Shown here: positions 1 to 43,903 of the stretch, piece by piece
How the letters are laid out: each line of letters begins with the position of its first letter
How positions within the stretch are numbered: the stretch's first letter is position 1
DNA from: a virus
Taxonomy: Duplodnaviria > Caudoviricetes
Strand: one strand, 5' to 3'
Length of the DNA stretch: 43,903 nucleotides
Virus record (IMG/VR): IMGVR_UViG_3300027271_000001
Coordinates: 1-43,903 of that record
Notes under the pieces: generated by a model
The model's database searches: none
Told to the model about the DNA's origin: nothing
What the model saw: only the letters and a program-made list of their open reading frames with translations
Translations under genes and position numbers: made by a program

Positions 1-96
1 CGGAAGGGTCGATTCTTGTCCAAGGAAATACACTTCGAAATCTGCAAAACGCTTCCTCAGCCAATTATGCTATAGTTCTCCGTTGAATAGCCCCGA
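1..96 (+). repeat. Terminal overlap identical to 43808-43903 (circular contig)
   Basis: cggaagggtc...gaatagccccga occurs at both ends; the tail-spike reading frame runs across the join. Confidence 0.95.
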
Positions 97-116
97 GTTT
101 CGTGGACGCCCTCGGG

Positions 117-1012
117 TTACATTTCCTGCTGCCGTTCGAACTCGACGGGTGACAGCATTCCGTTCCTGACGTGCTTGCGCTTCGGGTTATAGAACATCTC
201 GATGTAGTCGAACACGTCCTTCCTTGCCTCCTCGCGTGTTCGGTAGGTCTTGCGCCGTATCCTCTCGCGCTTGAGGAGATTGAAGAAGCTCTCCGCCACG
301 GCATTGTCATGGCAATTACCGCGACGGCTCATCGAGTGCTCAAGATTGTGCTGCTTCAGGAACGCCGCCCAGTCCATGCTGGTGAATTGCGAGCCTTGAT
401 CGGAATGGACCAGAACCTTGCTCTTCGGCTTTCGACGCCACACCGCCATGAGCAACGCCTGCAGCACGACATCAGTGGTCTGCCGGCTCTGCAGCGACCA
501 GCCGATGACGCGGCGCGAGAACAGGTCGATCACCACGGCCAGATAGGCAAAGCCCTCCTGGGTCCGGATATAGGTGATGTCAGTCACCCACGCCCTGTCC
601 GGCGCATCGACATCGAACTGCCGGGCAAGGGTGTTGTCGATCACGACTGACGGCTTGCCGCCATAGGAGCCGGGCCGACGCTTGTAGCCGATCTGCGCCT
701 TGATCCCGGCCAGCTTGGCGAGACGAGCGATGCGGTTGGGGCAACTGGTCTCTCCCTGATCGAGAAGGTCGTCATGCAGCTTGCGATAGCCGTAGACCCT
801 GCCGCTTTCCTTCCAGGCCTTGCTGAGAAGCGCGGTCTGACGGACATCTTCCCGAGCCCGTTTGCTCAGCGGGTTCTTCAGCCAAGCATAGAAACCACTG
901 GGCCGGATACGCAGGCAGCGGCACATCGCCCGCACCGTGAACTGCTGGCGATGCTCGGCAACAAACGCGTATCTCACTTTGCATCCTTGGCGAAATACGC
1001 GGTGGCTTTTTT
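117..1012 (-). CDS. IS3 transposase OrfB (DDE integrase core), expressed as OrfAB by -1 frameshift
   Basis: WVTDITY, HSDQGSQF and DNAVAESFF DDE motifs; 5' boundary approximate. Confidence 0.95.
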
Positions 1013-1246
1013 TAAGATGTCGCGTTCCTCGGTGACGCGCACCAGCTCCTTCTTCAGACGACGTATCTCTGCCGCCTGATCCCCATCGCTTCCTGATGGC
1101 TTCGAGAACTTCTTCTTCCACGCATAGAGCGAGTGTTGGCTCACGCCCAGCCGCTGCGACACCTCCGCAACCGGATAGCCCCGCTCGGTGATCTGCGTGA
1201 CAGCATCGCGCTTGAACTCATCACTGAAATTGCCGGTCCCCATCAT
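974..1246 (-). CDS. IS3 transposase OrfA (HTH)
   Basis: FSDEFKRDAV...VAEVSQRLGVSQHSLYAW HTH and EERDILKKA leucine-zipper end. Confidence 0.95.
   Translation of the reverse strand: MMGTGNFSDEFKRDAVTQITERGYPVAEVSQRLGVSQHSLYAWKKKFSKPSGSDGDQAAEIRRLKKELVRVTEERDILKKATAYFAKDAK
1006..1013 (-). other. A7G programmed -1 frameshift site of IS3
   Basis: Minus strand AAAAAAAG in the orfA/orfB overlap (ILKKA). Confidence 0.85.
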
Positions 1247-1305
1247 GGCCTCCTTGCCTCAAATTTAGGGAAGAAGGCGTCCACAAATCTAGGGGCTATT
1301 CACGT

Positions 1306-1710
1306 CAAAAACCTGGAGGGGCAGCAAACTTTTTGGTGAACGGGAATATTGCTGACACCATAGAGCGCGCAATGATCGCCTGTTTCACGGACATTTCGTC
1401 GCTGATCGTACACGGCAACACGGCGAAGAATGTGGCTGCTGAGGGAGGCTACCAAAACCTTCTGGCGGTTATTACCGGGAACACCGTCGCATTCGCATCT
1501 GTCATCGGGAATTATCTCGATGCCGGCACCGGCATCCGCAACCTCGGTACAATCACCACACTTTATGAGGAACTGAATAGTTGGAACGACAGGCCGCTTC
1601 GGTCATCTGGAACCACGGGCGGGACGGGCTCCGCAAGTGCCGGAGCGCAGTATGTGGAGGCTGAGATTAGCGGGGTAACCTACAAACTGCTTCATGACGG
1701 AACCGTGTAG
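1306..1710 (+). pseudogene. C-terminal 134 aa of the tail spike, separated by the IS
   Basis: Removing the IS and one CGT gives the in-frame join ...AIVLR|QKPGGAANFLVNGNIAD..., continuing the beta-helix repeats (GNI/GNT/GNY). Confidence 0.92.
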
Positions 1711-1717
1711 AGGAAGG

Positions 1718-1744
1718 TTGACAGAATGGGAGCTAGAGTAGAGT
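1718..1744 (+). promoter_or_regulatory. Possible sigma70 promoter of the moron
   Basis: TTGACA at 1718-1723 and TAGAGT at 1739-1744; the 15-bp spacer is suboptimal. Confidence 0.35.
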
Positions 1745-1775
1745 TCTACCCCGTCTATTAGGCTCGGGGTTCAAC

Positions 1776-2816
1776 ATGCAAAAATTCTTCTTATTGGCGC
1801 TGTTCGCGCTCACTTTCCCTTCCATGGCTGCGGCTGATATCATTGACGCAGATCGGCGCACACTAGATGATATCATGTATCTTCCGCGTGATGCGGCGGC
1901 AAACTGGGTTCCGCAGACGTTTCTCGATATCCGCTATCCATGGCCGGAAAAGTACATCGAGCGTTTTCGCCAGCCATTCAACCCGCATATGTTTAAGCGA
2001 AATGCTAGTGCTCTTCGCCAATATGCCGAGAAAAGCAGTGACAACGCTACGATTGTGTTGCGCCAGGCTGAGTACCTGGATTTTGTGGCTTCCCATTATA
2101 TCGTTCAGGATGGTCAGTGCTCCTATGTCACCAACGAATTCGATTATGGTTACATTGGCCTGACATTTCAGAATGGGTTCCGTGGCGCCTTCATGAGCAA
2201 TCACACGGCCTATGGCTATATCGATCTCTATGAAGCCACTGGGAATAAAGCTTATCTCGAAACGGCGTATGCACTGCTTCGGTCATCGGCCTTTTGCGAA
2301 ACGGATGAGGTATTTCTGCATTGGGAAGATGAGGAGGGCTATCTCTGGTTGAACGAGTATGTGTTCAAGATCACGCCAGAAGAAGAAGCCCGAGCGAAGT
2401 TGATCGGGATGACCCCCGGTCCTGATGGCTGGTTCCGAGCCGAGGTCTTCAATGGGCATATTTCTGCGCTCATCGCGTACATCAGGTATGAACAGGTCAC
2501 CGGAACCAAAGAGTTCGATGAGGTGATCCGGCGTAGCATTGCGACGGCGGAGCGCTATTTGCCTGATCAGATATTTGAGGATCGGTATTTCGCTTACATG
2601 AACCACTTCTATCTCTGGCCCGACTATGGCCAGGAAAGGGCTGTTCGGCTTGCGCAGGGTCTATGTGAAATCTCTCCGTCTGAATCTCTTTGCGCGACAG
2701 CGCAACGTATGGAAGCTCTCTTTGAGACCAAGATAAAGGGACACGAGCAGCAAATTCTCACCGAGAACCGTGCTGTCGGAAAAGAGACGTTGAATCGCCA
2801 ACTGTCTCAGAATTGA
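1776..2816 (+). CDS. Secreted D-glucuronyl C5-epimerase-like (alpha/alpha toroid) protein; moron
   Basis: Signal peptide MQKFFLLALFALTFPSMAAA; motifs LYEATGNKAYLETA, WLNEY, VFNGHISAL and YLP resemble the C5-epimerase C-terminal domain; visibly more AT-rich than its neighbours. Confidence 0.6.
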   Translation: MQKFFLLALFALTFPSMAAADIIDADRRTLDDIMYLPRDAAANWVPQTFLDIRYPWPEKYIERFRQPFNPHMFKRNASALRQYAEKSSDNATIVLRQAEYLDFVASHYIVQDGQCSYVTNEFDYGYIGLTFQNGFRGAFMSNHTAYGYIDLYEATGNKAYLETAYALLRSSAFCETDEVFLHWEDEEGYLWLNEYVFKITPEEEARAKLIGMTPGPDGWFRAEVFNGHISALIAYIRYEQVTGTKEFDEVIRRSIATAERYLPDQIFEDRYFAYMNHFYLWPDYGQERAVRLAQGLCEISPSESLCATAQRMEALFETKIKGHEQQILTENRAVGKETLNRQLSQN

Positions 2817-2846
2817 TCTACAGGGCTCAAACTCAGAACGTTTCCG

Positions 2847-2873
2847 AGGCCCGTTATGCGGGCCTTTTTCTTT
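2847..2873 (+). terminator. Rho-independent terminator after the moron
   Basis: AGGCCCG-TTATG-CGGGCCT followed by TTTTCTTT. Confidence 0.85.
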
Positions 2874-2933
2874 GAACGCACCCTCCCGGCGCGCTGCTCT
2901 CGCACATCCATTCCACCATGAAAGGAAACTGCA

Positions 2934-3896
2934 ATGCTGACCGCAGATCAACTGCGGGCGATGGCGCTCGGCCGTCCGAATGCCGAGAACATGAACTCTG
3001 TCGTCGTCGCTCTGAACACATATGGCCGGGATGCGGGGCTGGATAAGCCGCATCGGCTTGCTCACTTCCTCGGCCAACTTCTGCATGAAAGCGGCTCCTT
3101 CCGGTACGACCGGGAGATTTGGGGGCCGACACCGGCGCAAAAGAGATACGAGGGGCGCAAGGACCTCGGCAACGTCCAGAATGGAGATGGGTCGAAGTTC
3201 CGCGGTCGTGGACCAATCCAGGTCACGGGGAGGGCGAACTATCGAGCATTCAGCAAATGGGCGAAAGGCATCGACCCCGCTGCGCCAAACTTCGAGCGCG
3301 AGCCGGAGAAGATCAACGCCGATCCATGGGAGGGACTTTCCCCCATTTGGTACTGGTCGGAAGGCAACCCTGAGCGGCTGAGCCTCAACCGCTATGCCGA
3401 TACCAACAACATCGAGATGATCACGCGCCGGATCAACGGAGGGCTGAACGGATACGCTGATCGCATCAAGTTCTACGTTCGCGCCGCCCTTGTCCTGCTC
3501 GGATATGGACCGACCGATGTGAAGCGGTTCCAGACGGATCATCCGGATGCGGGCATAGCCGATGGCATAGCTGGCGAAAAGACGCGAATGGCACTCCATC
3601 GCGCTCTGGAAGGTGAGAACCCGTATCGCGAAGTCGAGACGGTCGAGATCGACAAGCCTGTTGTGCCGGAACAGGTCGAGAAGGAAGTCAGGAAGAAGTC
3701 CGGCTTATGGCAGTGGCTCACGGGCCTGTTCGGATCGGGTGCGCTCGGCCTTGGCTGGCTGACGGGCATGGACTGGCAGGCGATCCTCGCAGGCGGTGTG
3801 GTTTTGATCGTCGTTCTGCTCGTGCTCGTTGCCCTGCGCTCGCAAATCGTTGCCGCGGTGCGCGAGATCAAAGGCGCCGTTGAGGGGCAGGGGTGA
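2934..3896 (+). CDS. Endolysin, GH19 family, with peptidoglycan-binding segment and C-terminal transmembrane helices
   Basis: RLAHFLGQLLHES, FRGRGPIQVTGRANY, ITRRINGGLNG; VKRFQ...ADGIAGEKT; hydrophobic C-terminus. Confidence 0.9.
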   Translation: MLTADQLRAMALGRPNAENMNSVVVALNTYGRDAGLDKPHRLAHFLGQLLHESGSFRYDREIWGPTPAQKRYEGRKDLGNVQNGDGSKFRGRGPIQVTGRANYRAFSKWAKGIDPAAPNFEREPEKINADPWEGLSPIWYWSEGNPERLSLNRYADTNNIEMITRRINGGLNGYADRIKFYVRAALVLLGYGPTDVKRFQTDHPDAGIADGIAGEKTRMALHRALEGENPYREVETVEIDKPVVPEQVEKEVRKKSGLWQWLTGLFGSGALGLGWLTGMDWQAILAGGVVLIVVLLVLVALRSQIVAAVREIKGAVEGQG

Positions 3897-4150
3897 TGCT
3901 TGCCTTCATCCTCTCACCCATAGGGAAGGCCGTGGGCGGTGTTCTGGCGGCGGTAGCTCTTGTGGCCGGCTTTTACGCCTATGGCCACCACCGGGGCGCT
4001 GCGTCGGAAAGACAGGCCATCCTCTCCCGATCCGTCGAAGCTCTGCGCGAAAGGAACGCGACCGATGAACAAATCCAAGGCATGGATGCTGTTGCCCTTT
4101 GCCGGGCTCTTGGCGGGCTGCCAGACGAATGCGCCGGCCTCGATCTGTGA
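3896..4150 (+). CDS. i-spanin (Rz-like)
   Basis: N-terminal TM, helical periplasmic part with Cys residues; follows the endolysin. Confidence 0.75.
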   Translation: MLAFILSPIGKAVGGVLAAVALVAGFYAYGHHRGAASERQAILSRSVEALRERNATDEQIQGMDAVALCRALGGLPDECAGLDL

Positions 4151-4274
4151 CGGGTGGAAGCGGCTGTCGCCCTCGGCAGAGACCCGCACCTTCATCATCC
4201 GGAATGATCGGCCCTTCGCGGAAGGTGTAGCCGCTCACAACACATTCGGGACCCGGCAGGGCTGCTGGAAATAG
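4065..4274 (+). CDS. o-spanin lipoprotein (Rz1-like)
   Basis: MNKSKAWMLLPFAGLLAGC lipobox; overlaps the i-spanin in another frame. Confidence 0.75.
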   Translation: MNKSKAWMLLPFAGLLAGCQTNAPASICDGWKRLSPSAETRTFIIRNDRPFAEGVAAHNTFGTRQGCWK

Positions 4275-4285
4275 GGCAGGGGATA

Positions 4286-4645
4286 ATGCCAGGCAGCACA
4301 GAAGCACAGGTGGCGCGTCTCGATGAGCGTCTCAATTCCATCGAGCGGCTTCTCGTGTCGCTCTCCGAAGACATGAAGGCGGCAAGCGATAGCCGAAAGA
4401 AGGTCTATGAGGTCCAAGAGGCGACCGCCCGCGATCTGATCAGGATCAGCCACAGGCTTGAGAACGTCGAGAATGAAGTGAAGGCGATCCGTCCGACCAG
4501 CGACGAATATCTCAAGATGCGCGAGCAGGTGCGTGGTGCTGGAACGCTCGGGCGCTGGCTCTGGATTGCCGGCGGGATAGTGATTTCCGGCGCTGGCTGG
4601 CTGGTTCTGCTCTATACCAAGATCACCGGAAGACCGCCGCCCTAA
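4286..4645 (+). CDS. Putative holin / lysis membrane protein
   Basis: Coiled coil plus one C-terminal TM; last gene of the lysis cassette. Confidence 0.5.
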   Translation: MPGSTEAQVARLDERLNSIERLLVSLSEDMKAASDSRKKVYEVQEATARDLIRISHRLENVENEVKAIRPTSDEYLKMREQVRGAGTLGRWLWIAGGIVISGAGWLVLLYTKITGRPPP

Positions 4646-4669
4646 CGCCCGAACCGATCCTCCCTGACT

Positions 4670-4704
4670 GCCCCGCTGGCCCTATCGGCTGGCGGGGCTT
4701 TTTT
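4670..4704 (+). terminator. Late-operon terminator
   Basis: GCCCCGCTGGCC-CTATC-GGCTGGCGGGGC followed by a T run. Confidence 0.85.
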
Positions 4705-4830
4705 GCGTTTTTTGGGTGCGGGCCCCGCGACGGATTTCACAATGATTTCAAAGGTGCTTATGTCAGGCAAGGTGCGGGTAAATGAGACGGATACAACCAC
4801 AATTTCAATCACTTATGCAAACCTGTCTGC

Positions 4831-4849
4831 ACTCCTGCCGGGGTCGCCA
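4831..4849 (+). other. attP core: 3' end of a tRNA (tRNA-Arg-like)
   Basis: ACTCCTGCCGGGGTCGCCA is a partial T-loop, T-stem 3' arm, acceptor strand and CCA, next to the integrase stop; AT-rich arm-like sites at about 4741-4815. tRNA identity is tentative. Confidence 0.75.
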
Positions 4850-4854
4850 CACCA

Positions 4855-5931
4855 TTATTCGGGTATTGATTTCTTTGAGTTTTTCATGCTCATTCCCGCA
4901 CCGGTTTCAAGGTTAGGGAATAGGGCGTTCGATGCCTGTTCCGCCAGAAGACTTCTGCTCGCTCTCCTGGTGTATCGCTCAGCCATCCTTGGGTTCTTCC
5001 AGCCATACATTGCTGCGAGCTGCATTTCCGTGGCGCCATTCTCAGCGGCGAATGTTGCTCCGGCCTTGCGGAGGCCATGAGCTCGACCCGGCACCCCGGC
5101 GGCTATGCATTGCTCAGCAAACCAGTTGCCAAACGATTCTTTGGTCCACGGTTTTCCGCGCGAATTGCAAAGCAGGGCCAAATCTCCCGTCTTTGTCGAA
5201 GATATGGATTTCGCCAGCGGCGGAAGGATCGGCAGGATAACTTCCGTCTTTGTTTTCGATGTTCGCAGCAGGAGCTTCCCATCCTTGATGTGCTGTCGGC
5301 CAACAAGAACGGCATCTCCCCGGCGAAGCCCGGTATAGAGTAGAAGGTCCAGAGCAAGGCGGGCTTGCGTTCCAACCTCGTGCTTGCGCTGAAATTGAAC
5401 AACCTCTTCAATCGTCCATGTGTGGAAGCCGTCGGTCTCGGGTGCGCAGCCGCTCACGCTGGCGGCGGGGTTCTCTTCAATCCATGCATTGTCCACAGCG
5501 AACTGAAAGAGCGCTTTCATCACCTTCACATAGTTCTGCGCTGCGAAAGGCGTAGCCTCGCGCCTCACTTTGCCCTGCTGGACGTCCGCCTTTGTGATGT
5601 TGAGAAAATTCAAGGTTCCGCCTGTTTCGCAGACCTTGAGCAATATCTGCGACCTGGAGCGTTGTGTTTCCGGTGCCAATCTCGCAAACCTTCCGCTCTC
5701 CAAATATCGGTCAACGAGCCATCGCAAACTGGTGCGTGGTGCCGTGGCTTTCCGATCCACTGGTGTGCCGGCCAGCGCCGCATCATAGGCAGCATTGAAT
5801 TCATCGGATCCATAAGGCCCCGGAAGGCGTACACGCGGACCCTTGCCGCGCCTGAAATACCATACGGTGATACCGTGGCGGGTCACTTCGCGTTGCGTGA
5901 AAGGTTTTCTCGGGCGTGGCATGCGAGGCAT
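4855..5931 (-). CDS. int: Tyrosine integrase
   Basis: TGLRRGD, K in TSKT, HGLRK, YGW, RYT catalytic residues. Confidence 0.95.
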   Translation of the reverse strand: MPRMPRPRKPFTQREVTRHGITVWYFRRGKGPRVRLPGPYGSDEFNAAYDAALAGTPVDRKATAPRTSLRWLVDRYLESGRFARLAPETQRSRSQILLKVCETGGTLNFLNITKADVQQGKVRREATPFAAQNYVKVMKALFQFAVDNAWIEENPAASVSGCAPETDGFHTWTIEEVVQFQRKHEVGTQARLALDLLLYTGLRRGDAVLVGRQHIKDGKLLLRTSKTKTEVILPILPPLAKSISSTKTGDLALLCNSRGKPWTKESFGNWFAEQCIAAGVPGRAHGLRKAGATFAAENGATEMQLAAMYGWKNPRMAERYTRRASRSLLAEQASNALFPNLETGAGMSMKNSKKSIPE

Positions 5932-6104
5932 CAAAGATACCCGCTCTTGTTCTCGTCAAGTTTGCGCGGTGCCTGTGCATGGTCTTCGGGGATAAGACGG
6001 ACAACCACATCCCCAATCTTGACTTCTGCAATGAAGCCCGCCTTCGCCGCGCCGTTGCATAATGCCGTGACCTGGCGCTCTGTTATTTTGAGCGGCTTAG
6101 TCAT
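5931..6104 (-). CDS. 57-aa protein, putative excisionase (absent from the ORF track)
   Basis: MTKPLKITERQVTALCNGAAKAGFIAEVKIGDVVVRLIP...; TGATG coupling to int and ATGA coupling upstream; function inferred from position only. Confidence 0.55.
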   Translation of the reverse strand: MTKPLKITERQVTALCNGAAKAGFIAEVKIGDVVVRLIPEDHAQAPRKLDENKSGYL

Positions 6105-6406
6105 TCGCGCTTATCCTTCAGGGCTCGGATGTGTCTGGCAGCCCACTTGCCATCACCGAAAGATGGAACGATCTCCATGGCATCCGCCGCCGCTTCCAGC
6201 GTCTCCGCATCCAACTCACCCGGCCCGAGAATGCGATAGCCGGAGGCGGTGAGGGCGCGCCTGATGGCTTCGGAATTCGCCACCGCGAAATCTGCAATGA
6301 GGTTCCATGCCTCATCACTGTTTTGTCTCTCTCCGTCTCCGTATTCAGAGACAAGGCGCGAAAATTCTCCTGCCAGCGTTTCCTCAAGCTTCTGCTCTCT
6401 GTTCAT
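6101..6406 (-). CDS. Hypothetical phage protein
   Basis: ATGA-coupled ORF (MNREQKLEE...) with RBS. Confidence 0.7.
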   Translation of the reverse strand: MNREQKLEETLAGEFSRLVSEYGDGERQNSDEAWNLIADFAVANSEAIRRALTASGYRILGPGELDAETLEAAADAMEIVPSFGDGKWAARHIRALKDKRE

Positions 6407-6693
6407 CGGGAAATCTCCTGGAGGGTGGCGCGGGCGGACTGACCCATGCGGATTATCAATCCGCGACAAGCATCGTGCGAAACGCCGTAGATGTGGTCTT
6501 CTGGATCAAGCGCATCGATAAAGTTCAACGCCTTCCGCGCCTTCTCCAGATCGGCCTCAAGCTGCTCGATGCGGGCGAGGGCTTCCCACGCAAGATTTGC
6601 AGCAATGCCAGCATCTACAGAACCACGGTCTATGCTGTACCCTGAGAGACGCAGGACTTCCTCATTCAAACGCTCTTTCAGATCGTGGTTCAT
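6403..6693 (-). CDS. Hypothetical phage protein
   Basis: ATGA-coupled ORF in the early-left operon. Confidence 0.7.
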   Translation of the reverse strand: MNHDLKERLNEEVLRLSGYSIDRGSVDAGIAANLAWEALARIEQLEADLEKARKALNFIDALDPEDHIYGVSHDACRGLIIRMGQSARATLQEISR

Positions 6694-7076
6694 CTCGAAA
6701 CAACCTCCCCGGTGCGCAGGTCGATGACCTCGCCGGATATCTTCTTTTTCAGAAACGGATGCGACAGGCTCGATTTGCGCTTCTTGACCCCGAGCGCCTT
6801 GTCCTGTTGTCGCCGTGTCTTGGCGGCGACAGGGATGTCATGCCCGAAGGTCTTCACCCGGTGGCAGTCGATGCAGACAGCCGCGCAATTGCCGAGGCTG
6901 TTGTCCTTGCTGTTGGCATCCAGGTCGATGTGATCGAACTCGACGCCATAGGAGAGAGGCGCATTGCAGCGCTGGCCTTCGCGCAGACCATACCATTCGC
7001 CCACAGCCTCACAGAGACCGCCGGAGCGTTTTAGAGCCTCGCGCTTGGTGGTTTTGGTGAACTCACGCCGGGGCAT
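6690..7076 (-). CDS. HNH endonuclease
   Basis: RSGGLCE...C, EFDHID, NSLGNCAAVCIDCHRVKT. Confidence 0.85.
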   Translation of the reverse strand: MPRREFTKTTKREALKRSGGLCEAVGEWYGLREGQRCNAPLSYGVEFDHIDLDANSKDNSLGNCAAVCIDCHRVKTFGHDIPVAAKTRRQQDKALGVKKRKSSLSHPFLKKKISGEVIDLRTGEVVSR

Positions 7077-7288
7077 CACCGCTCTCCCCACGTACGTCCG
7101 CATTCTGCGGCGAGCGCTTCACATGTCACACGCACCAACTCGCCTTGTTTCGGGCGGAACGGCATATGCTTTGCCTTGCGGTGCTCAATGGAGCGCATCA
7201 AAGCGGCCCGCTCTTGCTCCTTGCGGGCTGCAACTCGGGCATGGCGGCGTTTTGAGAACCAGGTGAGCCACGGGATGAGGGCAGTCAT
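7076..7288 (-). CDS. Hypothetical basic protein
   Basis: Translationally coupled ORF. Confidence 0.65.
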   Translation of the reverse strand: MTALIPWLTWFSKRRHARVAARKEQERAALMRSIEHRKAKHMPFRPKQGELVRVTCEALAAECGRTWGER

Positions 7289-8709
7289 GATGCCAGATCC
7301 TTCTCATCGCACCCGACAACGCCGGCAATCGTTTCCCGACAGTCGGACAGCTCAATTTCCCCTCGACAGCATGCGCGGGCGTAGTTCGTCACAGACCTCG
7401 CTTTGGCGCGAACTGCATCGGTGAGACCTTCGACAAAGAGCCCCTTGGACTGATTGACCACGACAGTCTCATCCGGGCCGATGGCGCCGATGATCGCTTT
7501 CGCAAAAGTCTTGAGCCATTCACCTGCATCAGCTGAGGCCGGCTCCGTTTCGCTCTCTCCCATGCTGTCGGAGCCGGCCTCGCTGGTTTCCGCTTGTGCG
7601 GAGGATGGGTTGGCAGCGACACTGGACGGAGATGAGGCGGCAGTGCCGCTGCCTTCGTCGGCGGGGGGATGGGCCGACGATTCTTGTTCTTGTTCGGAAC
7701 CGCTGCGCATGTCTTCGATCTGGTTTGATATGCTCGACTGATCGAAACCACTTTCATCGCCGCTTGTCTCGGAGAGGGTCCTGGCGTGCGCAAGACGATC
7801 ACCGGGGTCGCCGCCTCCGGCTTCGTGGATATCGCGTTTGATCTGGTCGGATGCCGTTGCGATCGACTTGAAGGTCTCCTTCATGCCTTCGAGCTTGACC
7901 TGCATCAGCTTCGGCAAATCCTTCCACCAGCCCTGCAGAGATCCCATGCCTTCGTTCGCGGCCAGAAGGCCGGCGCGCTTTGCGTTCTCAATCTCTGGAT
8001 CAAGCGTGACGCCCTGATCGCTCCATGCGCGAACTGCCGCTCCGGCATCACTGGTGATCTTCCGCCCCTCTGGGAATGCGTTCTGCAGGTCGCCGGGGCA
8101 TTTCTGGATCGTTGGGACGTGCGTGCCCTCGGCAAGCATCATGGAGACGGTCATCTCATAGATGAACGACTTCTCCTGAACGACGACGAAGCCCTCATTG
8201 ACGATTTCGGACTTGCCGTTTGCGCCCTTGGCCTGCACGACCTTCTCTTTGACGCGGCAGCAGAAAATCAGATGCGCCCGCGTCTGGAGGGCAGCATTCA
8301 TCAGCTTTTTGTGTCCCGCCTTCGGCTTCTGCCAGCAATGCAACCCAGAACGCTTGGTGCGTTCCTCAATGGCCTCTGCCTGCTCCAGAACTCCACCGCT
8401 GCCTTCCCACTCGTGAGAAATGCTGTCGATGATGATCGCGGTATATCCGGCATCCTCAAACGCATTGATCGCCTCGACATAGCGCTGCGAGGTGAACGGC
8501 GGGTCCAGGTCGATCACATCGAACCCGCCGGCAACGTCCGCATAAAACCGGGAACGCTTGTTCTCGGTATCGATAAAGCCGATCTTGCCCTCTGGCCCAA
8601 CCAGGCCGCGTGCATACAGAAGGGCGCTGTAGGTCTTGCCTGCGCCGGATGGACCGGCAATTGAAGTGAGGGTGAATGTCTTTTCGCGCACGGCGCGTTC
8701 AATCTTCAT
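7285..8709 (-). CDS. Sak4-like (AAA_24) recombination ATPase with long acidic C-terminus
   Basis: Walker A GPSGAGKT, IDTE, Walker B IIIDSISHEW; adjacent to the exonuclease. Confidence 0.8.
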   Translation of the reverse strand: MKIERAVREKTFTLTSIAGPSGAGKTYSALLYARGLVGPEGKIGFIDTENKRSRFYADVAGGFDVIDLDPPFTSQRYVEAINAFEDAGYTAIIIDSISHEWEGSGGVLEQAEAIEERTKRSGLHCWQKPKAGHKKLMNAALQTRAHLIFCCRVKEKVVQAKGANGKSEIVNEGFVVVQEKSFIYEMTVSMMLAEGTHVPTIQKCPGDLQNAFPEGRKITSDAGAAVRAWSDQGVTLDPEIENAKRAGLLAANEGMGSLQGWWKDLPKLMQVKLEGMKETFKSIATASDQIKRDIHEAGGGDPGDRLAHARTLSETSGDESGFDQSSISNQIEDMRSGSEQEQESSAHPPADEGSGTAASSPSSVAANPSSAQAETSEAGSDSMGESETEPASADAGEWLKTFAKAIIGAIGPDETVVVNQSKGLFVEGLTDAVRAKARSVTNYARACCRGEIELSDCRETIAGVVGCDEKDLAS

Positions 8710-8712
8710 GGG

Positions 8713-9687
8713 TCAAGCCGCCTCCGCCGGGATGGAAGGTTCATTGTCGATCTGCTTTTCGAAGAAGTCGGACGGAGACGCCGATAGGCCGCTTCCGTAA
8801 TAGGTGGGCCAGAAGCCAGACTGGAGGCATTCCGCGAAGATGTTCAGCGCGGCGCGGTTCTGGCGCTTGCCGTACCAGATATACTGATTGTCCAGCGGCT
8901 TGATGTTGTAGGCGTGTGGCCGCTTAGGCTCTATAAATAGGAGCACATGGTCTGTGACCTGGTAGCCCATCACCTCGTGGATAGCCGTCGAGATCAGCGC
9001 CATCTGCTGGTGGTAGCCGAACTTCTTGATAGCGTTCAGGCAGCCTCGTTCACTGGCGTCAGCCGTTGTCTTGAGGTCCGCGATCACGGTATCCGCCGGG
9101 ATGCTGTCGGGACGTGCCTTCACCCAGACGCCGGTGCGGTCCTGATAGATGATGCTCCGCTCGATATCGCCGCGCAGGTGGTCGACAAACGTTCGGTCAT
9201 TCGCAACACGGTTCGCCATGCCTTCGATCTGTTCAAGATGTTCCGGCACCAGAACGACCTTGCCGGCCTTGATCTGAGATTCTCGCCATTCCTTCGCGTC
9301 GTTGGTGCGCCAGTCTTTGAATTTGGTGGGGCGGACAGAATAGATGGCGCGGAAGTCATCTTCTCCCAGCAGAAGCGTGTGCACAGCCTTGCCGAGCGAA
9401 AAGTGATCTTTCGGTTCCTCTGGGGCGCGATCCGGATTGAGGTAGCTGTTGTCCCAATATTTGAGCGGGCAGCCATCCGGCGGCGCGATCTCACGCAGAC
9501 CGGAAGACGAAATAGACGGCCCTGCGCAGCAATCCGAGTGATAGGAATCTATTGGCAGGCCAGAGATGACACCGGGCTTATCGATCGTTTTTCCGTCCCA
9601 GATGCGGACGAAGGAGTGCCGGCGCGCCATCTTGGCGCCAAGAGCCCCGATGGACTGCATCGCATCTGTGTCGAGATCGGTCATCAC
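8713..9687 (-). CDS. RecE/exonuclease VIII-like PD-(D/E)XK nuclease (DUF3799-like)
   Basis: SISSSGLR, LGKAVHTLLL, KARPD, IADLKTT, GYHQQ. Confidence 0.88.
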   Translation of the reverse strand: MMTDLDTDAMQSIGALGAKMARRHSFVRIWDGKTIDKPGVISGLPIDSYHSDCCAGPSISSSGLREIAPPDGCPLKYWDNSYLNPDRAPEEPKDHFSLGKAVHTLLLGEDDFRAIYSVRPTKFKDWRTNDAKEWRESQIKAGKVVLVPEHLEQIEGMANRVANDRTFVDHLRGDIERSIIYQDRTGVWVKARPDSIPADTVIADLKTTADASERGCLNAIKKFGYHQQMALISTAIHEVMGYQVTDHVLLFIEPKRPHAYNIKPLDNQYIWYGKRQNRAALNIFAECLQSGFWPTYYGSGLSASPSDFFEKQIDNEPSIPAEAA

Positions 9688-9875
9688 ACCAACCCTTTCT
9701 CAATTGCCAGCTGTTCGGGGAGCGTCACGTCGTATTCATTGACGCGGCCTGTGGTCCTCAGATCCACAAGTGAGAACGGCAACCATGCTTCGTTCTCGTC
9801 GTCTGTGGTCACGAGGATCGCGCGCTCTGTCATGTGTTTCGCTCGAACGCGAAGGTCGATCAGGTCGGATTTCAT
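9684..9875 (-). CDS. Conserved-looking small phage protein
   Basis: TERAILV...WLPFS...VTLPEQLAIEKGLV. Confidence 0.75.
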   Translation of the reverse strand: MKSDLIDLRVRAKHMTERAILVTTDDENEAWLPFSLVDLRTTGRVNEYDVTLPEQLAIEKGLV

Positions 9876-9885
9876 CACTTTGGCC

Positions 9886-9990
9886 TCAGTGCGGTGTCTC
9901 AAAGAACCCGGTGACCGCCGCGCAAAGCACGATCATGACAATGGCGCGGGCCGTGGGGTGCGAAAGAAAGGGGAGGAGGGAGCTAAGCAT
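9886..9990 (-). CDS. 34-aa membrane peptide (absent from the ORF track)
   Basis: MLSSLLPFLSHPTARAIVMIVLCAAVTGFFETPH; fills the gap between two operon genes. Confidence 0.5.
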   Translation of the reverse strand: MLSSLLPFLSHPTARAIVMIVLCAAVTGFFETPH

Positions 9991-10318
9991 TGGTGCGGCC
10001 CTCGGCTTTGGAAATAGCGGCGCGGGCGCGGTCCATTATGTAGTCGAAGTCCCGGATCACATCATCGAACGTGCGTTGCGGGTTTGGGCTGGCAACCTTG
10101 TTGATTGACCTCAACGCCTCCAGCATTGCCTCGTTGACGCCCTCCGGCTCCACGGGCGCGGGGTAAGCCGCCTCCAGCGTAAGGACGATTTCGGAGTTCA
10201 TAGAGCGCGAGTTTGCTATCGCGTGTGAGTTGATGCGCCGGTGAAGATCGGGTGTCACTCTGAGCATGAACTGCTTATCGTAGCGCCGACCAATTGTGTT
10301 CGGGTTCCCGCTCATCAC
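9983..10318 (-). CDS. Arc-family ribbon-helix-helix DNA-binding protein
   Basis: QFMLRVTPDLHRRINSHAIANSRSMNSEIV. Confidence 0.8.
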   Translation of the reverse strand: MMSGNPNTIGRRYDKQFMLRVTPDLHRRINSHAIANSRSMNSEIVLTLEAAYPAPVEPEGVNEAMLEALRSINKVASPNPQRTFDDVIRDFDYIMDRARAAISKAEGRTNA

Positions 10319-10494
10319 GCTGCCCTCTCGTTCTCAAGCGCGAGCAATTCGCGTCCATAGCGATCAGCCTCGGCCTTCATTTCTTTTGCGATCTTGAATT
10401 CGCCGGCTTCAATCAGAGCGAGAGCCCTGTTGATCGCCTTGGCTTCTCTGAGCGCGAGCTTGGCGCGCTTGATGCTCAGGGGGAGGGAGGTCAT
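10315..10494 (-). CDS. Hypothetical protein (59 aa)
   Basis: MTSLPLSIKRAK...; GAGGAG RBS; coupled to the next gene. Confidence 0.65.
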   Translation of the reverse strand: MTSLPLSIKRAKLALREAKAINRALALIEAGEFKIAKEMKAEADRYGRELLALENERAA

Positions 10495-10505
10495 GCGAAA
10501 TCTCC

Positions 10506-11027
10506 TCACGCCAGATTGAGTGTTTTGGGGAGCGGGTAGGGTTCCGATCTGTGATCTGAATGGTTCCAACAGCGCTTGATCTCGCCGGACATCTCGACCT
10601 TCTCCGCGCCGCCAAGAAACCGTGCTGTGTCTGGGAAACGCTTCTGCAGGTGCTCCGGAAGCGTCGATCCCGACCAAAGGTCGAACGTGGTAATCCGCTT
10701 GCCTGCAAAGGCCGAAGGATCGATATACTCGATATCGAAACGGCGACCTGCCATGCCGCGGAATGAGCCACTGGTTCGACTTCCGGGGCCATAGATGTGG
10801 CCGTCAATTATCGTCATCCGCGCGTGATCGCGCTCCAGACGCCTTTCTTCTTCCCGCCAATAGTCGCAACTCCAGCAGAGACGGCTTTCGAGCATCCGTG
10901 AACCGATGGGCTCCATGTACGTATTGCGCGCATCTCCGCCGCACGACGAGCACGTATATGAATAGTGCTGGCTGCCGTTGATGCCCTTCGAGTCGAGCGG
11001 GGTCAGTCCTTCAAGTGAAGCCATCAC
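10506..11027 (-). CDS. Hypothetical protein with two CxxC pairs
   Basis: CSSC...CWSC; coupled ORF. Confidence 0.7.
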   Translation of the reverse strand: MMASLEGLTPLDSKGINGSQHYSYTCSSCGGDARNTYMEPIGSRMLESRLCWSCDYWREEERRLERDHARMTIIDGHIYGPGSRTSGSFRGMAGRRFDIEYIDPSAFAGKRITTFDLWSGSTLPEHLQKRFPDTARFLGGAEKVEMSGEIKRCWNHSDHRSEPYPLPKTLNLA

Positions 11028-11323
11028 GCCGCATCCCTCTGATCGTCCAGAACCGAAGCAAGAAGCGCATCGTCGCCTTCTGCGATCTGGATAATCTCGT
11101 GGCCCATTTGAGCCATGAGAGGCGTTGCTGCCTCGCAGAACGTCGAGACGTAATTGCTCGGCTCGCGATAGTCAGACGCGTCGAACAGCACGTCATTGAC
11201 GTTCAGGAGCCATTCGCCATTGAGGCGATCACGCTCGGCCTCAACATCAATCCGACATTCAACCGAGAGCCAGGTCTTGCCGTTCGGTAGGGGTAAGTCT
11301 GCGCTGTAATCGATGATGGTCAT
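11024..11323 (-). CDS. Hypothetical acidic protein
   Basis: MTIIDYSADL...; RBS upstream. Confidence 0.7.
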   Translation of the reverse strand: MTIIDYSADLPLPNGKTWLSVECRIDVEAERDRLNGEWLLNVNDVLFDASDYREPSNYVSTFCEAATPLMAQMGHEIIQIAEGDDALLASVLDDQRDAA

Positions 11324-11387
11324 TGCCTTCATCCTTCGTTGTGAAAAGCGTTCGGGAATGGGGCGCGGACGCCCCTGACCGGAGCGC

Positions 11388-11594
11388 TTAGGAAGCTGGA
11401 AATCGGGTTGCGTCGGCGTGCATCCAACGCCATTCGTCAACTTGGCGCTCAAGCTGCTCGATGCGGTCGTCTGTGAGATCGTCGTAGTGGGTGTCGGCCA
11501 GCCGGGAGACCAAGCGATGGAGCCGGTCACGGGGCTTGATGATGTGCGTTTCGAGCAGGTACTCGTTCGCAACCGGTTTGAGGGCGGCGCTCAT
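11388..11594 (-). CDS. Hypothetical protein
   Basis: MSAALKPVANEY...; TGATG coupling. Confidence 0.65.
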   Translation of the reverse strand: MSAALKPVANEYLLETHIIKPRDRLHRLVSRLADTHYDDLTDDRIEQLERQVDEWRWMHADATRFPAS

Positions 11595-11794
11595 CACGCG
11601 CCCGCCATGTGCATGGTGGATACCTTGTGATCGAAGCGACCGCCGTGGACGCTGGCGTATGAGGCCTTCACCGCTTCGGCTTCTGTCGAGTAATCCGCAA
11701 CGCGGCGGCCAGTGAACCAATCTTCAACGCGATAGAACGTCTTCGGATAGTTCGCGGGGATCAGTCCAAGTTCATCAAGCTGAAGCTGCATCAT
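11594..11794 (-). CDS. First gene of the PL operon, hypothetical
   Basis: MMQLQLDELG...; GGAGAGAG RBS; directly downstream of PL. Confidence 0.65.
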   Translation of the reverse strand: MMQLQLDELGLIPANYPKTFYRVEDWFTGRRVADYSTEAEAVKASYASVHGGRFDHKVSTMHMAGA

Positions 11795-11847
11795 CTCTCT
11801 CCATCTCCGTTTCATGGATCGGGTGATCCCCGGTGTTGATGGAAATG

Positions 11848-11876
11848 ACTGTAGCGGTAAAAAAACCGACTGACAA
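11848..11876 (-). promoter_or_regulatory. PL promoter
   Basis: Minus strand TTGTCA-17 bp-TACAGT with an operator in the spacer. Confidence 0.8.
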
Positions 11877-11897
11877 GAGAAATCGGTAATTAAACCG
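11855..11897. promoter_or_regulatory. OL operators (two CGGT-N6-ACCG palindromes)
   Basis: CGGTAAAAAAACCG at 11855-11868 and CGGTAATTAAACCG at 11884-11897; same motif as between cI and cro. Confidence 0.85.
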
Positions 11898-11928
11898 AAA
11901 ATATTTGACACGCCTTTGCGATTGCGCG

Positions 11929-11964
11929 AAAAGAAAAACCCCGGCAGCGATTTGCTGGCCGGGG
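11929..11964 (-). terminator. Terminator for a leftward transcript (candidate sRNA)
   Basis: CCCCGGC...GCCGGGG stem followed by TTTTTCTTTT on the minus strand. Confidence 0.85.
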
Positions 11965-12020
11965 CGATAACGAGAGCGGAAGGTTGAAGACTGTGGCGCT
12001 CTCGGGTCACATAAGCAGTG
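11929..12020 (-). ncRNA. Candidate ~90-nt antisense sRNA
   Basis: Bounded by a minus-strand promoter (12026-12055) and the terminator; contains the CGAGAGCG/CGCTCTCG hairpin; no ORF fits. Confidence 0.55.
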
Positions 12021-12300
12021 GCTTATGCATACCACAGGGCGCGGACAAAGTGCAATCCCCACTCCGAAAGACCGAAGGGGAGTCCGCCGTGGCCTTGCCA
12101 GAGGCAACGAAAAAGTGCGGTCGAGGGTTGGCGCTGGTTATGACCAACTCGGAAGGGCGATAGGCGGCTCGGTCGTTCAGAATCGTCCAGCATAGGGGCT
12201 AACCTCGGATGCTCTCAGAGCACGGGGCTTAGTCCTCCTATGTTCGGGCTCCTGGCTCTCCATCATTCAGAACCAAGATAATCTCAGACGTAGAGATAGC
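11935..12300 (+). ncRNA. Candidate long structured RNA / replication-origin region
   Basis: Run of at least 7 adjacent or nested hairpins, with G-U pairs favouring the + strand; no convincing ORF; ends approximate. Confidence 0.5.
12026..12055 (-). promoter_or_regulatory. Promoter for the candidate antisense sRNA
   Basis: Minus strand TTGCAC-18 bp-TATGCA with extended -10 TG. Confidence 0.55.
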
Positions 12301-12354
12301 TCATACGTTGAAGGTTTTTCTCTGTAGGAAAGGGGAGATTGAGAAGGGAGGGGC

Positions 12355-12379
12355 AAAAGAAAACCCCGCCGGAGCGGGG
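12355..12379 (-). terminator. Terminator of the cI (lysogeny) operon
   Basis: CCCCGC-TCCG-GCGGGG followed by TTTTCTTTT on the minus strand. Confidence 0.85.
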
Positions 12380-12388
12380 CTGCCCTGA

Positions 12389-12892
12389 TTATGCGGCAAT
12401 CTTGTCAACGTTCCTGACGAAGCGTTTCCACTTCCTTCCGATCTCTACTGAATTTCGAGTCTGAAGGCTCCTGGCTTTGATCGTCCATTCTGGCTTGAGC
12501 GTTAGATCTCCAATGTCGAAATATTCAACGCGATCCCCTGGCGGGACATGTTTGGGGTTCATGTTCTTGTCCCAAACATGAAATGTCCCATCAGACAGTG
12601 CAGCGCCAACATAGCGCTCACTAATTGACTGATGGATGCTGTGCAGCCTCACTACGAAAGGATCAATCTCCTTGGGAGTGATCGATGCGTTGTAGGCCCT
12701 GAGCAACTGTTTTGAGATTTCAAGAGGGCCGGTGTAGTCGAAGAAGTCTGTAACTAGGACCAGCACATGTCGCTTCTCGGTCTTGTCGAATGCCCAAAAA
12801 AGGGCATGCGGGTCGAGACCAAGCGCGATCAACGCATCGCCATATTCGCGACCGGCGGCTAAGAACTTTTCGTCAATTTCTGGCGCAGCCAT
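12389..12892 (-). CDS. Uncharacterised partner of the HEPN protein
   Basis: 167 aa; overlaps the HEPN gene by 34 bp; ALFWAF...VLVLVTDFFDYTGP. Confidence 0.75.
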   Translation of the reverse strand: MAAPEIDEKFLAAGREYGDALIALGLDPHALFWAFDKTEKRHVLVLVTDFFDYTGPLEISKQLLRAYNASITPKEIDPFVVRLHSIHQSISERYVGAALSDGTFHVWDKNMNPKHVPPGDRVEYFDIGDLTLKPEWTIKARSLQTRNSVEIGRKWKRFVRNVDKIAA

Positions 12893-13284
12893 GTTGCAAC
12901 TCCATCCGCCCCAAAAGCGGCATCCACATATGAACGAGCGACTTTCCGGGGCATCGGTCTAGGGTCATAACCCTGATTTCGGTTCCATTGTAGCATGATA
13001 TGCCAATGTGGTGCAGAGGGTTCCGTGGGGTCCACTTTAATTCCGGCTACGGTCCGCAATGTCACAAGGCTATGGGTATACAAATCTGGGCGGGCTTCTC
13101 TTGAGGGCCATTGATTGAACCGTTCCTGGTGCCAAATATAGGCCTTCAGCGCGCATTCAACAGCAAACCCAGCATGTTGAACTGCTTGCGCGCAAGCCTT
13201 TTTGTCTTCGACGATTGCCATCGCTGCTCGCTCGTGTTGGCGGCATAACGCAAGCCAATCTGTAATCGACTGAGGATGGCTCAA
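12859..13284 (-). CDS. HEPN-domain protein
   Basis: AVQHAGFAVECALKA...YTHSLVTL signature of the HEPN family. Confidence 0.75.
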   Translation of the reverse strand: MSHPQSITDWLALCRQHERAAMAIVEDKKACAQAVQHAGFAVECALKAYIWHQERFNQWPSREARPDLYTHSLVTLRTVAGIKVDPTEPSAPHWHIMLQWNRNQGYDPRPMPRKVARSYVDAAFGADGVATWLRQKLTKSS

Positions 13285-13286
13285 CC

Positions 13287-13568
13287 CTAATCCTCATCAT
13301 CCAGATCATCGACCTCGATCATTCCAGCCGAGATTCCCCAATCGATCAGGATGGAGTTGACCGCCTCATCCATGTTCAGGTCGTGCTCTTTCGCAAACTC
13401 ATCGACCATTTCGGAAGCCTCCGGTATCAGCGTGACATAGCCAACTGGCACCATGCGACCGTCGAGGCGAAGCGCAGCCCGGCGGAGCAGAACCTGGATT
13501 TCGGAGCGCGAAAGCTCTTCCAGTCTATCGGCAGCTTCCATCAGTTGGGCAGAGAGCTTGTCGGTCAT
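13287..13568 (-). CDS. Small acidic protein, possible C-terminal RHH/CopG-like domain
   Basis: VTLIPEASEMVDEFAKEHDLNMDEAVNSIL; ATGA coupling. Confidence 0.55.
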   Translation of the reverse strand: MTDKLSAQLMEAADRLEELSRSEIQVLLRRAALRLDGRMVPVGYVTLIPEASEMVDEFAKEHDLNMDEAVNSILIDWGISAGMIEVDDLDDED

Positions 13569-13900
13569 GTCGTTGACTTCAAGTTGTCGGGTAGCGGCAA
13601 ACTGCTACACCGAAGATGCATCTCTCGAGCGAATAGGCGTCGGCGCTCTTCTTGGTTAGCATCCGCTGCCGCAGCGATAGGCAAGCCAAATGGGCCGAGC
13701 AAAAGTCCCGAAGCCATACCCACGGCCATCCGTTCGCCAACCTTATCATCGAAGTGGAGCGCCGACAGCCGTATTTGCTGGCAAGCGGGGCTCTCCCATT
13801 TGGGGTCTTTCACCGATAGCGTCGTTGCATAGTCGGCAGGAGTGGTGGTGCAGGCGCTCAGTATCCCGGCGGCTGCCAAAGCAAACAAACGGCGCGCCAT
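13565..13900 (-). CDS. Lipoprotein with glycine-zipper-like segment
   Basis: MARRLFALAAAGILSAC lipobox; GMASGLLLGPFGLPIAA. Confidence 0.75.
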   Translation of the reverse strand: MARRLFALAAAGILSACTTTPADYATTLSVKDPKWESPACQQIRLSALHFDDKVGERMAVGMASGLLLGPFGLPIAAAADANQEERRRLFAREMHLRCSSLPLPDNLKSTT

Positions 13901-13903
13901 GGT

Positions 13904-14257
13904 TCACGCGCCAACGTCTTTGCCAAACTTGAATTCGCCTGTCGTTCCGTCGCTGAAGACGCCGGTTCCGCCACCGCTCAAGAGGTCATCGTTGCGCACG
14001 ATATGGATCGTCCCTGACCTGCCATCCGTGCATTTGAACGGAATGTCGAATTCCTTCGCTTTGGAAAACTGGTCGTAATTGCCGGAGCAGATAACATTCT
14101 GCGCGTTCGTCACCTGAAACGTGCCGGCAGACATCGTTGCGATGGCCTGCCCATAGAACAATTCGCCCGTCGATGTGGTTCCAGACGCTGGAACTGTTAT
14201 CGATCCGCAAGCCGACAGCGGTAAGGCCATAGCGGCCACGACTGCAATCTTCCTCAT
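13904..14257 (-). CDS. Lipoprotein, putative superinfection exclusion
   Basis: MRKIAVVAAMALPLSAC lipobox; beta-rich with a Cys pair; directly downstream of cI. Confidence 0.75.
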   Translation of the reverse strand: MRKIAVVAAMALPLSACGSITVPASGTTSTGELFYGQAIATMSAGTFQVTNAQNVICSGNYDQFSKAKEFDIPFKCTDGRSGTIHIVRNDDLLSGGGTGVFSDGTTGEFKFGKDVGA

Positions 14258-14278
14258 AACTTCCCCCACCCGTTGAAA

Positions 14279-14971
14279 TTAAGCCCTGAGCTTCAACTGC
14301 CCCTGAATGCCTCCTTGGCGCTCAATGGTGTTGACCATGCGCCGAAGCTGGTTTGCACGGATCGTGACGTAGATCTCGCCCACCCACTCGATCTGTTGGT
14401 TTTCTATGGGGTGAGCATTCCAAGACTCCAGCGTATACCCGCCTTGCGAGCCTCGCCGGATGGTCTTGAGAAATCGTCTGCCGTCGCCGGTCCTGACCGC
14501 AGCTTCTTCCCCAAGGAAGGAATCGGTCGCGCGCTTTTGTTCGCGCCAGACGATAATGACGTCGCCTTCATCATAGCGCGGGAGCATCGAAATCCCTTGG
14601 ACTTGGAATGCAACCATGTCGCCAGGGAGTGGAATCGCCAATGTGATTTGATCGAGCCCTTCCGGCGGCACCTGCTCGAAGTCAGGCTCAACCTCAGCCC
14701 CGGCCCCGACATAGCCCATGACTGGAACCATGCCGATAGTCTCTTCCGGGCCAACTTCTTCCGTCAGCCAAGAGACAGTCGTGTTCAGAACAGGGGCAAG
14801 CGCGGATAGTGTTCTGGTTGATGCGCCGCTTCCGGTCTTCCCGGCTTCAACCGCGCGGCGCATGTTTCTGATTGCATCGGCGCTCAAGCCCGCCTTCTTC
14901 GCGGCGGCAGATTCCGATAGGCCTACGGCCTCAAGGCGTTTGTTTATTCGGCGGAGAACATCTTCAAGCAT
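14279..14971 (-). CDS. cI: CI-like repressor (HTH plus S24 peptidase)
   Basis: GLSESAAAKKAGLSADAIRN HTH; VGAG cleavage site; GISMLPRY Ser and FLKT Lys; divergent from cro. Confidence 0.92.
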   Translation of the reverse strand: MLEDVLRRINKRLEAVGLSESAAAKKAGLSADAIRNMRRAVEAGKTGSGASTRTLSALAPVLNTTVSWLTEEVGPEETIGMVPVMGYVGAGAEVEPDFEQVPPEGLDQITLAIPLPGDMVAFQVQGISMLPRYDEGDVIIVWREQKRATDSFLGEEAAVRTGDGRRFLKTIRRGSQGGYTLESWNAHPIENQQIEWVGEIYVTIRANQLRRMVNTIERQGGIQGQLKLRA

Positions 14972-14973
14972 GC

Positions 14974-15045
14974 CGGTATGAAAACCGAACTGGCCTTTTG
15001 AAGCTATCGGTAAGATAACCGTTGACATTATCGGTAAAATAACCG
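14974..15045. promoter_or_regulatory. OR operators (three CGGT-N6-ACCG) and PR promoter
   Basis: Sites at 14974-14987, 15008-15021 and 15032-15045; TTGACA at 15022-15027 and AATACT at 15046-15051. Confidence 0.85.
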
Positions 15046-15058
15046 AATACTGGTTTCT

Positions 15059-15301
15059 ATGAACCAGATCAGCCACCTACTCAAGCTCGCGGACGCGTAC
15101 ATCGAGGCAACCTCCATCAAGGAGGTGACCTTGAGCCACCGTCTTTTTGGAGACAGCAAAAAAATCGGCGCAATGAGGGCCGGTGCTGACATCACGATCA
15201 GCCGGTTCAACAGCGCGATCAGATGGTTTTCCGACAATTGGCCGGATGGTGCTGACTGGCCTGAGCAGATTATGCGTCCTGCCTCGGAGAACGCGGCATG
15301 A
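15059..15301 (+). CDS. Cro-like regulator
   Basis: 80 aa, divergent from cI; TLSHRLFGDSKKI...WFSDNWP. Confidence 0.8.
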   Translation: MNQISHLLKLADAYIEATSIKEVTLSHRLFGDSKKIGAMRAGADITISRFNSAIRWFSDNWPDGADWPEQIMRPASENAA

Positions 15302-16092
15302 TCGAGTTCCAGCAAACACAGCAGCAAGCCGCCGTCATTCCGTTCAACGAGAATTCGCTCACCGGACTGGTGAAGCGCGCGGCAACGCAGCTTGCGAGCG
15401 CTTCCAGTGCTGCCGAGGTGTTGGAAGCGAAGGATGCCGCATCGGTCGCCTACGACGCTTCTAAGAAAGCGGCGCGGCTCGCAAAGGTAAAAGGCGCTCA
15501 CGATGAGGTAGTCGCCAAGGCGCACCGCGCACAGGCTGATGCTCTTGAGATCGAAGCCGCAGCGAAGCGCCGTCTGGCCGACGAATACGATGCGGCGCAG
15601 GAGCGAGGGGAGATTGGCAAGCGTGGTGACTACGGCGTCGTAAGTTCCAAAAGGGAACTTACGCCTGCGACTGCTTCCGACCTTGGCCTTTCCCGAAAGG
15701 AAGTCCACGAAGCCCGCCAAATCAGGGACGCCGAAAAGGTGGAACCTGGCATCACGCGGCGCATCCTCGACAGCCGCCTCAAAGCGAAGCAGGAGCCGAC
15801 AAAGGCCGCGCTGCGCGAAGCGGTAATGGAAGCCGCCAAGCAGGGCATTCGCGGTGATCCCGCTCCGAACCGAAAGAACCCCCACTACAAAGCCCCGTCG
15901 AAGGCTGGCGCTGCGTGGACGCATGTCTACGGCACCTGCCGCGCTCTCGCGGAATGGGCAACGGACGAAAATTTGCTGCTCGCCCTGCATGGTCTGCATG
16001 AGCGCACCGACGATCAGGCCGCGAATATCGCCGCTGTCCAGAAGGCTGTCGCCACCCTCAACAAGTTTCTCGGAGACATCAATGCTCACTGA
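15298..16092 (+). CDS. Hypothetical coiled-coil/HTH protein
   Basis: RRLADEYDAAQERGE...DLGLSRKEVHEAR; ATGA coupling to cro. Confidence 0.75.
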   Translation: MIEFQQTQQQAAVIPFNENSLTGLVKRAATQLASASSAAEVLEAKDAASVAYDASKKAARLAKVKGAHDEVVAKAHRAQADALEIEAAAKRRLADEYDAAQERGEIGKRGDYGVVSSKRELTPATASDLGLSRKEVHEARQIRDAEKVEPGITRRILDSRLKAKQEPTKAALREAVMEAAKQGIRGDPAPNRKNPHYKAPSKAGAAWTHVYGTCRALAEWATDENLLLALHGLHERTDDQAANIAAVQKAVATLNKFLGDINAH

Positions 16093-16567
16093 CAAACTCC
16101 GCGTTTTTCATGAGGCGGTGAATGCCGCCATTGGTGAAGTTGGCAAGAGCGCCGCCAAGATCGCGGATCGCGTCATTGCCGACGCCTTCCCGGAAACTGC
16201 CGATGCAGCCGAACGCGAAGGCGCGGACAAGATGCTCCGGCAGGGTGTCATTGCGAAGATCACGTCGATGCTGACGAAGGGCGGCAGCGATCCAGACCAG
16301 TCTGATTTCTGCGAGATCGCCGACGACTTCATGCCAATCGTTGAGCGGCTTCACAGCCACAGCCACTACGTTCCTCTTCCTGACGTGCAGGAATACGTGC
16401 ATGTCAGCCTCCTGATCCAGAACCCGGGATGGCTCGACGCGGCGCGCAAATTCAAACGCCAGAAGGGCGAAGAAACCCTCGCAGAGGCCAAGGTCCTCGA
16501 TGAGTTGTACGAGGCCGTCTCCCGAACTCACACCCCCGCCCCACAAAGCCCAGAGGCCGCGGCATGA
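16082..16567 (+). CDS. Hypothetical protein
   Basis: MLTDKLRVF...; GGAG RBS. Confidence 0.7.
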   Translation: MLTDKLRVFHEAVNAAIGEVGKSAAKIADRVIADAFPETADAAEREGADKMLRQGVIAKITSMLTKGGSDPDQSDFCEIADDFMPIVERLHSHSHYVPLPDVQEYVHVSLLIQNPGWLDAARKFKRQKGEETLAEAKVLDELYEAVSRTHTPAPQSPEAAA

Positions 16568-16824
16568 GCATCGCCCATCTTATCGAAAGCTCGAATGGGT
16601 GCCTCGTCATGGGGCTGGATGTAAACTCCGAGCGCCTGACCTTTTCTCTCGAAAGTCTGCCACACCTTCTTGGCCGCGGTGATCTCACGACGCTCAAACG
16701 TGCGCTGTACACCGCCCTTGGTGATCTTCCGGACGTTCGGAAGGCACCGGGCGAGACGGAAGGCGAGCACATTGCCCGCATGATCCGTCTCGCATCCGGC
16801 CTCCGGTACAATGTGGAGGCTTAG
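16564..16824 (+). CDS. Hypothetical protein
   Basis: ATGA coupling. Confidence 0.6.
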   Translation: MSIAHLIESSNGCLVMGLDVNSERLTFSLESLPHLLGRGDLTTLKRALYTALGDLPDVRKAPGETEGEHIARMIRLASGLRYNVEA

Positions 16825-17057
16825 ATGGACTCTGCAGCTTTTCTTAATCGGTCTTTGGCTTTTGCGAAAAGCTTCTCCATGGCCTCTTTGGCCGGGAAGT
16901 CCTGGTATCGCTGTGTCTCGTTTCCGTTCTTCCCGGCAAAGACCGCTTCCGAGAAGCGGAGCACCTCTTGGTTCTGCTCGCCTCTCACTGTGAACTCCGC
17001 AAACCAGTTGCCGGTGTCTTCCCGGTCGAAACCCATCGTTTCGAGTTCCAATTTCAT
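16821..17057 (-). CDS. Counter-oriented 78-aa protein (possible moron)
   Basis: MKLELETMGF...; AAGGAG RBS; occupies a gap in the rightward operon. Confidence 0.6.
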   Translation of the reverse strand: MKLELETMGFDREDTGNWFAEFTVRGEQNQEVLRFSEAVFAGKNGNETQRYQDFPAKEAMEKLFAKAKDRLRKAAESI

Positions 17058-17144
17058 AGTTCGCTCCTTCTCGTCCCATGTTGGAATCATGCACTCCCAT
17101 CATGCGCACGGCGGGAAGGAGCGTCCATCCATGGGAGCGGCCGC

Positions 17145-17285
17145 ATGACTCCCAAGACCACCCGCCAAATGCTTGTCGCGGCATCGATAGCCGCAGCCAT
17201 AGCGCTTTCCGGTGCACTCGGGTGGTTTCTGATCATCCTCGCCGTTCGCGGCGTCATTGACTGGTTATGGAGGATCGCGGCGTGA
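17145..17285 (+). CDS. Small membrane protein
   Basis: MTPKTTRQMLVAASIAAAIALSGALGWFLIIL; GGGAG RBS. Confidence 0.6.
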   Translation: MTPKTTRQMLVAASIAAAIALSGALGWFLIILAVRGVIDWLWRIAA

Positions 17286-17746
17286 CCTCCGAACCCAACA
17301 CCAATTCCCTGGAGCGTGGCGGGGCTTCTGCTTCCAGCGCGGTCTATCAGGAAGAGCGTCAAATCCAGGGTCAGCCGGTCGGCGGCTCTGCCTCTCTCGT
17401 AAGTAAATCTGGAAAATCCACTGTCGAAGTCCGACCGGCGACATTTCTCGACCATCGTGCAATCCGCCACATGCCAGACTGGATCAGGGAGATCGTTTGT
17501 TCGGTTTCCGAGAAGCATGGAGTTCCACCGCGCGAGGTTCTCAGCGGCTCTCGCGTTCATGCGGTTGTTTCGGCCCGTCACGAGGCGATCTACCTTGTGA
17601 AGGCGCGGAAACCGCATCTCTCCACGACGAAGCTCGGGCAATGGTTCCGACGCGATCACAAGACGATCCTCTATGCCATCGCGAAATATCAGGCCGACCA
17701 TGACGCAGAGGCCTTCACGCGATTTCAACTGAGGGTGGCCGCATGA
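17282..17746 (+). CDS. DnaA C-terminal (domain IV)-like HTH protein
   Basis: VSEKHGV...LSGSR...VVSARHEAIYL...LSTTKLGQWFRRDHKTILYAI. Confidence 0.8.
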   Translation: MTSEPNTNSLERGGASASSAVYQEERQIQGQPVGGSASLVSKSGKSTVEVRPATFLDHRAIRHMPDWIREIVCSVSEKHGVPPREVLSGSRVHAVVSARHEAIYLVKARKPHLSTTKLGQWFRRDHKTILYAIAKYQADHDAEAFTRFQLRVAA

Positions 17747-17925
17747 CGATCCTCGCCGCTACCCTCTATGTCCTAGGCGTGGTTGGCGCCATTTCTGCCG
17801 TAGGCCGGGACGCCTATGGGCGGGATGTACCCACGGGCCTGCGTGAATGGATCGTTTGTCTGCTCTGGCCTTTGGCGGTTGCCGCCGCCATTGCCATGAG
17901 CCCGTTTATGAGGGGGCGCAAATGA
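17743..17925 (+). CDS. Small two-TM membrane protein
   Basis: Hydrophobic; LLWPL motif; ATGA coupling. Confidence 0.6.
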   Translation: MTILAATLYVLGVVGAISAVGRDAYGRDVPTGLREWIVCLLWPLAVAAAIAMSPFMRGRK

Positions 17926-18162
17926 CCGCCTCCCTGTGGACGCCTTGGGGCGCATCTCCAGTTCCTGAAACAATTCCATCTGCGCATTCGCATGAGCTTG
18001 GCGGTTCTGACGAGTGCGCATTGTTCGAAATTCCCTTCTTGCCTTTCCAAATCGAGCGGTTCGTTCCGTCCGCCCTCGCTACAAGATCGAAAGTAGCGAT
18101 GGAGCCGGACATTGGAAGGCAAAGGTTTTTGCAAATTTGTCAAAAGAATTGACGAGAGTGAA

Positions 18163-18534
18163 ATGAGTACGACGGCACTTAATGAGGCAAAGGGTTGGTA
18201 CGAAAACCTTCTCGATGCTGAATTCAGAGGGAGGAAGGACACCGATGGCGCAGCGCGTTATCGCTTGTCCTCTCGACTTGGACTGAAAGAGAACGTCCTT
18301 TTCCGGCTGCAGTATCGCGTTGCCGACATGAAGGACATAGCCGGGGAAGCCTATCGCCGGCTCAAGATCGCACATGACGAGCTGTGCGAGCGCAATGAGG
18401 AAGCCGCCCGCGTCATGCGAGCCGAGCGGCTTGGACTTACGGGACAAACCAATGCGGTTGATCAAGAGCGTGCTTTGGCGCGCGTGGGAATGGCTGCGCC
18501 TGAAAATGGCGGGCCGGAACAGGAGACGAAATGA
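18163..18534 (+). CDS. Hypothetical HTH-like regulator
   Basis: AARYRLSSRLGLKENVLFRL; start uncertain. Confidence 0.6.
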   Translation: MSTTALNEAKGWYENLLDAEFRGRKDTDGAARYRLSSRLGLKENVLFRLQYRVADMKDIAGEAYRRLKIAHDELCERNEEAARVMRAERLGLTGQTNAVDQERALARVGMAAPENGGPEQETK

Positions 18535-19070
18535 CGAAAGCTAAAGCGGCCAAGGCCGAAGCTGGCCACAACGTCCAGGACGAACGAGAGCAGTTCATCC
18601 AACAAACATTTCTGAACGGACATGTTCAGCTTAAGGGCATCAAATCGAACATTGCCGTTGAAATGTCGGATGCGAAGGAGGTCTACGCACGATTGAAGCC
18701 ATATGGTTTCACGCCCGCAGATTTCAAATGGGCGGCTGAACTCGAAGACAAGGATGCTGGGGCAATCATTGCGATGTGGGAACGTCGTCTGAAGATTGCC
18801 AGGTGGATGGGCCACGGAGTCGCCCGCCAATTCGACATGTTCGATGAAGACCGCACTCCCATTGAAGAGCGCGCTTACGAGGAAGGTCTGGCCGCCGGCA
18901 AGCTCCGCAAGGATGCGACAAACCCATATGGCGCCGACAGCAAGGCAGGGCAGGAGTGGCAGCGCGGTCTGAATGACGGGCACGCATTCGCCAATAAGGA
19001 CCTGTCGCACGTCATGAGCGAGGGCGATCCCGAGTTTCCCGACGAAGAGCCGGAAGCGGCGGAGGCGTAG
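18531..19070 (+). CDS. Hypothetical protein, weakly GapR/DUF2312-like N-terminus
   Basis: GHN...SDAKEVYARLKPYGF; C-terminal AYEEG...NPY...W.RG. Confidence 0.55.
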   Translation: MTKAKAAKAEAGHNVQDEREQFIQQTFLNGHVQLKGIKSNIAVEMSDAKEVYARLKPYGFTPADFKWAAELEDKDAGAIIAMWERRLKIARWMGHGVARQFDMFDEDRTPIEERAYEEGLAAGKLRKDATNPYGADSKAGQEWQRGLNDGHAFANKDLSHVMSEGDPEFPDEEPEAAEA

Positions 19071-19073
19071 ACC

Positions 19074-19307
19074 ATGGCCGCTCCCGAAACCTTCTGGATG
19101 GTCTACGGGCTTGGCCAACGCCAGCCCACGGTGCGCCACAAGACGTTTGCGAGCGCACAGGGCGAGGCGGAGCGCTTGGCCCGCACTGTTCCCGGAGTGG
19201 CCTTCTACGTGCTTGAGGCCGTCTCTGTCTCCCGCCGTGTCGATGTCGAGACCATCCGGCTTGAGCCGTCCGCCTATCAGATCGACGGCGGAGACATCCC
19301 GTTTTGA
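19074..19307 (+). CDS. Hypothetical phage protein
   Basis: FWMVYG...PTVRH...AERLAR; acidic DIPF C-terminal tail. Confidence 0.7.
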   Translation: MAAPETFWMVYGLGQRQPTVRHKTFASAQGEAERLARTVPGVAFYVLEAVSVSRRVDVETIRLEPSAYQIDGGDIPF

Positions 19308-19355
19308 ACCGCGTGCCTCGCGCCGCGGCTTAGACGGCGCACCCCGATTGAGGCG

Positions 19356-21146
19356 ATGAACCTGCTGGGGATCCAGATGCAGAAGATCAGAAAACCGAAA
19401 AAGATGCTCGTTGCCGACCTGCTTTGTGGTGCTGGCGGTTCTTCCACGGGAGCATCGCGCGCCTTGGCTGAACTCGGCCTCGATATGGAACTGGTATGTG
19501 TCAATCACTGGCCGACAGCGATCGACACCCATCAACGCAATCATCCAGAAGCACGGCACTACGTACAGGACATTGCCACTGTCCGTCCGCACCTTCTCGT
19601 GCCCGAAGGCTATCTCGACCTGTTGATGGCCTCGCCAACCTGCACCCACCACAGCGTGGCGCGCGGTGGCAAGCCGACCAGCGACCAGCAGCGTTCCGAT
19701 CCTTGGCACATTATCACGTGGCTCACTGAACTCCGTGTGAAGCGGATTATCATCGAGAACGTCTGGGAGTTCACAAGCTGGGGGCCGGTGGATCGCCGCA
19801 CAGGCAGGCCGATCAAGAGCCGCAAGGGCGAATATTTCCTTGCGTGGATCGAGACGCTGAAAAGGCTTGGCTTCGATCCGGAATGGCGAAAGCTCAATGC
19901 CGCTGATTACGGAGATGCCACCACGCGCCAGCGCTTCATTCTGATGGCGCGTTCGGACGGGCGAAAAGTCCACTGGCCGATGCCGACGCATCGCAAGCGG
20001 ACTGATGTGAAAGGAGAACTTTTCTCTGACGCGAAGCCATGGCGCCCAGCTCGGGAAATCATCGACTGGTCTATCAAGGGCAGGTCGATCTTCAACAGAA
20101 AGAAAGCTCTCGCACCCAAGACGCTCATGCGCATCTATGCAGGGGCGGTGAAGCACAAGTGGCCTGAGCCGTTTATTGTTGTGCTTCGCAATCATATGGC
20201 CGCACAGGGGCTTGATGTGCCTCTGCCGACAATTGCGGCGAACGGTCAGCGCATCGCGCTTGCGGAGCCCGTTATCATGAATGGGCGGAAGGGGAACCAG
20301 GCAAAGGCGGTCTCAACCGAGCCTGCCCCGACACTCGATACCAAGGGCGGTGTTTGGCTGGCGGAGCCGATGGTTCTTTCACAACACAACAGCGGAGCCG
20401 CGCGCTCGGCAAGTGATCCTTTGCCAACCATCACCACCGGTGGCGCCGGGACCGAAGTGCGTCCCGGCTGCGCAAGACCAATGCTGGTCACAGTCGCGCA
20501 TGGAACGGATGCCCGCGACAAAGACCCATACACTCGACGCGCACACGACATCGAAGACCCGTTGGGCACCGTGCATGGTGATGGCAGTTCATATGCAGTC
20601 GTTGAGCCGTTCGTGTTGTCGCAAGCATCTGGCGGTGCGCCCCGTGCGGTTTCAGAGCCCTTGCCAACGTCCACAACGGGTGGGGCTGGCGGGGCTCATG
20701 CGCTGGTCTCAGTCTATTACGGTTCTGGCAACGGCGAAGTTTGCCAAAGCGCGGATGAACCGCTGCCGACCGCGACCGCCCGAAACCGTTTCGGCGTCGT
20801 CGTTCCGGTCACACACAGCCAGGGTGGGAACGGAAGCCGCTCCGTTGATGAACCCATCCCAACCATCACAACGGCAAAAGGTGGCGAGTTTGCGCTGGCC
20901 GAGGCGTTTGATGGATACGACATCCTTTTCCGAATGCTGGAGCCGCACGAACTGGCGTCTGCGATGGGTTTCAATACCGAAGACCAGCAGTACGAATTCG
21001 CCGGCACCAAGACCGACAAGATAAAGCAGATCGGCAATGCGGTTTCTGTTGCGAAAATGAAGGCGTGCGTCGGTGCGATCATGGCCGATGCCGCCCCGAA
21101 AGAGATCGCGAAATGTGATGCCGAGTTCATGGAGGCGGCGGAATGA
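19356..21146 (+). CDS. C5 cytosine DNA methyltransferase
   Basis: DLLCGAGG (I), SPTC (IV), IENV (VI), TTRQRF (VIII), QIGNAV (X). Confidence 0.93.
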   Translation: MNLLGIQMQKIRKPKKMLVADLLCGAGGSSTGASRALAELGLDMELVCVNHWPTAIDTHQRNHPEARHYVQDIATVRPHLLVPEGYLDLLMASPTCTHHSVARGGKPTSDQQRSDPWHIITWLTELRVKRIIIENVWEFTSWGPVDRRTGRPIKSRKGEYFLAWIETLKRLGFDPEWRKLNAADYGDATTRQRFILMARSDGRKVHWPMPTHRKRTDVKGELFSDAKPWRPAREIIDWSIKGRSIFNRKKALAPKTLMRIYAGAVKHKWPEPFIVVLRNHMAAQGLDVPLPTIAANGQRIALAEPVIMNGRKGNQAKAVSTEPAPTLDTKGGVWLAEPMVLSQHNSGAARSASDPLPTITTGGAGTEVRPGCARPMLVTVAHGTDARDKDPYTRRAHDIEDPLGTVHGDGSSYAVVEPFVLSQASGGAPRAVSEPLPTSTTGGAGGAHALVSVYYGSGNGEVCQSADEPLPTATARNRFGVVVPVTHSQGGNGSRSVDEPIPTITTAKGGEFALAEAFDGYDILFRMLEPHELASAMGFNTEDQQYEFAGTKTDKIKQIGNAVSVAKMKACVGAIMADAAPKEIAKCDAEFMEAAE

Positions 21147-21235
21147 CCGAGCGCACCCGTTTCTTGATCGTGAATTGGTTCATCGCCATTGCGGGCATTC
21201 TCATCCTTGGCGCGGCTATGTGGGGAGGGGAGTGA
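21143..21235 (+). CDS. 30-aa membrane peptide (absent from the ORF track)
   Basis: MTERTRFLIVNWFIAIAGILILGAAMWGGE; ATGA and TGATG coupling on both sides. Confidence 0.6.
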   Translation: MTERTRFLIVNWFIAIAGILILGAAMWGGE

Positions 21236-21789
21236 TGGCACTCATCTTGGGACTAGATATCGCCACGACGACCGGCTGGGCGATCTACGACACCGATAAG
21301 ACGCCGTCCGCCATTGTTTCCGGCTCATTCAAGCTGCAGGGCGCAACACCTTTCGAGCGGGTGCGCTACATGCGCTCGCATCTGCCCCGGCTGATCAAGG
21401 AGCACCGGCCAGACTTCGCGGCCATTGAAGCGCCAATGGAGATCGCGCCTCGGTTCACGCGAGCCAAGACAGACATGCTTGGGGAGCAAGAGCAGGAGAC
21501 GACGATCAACTCCAAGACCATTGCTGTTCTGAACCGATATGCCGGCGCGGCTGAAATGGCCGTCATGGGCAACAATATCCCGTGCGTAGAAGTGGCCGCG
21601 CGCACTTGGCAGACGATCATCCCGAAGACCATCAAGGGAAAGCCCAAGCAGCGCGCCAAGGCCTTCTGCGACATGCATCGGATTGTCTCGCCCAACATGG
21701 ACAGCCGGGACGCCTGCATCATCGCGATGTGGGCGGCTGGGCACTGTCAGGAGTTAAAGTTGATGCAGCGGACGGGGAGGGCGGCATGA
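21235..21789 (+). CDS. RuvC-like Holliday junction resolvase
   Basis: ILGLDIATTTGWA, AAIEAP, DSRDA acidic residues. Confidence 0.8.
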   Translation: MALILGLDIATTTGWAIYDTDKTPSAIVSGSFKLQGATPFERVRYMRSHLPRLIKEHRPDFAAIEAPMEIAPRFTRAKTDMLGEQEQETTINSKTIAVLNRYAGAAEMAVMGNNIPCVEVAARTWQTIIPKTIKGKPKQRAKAFCDMHRIVSPNMDSRDACIIAMWAAGHCQELKLMQRTGRAA

Positions 21790-23222
21790 CAGAGCCACGC
21801 GCGCCGTTACCTCACAATGTCGATCTCGAAGCCGAATTGCTTGGCTGCATCTTGATGAACAACGATTGCTACGATCTGGTTTCTCGATCTCTGCAACCGG
21901 AGCACTTCTACGAACAGGTTCACCAGATACTCTTTGAAGCCATGGGGAAGATGATCACCATTGGCCGCAAGGTGAACCCAACAACGCTCAAGAGCTATAT
22001 GCCGGAGGATGCGAAGATCGCCGACGATCTGAACCTCGGGCAGTACCTGGCCCGCCTTGCGGTCAATGCAGTCTCCCCCGTTATGGCGAGGGACTATGCC
22101 ATCGGCATTCGGGACTTATGGGTATCGCGCCATCTCATGGCGGCTTGTGACGACATCCGCGCCGCACTCGCAGGCAGGGAGCCGGATGTGGACCCGTTTT
22201 CCGTCATTTCCCCGATTGAGGATCAAATCGCCAAGCTTCGCGGAGAGCGCATCGCCACCGGCGAGGCAAATCGACATGGGCAAGCCTATCTGGACAGCAT
22301 CACGAAGGCCCGCCAGCGCGGCGGGGTGTCCGGCGTCCCGATCTGCTTGGGTGAGATTTCAGAGGTTATTTCATCCCCTGTATTCGAGGCCGGAAATCTC
22401 TATGGCCTTCTGGCGTCGAGCGGTGAGGGTAAAAGCTCACTAACGCTCCAGATGATCGCGCATGCTCTCAAGAAGGGGCACCCAGTCCTGTTTCTGTCGT
22501 TCGATCAAGCGGCAGACCAATGCATCAGGCAGATGGTTGCCCAGGAATATGCGATTGAAGCGCGCCGGCAGCTCTTTGGGGACGTATCCGAGAAGGAAAT
22601 GGGGAAGGCCGTCGATTTCGCAACATGGATTGATAGACAGCCCTTCAAGGTCATCAAATGCACTGACCAGAGCGCCCCGCAGCTTGTCGCGCTGGCCCGC
22701 TCCTTCATCCGCACAAACGGGAATGGAAAGGTGCCGTTGATCGTGGTCGACCATATCCGGGCGATCAAGGCGGAAGACCGCAAAACCGACGAGGGTACGA
22801 AAGCGCTCCAGATCGGAAATATTCTCAAGGGCGGCGCCGAGCAGACGCGTGCGGCGTGGCTGGTTCTCAATCAGCGGAACACGTCTGGCATGCGGCGGCC
22901 CAACCCTCGACCTATCATTGCCGACCTGTTTGGAGGCGAGGGGGCTTTAGCTCCCTTCGACGCCATCTTCTACCTGTATCGCTTCCTGAAATTCTATCAG
23001 GAGCGAAAGGCGACGGCCTCAACCGGATCCGATTGGAAAGCAATCGAGAAGGTTTTCCCGTCTGCCGTTCGGGACAATAACGAGGATATTGCGGAGATCG
23101 GCGTCATCAAGAGCCGTTTCGGAAATCCGCACATCACAAGCCGCCTGATCTTTGAGGCGCGCTTCACCAGATACAAATCAGACAGACAAGACGATGCTGA
23201 GCTGCAGGAGGCAATGCTTTGA
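21786..23222 (+). CDS. DnaB-like replicative helicase
   Basis: PHNVDLEAELLG N-domain; ASSGEGKSS; IVVDHI; LNQ; KSRFG. Confidence 0.9.
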   Translation: MTEPRAPLPHNVDLEAELLGCILMNNDCYDLVSRSLQPEHFYEQVHQILFEAMGKMITIGRKVNPTTLKSYMPEDAKIADDLNLGQYLARLAVNAVSPVMARDYAIGIRDLWVSRHLMAACDDIRAALAGREPDVDPFSVISPIEDQIAKLRGERIATGEANRHGQAYLDSITKARQRGGVSGVPICLGEISEVISSPVFEAGNLYGLLASSGEGKSSLTLQMIAHALKKGHPVLFLSFDQAADQCIRQMVAQEYAIEARRQLFGDVSEKEMGKAVDFATWIDRQPFKVIKCTDQSAPQLVALARSFIRTNGNGKVPLIVVDHIRAIKAEDRKTDEGTKALQIGNILKGGAEQTRAAWLVLNQRNTSGMRRPNPRPIIADLFGGEGALAPFDAIFYLYRFLKFYQERKATASTGSDWKAIEKVFPSAVRDNNEDIAEIGVIKSRFGNPHITSRLIFEARFTRYKSDRQDDAELQEAML

Positions 23223-23527
23223 ACATCTTCGACGCCCGCGCCCGGCATAACGGCTATATCTGGATCGGTGAATTCCGAGCCGGTGAACACGGCGAATACA
23301 AGCCCGTGATGGAGAACGGCGAGGTAAGGCCCTTCCAGACAGCCAGAGAAGCCCGTGAGGCAGCGCAAGCGAGTCTGATCGCCTATATGAACGGCAAATA
23401 CACCAGCACCGCCAGAAGGCCGAATATCGGTGGAAAGCGGAGACCGTGTTTCGACCGGGCAAGAAGCCCATCCCCGTGGAGGCTCGATGATCGATCCGCG
23501 CGTCATAGCATTGTGCCGGGAGTTTGA
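23219..23527 (+). CDS. Hypothetical protein
   Basis: TTGA coupling to the helicase; GGAGG RBS. Confidence 0.55.
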   Translation: MNIFDARARHNGYIWIGEFRAGEHGEYKPVMENGEVRPFQTAREAREAAQASLIAYMNGKYTSTARRPNIGGKRRPCFDRARSPSPWRLDDRSARHSIVPGV

Positions 23528-23933
23528 TGTCGAGATCATCCCCGGCAACAAGTATCCGGAGATTGGCCAGACGCGGGCACCGGACACCCTTCGGCGCATC
23601 ATCGATCGATATGGAATGGAACATGCTCGCCTTGTGATGACCACCATCACCCAGGCAGGGAACAACAAGCTTCTCCTCGACAAGGAAGGCCTATGGATGG
23701 TCTCGGACATGGTTTTGAAATGCCGCAGCCTGATAGAGCGCGAGGCCGGCGCCTGGCTGGACACATGGGACATCATCCCCGGTGGAGAGCTCCAGTTTGT
23801 GGCTCAGGAACTGCGGGGCTTCGTGCCGACGCGCTTTGCCCTTGGTGGGATGGTCTATGAGCGCCTGTTCCGCCGCTTCGGGCCGAACTCTGATCAACTC
23901 GACATGCTGGATGACCGTCGGAGGATGCAATGA
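23487..23933 (+). CDS. Hypothetical phage protein
   Basis: MIDPRVIALCREF...; GGAGG RBS. Confidence 0.7.
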   Translation: MIDPRVIALCREFDVEIIPGNKYPEIGQTRAPDTLRRIIDRYGMEHARLVMTTITQAGNNKLLLDKEGLWMVSDMVLKCRSLIEREAGAWLDTWDIIPGGELQFVAQELRGFVPTRFALGGMVYERLFRRFGPNSDQLDMLDDRRRMQ

Positions 23934-24613
23934 ACATCGGAGATATTGCAGAGCGCTTTATCCGCGCCGCGGAGATCGAGAGAAGCACGCCAGAGCAGAT
24001 AGGCCCGGCGCCGATGCGATCCATGTCGCTTCCATATGTCCATGATTGGGTCGACAAGCTCGGATGGCGTAAGGAGAAGGGCGACAAGCTCCAGCCCGGA
24101 GAAGACCCTTTGGCTGAGGAACGCCGCCTGTTCTGGGAGCGGCTTGGCCTACAGGCTTCATCACAGGAACTTTCCGAACTGGAATGCTTGCGCGAATGGC
24201 TCCTGATGGTGGATGATGAAGGCCAGCGCCGCGCGCTCCTGGCATGGTCCATGGCAAAGGCCGGTGGCCGATCCTTCAACAAGTGGTGCTTCAAGGTCGA
24301 GGGCATTCATCCAGAGACGGGAAGAAGGCGGAAAAACCGCGCTTTGGCTCGAATTTCTGCACATGTTGCTCGCGAGGGTGTGCAGCATTGCGATGACGGT
24401 GAAATCGGGGTGTTGCTCGACACCCCCGAAAACGGCCATATTGACGCTAACATCGCGGGCGCTGTCACAGAACACAAAGGCATCACTGCCTGGGCCTCAG
24501 ACGAGGCGTTCACAAGCTATCTTTCAGACAAGCCAGCCGACTTCTCTTGGGCACAAAAGCGGTGGGAACGCCGCCGCCAGCGCGAAGCGAAGAAGAAGCA
24601 GGAAGCGGCGTAG
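23930..24613 (+). CDS. Putative late-transcription regulator
   Basis: Last early gene before packaging (Q position); helical DNA-binding-like GIHPETGRRRKNRAL; function inferred from position. Confidence 0.5.
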   Translation: MNIGDIAERFIRAAEIERSTPEQIGPAPMRSMSLPYVHDWVDKLGWRKEKGDKLQPGEDPLAEERRLFWERLGLQASSQELSELECLREWLLMVDDEGQRRALLAWSMAKAGGRSFNKWCFKVEGIHPETGRRRKNRALARISAHVAREGVQHCDDGEIGVLLDTPENGHIDANIAGAVTEHKGITAWASDEAFTSYLSDKPADFSWAQKRWERRRQREAKKKQEAA

Positions 24614-24652
24614 ATATTCAGGCAGGTTGGCGATGCAGATGGATATGGGTTG

Positions 24653-25003
24653 ATGGCCCGCCATGACCGCCGATCACCAGAAGCAGAGCGCTATCGCAAG
24701 CTCTACAAGCGCGCCCAATGGTCAAGGGTGAGAGACGCGCAGCTCGCAGCCGAGCCGGTATGTGAATGGTGCTTTAAGCGCGGGATCATCACCAAAGCCA
24801 CAGTCTGCCACCATGTAGACAAGGCCAGTAAGGAAAGCCCGGCCACCTTCTACGCAGGCCCCTTCGAAAGCCTATGCGCTCCATGTCATGACCGAGACGC
24901 CCAAAGCGAAGAACGCATGGGATACTCAACCGAGATAGGGGCCGATGGATGGCCCGTAGACGAGCGCCACCCTGCAAACAGTCAGAGATGCACTAAAAGC
25001 TGA
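24653..25003 (+). CDS. Packaging-associated HNH endonuclease (HK97 gp74-like)
   Basis: EPVCEWC...ATVCHH...SLCAPCHD; directly upstream of the terminase. Confidence 0.88.
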   Translation: MARHDRRSPEAERYRKLYKRAQWSRVRDAQLAAEPVCEWCFKRGIITKATVCHHVDKASKESPATFYAGPFESLCAPCHDRDAQSEERMGYSTEIGADGWPVDERHPANSQRCTKS

Positions 25004-25044
25004 AATACCTCTCCACGGCTTCCCCTGCCTGAAATACGGACATC

Positions 25045-25105
25045 CTAGATGGGGGGGTGGTTAAAAAGTCCAGATCGATGGGCTTAGGGACCGGCGCGGG
25101 AAGTC
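25045..25105. other. Probable cos region
   Basis: Non-coding gap between HNH and terminase with a G run (GATGGGGGGGTGG) and GGACCGGCGCG; the usual cos location in HNH-using cos phages. Confidence 0.4.
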
Positions 25106-25167
25106 TCGAACAGAATTAGTTTCGCGCGGCTGATAGTTTTCGCGCTTCCAATCACAAGGATTGATGA

Positions 25168-26823
25168 ATGGGACTTCGCGGGCCTGGCGCCACGCGGGCA
25201 AGGCTGGCGCGTGAGCAGGCAGAGAAGTCTAAGCGTCGGCTCCCATGGAAGAAGAAGGGTCTCAGCCGCGTCGAGCGCGTGATTGCATTCCTTGAGTTCC
25301 TACCGATCACGAAGGGGAAACTGCAGGGCAAGCGAATGCGCCTTCTGCCCGAACAGCGGGAATTCGTGAAGGCGGTATATGGGCGGTCGGGTGTGAACCG
25401 CGTGCGCATCGCGATCAAGTCGGAACCGCGCGGCAACGGGAAGACCGGTCTTATCTCTGGATTGGCTCTTTGCCATTTGCTCGGGCCGGAGAGCGAGCCT
25501 CGCGGCGAGGTCTATTCCGCAGCCATCGACAGGCAGCAAGCCGGACTGATCTTCAATGAGATGGAGGCCATCATCATCGCGGTACCGGAATTCGCGGCGC
25601 GCGTGAACCCGCAGCGTTTTCACAAGCGCATGGAGGTTCTTGAGGGAGACGGGGCCGGCTCGATCTATGAGGCGCTTTCCGCCGATGCCCGCCGGGCGCA
25701 CGGTCTGGCTCCATCGTATTGGGTCTATGACGAGCTTGCCCAGGCGCGGGATGGTGAGCTTCTGGAGAACCTTCGCACCGCGATGGGTAAGCGGAAGGCC
25801 GCGTTGGGAATGGTGATTTCCACCCAAGCGCCGACCGACGATCATCCACTGTCGTTGCTCATAGATGATGCACTGGAAGGGCACGACGAAAGCATCATTG
25901 TGGATTTGCGCACCGCGCCTCTGGATGCTGATCCATTCGCGCCTGAGACGATCAAGAAATGCAATCCGGCGGCCGGTGTGTTTCTTGATCTCGATGACAT
26001 CGTGAAGGAGGCGGAGCAAGCGCGGCGTGTTCCCATGTTCGAGGCCCGCTATCGCAACCTGCGCCTCAACCAGAGGATCGACGGGAACGCAGAGAACCGG
26101 ATCGTGACACGTCCGATCTGGGAGGCCTGCAAATCGGAGATCGATGTGGCGGACCTTCATGGGCGAAAGTGCTTTGGCGGTCTCGATCTGTCCGGCAAGC
26201 ACGATCTTACCGCGCTCGTCTTGGCGTTCCCTGATGGACAGGCAGAACCGGGCTTTGATTTGCTCTCGTTCTTCTGGACCCCGGAAGGTCAAATGGCCGC
26301 GCGGCGGGACCGGGAGCGGGAACTGTTTCGGGTCTGGATCAAGGCCGGGCATATCAACGCGGTTCCGGGGCCGGTGATCAAGTTTCGATATATGGCCTCG
26401 CAGCTTCGCGAGTTGATGCAGCTTTTCGATATCCAGGCGATTGGTTTCGACCGGTGGCGCGTTGATGACTTCAAGGTCGACATGGCCGATGAGGGCGTTG
26501 ATTTGCCGCTTGAGCCATACGGTCAAGGGTTCAAGGACATTTCTCCGGCGATTGAGTTTTTCGTTGAGCTCGCTCTGTCTGGTCGCCTGCGCCATGACGG
26601 GAACCCGGTGATGAATTCGTGCGTGGCGAATGCCATCACGGTCAAAGACCCCGCCGGCAACATGAAGATCGACAAAGAGAAATCGAACAAGGGCGCGTCC
26701 GTCAGGATCGACGGATTGCAGGCAGCATTGATGGCGCTTGGCACCGCCAAGAGGTTTGAGCCGGAGGCAAAAATGGATCTCACCGACTTCCTGGCAAGCC
26801 CGATTATGGCGATGGGCGCATGA
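25168..26823 (+). CDS. terL: Terminase large subunit
   Basis: PRGNGKT Walker A, VYDEL Walker B, ISTQ, GLDLS, IDGLQA. Confidence 0.95.
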   Translation: MGLRGPGATRARLAREQAEKSKRRLPWKKKGLSRVERVIAFLEFLPITKGKLQGKRMRLLPEQREFVKAVYGRSGVNRVRIAIKSEPRGNGKTGLISGLALCHLLGPESEPRGEVYSAAIDRQQAGLIFNEMEAIIIAVPEFAARVNPQRFHKRMEVLEGDGAGSIYEALSADARRAHGLAPSYWVYDELAQARDGELLENLRTAMGKRKAALGMVISTQAPTDDHPLSLLIDDALEGHDESIIVDLRTAPLDADPFAPETIKKCNPAAGVFLDLDDIVKEAEQARRVPMFEARYRNLRLNQRIDGNAENRIVTRPIWEACKSEIDVADLHGRKCFGGLDLSGKHDLTALVLAFPDGQAEPGFDLLSFFWTPEGQMAARRDRERELFRVWIKAGHINAVPGPVIKFRYMASQLRELMQLFDIQAIGFDRWRVDDFKVDMADEGVDLPLEPYGQGFKDISPAIEFFVELALSGRLRHDGNPVMNSCVANAITVKDPAGNMKIDKEKSNKGASVRIDGLQAALMALGTAKRFEPEAKMDLTDFLASPIMAMGA

Positions 26824-28160
26824 ATGCCTTCGTGAAAGCGGCAGCTGCACCGTTCAAGCTCTACAGCGCCATCAAGGATGAGGTGGCGAAGGAGCGTAGG
26901 CTGCGCCTAAATGATGGAATTGGGTGGTCGACCTTTGGCGGTCGCACCAGCAATGCTGGCAAGGTCGTAACACTCGACAGCGCAATGCAAGTCGCCACGG
27001 CGTGGGCATGCATCAAATTGAGCGCTCAAGCTGTTTCTTCATTGCCTCTGAAGGTTTTCGATAAGAGGGGTGGTGACAATCGGGTCCAGATTGATGACGA
27101 CATTGCTGATGTGATCGGGTCAGATGGAAGCCCGAACGAGGACCAGACGCCGCTTGAGTTCTGGGAGGGCATTGTCGCGTGGTTGATGACCACAGGGAAC
27201 GCGTATGCAGAACGGGTAACCGTTGGCAGGTCATTGTCGTCTCTACAGCCTATCATGAGCACGCATTGCCGACCCGTGCGATTGACAGACGGGACCCTGG
27301 TCTATCGCGTCAATGACCGCGGGAAGGCAGAAGACCTGCCCCGCGATAAGGTCTTCCATGTGAAAGGCTTCGGGCAGGGGCTGAAGAATGCGGATGAGGG
27401 ACTGTCTCCGATTGCTGCGGGCACGAATTCACTTGGTGCCGCAATGGCCGCGCAGGAGGCGGCTGGTAGAACGTTCGCAAACGGTATGCGCCCTACAGGC
27501 TTCTTTCTGTTCGACCAGGTGCTGGACAAAAAGCAGCGCGAGATGGCGCACGCGGCATTGGTGTCCCCTCTTCAGGGAAGCTCCAACTCCGGGGGTGTCG
27601 GCATCCTTGAGGCTGGCGTGAAGTGGCAAAGCGTATCTCTCAATCCCGAAGATGCGCAGATGCTGGAAACCCGTCGCTTTGATGTGGAAGAAATCTGCCG
27701 TTGGTTCGGCGTTCCTCCGATCATCATTGGCCATGCTGCGCAGGGGCAAACCATGTGGGGCTCCGGCGTGGAGTCGATCCTCATCGCTTGGCTGACACTT
27801 GGTATCGATCCGATTTGCGACCGTATCGAGGCTCGCATCAAGAAACAGCTGATCCGCCCGACAGGCAATCGCAAACGCTACGCTGAATTCAACCGTGAAG
27901 CGCTTCTGCAGATGGATTCTCAGGCCAAAGCAGCATTCCTGTCGCAGATGGTCAACAACGGCCTGATGACCCGGAATGAAGGTCGCGCGAAGCTCAATCA
28001 AAGCCGAAGCGCTGACCAGAACGCCGACAAGCTTACGGTCCAGTCCGCAATGGTCCCGCTCGATGCTCTCGGTCAGCAGACGGAAGGAAACCAGGCTCGC
28101 GCCGCACTCATGGCGTGGCTGGGCATCAACCAGGAGAAGCAAGACGATGAGCATGCGTAA
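26820..28160 (+). CDS. HK97-family portal protein
   Basis: AWACIK...SSLP, GNAYA, GLSPI, EEICRWFGVPP, MTRNEGR. Confidence 0.95.
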   Translation: MNAFVKAAAAPFKLYSAIKDEVAKERRLRLNDGIGWSTFGGRTSNAGKVVTLDSAMQVATAWACIKLSAQAVSSLPLKVFDKRGGDNRVQIDDDIADVIGSDGSPNEDQTPLEFWEGIVAWLMTTGNAYAERVTVGRSLSSLQPIMSTHCRPVRLTDGTLVYRVNDRGKAEDLPRDKVFHVKGFGQGLKNADEGLSPIAAGTNSLGAAMAAQEAAGRTFANGMRPTGFFLFDQVLDKKQREMAHAALVSPLQGSSNSGGVGILEAGVKWQSVSLNPEDAQMLETRRFDVEEICRWFGVPPIIIGHAAQGQTMWGSGVESILIAWLTLGIDPICDRIEARIKKQLIRPTGNRKRYAEFNREALLQMDSQAKAAFLSQMVNNGLMTRNEGRAKLNQSRSADQNADKLTVQSAMVPLDALGQQTEGNQARAALMAWLGINQEKQDDEHA

Positions 28161-28989
28161 GCTGCCGCAGGCGGAAATCTCGGCGCGGCCAGGACTCCGA
28201 ACAGAGGTCATGCCTTCGGCCCTCAATCGATGGAACCCTGAAGTTCATGCTGCCGCCACCGAGGATACGGACAACTCGATTTCTATCCTCGACGTGATCG
28301 GCCAGGACTTCTGGGGTGAAGGGGTGACCTCAAAGCGGATAGCCGCGGCACTTCGGTCCATCGGGAAGCAAGATGTTGTCGTCAACGTCAACAGCCCAGG
28401 AGGAGACTATTTCGAAGGTCTCGCGATCTACAATATGCTGCGCGATCACCCCGCAAAGGTGACGGTGAAGGTTCTAGGGATTGCCGCATCTGCGGCCTCT
28501 GTGATCGCGATGGCCGGCGACGAGGTGCAGATTGCACGGGCCGGGTTCCTGATGATCCACAACACATGGGTGGTGGCAATGGGCGACCGCCACCAGTTGC
28601 GAGATGTCGCAGACTGGCTTGAGCCGTTCGACGCCATGGCCGTGGATATTTATGCCGCGCGCACCGGAATCGCGCCCAAGGACCTCGGTAAAATGCTTGA
28701 CCGTGAGACATGGATCGGCGGTTCGGATGCAGTTGAACAAGGCTTCGCGGATAGTCTTCTTGCCTCGGACGAAGTATCGACCAAAGCCAAGAATGAAATG
28801 GGCAGGCAAGTATCCGCTGCCCATAAGCTGGACGCGCTACTTGCGCGAGCCGGTGCATCGAGATCGGAGCGGCGCGAGCTTGTTGCCGCTCTGAAAGGGG
28901 GCATGCCTGGCGCTGTCCCAACCGGCATGCAGGACGCTGCCGTCATTGCAGAGGTTGAAAGCCTCCTCGCTTCAATCCGGTCGATCTGA
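28147..28989 (+). CDS. ClpP-type prohead protease
   Basis: NSPGGD, AASAASVIAMAG, MIHN, ETW...AVEQGFAD. Confidence 0.93.
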   Translation: MSMRKLPQAEISARPGLRTEVMPSALNRWNPEVHAAATEDTDNSISILDVIGQDFWGEGVTSKRIAAALRSIGKQDVVVNVNSPGGDYFEGLAIYNMLRDHPAKVTVKVLGIAASAASVIAMAGDEVQIARAGFLMIHNTWVVAMGDRHQLRDVADWLEPFDAMAVDIYAARTGIAPKDLGKMLDRETWIGGSDAVEQGFADSLLASDEVSTKAKNEMGRQVSAAHKLDALLARAGASRSERRELVAALKGGMPGAVPTGMQDAAVIAEVESLLASIRSI

Positions 28990-29013
28990 CCGCCAAACGA
29001 AAACAGGTGAACC

Positions 29014-30483
29014 ATGAAAATCTTCGCTCTCTGCGGAGCCCTTGCGCTTGCGCTCGTGGCCGCCGCTTTCCATGGCGTCCTGCCTGCAAGTGAGCTTGCG
29101 CAGCACGCATCCACTTTCCTCGGTGACGGGGGAACTCTTTCGGCCATGGGACTAGCTGCCATTGGCCACCGAAACATGCCGCGGGCTTCCCTCGCGGCCC
29201 TGATGGCTGCGCGACCCGCCGGTGTGATCGGCGCCCCGCGCAACGAAGCAAACCCCGGCAAGATCGAGGAACTGCTGAAGGACGTGAAGCAGGAACTGAC
29301 GCGCATCAGCGATGATGTGAAGAAGACTGCCGAGGACGCCCTGAACCAGACCAAGGATCAGGGGAAGACCACCGACGAGTTGAAGCACAAGGCAGACGAG
29401 CTGCTGACCAACCAGAAGGCACTCACCGACGCCCAGCAGAAGCTCACCGACAAGCTGGAAGCGCTGGAAACGCGCAACCAGGATCTGGAGCAGAAGCTTG
29501 CTTCCGGTCGCAACGGTCCCGGCGACGAGCGCAAGAGCTTCGGCGAAGAGGTCGCCAATCACGAGCAGATGCGTGCCTTCGCGTCCAATGGCTGCAAAGG
29601 TACGATGCGCATCGCTCTCCCGGTCAAGCAGGCAATTACGTCTGTGAAGCCGGGCGGTGGCGGCCTGATCTGGTCGGATCGCGAAACGGCAATCGTCGGC
29701 ATTCCGATGCGGCAGATGACGATCCGCAACCTGCTCACGCAGGGCCGTACCGGGTCTAACGCGATCGAGTATGCCCGGCAGACGACCCGCACCAACAATG
29801 CGGCGATGGTCTCTGAAGGCGTCCAGAAGCCGGAATCCACCTACGCCTGGGACCAGGCGACGGTGAACGTCCGCACGATCGCTCACTGGGTGCATGTCTC
29901 CCGGCAGGCGATGGAAGATGCTGGCCAGCTTCAGACCGAGATCGACAGCGAGCTTCGCTACGGTCTCATGCTGAAGGAGGAGGAGCAGCTTCTGAAGGGC
30001 GACGGCACCGGTCAGAACCTGTCCGGTCTGGTTACCGAAGCGACGGCCTACTCGGCGGCGTTCGCGGTGACGGGCGAAACGATGATCGACACCATGCGCC
30101 TGGCGCTTCTGCAGGCTTCGCTAGCCGAATACCCGGCGGACGGCATCGTCCTTCATCCCACGGACTGGGCACGCATCGAACTGACGAAGGATGGCGAGTT
30201 CCGCTACATCTTCGCCAACGTGATGCAGATGGCCGGACCGCAGATGTGGGGCCGTCCGGTGGTGGACACCCAGGCGATGGACGAGGACGAATTCCTTGTC
30301 GGCGCCTTCCGCATGGCCGCGACGATCTACGACCGGATGGATCCGGAAGTGATCGCATCGTCCGAGGACCGCGACAACTTCGTCAAGAACATGATCACGG
30401 TTCGCGCCGAGGAGCGTCTTGCTCTCGCGGTGAAGCGCCCGGCCGCCCTGATCACGGGCGATTTCGGCAACGTTTCCGGCTGA
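29014..30483 (+). CDS. HK97-fold major capsid protein with N-terminal delta domain
   Basis: Coiled-coil delta domain; EGVQKPES, TIAHW...SRQ, GDGTGQNLSG, FVKNMITVRAEERLAL. Confidence 0.95.
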   Translation: MKIFALCGALALALVAAAFHGVLPASELAQHASTFLGDGGTLSAMGLAAIGHRNMPRASLAALMAARPAGVIGAPRNEANPGKIEELLKDVKQELTRISDDVKKTAEDALNQTKDQGKTTDELKHKADELLTNQKALTDAQQKLTDKLEALETRNQDLEQKLASGRNGPGDERKSFGEEVANHEQMRAFASNGCKGTMRIALPVKQAITSVKPGGGGLIWSDRETAIVGIPMRQMTIRNLLTQGRTGSNAIEYARQTTRTNNAAMVSEGVQKPESTYAWDQATVNVRTIAHWVHVSRQAMEDAGQLQTEIDSELRYGLMLKEEEQLLKGDGTGQNLSGLVTEATAYSAAFAVTGETMIDTMRLALLQASLAEYPADGIVLHPTDWARIELTKDGEFRYIFANVMQMAGPQMWGRPVVDTQAMDEDEFLVGAFRMAATIYDRMDPEVIASSEDRDNFVKNMITVRAEERLALAVKRPAALITGDFGNVSG

Positions 30484-30547
30484 TCGATCGGCTCATCACG
30501 GGGAGCGGCTTCCGGGCCGCTCTCTCCATGAACCGAAGGAGAGAGCC

Positions 30548-30808
30548 ATGCAGATCAAACCACTTCGCAGCATGGTCGGTAGCTATGGCAAGATCCGAAA
30601 AGGTATTGAGGCCACGGTTGACGATCATATCGCGCAGCAGCTTGTGAGGCGCGGCGTAGCTGTTCCTGCCCAGACCGGGGAGGGAGCTAAGCAGGCATCC
30701 GCGCGCCCTTCGAAGGATGCCCGCCATGGTGGCCGGACTGGAGGCGGAAAACAGTCGTCATCGTTGCCGGGGGCCCAAGCGTCGAAGGCCAGCCGCTCGA
30801 CCAGGTGA
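30548..30808 (+). CDS. Small post-capsid head-associated protein
   Basis: MQIKPLRSMVGSYGKIRKG...AQQLVRRGVA; AAGGAG RBS; position right after the capsid gene. Confidence 0.75.
   Translation: MQIKPLRSMVGSYGKIRKGIEATVDDHIAQQLVRRGVAVPAQTGEGAKQASARPSKDARHGGRTGGGKQSSSLPGAQASKASRSTR
30704..30710 (+). other. Candidate -1 frameshift site CGC-CCT-T
   Basis: Lies inside the only window (after TAA 30688-30690) that gives access to the start-less TVVIVAGGPS motif in the -1 frame. Confidence 0.6.
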
Positions 30809-31329
30809 ATGGCCGCGCCAAGGTTATTGCTATCAATAACTCCTGGCAGCTCGTGCCATGGGCAGACATCCTCTATGCCTGCGACTTCGCATGGTGGGAG
30901 AGATATCGGGGCGTGCCTGAGTTTGAAGGGCTGAAGTTGTCCGTGGATGCCTCTGCATGCCGAAGGCCGTGGGGCATTCAGAAAGTCGGCTTGAACAAGC
31001 ATGATGATGGTCTTGAGCTTATGAAGCTTGGAACTGTTGGGTGGGCTGGAAACTCCGGCTTTCACTGCCTGAATCTCGCGGTTCAGATGTGGCCGGCCAA
31101 GATCATTCTCGTCGGCTTCGACATGCGCGTTGACCTCGGGCTTCATTGGCATGGACCGCACAAAGGCTTGAACAATCCTTCGCAGCGGAATGTGGAACGC
31201 TGGCGGCGCTGCATGGATGCTGTGGCCGGCGCAATTCGCGAGTTCGGCATTGAGGTTATTAATGCCAGCCCAACCTCCGCTCTCAAAAACTATCCAAAGA
31301 TGGGACTTATGGAGGCGATGGAATGCTGA
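30709..31329 (+). CDS. Sialyltransferase/Maf-like glycosyltransferase domain, probably expressed as a frameshift fusion
   Basis: Frame open from 30691: WPDWRRKTVVIVAGGPSV...VIAINN...NSGFHCLNLA...KIILVGFDM...HWHG, paralleling the CstII/GT42 motif order. Confidence 0.65.
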   Translation, partial: FEGCPPWWPDWRRKTVVIVAGGPSVEGQPLDQVNGRAKVIAINNSWQLVPWADILYACDFAWWERYRGVPEFEGLKLSVDASACRRPWGIQKVGLNKHDDGLELMKLGTVGWAGNSGFHCLNLAVQMWPAKIILVGFDMRVDLGLHWHGPHKGLNNPSQRNVERWRRCMDAVAGAIREFGIEVINASPTSALKNYPKMGLMEAMEC

Positions 31330-31892
31330 TCAGGCTCTCCGTTCCTGCTGCTCTTGCCGTGCCTCTTGCAGACGTAAAGCTCGCGCTGCGCATCGATTTC
31401 GATGATGACGATGATCGGCTCGAAAGCCTGATCTCGGCAGAGACACAGCGTTATGAGGATTTCACTGGACGCATCATGGCACCAGTGGATCTGGAGTATC
31501 GCTTTGACCGCTGGGGTGATCCGCTGTGCATCCCCGTGGCGCCGGTTCGGGAAGTGACCGAGGTTGTCTATCTCGACAGCGCCAATGTGGAACAGACGGT
31601 TCCCGCATCGGACTGGTACAGCCTCACAACCGATGAAGGCGTTGAAGTCTGGTTCAATGACACGTTTTCCATCCCGACACTGACCACGCGAGGGCAGGCG
31701 GTACGGGTTCGGTTCCGTGCCGGATATGACCAGCCGAACGCGAGCGGTTCGGGTGACGATCCTGAGCTCGCTTCAAACGCGGTTGATCGCATCAACATCA
31801 TTCGGATGGTGCAGTGCATTTATGATCTCGATGAACTGATGCCGGATATTGAGATGATCCGTACGATGGGCAACCGGAGGATTTTCCGTTGA
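31323..31892 (+). CDS. Head-tail connector (gp6-like)
   Basis: VPLADVKLALRID..DDD...LI; VRVRFRAGY. Confidence 0.88.
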   Translation: MLIRLSVPAALAVPLADVKLALRIDFDDDDDRLESLISAETQRYEDFTGRIMAPVDLEYRFDRWGDPLCIPVAPVREVTEVVYLDSANVEQTVPASDWYSLTTDEGVEVWFNDTFSIPTLTTRGQAVRVRFRAGYDQPNASGSGDDPELASNAVDRINIIRMVQCIYDLDELMPDIEMIRTMGNRRIFR

Positions 31893-32419
31893 TCCATCCA
31901 GAGGCCGCCATCCATCCCCAAGCGCTGGTCGATGGCGTCACTATTGGCGCGCGCACCGTGGTCTGGCAATTCGCCACTGTGATCCTTGGCACGAGGATCG
32001 GAGAGGATTGCAGTGTTGGCGCTGGCGCCGTTCTTTCCGGGCCGCGCTTCGGGAACCGGTGCAAGATCAGCTCCGGCGTTGTGATGGGCCCCGGCTTCTG
32101 GATCGGTGACGACGTATTTGTCGGGCCGAATGTCGTTCTGGCCAATGACATGTGGCCGGAGGTTTCGACGGAAGGCTATGACGACGCGCGGTTGCGTGGT
32201 GGAAAGCGCTTCGCAGTTATGATCGAGGATGGTGTTTCCATTGGTGCGAATGCCGTTGTTCTGCCAGGCGTGCGGGTGGGTAAGGGAAGCGTGATCGCGG
32301 CGGGCGCGGTGGTGGATCGCAATGTTCCAGACGGTTTCTTGTTCCGGCGCAATGGATATCTGAGCGAGGTGCCGCAGGATCGTCGCCAGAAACGTATGAG
32401 GCTGGTCGATCAATGCTGA
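31889..32419 (+). CDS. Left-handed beta-helix sugar acyltransferase (WxcM/WbpD-like)
   Basis: Hexapeptide repeats; IGDDVFVGPNVVLAND; SIGANAVVLPGVRVGKGSVIAAGAVV. Confidence 0.88.
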   Translation: MIHPEAAIHPQALVDGVTIGARTVVWQFATVILGTRIGEDCSVGAGAVLSGPRFGNRCKISSGVVMGPGFWIGDDVFVGPNVVLANDMWPEVSTEGYDDARLRGGKRFAVMIEDGVSIGANAVVLPGVRVGKGSVIAAGAVVDRNVPDGFLFRRNGYLSEVPQDRRQKRMRLVDQC

Positions 32420-33027
32420 CCGTCTGCACGCTGCTTTGGGATGCGAACAGCCGTTCCCGTGATTTCTCGCGCATGTATGACGAGGAATGGGTGCACAAGC
32501 TCTATCGGGGCTTCCGGCGCAATCTGACTGTGCCGTTCCGCTTCGTGTGCTTCACGGATCGGCCGCGCATCTTCGATCCCGGTATTGAGCAGGATGCCAT
32601 TCTTGCCAAACGCCCTGACTACGGCGCATGCATCGAAGCTTACCGCACAGACGGACCCATGATCCTTGCAGGTCTGGATACCGTGATCGTGGGCAACATC
32701 GATCATCTGGCGACATGGTGCGAGAAGGCGGGCGTGCAGGCGCTACCGCGCGATCCCTATCACCCTCGCGTTGCCTGCAATGGTGTGGCGCTTGTTCCGC
32801 GTGGCTGGACGCGCATCGCCCACCAGCACAAAGGCGAGAATGACATGGAGTGGGTACGCCAGTTTCCGCACCGCTTCATTGATGATCTCTTCCCCGGCGA
32901 GGTGGTGAGCTTCAAGGGGCATGTGAAGAAGCGCGGGCTGGGCAACGCCCGCATCGTTTATTTCCACGGGCAAGAGAAGCCGCACCAGTTGCCAAGCATT
33001 GGTTGGATCAAGGAGCACTGGATCTGA
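32413..33027 (+). CDS. GT-A fold glycosyltransferase-like protein
   Basis: YDEEWVHKL...RNL...FVCFTD; GLDTVIVGNID (DxD region); IVYFHGQEKPH. Confidence 0.8.
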   Translation: MLTVCTLLWDANSRSRDFSRMYDEEWVHKLYRGFRRNLTVPFRFVCFTDRPRIFDPGIEQDAILAKRPDYGACIEAYRTDGPMILAGLDTVIVGNIDHLATWCEKAGVQALPRDPYHPRVACNGVALVPRGWTRIAHQHKGENDMEWVRQFPHRFIDDLFPGEVVSFKGHVKKRGLGNARIVYFHGQEKPHQLPSIGWIKEHWI

Positions 33028-33368
33028 TGGCAAAGCGCTCCGCCGGCACGCTGGACAGGACGATCACGATCCAGCGATTTACATCCACGATCAACGAGTT
33101 CAACGAGCAAATTCAGGCGTGGGCAGATTTCATCACGATCCGCGCCGCCCGCCGTGATGTCTCGGATGGTGAGAAATACGCCGCCGGGCAGGTGGGTTCG
33201 TCCCTTTCGAGCCGTTTCGTGGTGCGTTCGTCTGCAAAGGCCAGGACGATCACGCCAACTGACCGTCTTGTCCATGATGGCGCTTCGTACGCGATACATG
33301 GGGTCAAGGAGGCAGATGAGGGCCGACGCAGGTTCATCGAAATTTCGGCTGCGAAAGACGGCGACTGA
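33027..33368 (+). CDS. Head closure/adaptor (SPP1 gp16-like)
   Basis: AGTLDRTITIQ...W...ITPTDRLVHDG..Y.I. Confidence 0.88.
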   Translation: MAKRSAGTLDRTITIQRFTSTINEFNEQIQAWADFITIRAARRDVSDGEKYAAGQVGSSLSSRFVVRSSAKARTITPTDRLVHDGASYAIHGVKEADEGRRRFIEISAAKDGD

Positions 33369-33829
33369 TGGTCACTACCGTCAAGATTGAAGGCCTGAAA
33401 GAGCTTGAAAAGGCACTGGAGGAATTGCCCCGCGCCACGGGCAAGAGTGTTCTGCGCCGTACCTTAAAGAAGGCCGCCCAGCCCGTCGCGGAAGATATGA
33501 GAGCACGAGCACCGGATGATCCGGCTACCCATGGTAACGATTTGAAATCGAGCATTGGGGTCAGCACAAAGCTATCCAAGCGGCAGGCGCGCATTCACCG
33601 TAAGATGTTTAGAAGCGACAAGGCATCGGTGGAAATGTTTGTCGGAGCCGGAGCCCTGCCGCAGGCGCACCTTCAGGAATTCGGGGCCCCACAACATGGG
33701 CCGCAGCCATTCGCCCGACCGGCATGGGATGGCAATAAGATGCAGGTCCTGGAAGCGATCAAGGACACCTTGGGGGCCGAGATTGCCAAAGCGGCGAAGC
33801 GGCTCGCAAAGAAGCGTGCGAAAGGCTGA
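33368..33829 (+). CDS. HK97 gp10-like tail component
   Basis: IEGLKELEKAL; AHLQEFG...PQPFARPAWD. Confidence 0.88.
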   Translation: MVTTVKIEGLKELEKALEELPRATGKSVLRRTLKKAAQPVAEDMRARAPDDPATHGNDLKSSIGVSTKLSKRQARIHRKMFRSDKASVEMFVGAGALPQAHLQEFGAPQHGPQPFARPAWDGNKMQVLEAIKDTLGAEIAKAAKRLAKKRAKG

Positions 33830-33831
33830 TC

Positions 33832-34233
33832 ATGGAAGAGGCATTGATTGCTCTCCTGGCGTCTGTTGCCGGGGGGCGGCGCTATTGGGTGAACGCGCCC
33901 GCAAAGCTGCCGGACGGGTCGCTCCTGCCTAAGCCGTATGTGGTTCTCAATCGCATCACGGGCTTTCGTGACTACGCGATGAAGGGCGCTACCGGCTTCG
34001 TGGAAAGCCGCGTCCAATGTGATGTCTATGGCGACACATACACGTCCGCCAAGACAACCGCCCGGGCACTCGTTGCGGCGCTGTCCGGATATCGAGGAAC
34101 AGTAGGACAAACCGACATTCAAGGGATCATGATCGACACCGAGCGCGATCTGTTCACTGCGGATGCCGGTGACGTTCAGCGCCTGTTTCGCATTTCAATC
34201 GACATCATGATCTACCATGGAGAAACGTCATGA
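33832..34233 (+). CDS. Tail terminator (DUF3168-like)
   Basis: PYVVL...RVQCDVYG..Y..AK; position before the tail tube gene. Confidence 0.8.
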   Translation: MEEALIALLASVAGGRRYWVNAPAKLPDGSLLPKPYVVLNRITGFRDYAMKGATGFVESRVQCDVYGDTYTSAKTTARALVAALSGYRGTVGQTDIQGIMIDTERDLFTADAGDVQRLFRISIDIMIYHGETS

Positions 34234-34655
34234 CCGATGCTTCCATCGGCTACCTTTCCGAGTTTCGGCTTGGCGATGGTGGCTCACCTGAAACCTTTAC
34301 CGCTGTCGCGGAAGTTTTCAGTATCACGCCGCCGAGCGATACGGTGGATGTGGTCGACGCCACGCACATGCTCAGCCCCAATCGGACGCGCGAGTTTATT
34401 GATGGTCTGATCGACCCCGGCGAAGCCTCGTTCGAAATGAACTTCATCCCTGGCGGTGATGGTGATGATGCCATCCAGGCGTGGAAGGCTGCCGGTGGCG
34501 CGAAGACGTGCCAGATCAAGTACCCGAACGGCGTCACATGGACATTCACTGGCATCCTGACCGGTTATGAGCCGACCGTGCCGGTTGATGATCGCATGAC
34601 GGCCACGGTAACGCTCAAGGTGACAGGTTCCTACGTTACTGGCCTGGAGAGCTAG
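34230..34655 (+). CDS. Major tail tube protein
   Basis: SITPP...DATHMLSP...EFIDGLIDPGEASF...MTATVTLKVTG. Confidence 0.9.
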   Translation: MTDASIGYLSEFRLGDGGSPETFTAVAEVFSITPPSDTVDVVDATHMLSPNRTREFIDGLIDPGEASFEMNFIPGGDGDDAIQAWKAAGGAKTCQIKYPNGVTWTFTGILTGYEPTVPVDDRMTATVTLKVTGSYVTGLES

Positions 34656-34658
34656 CAC

Positions 34659-35018
34659 ATGGCCAATCCACATCGCGGGCAAGTCGCCATAACCGTTGGC
34701 GACTTGGAGCTCACGCTGTCATTTTCAGTCAATGCGATCTGCGAGTTGGAAGATGCTCTCGATCTTCCAGTATCCAAGATCGCAGAGAAACTGAATGACC
34801 CCGAAAACTTGCGCATGTCGCTGGTTCGCACCGTGATCTGGGCGGCCCTGCAGGATTCGCATCCAGAGATTGACATGCAGACGGCCGGGAATATCGCAAC
34901 CGTGGCCGGCACTGCGAAGATCATGGAGAAGGTCGGAGAGGCCTTTCAGATCGCATTCCCAGATGCTCAGAAGGGCGGTGCATCACGCCCTCGGCGGGCG
35001 CCAGCAGCGAAGATATAG
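34659..35018 (+). CDS. Tail assembly chaperone (gpG-like)
   Basis: MANPHRGQV...LSFSVNAICELE; between tail tube and tape measure genes. Confidence 0.85.
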   Translation: MANPHRGQVAITVGDLELTLSFSVNAICELEDALDLPVSKIAEKLNDPENLRMSLVRTVIWAALQDSHPEIDMQTAGNIATVAGTAKIMEKVGEAFQIAFPDAQKGGASRPRRAPAAKI

Positions 35019-35314
35019 ACTGGCTGGCGCTGCTCACGTCATGGGTAGAGGCAGGGCAAGAGCCTTCCCTTTTCTGGTCTCTCACGCTTCGCGAAATCAA
35101 CGCCATCCTAGCCGGTTGCGCAAATCGACTGAAAAGGCAACGGAACGAGAGTGCCTGGATGAGCTGGCATATCGCCGCCATGACGCGGGTGAAGAAAATG
35201 CCAAAGCTCAAAGACTTGATGGCGGGCGAGAAGAGGCCGCCACGTCGGCAATCAATCGATGAGCAAATCGCTATCGCCAAGCAATGGACGATAGCCCTTT
35301 CCCGAAAGAGGTAG
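34988..35314 (+). CDS. Tail assembly chaperone extension (gpT-like), -1 frame, no own start
   Basis: IDWLALLTSWVEAGQEPSLFWSLTLREI...KKMPKLKDL; stops 4 bp before the tape measure gene; absent from the ORF track. Confidence 0.8.
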   Translation, partial: PSAGASSEDIDWLALLTSWVEAGQEPSLFWSLTLREINAILAGCANRLKRQRNESAWMSWHIAAMTRVKKMPKLKDLMAGEKRPPRRQSIDEQIAIAKQWTIALSRKR

Positions 35315-35317
35315 AAC

Positions 35318-37168
35318 ATGGCCGGATCGTCCGTAATTGGCGCCCTGCGCGTTAACCTCGGGATCGACAGCGCACAGTTCCAGACTGGCCTCAAGCAGGC
35401 ACAGACCGGCGTTGAGCGCTTTGCAAAGATCGCGAAGACCGGACTGCTCGCTGCCGGTGCCGCCGCGACGGCTGCTGCTGGTGGCTTGGCCGTAATGGTA
35501 AAAGGTACGATCAACAGCGCCGACGAGATGGCGAAGGCCAGTCGGAGCTTCGGGGTTCCCATCGAGGAACTGTCGCGCCTCAGATATGCGGCCGATCTTT
35601 CGGGTGTTTCGTTCAGCAATCTCGGCAACTCGCTGCGTACGCTGAACAAGAACGCCTATGACGCATCGAACGGGACAGGTGCCGCAAAGGATGCATTTGC
35701 GGAGCTTGGCGTCAGTGTCGCGAATGCCGATGGCAGCCTGAAATCTGCCACCCAGCTAATGGGCGAAGTAGCTGACGCGCTCCAGAACGTCGATGACGAG
35801 ACGCGCAAGGCGGCACTGTCAGGCAAAATTTTCGGAGAGCGGTACGGTCCGCAGCTCGCATCGCTTCTGGCTGGTGGCTCAGAGGGGATCAACAAGCTGA
35901 CCGCTGAGGCCGGAAAGTTCGGCCAGGTGTTCACCGAGGAAATGGGAGCGAACGCCGAGCAGTTCAACGACAACATTTCCCGCCTTACCGGTTCGATTGG
36001 AAGCCTGGCGGCGAGCATCACGGCATCGATCCTTCCGGCCCTGACGCAGTTCAGTGATTTCGCGGTGTCTGTCGCTGCTGGGTTTAGTGAACTCGACCCG
36101 GCAATTCAGACATTCATATCGTCTGGCGCCGCTCTCACGGCTGGTTTGGCGGCACTGGCGATCCCGCTGGGCGCCGTTGCTCTCGCAATCGGGGCAATAG
36201 GTGCGCCGGTGATCGCCGTTTCCGCTGCCATCGCGGGACTGACCGCCGCTGTGGTTGCGTTCTATCCCCAGATCAAGGCGGTCGATGCCGCCGTCATGCA
36301 ATGGGCGCGAAACTTCGATGCTGCGTTCCTCGAGATGCTGAACGCCGCCAAGACGAAGACAGCGGAGATCATCGCATCGGCGGGCGCGTTCGCTTCTTCA
36401 TTCCTGCAGAAGTTTGTCGACTTGCATGTGCAGATGTACGAGATCGGCGTTCAGATCATGCAGGGGCTGTGGAACGGCATCAAGTCGATGTTCGGGACCG
36501 TCACTGAGGGGATTGCGAGTGTCGGCGCCAGCATCCGTGATCGCCTCAAGGGGCTTCTCGGCATTCACTCTCCCTCGACGGTTTTCCACGAGATCGGTGT
36601 GAACATCATGCAGGGCCTCGCCAATGGCATGAACAGCATGGCGAGCGGCGTCACGGATATTGCCGGTTCTGCCGCCGATGGAATCACGAGCTCGTTTGAA
36701 GGAATCGGCTCTGGCATTGCAGAGGCGATCAAGGGCACCAAGGAGTGGAAGGACGTGGCGCTCGACGCGATCCGCTCTGTCGCTACCTCGATCCTCTCCA
36801 ACATGAACTTCGGTGGCGGCATCTTCGGCGGGCTGTTGAAAGGTTTGCTTGGTGGGTTGGTTGGTTTTGCCAATGGCGGCTCGTTCACAGTGGGCGGTGC
36901 TGGTGCGGTTGATAGCCAGCTCGTTGCGTTCAAAGCTACCCCAGGCGAGACCGTCGATATTCGGAAGCCCGGTCAGGATATGGGCGGCGGCGGGGCGCTT
37001 GATGTCCGCGTCTCCATGGACCGCAACGGCAATCTGCAAGCCTACGTGGAGCAAACCTCTGGCCGCGTTTCTGCTCAAGTGGTGCGGGCCGCTGCCCCTG
37101 GCATCATCGAAGGATCGACACAGGCCACACAGGCCGAGTCCCGTAATCGTCCAGGCTTCTTCCGGTAG
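35318..37168 (+). CDS. Tape measure protein
   Basis: IGALRVNLGIDSAQF; Ala/Gly-rich helices; LGIHSPSTVF; FANGG. Confidence 0.92.
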   Translation: MAGSSVIGALRVNLGIDSAQFQTGLKQAQTGVERFAKIAKTGLLAAGAAATAAAGGLAVMVKGTINSADEMAKASRSFGVPIEELSRLRYAADLSGVSFSNLGNSLRTLNKNAYDASNGTGAAKDAFAELGVSVANADGSLKSATQLMGEVADALQNVDDETRKAALSGKIFGERYGPQLASLLAGGSEGINKLTAEAGKFGQVFTEEMGANAEQFNDNISRLTGSIGSLAASITASILPALTQFSDFAVSVAAGFSELDPAIQTFISSGAALTAGLAALAIPLGAVALAIGAIGAPVIAVSAAIAGLTAAVVAFYPQIKAVDAAVMQWARNFDAAFLEMLNAAKTKTAEIIASAGAFASSFLQKFVDLHVQMYEIGVQIMQGLWNGIKSMFGTVTEGIASVGASIRDRLKGLLGIHSPSTVFHEIGVNIMQGLANGMNSMASGVTDIAGSAADGITSSFEGIGSGIAEAIKGTKEWKDVALDAIRSVATSILSNMNFGGGIFGGLLKGLLGGLVGFANGGSFTVGGAGAVDSQLVAFKATPGETVDIRKPGQDMGGGGALDVRVSMDRNGNLQAYVEQTSGRVSAQVVRAAAPGIIEGSTQATQAESRNRPGFFR

Positions 37169-37174
37169 GCGCGA

Positions 37175-37912
37175 ATGTCATTCCCTCTCAAGACCATCGA
37201 TCTATCGGACAGCATTTATCGCGTTCAATCCGGGACCTTCGGTCTGGTCCCCGACAGCGAAATGTTCACGTCGGCATGGGGCGCAGCCTTTCGAGTGAAC
37301 GGCCCTCGCCATATGCGTTGGTCTGCTGAGCTGGAAATGGCTCCGCAATATGACGATGGTGCAGAGGACCGCAGGTTCAGCTGGGACATTACGATTGCCC
37401 GTATGATGGGCGGCTATGTCGGAATGAGGCTATATCACCCTCTGCATGACTATCCGCGGGGATATGGGGCTGGCATTTATCGCCCGCGTGATGACCATGA
37501 CAGCCTCGGCGGCGAGTACCTGATCGACGGCAGCTATCATATCGATGGTTCCTATCACATCGATGGTGGGTCGACGCTCGCTTATGTCGATGAAGATGCG
37601 CCGCGTTATGCCGATAGCATCGTCATGAATAGCCTTTGGCCGTCGGTGATGGTGTTCAGGGCAGGGGATCATTTCAGCACTGGTGGCAATCTCTACATGG
37701 TTGCCGACGACTGCGAATCCGATGCGAACGGCAAATGTCGCGTGCCGTTCCTCTGGAAGCTTTGGAAACCGGCATTGGTTGGTGATCGGATCGATCTTCG
37801 CCGGCCTACCGGGCGCTTTGTGCTGTCTTCGAAAGACGTTGGCATGCAGCAGCACAACCTTATTTTCGGGGCAACCTCCCTAAGCGCGGTGGAAGTGCCC
37901 CATGTCGACTAG
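37175..37912 (+). CDS. Distal tail protein-like
   Basis: Position after the tape measure gene; beta-rich; internal YxIDGS repeats. Confidence 0.6.
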   Translation: MSFPLKTIDLSDSIYRVQSGTFGLVPDSEMFTSAWGAAFRVNGPRHMRWSAELEMAPQYDDGAEDRRFSWDITIARMMGGYVGMRLYHPLHDYPRGYGAGIYRPRDDHDSLGGEYLIDGSYHIDGSYHIDGGSTLAYVDEDAPRYADSIVMNSLWPSVMVFRAGDHFSTGGNLYMVADDCESDANGKCRVPFLWKLWKPALVGDRIDLRRPTGRFVLSSKDVGMQQHNLIFGATSLSAVEVPHVD

Positions 37913-38486
37913 GTATCGCCGCTGGACGCTCGACCAAGTGCTCCGCTCCGGCAACGTCACGGATGTGGTGCTTGTGAAGCTCGATCACACGGACGGGCCG
38001 GTCTATCTCTGGAATGGCCTCGGGCTGCTCGACCATGACGGGGTGGAATGGCAGGGCGTGGGCCGGCTCGGATCGGTCAAGCTCGGCGCGGCAGATACCG
38101 AAGTGAAGATCAACGATGTGGTGTTCACGCTTTCCGGTATCGATGAGGAATATGTTTCCTACCTCGACAGCACTGTGAAGGGGTCCAAGGGATGGGTCTG
38201 GAAAGCCTTCATGGGGCCTGACTATCAGGTGCGCTTTACCGAGCTTCTGACTGAGTGCGAACTGGATCAGCCATCCTTTTCCATTGAACCGAATGGCACC
38301 GCCTCCATGACGGTGGCGGCAAATGGTGGCTTCTACTTCCTCGAAATCCAGTCTCGCGCCTATTGGGACACGGAAGAGCATCGCAACTACCTGACCTCGC
38401 TTGGCCTCGATCCCGACAGCGATACAGGCTTCGACATGATGAGCCAGTTGAAGAATCTCACCCTTGCCTGGGAGCCGCCAGATTGA
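37902..38486 (+). CDS. Minor tail protein
   Basis: YLWNGLG...WQGVG.LG; TLSGID; DTGFD. Confidence 0.7.
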   Translation: MSTRYRRWTLDQVLRSGNVTDVVLVKLDHTDGPVYLWNGLGLLDHDGVEWQGVGRLGSVKLGAADTEVKINDVVFTLSGIDEEYVSYLDSTVKGSKGWVWKAFMGPDYQVRFTELLTECELDQPSFSIEPNGTASMTVAANGGFYFLEIQSRAYWDTEEHRNYLTSLGLDPDSDTGFDMMSQLKNLTLAWEPPD

Positions 38487-38881
38487 GCCCGCTGGAACTC
38501 TACTGGAGCCGATGCGAGGGCAGGATCGTGTTCGGTTTCAACGATTGCTGCATGGTCGTTGGCGACGTGATCCTGGCGGCCGGCGGGCCGGATCTGATGG
38601 CTCCCTATCGTGGACGCTACAAGACAGCTATCGGCTTTGCCCGCGCCTTCAAGCGGCAGGGTTTTGACACGTTGCAAGATGCCTGCCTCGCGCAGCTGGA
38701 GGAATATGGTGAGGCGGTGGACGCGCCAAGGGATTTCGATGTGGCCATCGTGAGCTATCAGGGCCACACCGGTCCGGCGGTCTCGCCTGCCTTCTACCAT
38801 GGTGGCTTTTGGTGCCTGCGCTCGGAGGACGGGATGTTTGTCTCGCAGGGTTCTCCCGAAACGATCTGGAGAGTTATCTAA
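38483..38881 (+). CDS. NlpC/P60-like tail-tip protein
   Basis: FGFNDCC...G.DLMAPYRGRYKT; TTGA coupling. Confidence 0.7.
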   Translation: MSPLELYWSRCEGRIVFGFNDCCMVVGDVILAAGGPDLMAPYRGRYKTAIGFARAFKRQGFDTLQDACLAQLEEYGEAVDAPRDFDVAIVSYQGHTGPAVSPAFYHGGFWCLRSEDGMFVSQGSPETIWRVI

Positions 38882-40413
38882 TGCCCGGTCTTGGCGCCTC
38901 TCTGGCCTTCTCCCTGATTTTCGGCCTTGGCATTACGGGCGGCGCGGCGGTGACCGCGATCACAACGGCGGGCGTCATTCTCGGCTATGCCGCACCCCTG
39001 GCGCTGGCCATCGGCTCGCAGGCCTATCAGTTGAACAAGGCTCGGAAGAATATCTCGCCCACAAACGACCCGAATGGCATCCAGCAAATTCTCAAGCAGA
39101 GCATCCCGCCGCAGCGCCTCATTCTCGGACGGGCCACCACGGGCGGCGCTCTGTTCTTCTACCGGGCAAAGAAGCCTTACATCTGGTACGGCATCTTGCT
39201 CGCGGCGCATGAGGTCGACGGCTTCGAAAACCTGTTCATCAATGGACACACCGTATTCATCGGGCCGGACGGCTTTGCGACTTCCGAGCCGTTCCGTGAC
39301 GGCACGCGCAAATATATCGAGGTCAGCTTCAGGAACGGCACAATCGATCAGGCAATTGACCCGATCATCGCCCGCGACTTCCCCGACATGCCAGCGACCT
39401 TCCGGCAGCGTGGTCACGCAACCATCGTGATCAAGGCGCATTTCGGCTTTGGGGATGACTATGAGGCCAAGGTCGAGGATCACAAGCGCGTCTATGGCGA
39501 TCAGGGTTCGCTCAGCCCGCTTGTCCGCCTGCGCGGTGCACGGATGCCCGATCTCAGGAAACCGGGCGTTTCGCTTGGTGCCCCATCCACATGGATATGG
39601 ACGGACAACGCGCCACTCTGCCTTGCCAAATATCTCACACATCAATGGCCGGATACGCAGCTCATATCGCCCGACCGCCTCGATTGGGACGCATTCATGC
39701 TGGCGGCGGATGAGGCCGATCGGTGGGAGACTTCGAAGGATGGCACCACATTTCACCGGCACACGGTCAACGGTGTGGTGCAATCGACCGACGATCCCTG
39801 GGACGTGATCGAGAATTTCAAGGTGGCTATGGGTGGCCATGTGATCGTGGAGCGGGGAAAGGTCTATCCCATCATCCGCGCGCGCCGCGAACCAAAGGCC
39901 ACCCTTCACCAGAACATGATTGTCGGCGGGCTGGAATACACCTCTGAGCCGCGCGACCGGGAATTGGTGAATATCGTCAAGCCGACCTTCGTTTCGCCGG
40001 AACGCGAGTTCCAGGAGGTGGAAGGCCCGACACTGCGCCGCGAGGACCTGATTGTTATCGACGGGAAGCCACGCGAAAGCAGCCTCCGCGGCGCCTTCGT
40101 GGAGGATCACCGCCGCATTCAACGGTTCGCCCAGGCGCAGCTTAATTGGGCGAGGGATGGCCGCACGCTTAGCGTAGGCGCCACGATGGAGGCGCTTTCA
40201 TGGACGGTGGGCGAGGTCTATCGCGTTCACCTTCTTGGTGCTCTGGCCCGCGTGAATGGGCTTTATGAACTCGTTTCCAAGGATTGGGATGACCGCATGG
40301 GCGGCTACAAGCTGCATTTCATCGGATACGACCCGGCTGCGACCGATTTCGATCCGCAGGACGAGCAAGATTTCACCATCGATGAAGACGTGTTGGAGGC
40401 AGAGGCCGCATGA
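38881..40413 (+). CDS. Tail tip/hub protein (gpJ/Tal-like)
   Basis: PQRLILGR..TGG; WTDNAPLCL; NGVV. Confidence 0.75.
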   Translation: MPGLGASLAFSLIFGLGITGGAAVTAITTAGVILGYAAPLALAIGSQAYQLNKARKNISPTNDPNGIQQILKQSIPPQRLILGRATTGGALFFYRAKKPYIWYGILLAAHEVDGFENLFINGHTVFIGPDGFATSEPFRDGTRKYIEVSFRNGTIDQAIDPIIARDFPDMPATFRQRGHATIVIKAHFGFGDDYEAKVEDHKRVYGDQGSLSPLVRLRGARMPDLRKPGVSLGAPSTWIWTDNAPLCLAKYLTHQWPDTQLISPDRLDWDAFMLAADEADRWETSKDGTTFHRHTVNGVVQSTDDPWDVIENFKVAMGGHVIVERGKVYPIIRARREPKATLHQNMIVGGLEYTSEPRDRELVNIVKPTFVSPEREFQEVEGPTLRREDLIVIDGKPRESSLRGAFVEDHRRIQRFAQAQLNWARDGRTLSVGATMEALSWTVGEVYRVHLLGALARVNGLYELVSKDWDDRMGGYKLHFIGYDPAATDFDPQDEQDFTIDEDVLEAEAA

Positions 40414-41663
40414 CGACGCATCTTGAGCAAGCCTTTCCCCTCAACACCAATTGGCCGGCAGCAAACGTCCGTTCCGAGGTCGCGCAGGGCATTGTCGGTG
40501 TGTTCGACACGCCCGATCTTTCCGGCGAGGACTTCACCATCCAGCCTTATGCGGCGATTGGCGTCTATGGCCCGGACGGTGACCTGGTCTTCTATGCTTA
40601 TGATGCCGATGACACGACAACGGCAGATGATGGCGGCACGACTTGCATTGTCGTCTCCGGGCGGCGCTACAAGCGTTCTACCGAACTGACGGTGAAGGAC
40701 GCGGCACTGAGTGCGACGACCAGCGCGCAGCCGGCATCGCCAGCGCTCGGGGACACCTACATCGTGCCGGCGGCGCCCTCCGGAACGGACTGGGCCAGTC
40801 AGGCAGAGACCGTCGCCACGTTCACAGCGCGCGGCTGGATTTTCCGTCAGCCTTATGTGGGCATGGTGGTCTATGTCGAGGATGAGGCCACCTTCTACCA
40901 TTACAATGCCGCTGGCGACTGGCAGCAAGGCTTGCCTCCCGGCGCGCTTCCGGATGGTTCCATCGTTCCGATGAAGCTCTTTGAGCCCTTCGGTATTCTT
41001 GTGGTCGAGGATGAGCGCAATGATCCGCCGGGCGGAACCCCGACCACGGGCAGCCTCTATCAGGTCGGCACGTCTCCCACCGGGGCCTTTGTCGGCCATG
41101 TCGGGGAGATCGCGCGGTTCAACGGTGCAGGTTATGATTTCATCGCTCCGAACGAGGGCAACACGATCTACCGCAAGGATGCCTCGACGCTTTTTTCCTA
41201 CCGCTCCGGCGCGTGGGAACTGACCATCGCCACGGCGGTGCTCAAGTTCTTCAAGATGTATGGGCCAAGTGGTAATGTTGCCTATGCCGACAGCACCACG
41301 CCGACAACCGTTCTGGCGGCCGCGAGCCTATCAGGGGCGGTGGGCGATGTTTGGGAAATCCAGATCAGGGACGGCTATATCCAGGCCAGAAGTTTGCAGG
41401 GCGGGACGCAGAAATGGTTTGAACTCGGGATATATGTCGATGCTGAGAGCTCGCCGCGCCATATCATAGCCTCTGTCCAAACAGCGGAAAGCGTACTGAA
41501 CAGCGACAGCGCTCGCGCGGATAGCTTCTACTACATTTCCGTGGATGACGTCGCCACACACACGTTGAGCGTGAAGGCAAGGCGCACAACAGGCGCAGTG
41601 AGCACAGATAGCCGAATTGCCCGCGCCACCATGAACATTCGCCGCCTGACGCCGTCGGCCTAA
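40410..41663 (+). CDS. Tail fibre/adaptor with two DUF2793-like domains
   Basis: PASPALGDTYIV...W...GW.F..P..G and PPGGTPTTGSLYQV...IARFNG.GY.FIAP.EG. Confidence 0.7.
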   Translation: MTTHLEQAFPLNTNWPAANVRSEVAQGIVGVFDTPDLSGEDFTIQPYAAIGVYGPDGDLVFYAYDADDTTTADDGGTTCIVVSGRRYKRSTELTVKDAALSATTSAQPASPALGDTYIVPAAPSGTDWASQAETVATFTARGWIFRQPYVGMVVYVEDEATFYHYNAAGDWQQGLPPGALPDGSIVPMKLFEPFGILVVEDERNDPPGGTPTTGSLYQVGTSPTGAFVGHVGEIARFNGAGYDFIAPNEGNTIYRKDASTLFSYRSGAWELTIATAVLKFFKMYGPSGNVAYADSTTPTTVLAAASLSGAVGDVWEIQIRDGYIQARSLQGGTQKWFELGIYVDAESSPRHIIASVQTAESVLNSDSARADSFYYISVDDVATHTLSVKARRTTGAVSTDSRIARATMNIRRLTPSA

Positions 41664-41751
41664 ACCAAACCTGAAATCACCATCTGCAGAGCATCGCCGC
41701 GCTTTTCACCAGCGCGCGGTAGCCCTTGCGCATATGTGAGGAAACCCACGC

Positions 41752-43893
41752 ATGCCAATCATCAAGCCCTCGACCGCGTTCAAGCAGAGTGCCGATTGGG
41801 TTTCGGCGGAAGTTCGCGCCTACATGAAAGATCAGGTCTCCACGCATGTGGATACCGTGCAGGATGTGCGCGACAATGATTTTGAGAAATCCCGGTTCAT
41901 CTTCGTCAAGTCGCTGGCGGCGACATTCCGCCTCGATCTTTCCTCGGGTGCAGATGACGATGGCATCAATGTCCTGCATGACAACATCGGTCGGCGGTAT
42001 CTGAAGGTCATTGGGACCGGTTTGGGTGGCGTGGATTTCGACGCGCAGGTGGCCGACCTTGCCGGCAGGGCCGCATATGATGATGAGGCCGAGGGCTTCA
42101 AGGTTCTGGTTTCAGATGTTGGTGATGGGCGCGCGGCCATCTATTCAAAAGACAGTGGCGCATCCGCCGATTGGAGTGATCCGGCCTATGTGACAGGGCC
42201 GCAGGGATCGACCGGCGACATTGGCGGAGTGGCATTCCAGTTCGATGACGGGACCGCAGACGCCAATCCAGGTGCCGGCAACATTCGGGCCAACAACGCC
42301 GATCTGTCCGCCGCGACGACGCTCTTTGTCTCCAAGACTAATCGCTACGGCGACGATCTTTCCGCCTTCCTTGCGTCTCTCGATGACTCCACGAGCTCGC
42401 ACAAGGGATATCTCACGCTCACGGCGCCGGACAGCGAGACCCAAGCGACCTTCAGCATCACCGGACTTACAGACGCTTCCGGCTATGTGAAGCTCACGGT
42501 AGGCGGGCATTCAGGGGCAACGTCGTTCGTTGATGCCGAGCGTTTGGCGTTCCAATTCTCTCGCACTGGCAATGCCGGCGATTTGAATGGTGTGACACCC
42601 GGCCCTACCGGCCTCGAACTTCTTGAGGCAGAGACGGAAGGGGATGCGCGGGATGTGTTGGGACTTGGCCATGTTATTACGCTGCAAATGTTCGGCGGCA
42701 TTGCATCTGATGATGAGGCGGATGCGGCGACGAACAAAACCGCCATCGACGCGGCTATTGATCGCGCCGCGCTCACCGGGAACAAAATCCTTGTCTTGGG
42801 CAAGTTTGTCACGAACGGAGCAATCATTGACGCAAACGTCGAATTCGCAGGGATCAACGGATACTCTCAATTCCGCCTGCCGAACGCCAGCACCGATCAG
42901 ATGTTTATTCTATCTGGTGCGGAACTAAAAGTCCGCTTCAACGGGATTACGTTCAAAGACGAGAGCGGTACCAATGCTTCTGGTGAAAACAGGTCTATTT
43001 TTGATTCTGCTTCGCAGGAAGGGGCTGATGTCGCTTTTCACGATTGCGACTTCATTGGCCTAGCCTGCTATGGCATTCAGTTCTACGGCGTTCCGGGTTC
43101 CGGTGCTGAACGAATTTCCGTAACACGATGCCTCTTTAAGGACGGCGTCGAACATTCCGATACGGTCGATAACTGCAAAAATATCATCATCTTCAACGGT
43201 GCAGATGCTTGGATTGACAGCAATGTGTTCGAGCAGCCTGTTCCCTATCTTGCGTATGGAAGAACAGCGATCACGGTAGGCACATTCTCTGGTTTGGGAG
43301 CAACTTATAGCCGCCTTCATATCGCAAACAATTATGTAATTGGATGCGGGAAAGTGAACAATAGCGCAGGCGGCGCGCTTGGTGCTATCGACAACCATGA
43401 GTATTACGAAGAAACCTTCATCTGCAACAATCGCGTTATCTCTCCGGTGTTCGGTGGGATAAGACAAAAGGCTGACAGTCGCCGCCTCATCATCACAGGC
43501 AACATAGTTCGCGATAAAGTTGGGGACGTCTCATCTGCAAGCATTCAGGTCACGCCAGCGCCGTCCAACTCTGTCGGCAGCGATTACATCATCGCAAACA
43601 ACATTGTTGATGGTTCAAGCGGAGATGGGATTGGGTTGTCAAATGATGTTCTCGACGGGAACGTCATTCGATTATCTGTCACAGACAATATCATCAGCGA
43701 CATGGTTGGTTACGGGATTCGAGTTGACGCCTTCAAGGATTGCGTCGTGCGCGGTAACATAATCGACGGAGGCAATGTGTCCTTGATGGGCATATTCTTT
43801 GACGATGCGGAAGGGTCGATTCTTGTCCAAGGAAATACACTTCGAAATCTGCAAAACGCTTCCTCAGCCAATTATGCTATAGTTCTCCGTTGA
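41752..43893 (+). pseudogene. Tail spike / polysaccharide depolymerase (right-handed beta-helix), truncated by IS3
   Basis: N-terminal anchor, then MFGG...D...AIDAAID entry motif and many I.NN/I.GN parallel beta-helix repeats; its stop codon is the TGA of the IS end. Confidence 0.85.
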
Positions 43894-43903
43894 ATAGCCC
43901 CGA
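43808..43903 (+). repeat. Terminal overlap identical to 1-96
   Basis: Exact 96-bp match. Confidence 0.95.

Follow-up and report, generated by a model that had tools for sequence, protein, structure and literature searches.

Overlapping genes behind the capsid gene and their relatives

The window analysed here, the whole 43,903-nucleotide stretch of viral DNA, carries the gene set of a temperate HK97-type siphophage, with integrase, repressor, terminase, portal, Clp protease, capsid, neck and tail genes. Right behind the capsid gene, an 86-codon gene overlaps the reading frame of an enzyme-like domain that lacks a start of its own, and a sugar-acetyltransferase-like gene and a second glycosyltransferase-like gene follow downstream (Table 1). 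The product of the 86-codon gene consists of a domain of ~42 aa resembling the L9 N-terminal and lambda gpFI C-terminal domains, an Ala/Lys-rich linker, and a tail that is the start of the enzyme read in the other frame. The layout is the same in a Nitratireductor indicus C115 record (L002/L098), where the enzyme (L098) is 100% identical to that of the window. Elsewhere the window encodes a transposase and two DNA methyltransferases (117-1121, 15298-16092 and 19356-21146); at 40410-43893, a protein with tandem DUF2793 domains precedes one of 713 aa that resembles a beta-helix tail spike.

Table 1. Features of the overlap locus and of related genes in the window
Feature	Position	Strand	Basis or remark
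HK97-type major capsid protein	29014..30483	+	Pfam Phage_capsid, E 4e-62; candidate docking partner and acceptor
86-aa post-capsid ORF	30548-30808	+	phrog_2616, E 3.6e-7
Shine-Dalgarno-like GGAGG	30679-30683	+	CCT codon follows at 23 nt; probable stimulator
Upstream stop (TAA) in the enzyme frame	30688-30690	+	ORF reading
Predicted -1 shift site C|CCT (CCU to CCC, tRNA-Pro)	30706..30709	+	45/49 relatives
Start-less Maf/sialyltransferase-fold domain, 206 aa	30709..31329	+	phrog_4603, E 1.6e-58
Hexapeptide sugar-acetyltransferase-like gene	31889..32419	+	Pfam Hexapep, E 1.9e-25; same neck-region cassette as the enzyme
Second glycosyltransferase-like gene	32413..33027	+	phrog_1962, E 3.8e-53
Tail assembly chaperone G/GT pair with C|CCT	34659..35314; site 34988-34991	+	Phage_TAC_11, E 4.9e-8; serves as internal positive control

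Since the enzyme frame is closed by the upstream TAA and open from 30691 to 31329, it can be entered no earlier than 30691. From there no ATG, GTG or TTG occurs in this frame until the called start, GTG at 30805, and ATC at 30697 is the only rarer start codon. The called start lies 33 nt beyond the conserved GPS glycine; starting there would cut off the first strand and the GPS loop, and W-x-P-x-W and GPS are the most conserved part of the enzyme. The small gene reads CGC CCT TCG at 30704-30712, and a -1 move following Pro54 would yield a product of 54 + 206 = 260 aa. The layout, the missing start and the CGC CCT TCG had all been described in the original prediction, and on re-reading the sequence their coordinates were right. 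Contigs X2, X4 and X7, from three studies, span 30400-31400 unbroken and are gapless within both ORFs (three of four runs cover the site; X8 does not reach it), and the overlap is confirmed as a real layout, with no assembly error. In the overlap region it is the enzyme frame that is better conserved (0.79 vs. 0.59), and variation there is third-position-biased (0.84/0.85/0.66).

For comparison, 196 loci were collected in addition to the window, of which 193 including the window could be anchored on the GPS motif (L105, L170, L181 and L188 had no anchor and were left out), and reduction at 90% identity gave 120 representatives. The small domain lies upstream of the enzyme in 50 of these, 49 times in -1 overlap, once in frame and never in +1, a 49:1 ratio that is no unbiased census because the domain profile was seeded from 19 frameshift-type loci and the loci were found via the enzyme. 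It had been argued that a start ahead of the GGPS motif in homologues would speak against recoding. Of the 49 overlap loci, 48 have no normal start (ATG/GTG/TTG) in the last 105 nt ahead of the motif and one has such a start, whereas 52/67 have one among the loci where the small domain is missing (3 of 70 were excluded for having <150 nt upstream); anywhere in the open enzyme frame, such a codon is found in 5/49 frameshift-type loci. By eye, several members of this group without the small domain resemble more divergent frameshift cases. Four loci (L178, L179, L183 and L191) have a different small protein with an RRxDxxAED-type tail that abuts or overlaps the enzyme, and a clear start is absent there.

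Each of the two partners also occurs alone. The enzyme stands alone with its own start in ~51 relatives, and the tag is thus dispensable. Among the best 150 small-domain proteins, 66 carry an other-frame trace of the enzyme start and most of the rest have a charged, low-complexity C-terminal tail, so that the small gene occurs without the enzyme too. A search for longer small-domain proteins returned 23, of 86-140 aa, and no fusions among them. Permanent in-frame fusions were found in six cases, namely locus L013 and 5 of 120 homologous proteins among those listed. The five proteins, with small-domain scores from 28 to 9 bits, form a clade of their own, and fusion has arisen at least twice in all. 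L013 is the sister of the frameshift locus L145 (SH-aLRT 100, in a quick tree without bootstrap), and alignment of their DNA places one extra base in L013 a few nucleotides ahead of the site, which is itself altered. Homologues encoded as a single ORF had been named in advance as evidence against the prediction; they do occur, yet with their small domain kept intact they support the fusion as the functional product.

The enzyme is present in 77 cultured-phage records, and none of the nine record stretches examined has a frameshift annotation. In S20, C|CCT stands directly behind four enzyme-frame stops, and there is no start. Psp6 (L281:1708-2564) has the overlap, no in-frame start and a candidate T TTT TTG heptamer. 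In D3 (L276:2837-3555) and PMG1 (L283), a small gene with a homologous domain (probability 92.8) overlaps the enzyme behind the capsid gene at a C CCA AAG heptamer; because an in-frame GTG lies 66 nt ahead of the motif, both are ambiguous as frameshift cases. The -1 layout was not found in P1 pmgN/pmgO, PAJU2 ORF010 or phiNP, and the P1 and PAJU2 enzymes have their own starts. PAJU2 ORF010 (L277:2986-3555), a stand-alone homologue, is labelled 'structural protein'. In P1, the homologue pmgO is not essential under laboratory conditions (PMC10695390).

The explanation we lean towards is that the 86-codon gene and the start-less enzyme are joined by a minority -1 slip at C|CCT, and that the fusion is brought to the assembling head.

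The two domains of the predicted fusion

The small domain was modelled with a pLDDT of 86 and has the L9 N-terminal fold, which it shares with the C-terminal domain of lambda gpFI as well as with GINS and primase. Its structural scores are middling (Z 6.9 for L9, 6.4 for GINS and 5.3 for gpFI), with L9 and GINS at or above gpFI. The match to the gpFI C-terminal domain (PDB 2lsm) has an rmsd of 1.1 over 41 residues and a TM of 0.72. In lambda, the gene for gpFI is also right behind the capsid gene. In contrast to gpFI, the domain is N-terminal here, identity is 14-17%, and the protein has no DNA-binding domain; the Pfam FI profile matched none of 45 small-domain members at E 0.05, among which the Pfam matches were DUF7302 (10), DUF7210 (6) and L9_N (1). 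Capsid contact and DNA contact are paired in gpFI. The protein bridges capsid and terminase-DNA (PMC13595911). One small-domain relative (P0260) carries a Rho_N/HeH-type domain (E 3e-11), and such relatives may echo gpFI's pairing of the two contacts. In P0175, P0187 and P0260 a C-terminal Rho_N/HeH-like helical domain replaces the enzyme overlap, clearly so for P0260 only. Complex predictions of the capsid protein with the small domain scored 0.00, 0.66 and 0.00 and gave no evidence either way. What speaks for a head-associated small protein is its gene position and a fold common to gpFI but equally to L9 and GINS; the position behind the capsid gene would favour the gpFI reading.

The neighbourhood bears on what the fusion is for. 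Across 80 wide loci (not dereplicated), the head-tail connector is present in 73, the second glycosyltransferase in 54 and the acetyltransferase in 18; the window's acetyltransferase-like product has NeuD/PglB-type matches that fall below the cut-off. Two or three enzyme paralogues occur within a single neck-region cassette in L265, L270, L273 and L275. The strongest rival to delivery at the head is that the frameshift only sets a low, fixed level of enzyme, with a tag that does no targeting and an acceptor other than the head, such as a tail or neck protein, host LPS or flagellin, or even the short product, which is Ser-rich. In its favour, enzymes that stand alone and have a start of their own, located behind the connector, are equally common (52/67), and the best structural match of the enzyme is a flagellin-modifying Maf. 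That the cassette does not leave the head-neck module and that the permanent fusions keep the small domain whole both count against this alternative, which we consider unlikely, though it deserves to be taken seriously.

The enzyme was modelled with a pLDDT of 96.5, and a Maf/CstII-like fold is strongly supported; the original prediction had drawn this parallel from motif order. Its best fold match is the catalytic domain of the Maf flagellin glycosyltransferase (5mu5; Z 15.1, rmsd 3.2, 183 residues aligned), and Foldseek placed the GT42 enzyme CstII first (E 9e-5); further matches were HPPK/MptE (Z 11.5), SteA (Z 11.0), CstI (10.6) and mammalian sialyltransferases (8.2-9.5), with identities of 11-16% across the fold matches and 11-14% to Maf/GT42. 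Unlike the 632-aa multi-domain Maf, the enzyme here is the 206-aa core only. Two residues, D59 and H146, are invariant in 117 sequences. The catalytic acids of Maf 5mu5 are E324 and D415; the fold search gives no residue pairs for the invariant D59. GT42 enzymes have a catalytic histidine near the C-terminal third, of which H146 might be the counterpart.

Sequence profiles gave a different picture from the fold. The enzyme had no CST match in Pfam or NCBIfam, its PHROG label is an annotation only and carries no GT42 profile membership, and its sole Pfam match was MptE-like and below the cut-off (E 1.9e-4). When the enzyme profile was searched against PDB sequences, it found HPPK only (E 0.67) and no Cst at E 1. 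In addition, no nonulosonate synthesis gene was seen among the window ORFs scanned, a subset of all. These results would fit a fusion that is made but whose domain is no glycosyltransferase, being instead pyrophosphokinase-like or a non-catalytic member of the fold, as HPPK/MptE and SteA share the fold and are non-glycosyltransferases. We hold this to be improbable, given that Maf scores above both, that CstII leads the Foldseek matches, that a glycosyltransferase and a sugar acetyltransferase are encoded next to it, and that D59 and H146 do not vary. By fold and neighbourhood, the enzyme appears to resemble a Maf/GT42-type transferase, while profile membership of either family fails.

The probable shift site and its upstream signal

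A conserved CCC-T type site had been predicted, and alignment of homologous loci bore this out. C|CCT is present in the shift phase in 45/49 loci and in the other phases in 1 and 3 loci; counted per codon, it occurs 47 times in 1,361 in the shift windows, vs. 3 in 1,892 in the N-terminal domains of the same genes and 17 in 9,385 in the enzyme bodies. The codon ahead of CCT may be any NNC (8 types) and the codon after it varies. Because the preceding codon is free in this way it should be unable to slip, and re-pairing would be by tRNA-Pro alone. The canonical X XXY YYZ tandem heptamer is not what the window has (G CGC CCT); among the 45 sites, AAACCCT occurs in 8 and GGGCCCT in 4. Four of the 49 loci have no C|CCT, L115 and L190 showing no site at all. 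L139 and L143, sister loci of L148, read GAT CCT TTT in its place, and the shift has possibly moved to the T run there.

The same CGC CCT had been noted in the tail chaperone gene of the window. It is indeed found there, at 34986-34991, where it opens a -1 frame reading a gpT-like domain, and C|CCT is present in all seven distinct tail-chaperone loci matched by the gpT profile (the window, L233, L240, L244, L250, L266 and L275). Seven of 15 distinct tail-chaperone matches, weak-scoring and of other families, have no C|CCT.

The purine run upstream of the site also proved to be a conserved signal. GGAGG occurs 6-34 nt upstream in 31/45 sites against 11.0 +/- 2.7 expected from synonymous resampling, and starts at -28 in 21/45, although these counts overstate independence since related loci share ancestry. 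The best anti-SD pairing at the sites is -8.97, compared with -6.59 +/- 0.33 in resampled sequences (0/200 as low), and GGAGG precedes 1/57 ordinary in-frame C|CCT controls. It is absent at 14/45 sites. At the chaperone sites it lies at -22 in 4/7, the window's own chaperone site being without it. Known SD-like stimulators of -1 shifting are spaced 9-14 nt upstream (PMC5009743), whereas enrichment here peaks at 23 nt and there is none at 9-14 nt. We consider it likely that GGAGG pairs with 16S rRNA and promotes the slip, at a spacing outside the known range.

RNA structure fared less well. The GGCATCC/GGATGCC stem proposed to enclose the site has its arms at 30694-30700 and 30715-30721, and these pair with each other in a 53-nt fold but no longer do so when 111 nt are folded (z +1.35). 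As a conserved signal it was not upheld, with 14/45 sites in such a loop and a mean z of 0.09. For a 3' stem-loop, pseudoknot-free folding gave a mean z of -0.72, no excess over control windows (-0.72 and -0.47), and no conserved 3' hairpin was seen.

A rare-codon start at ATC 30697 behind the purine run, or transcriptional slippage, would dispense with the frameshift. For initiation it can be said that a conserved SD-like motif usually signals a start, that the window has GGAG 10 nt ahead of the in-frame ATC, and that D3 and PMG1 have their GTG. However, any of eight candidate start codons is found in only 14/49 loci, at scattered offsets, a stop falls between GGAGG and the site in several loci (an enzyme-frame stop lies within 15 nt ahead of the site in 12/45), and the C|CCT of 45/49 loci is left unexplained by initiation. 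Slippage would have to act on a C3 run far shorter than the runs known for it (PMC5009743). We judge this class of explanation very improbable. An assembly error or decayed gene, to which the single-base difference between fused L013 and frameshifted L145 might point, is refuted by the concurring independent contigs, the common phase and site in 49 loci of <90% identity and the third-position-biased variation in the enzyme frame.

Proposed role and relation to known recoding

A -1 frameshift at C|CCT is, on the sequence evidence, very probably a real, conserved and apparently undescribed recoding event. Of the original fusion reading, the frameshift itself is thus strongly supported (49/50 small-domain loci overlap in -1 and 45/49 have C|CCT), and the conserved stem is what did not stand. 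In our proposal, a minority of ribosomes would back up one base at C|CCT to make the 260-residue fusion, with the peptidyl-tRNA-Pro, we are confident, re-pairing alone from CCU to CCC. The C-terminal domain is probably a nucleotide-sugar transferase that would use a host CMP-activated donor, e.g. Kdo or a nonulosonate; O-glycosylation of proteins by Maf enzymes uses Neu5Ac or Kdo (10.1101/2020.06.03.131540). The docking step could go either way: here the N-terminal domain would dock on the procapsid like lambda gpFI, the same gene supplying many packaging-chaperone-like copies and few enzyme-bearing ones, which would prime a glycan on head proteins, to be extended by the glycosyltransferase and acetyltransferase encoded nearby. 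The likeliest purpose of the fusion would be to transfer sugar to the head; capsid glycosylation, the donor sugar and the stoichiometry are inference. The fullest version of the proposal is more doubtful than not, and we offer it tentatively: that in HK97-type phages of alphaproteobacteria a prohead-docking domain akin to gpFI serves as an address tag, and that an undescribed -1 signal (a distant GGAGG and a single-tRNA C|CCU slip, common to their tail chaperones) yields a few tagged copies of a Maf-like Kdo/nonulosonate transferase, by which the capsid is glycosylated while it assembles.

The closest known parallel is the lambda-type G/GT chaperone frameshift, which likewise gives an abundant short product and a rare -1 fusion with the N-terminal binding domain in common (PMC5009743). 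The present case differs in belonging to the head module, in appending an enzyme fold and in lacking the X XXY YYZ heptamer at most loci. In the capsid and tail extensions of T7, T3, A2, A118 and PSA, too, recoding gives some copies of a head-module protein an extra domain, in some cases with Pro CCC codons involved; but those extend a major virion protein, often with Ig-like domains, and the Listeria CCC_UGA shifts are +1, whereas here an accessory protein would gain a transferase by a -1 shift (PMC5009743). Virion glycosylation has a precedent in mycobacteriophages, whose capsids are reportedly glycosylated by phage enzymes (Freeman 2023, cited in PMC11256854) and whose phage-encoded glycosyltransferase sets are linked to capsid modification (PMC11256854); their hosts are actinobacterial, and the passage on them in PMC11256854 reports no recoded docking tag. 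A search of mostly open-access literature found neither the event nor a C|CCU -1 signal described, though frameshift surveys may already list such sites. The event appears to be a variant of the G/GT logic.

If this explanation is true, phages would have a second, widespread recoding event, in which a head-module protein is extended by an enzyme instead of a structural domain. Many truncated annotations would be corrected, the window's product being on record as a 174-aa form, and a compact -1 signal would be defined outside the motif set of a current predictor (PMC10885494). An enzyme, a tag and a target would thereby be named for testing virion glycosylation by phages of Gram-negative hosts.
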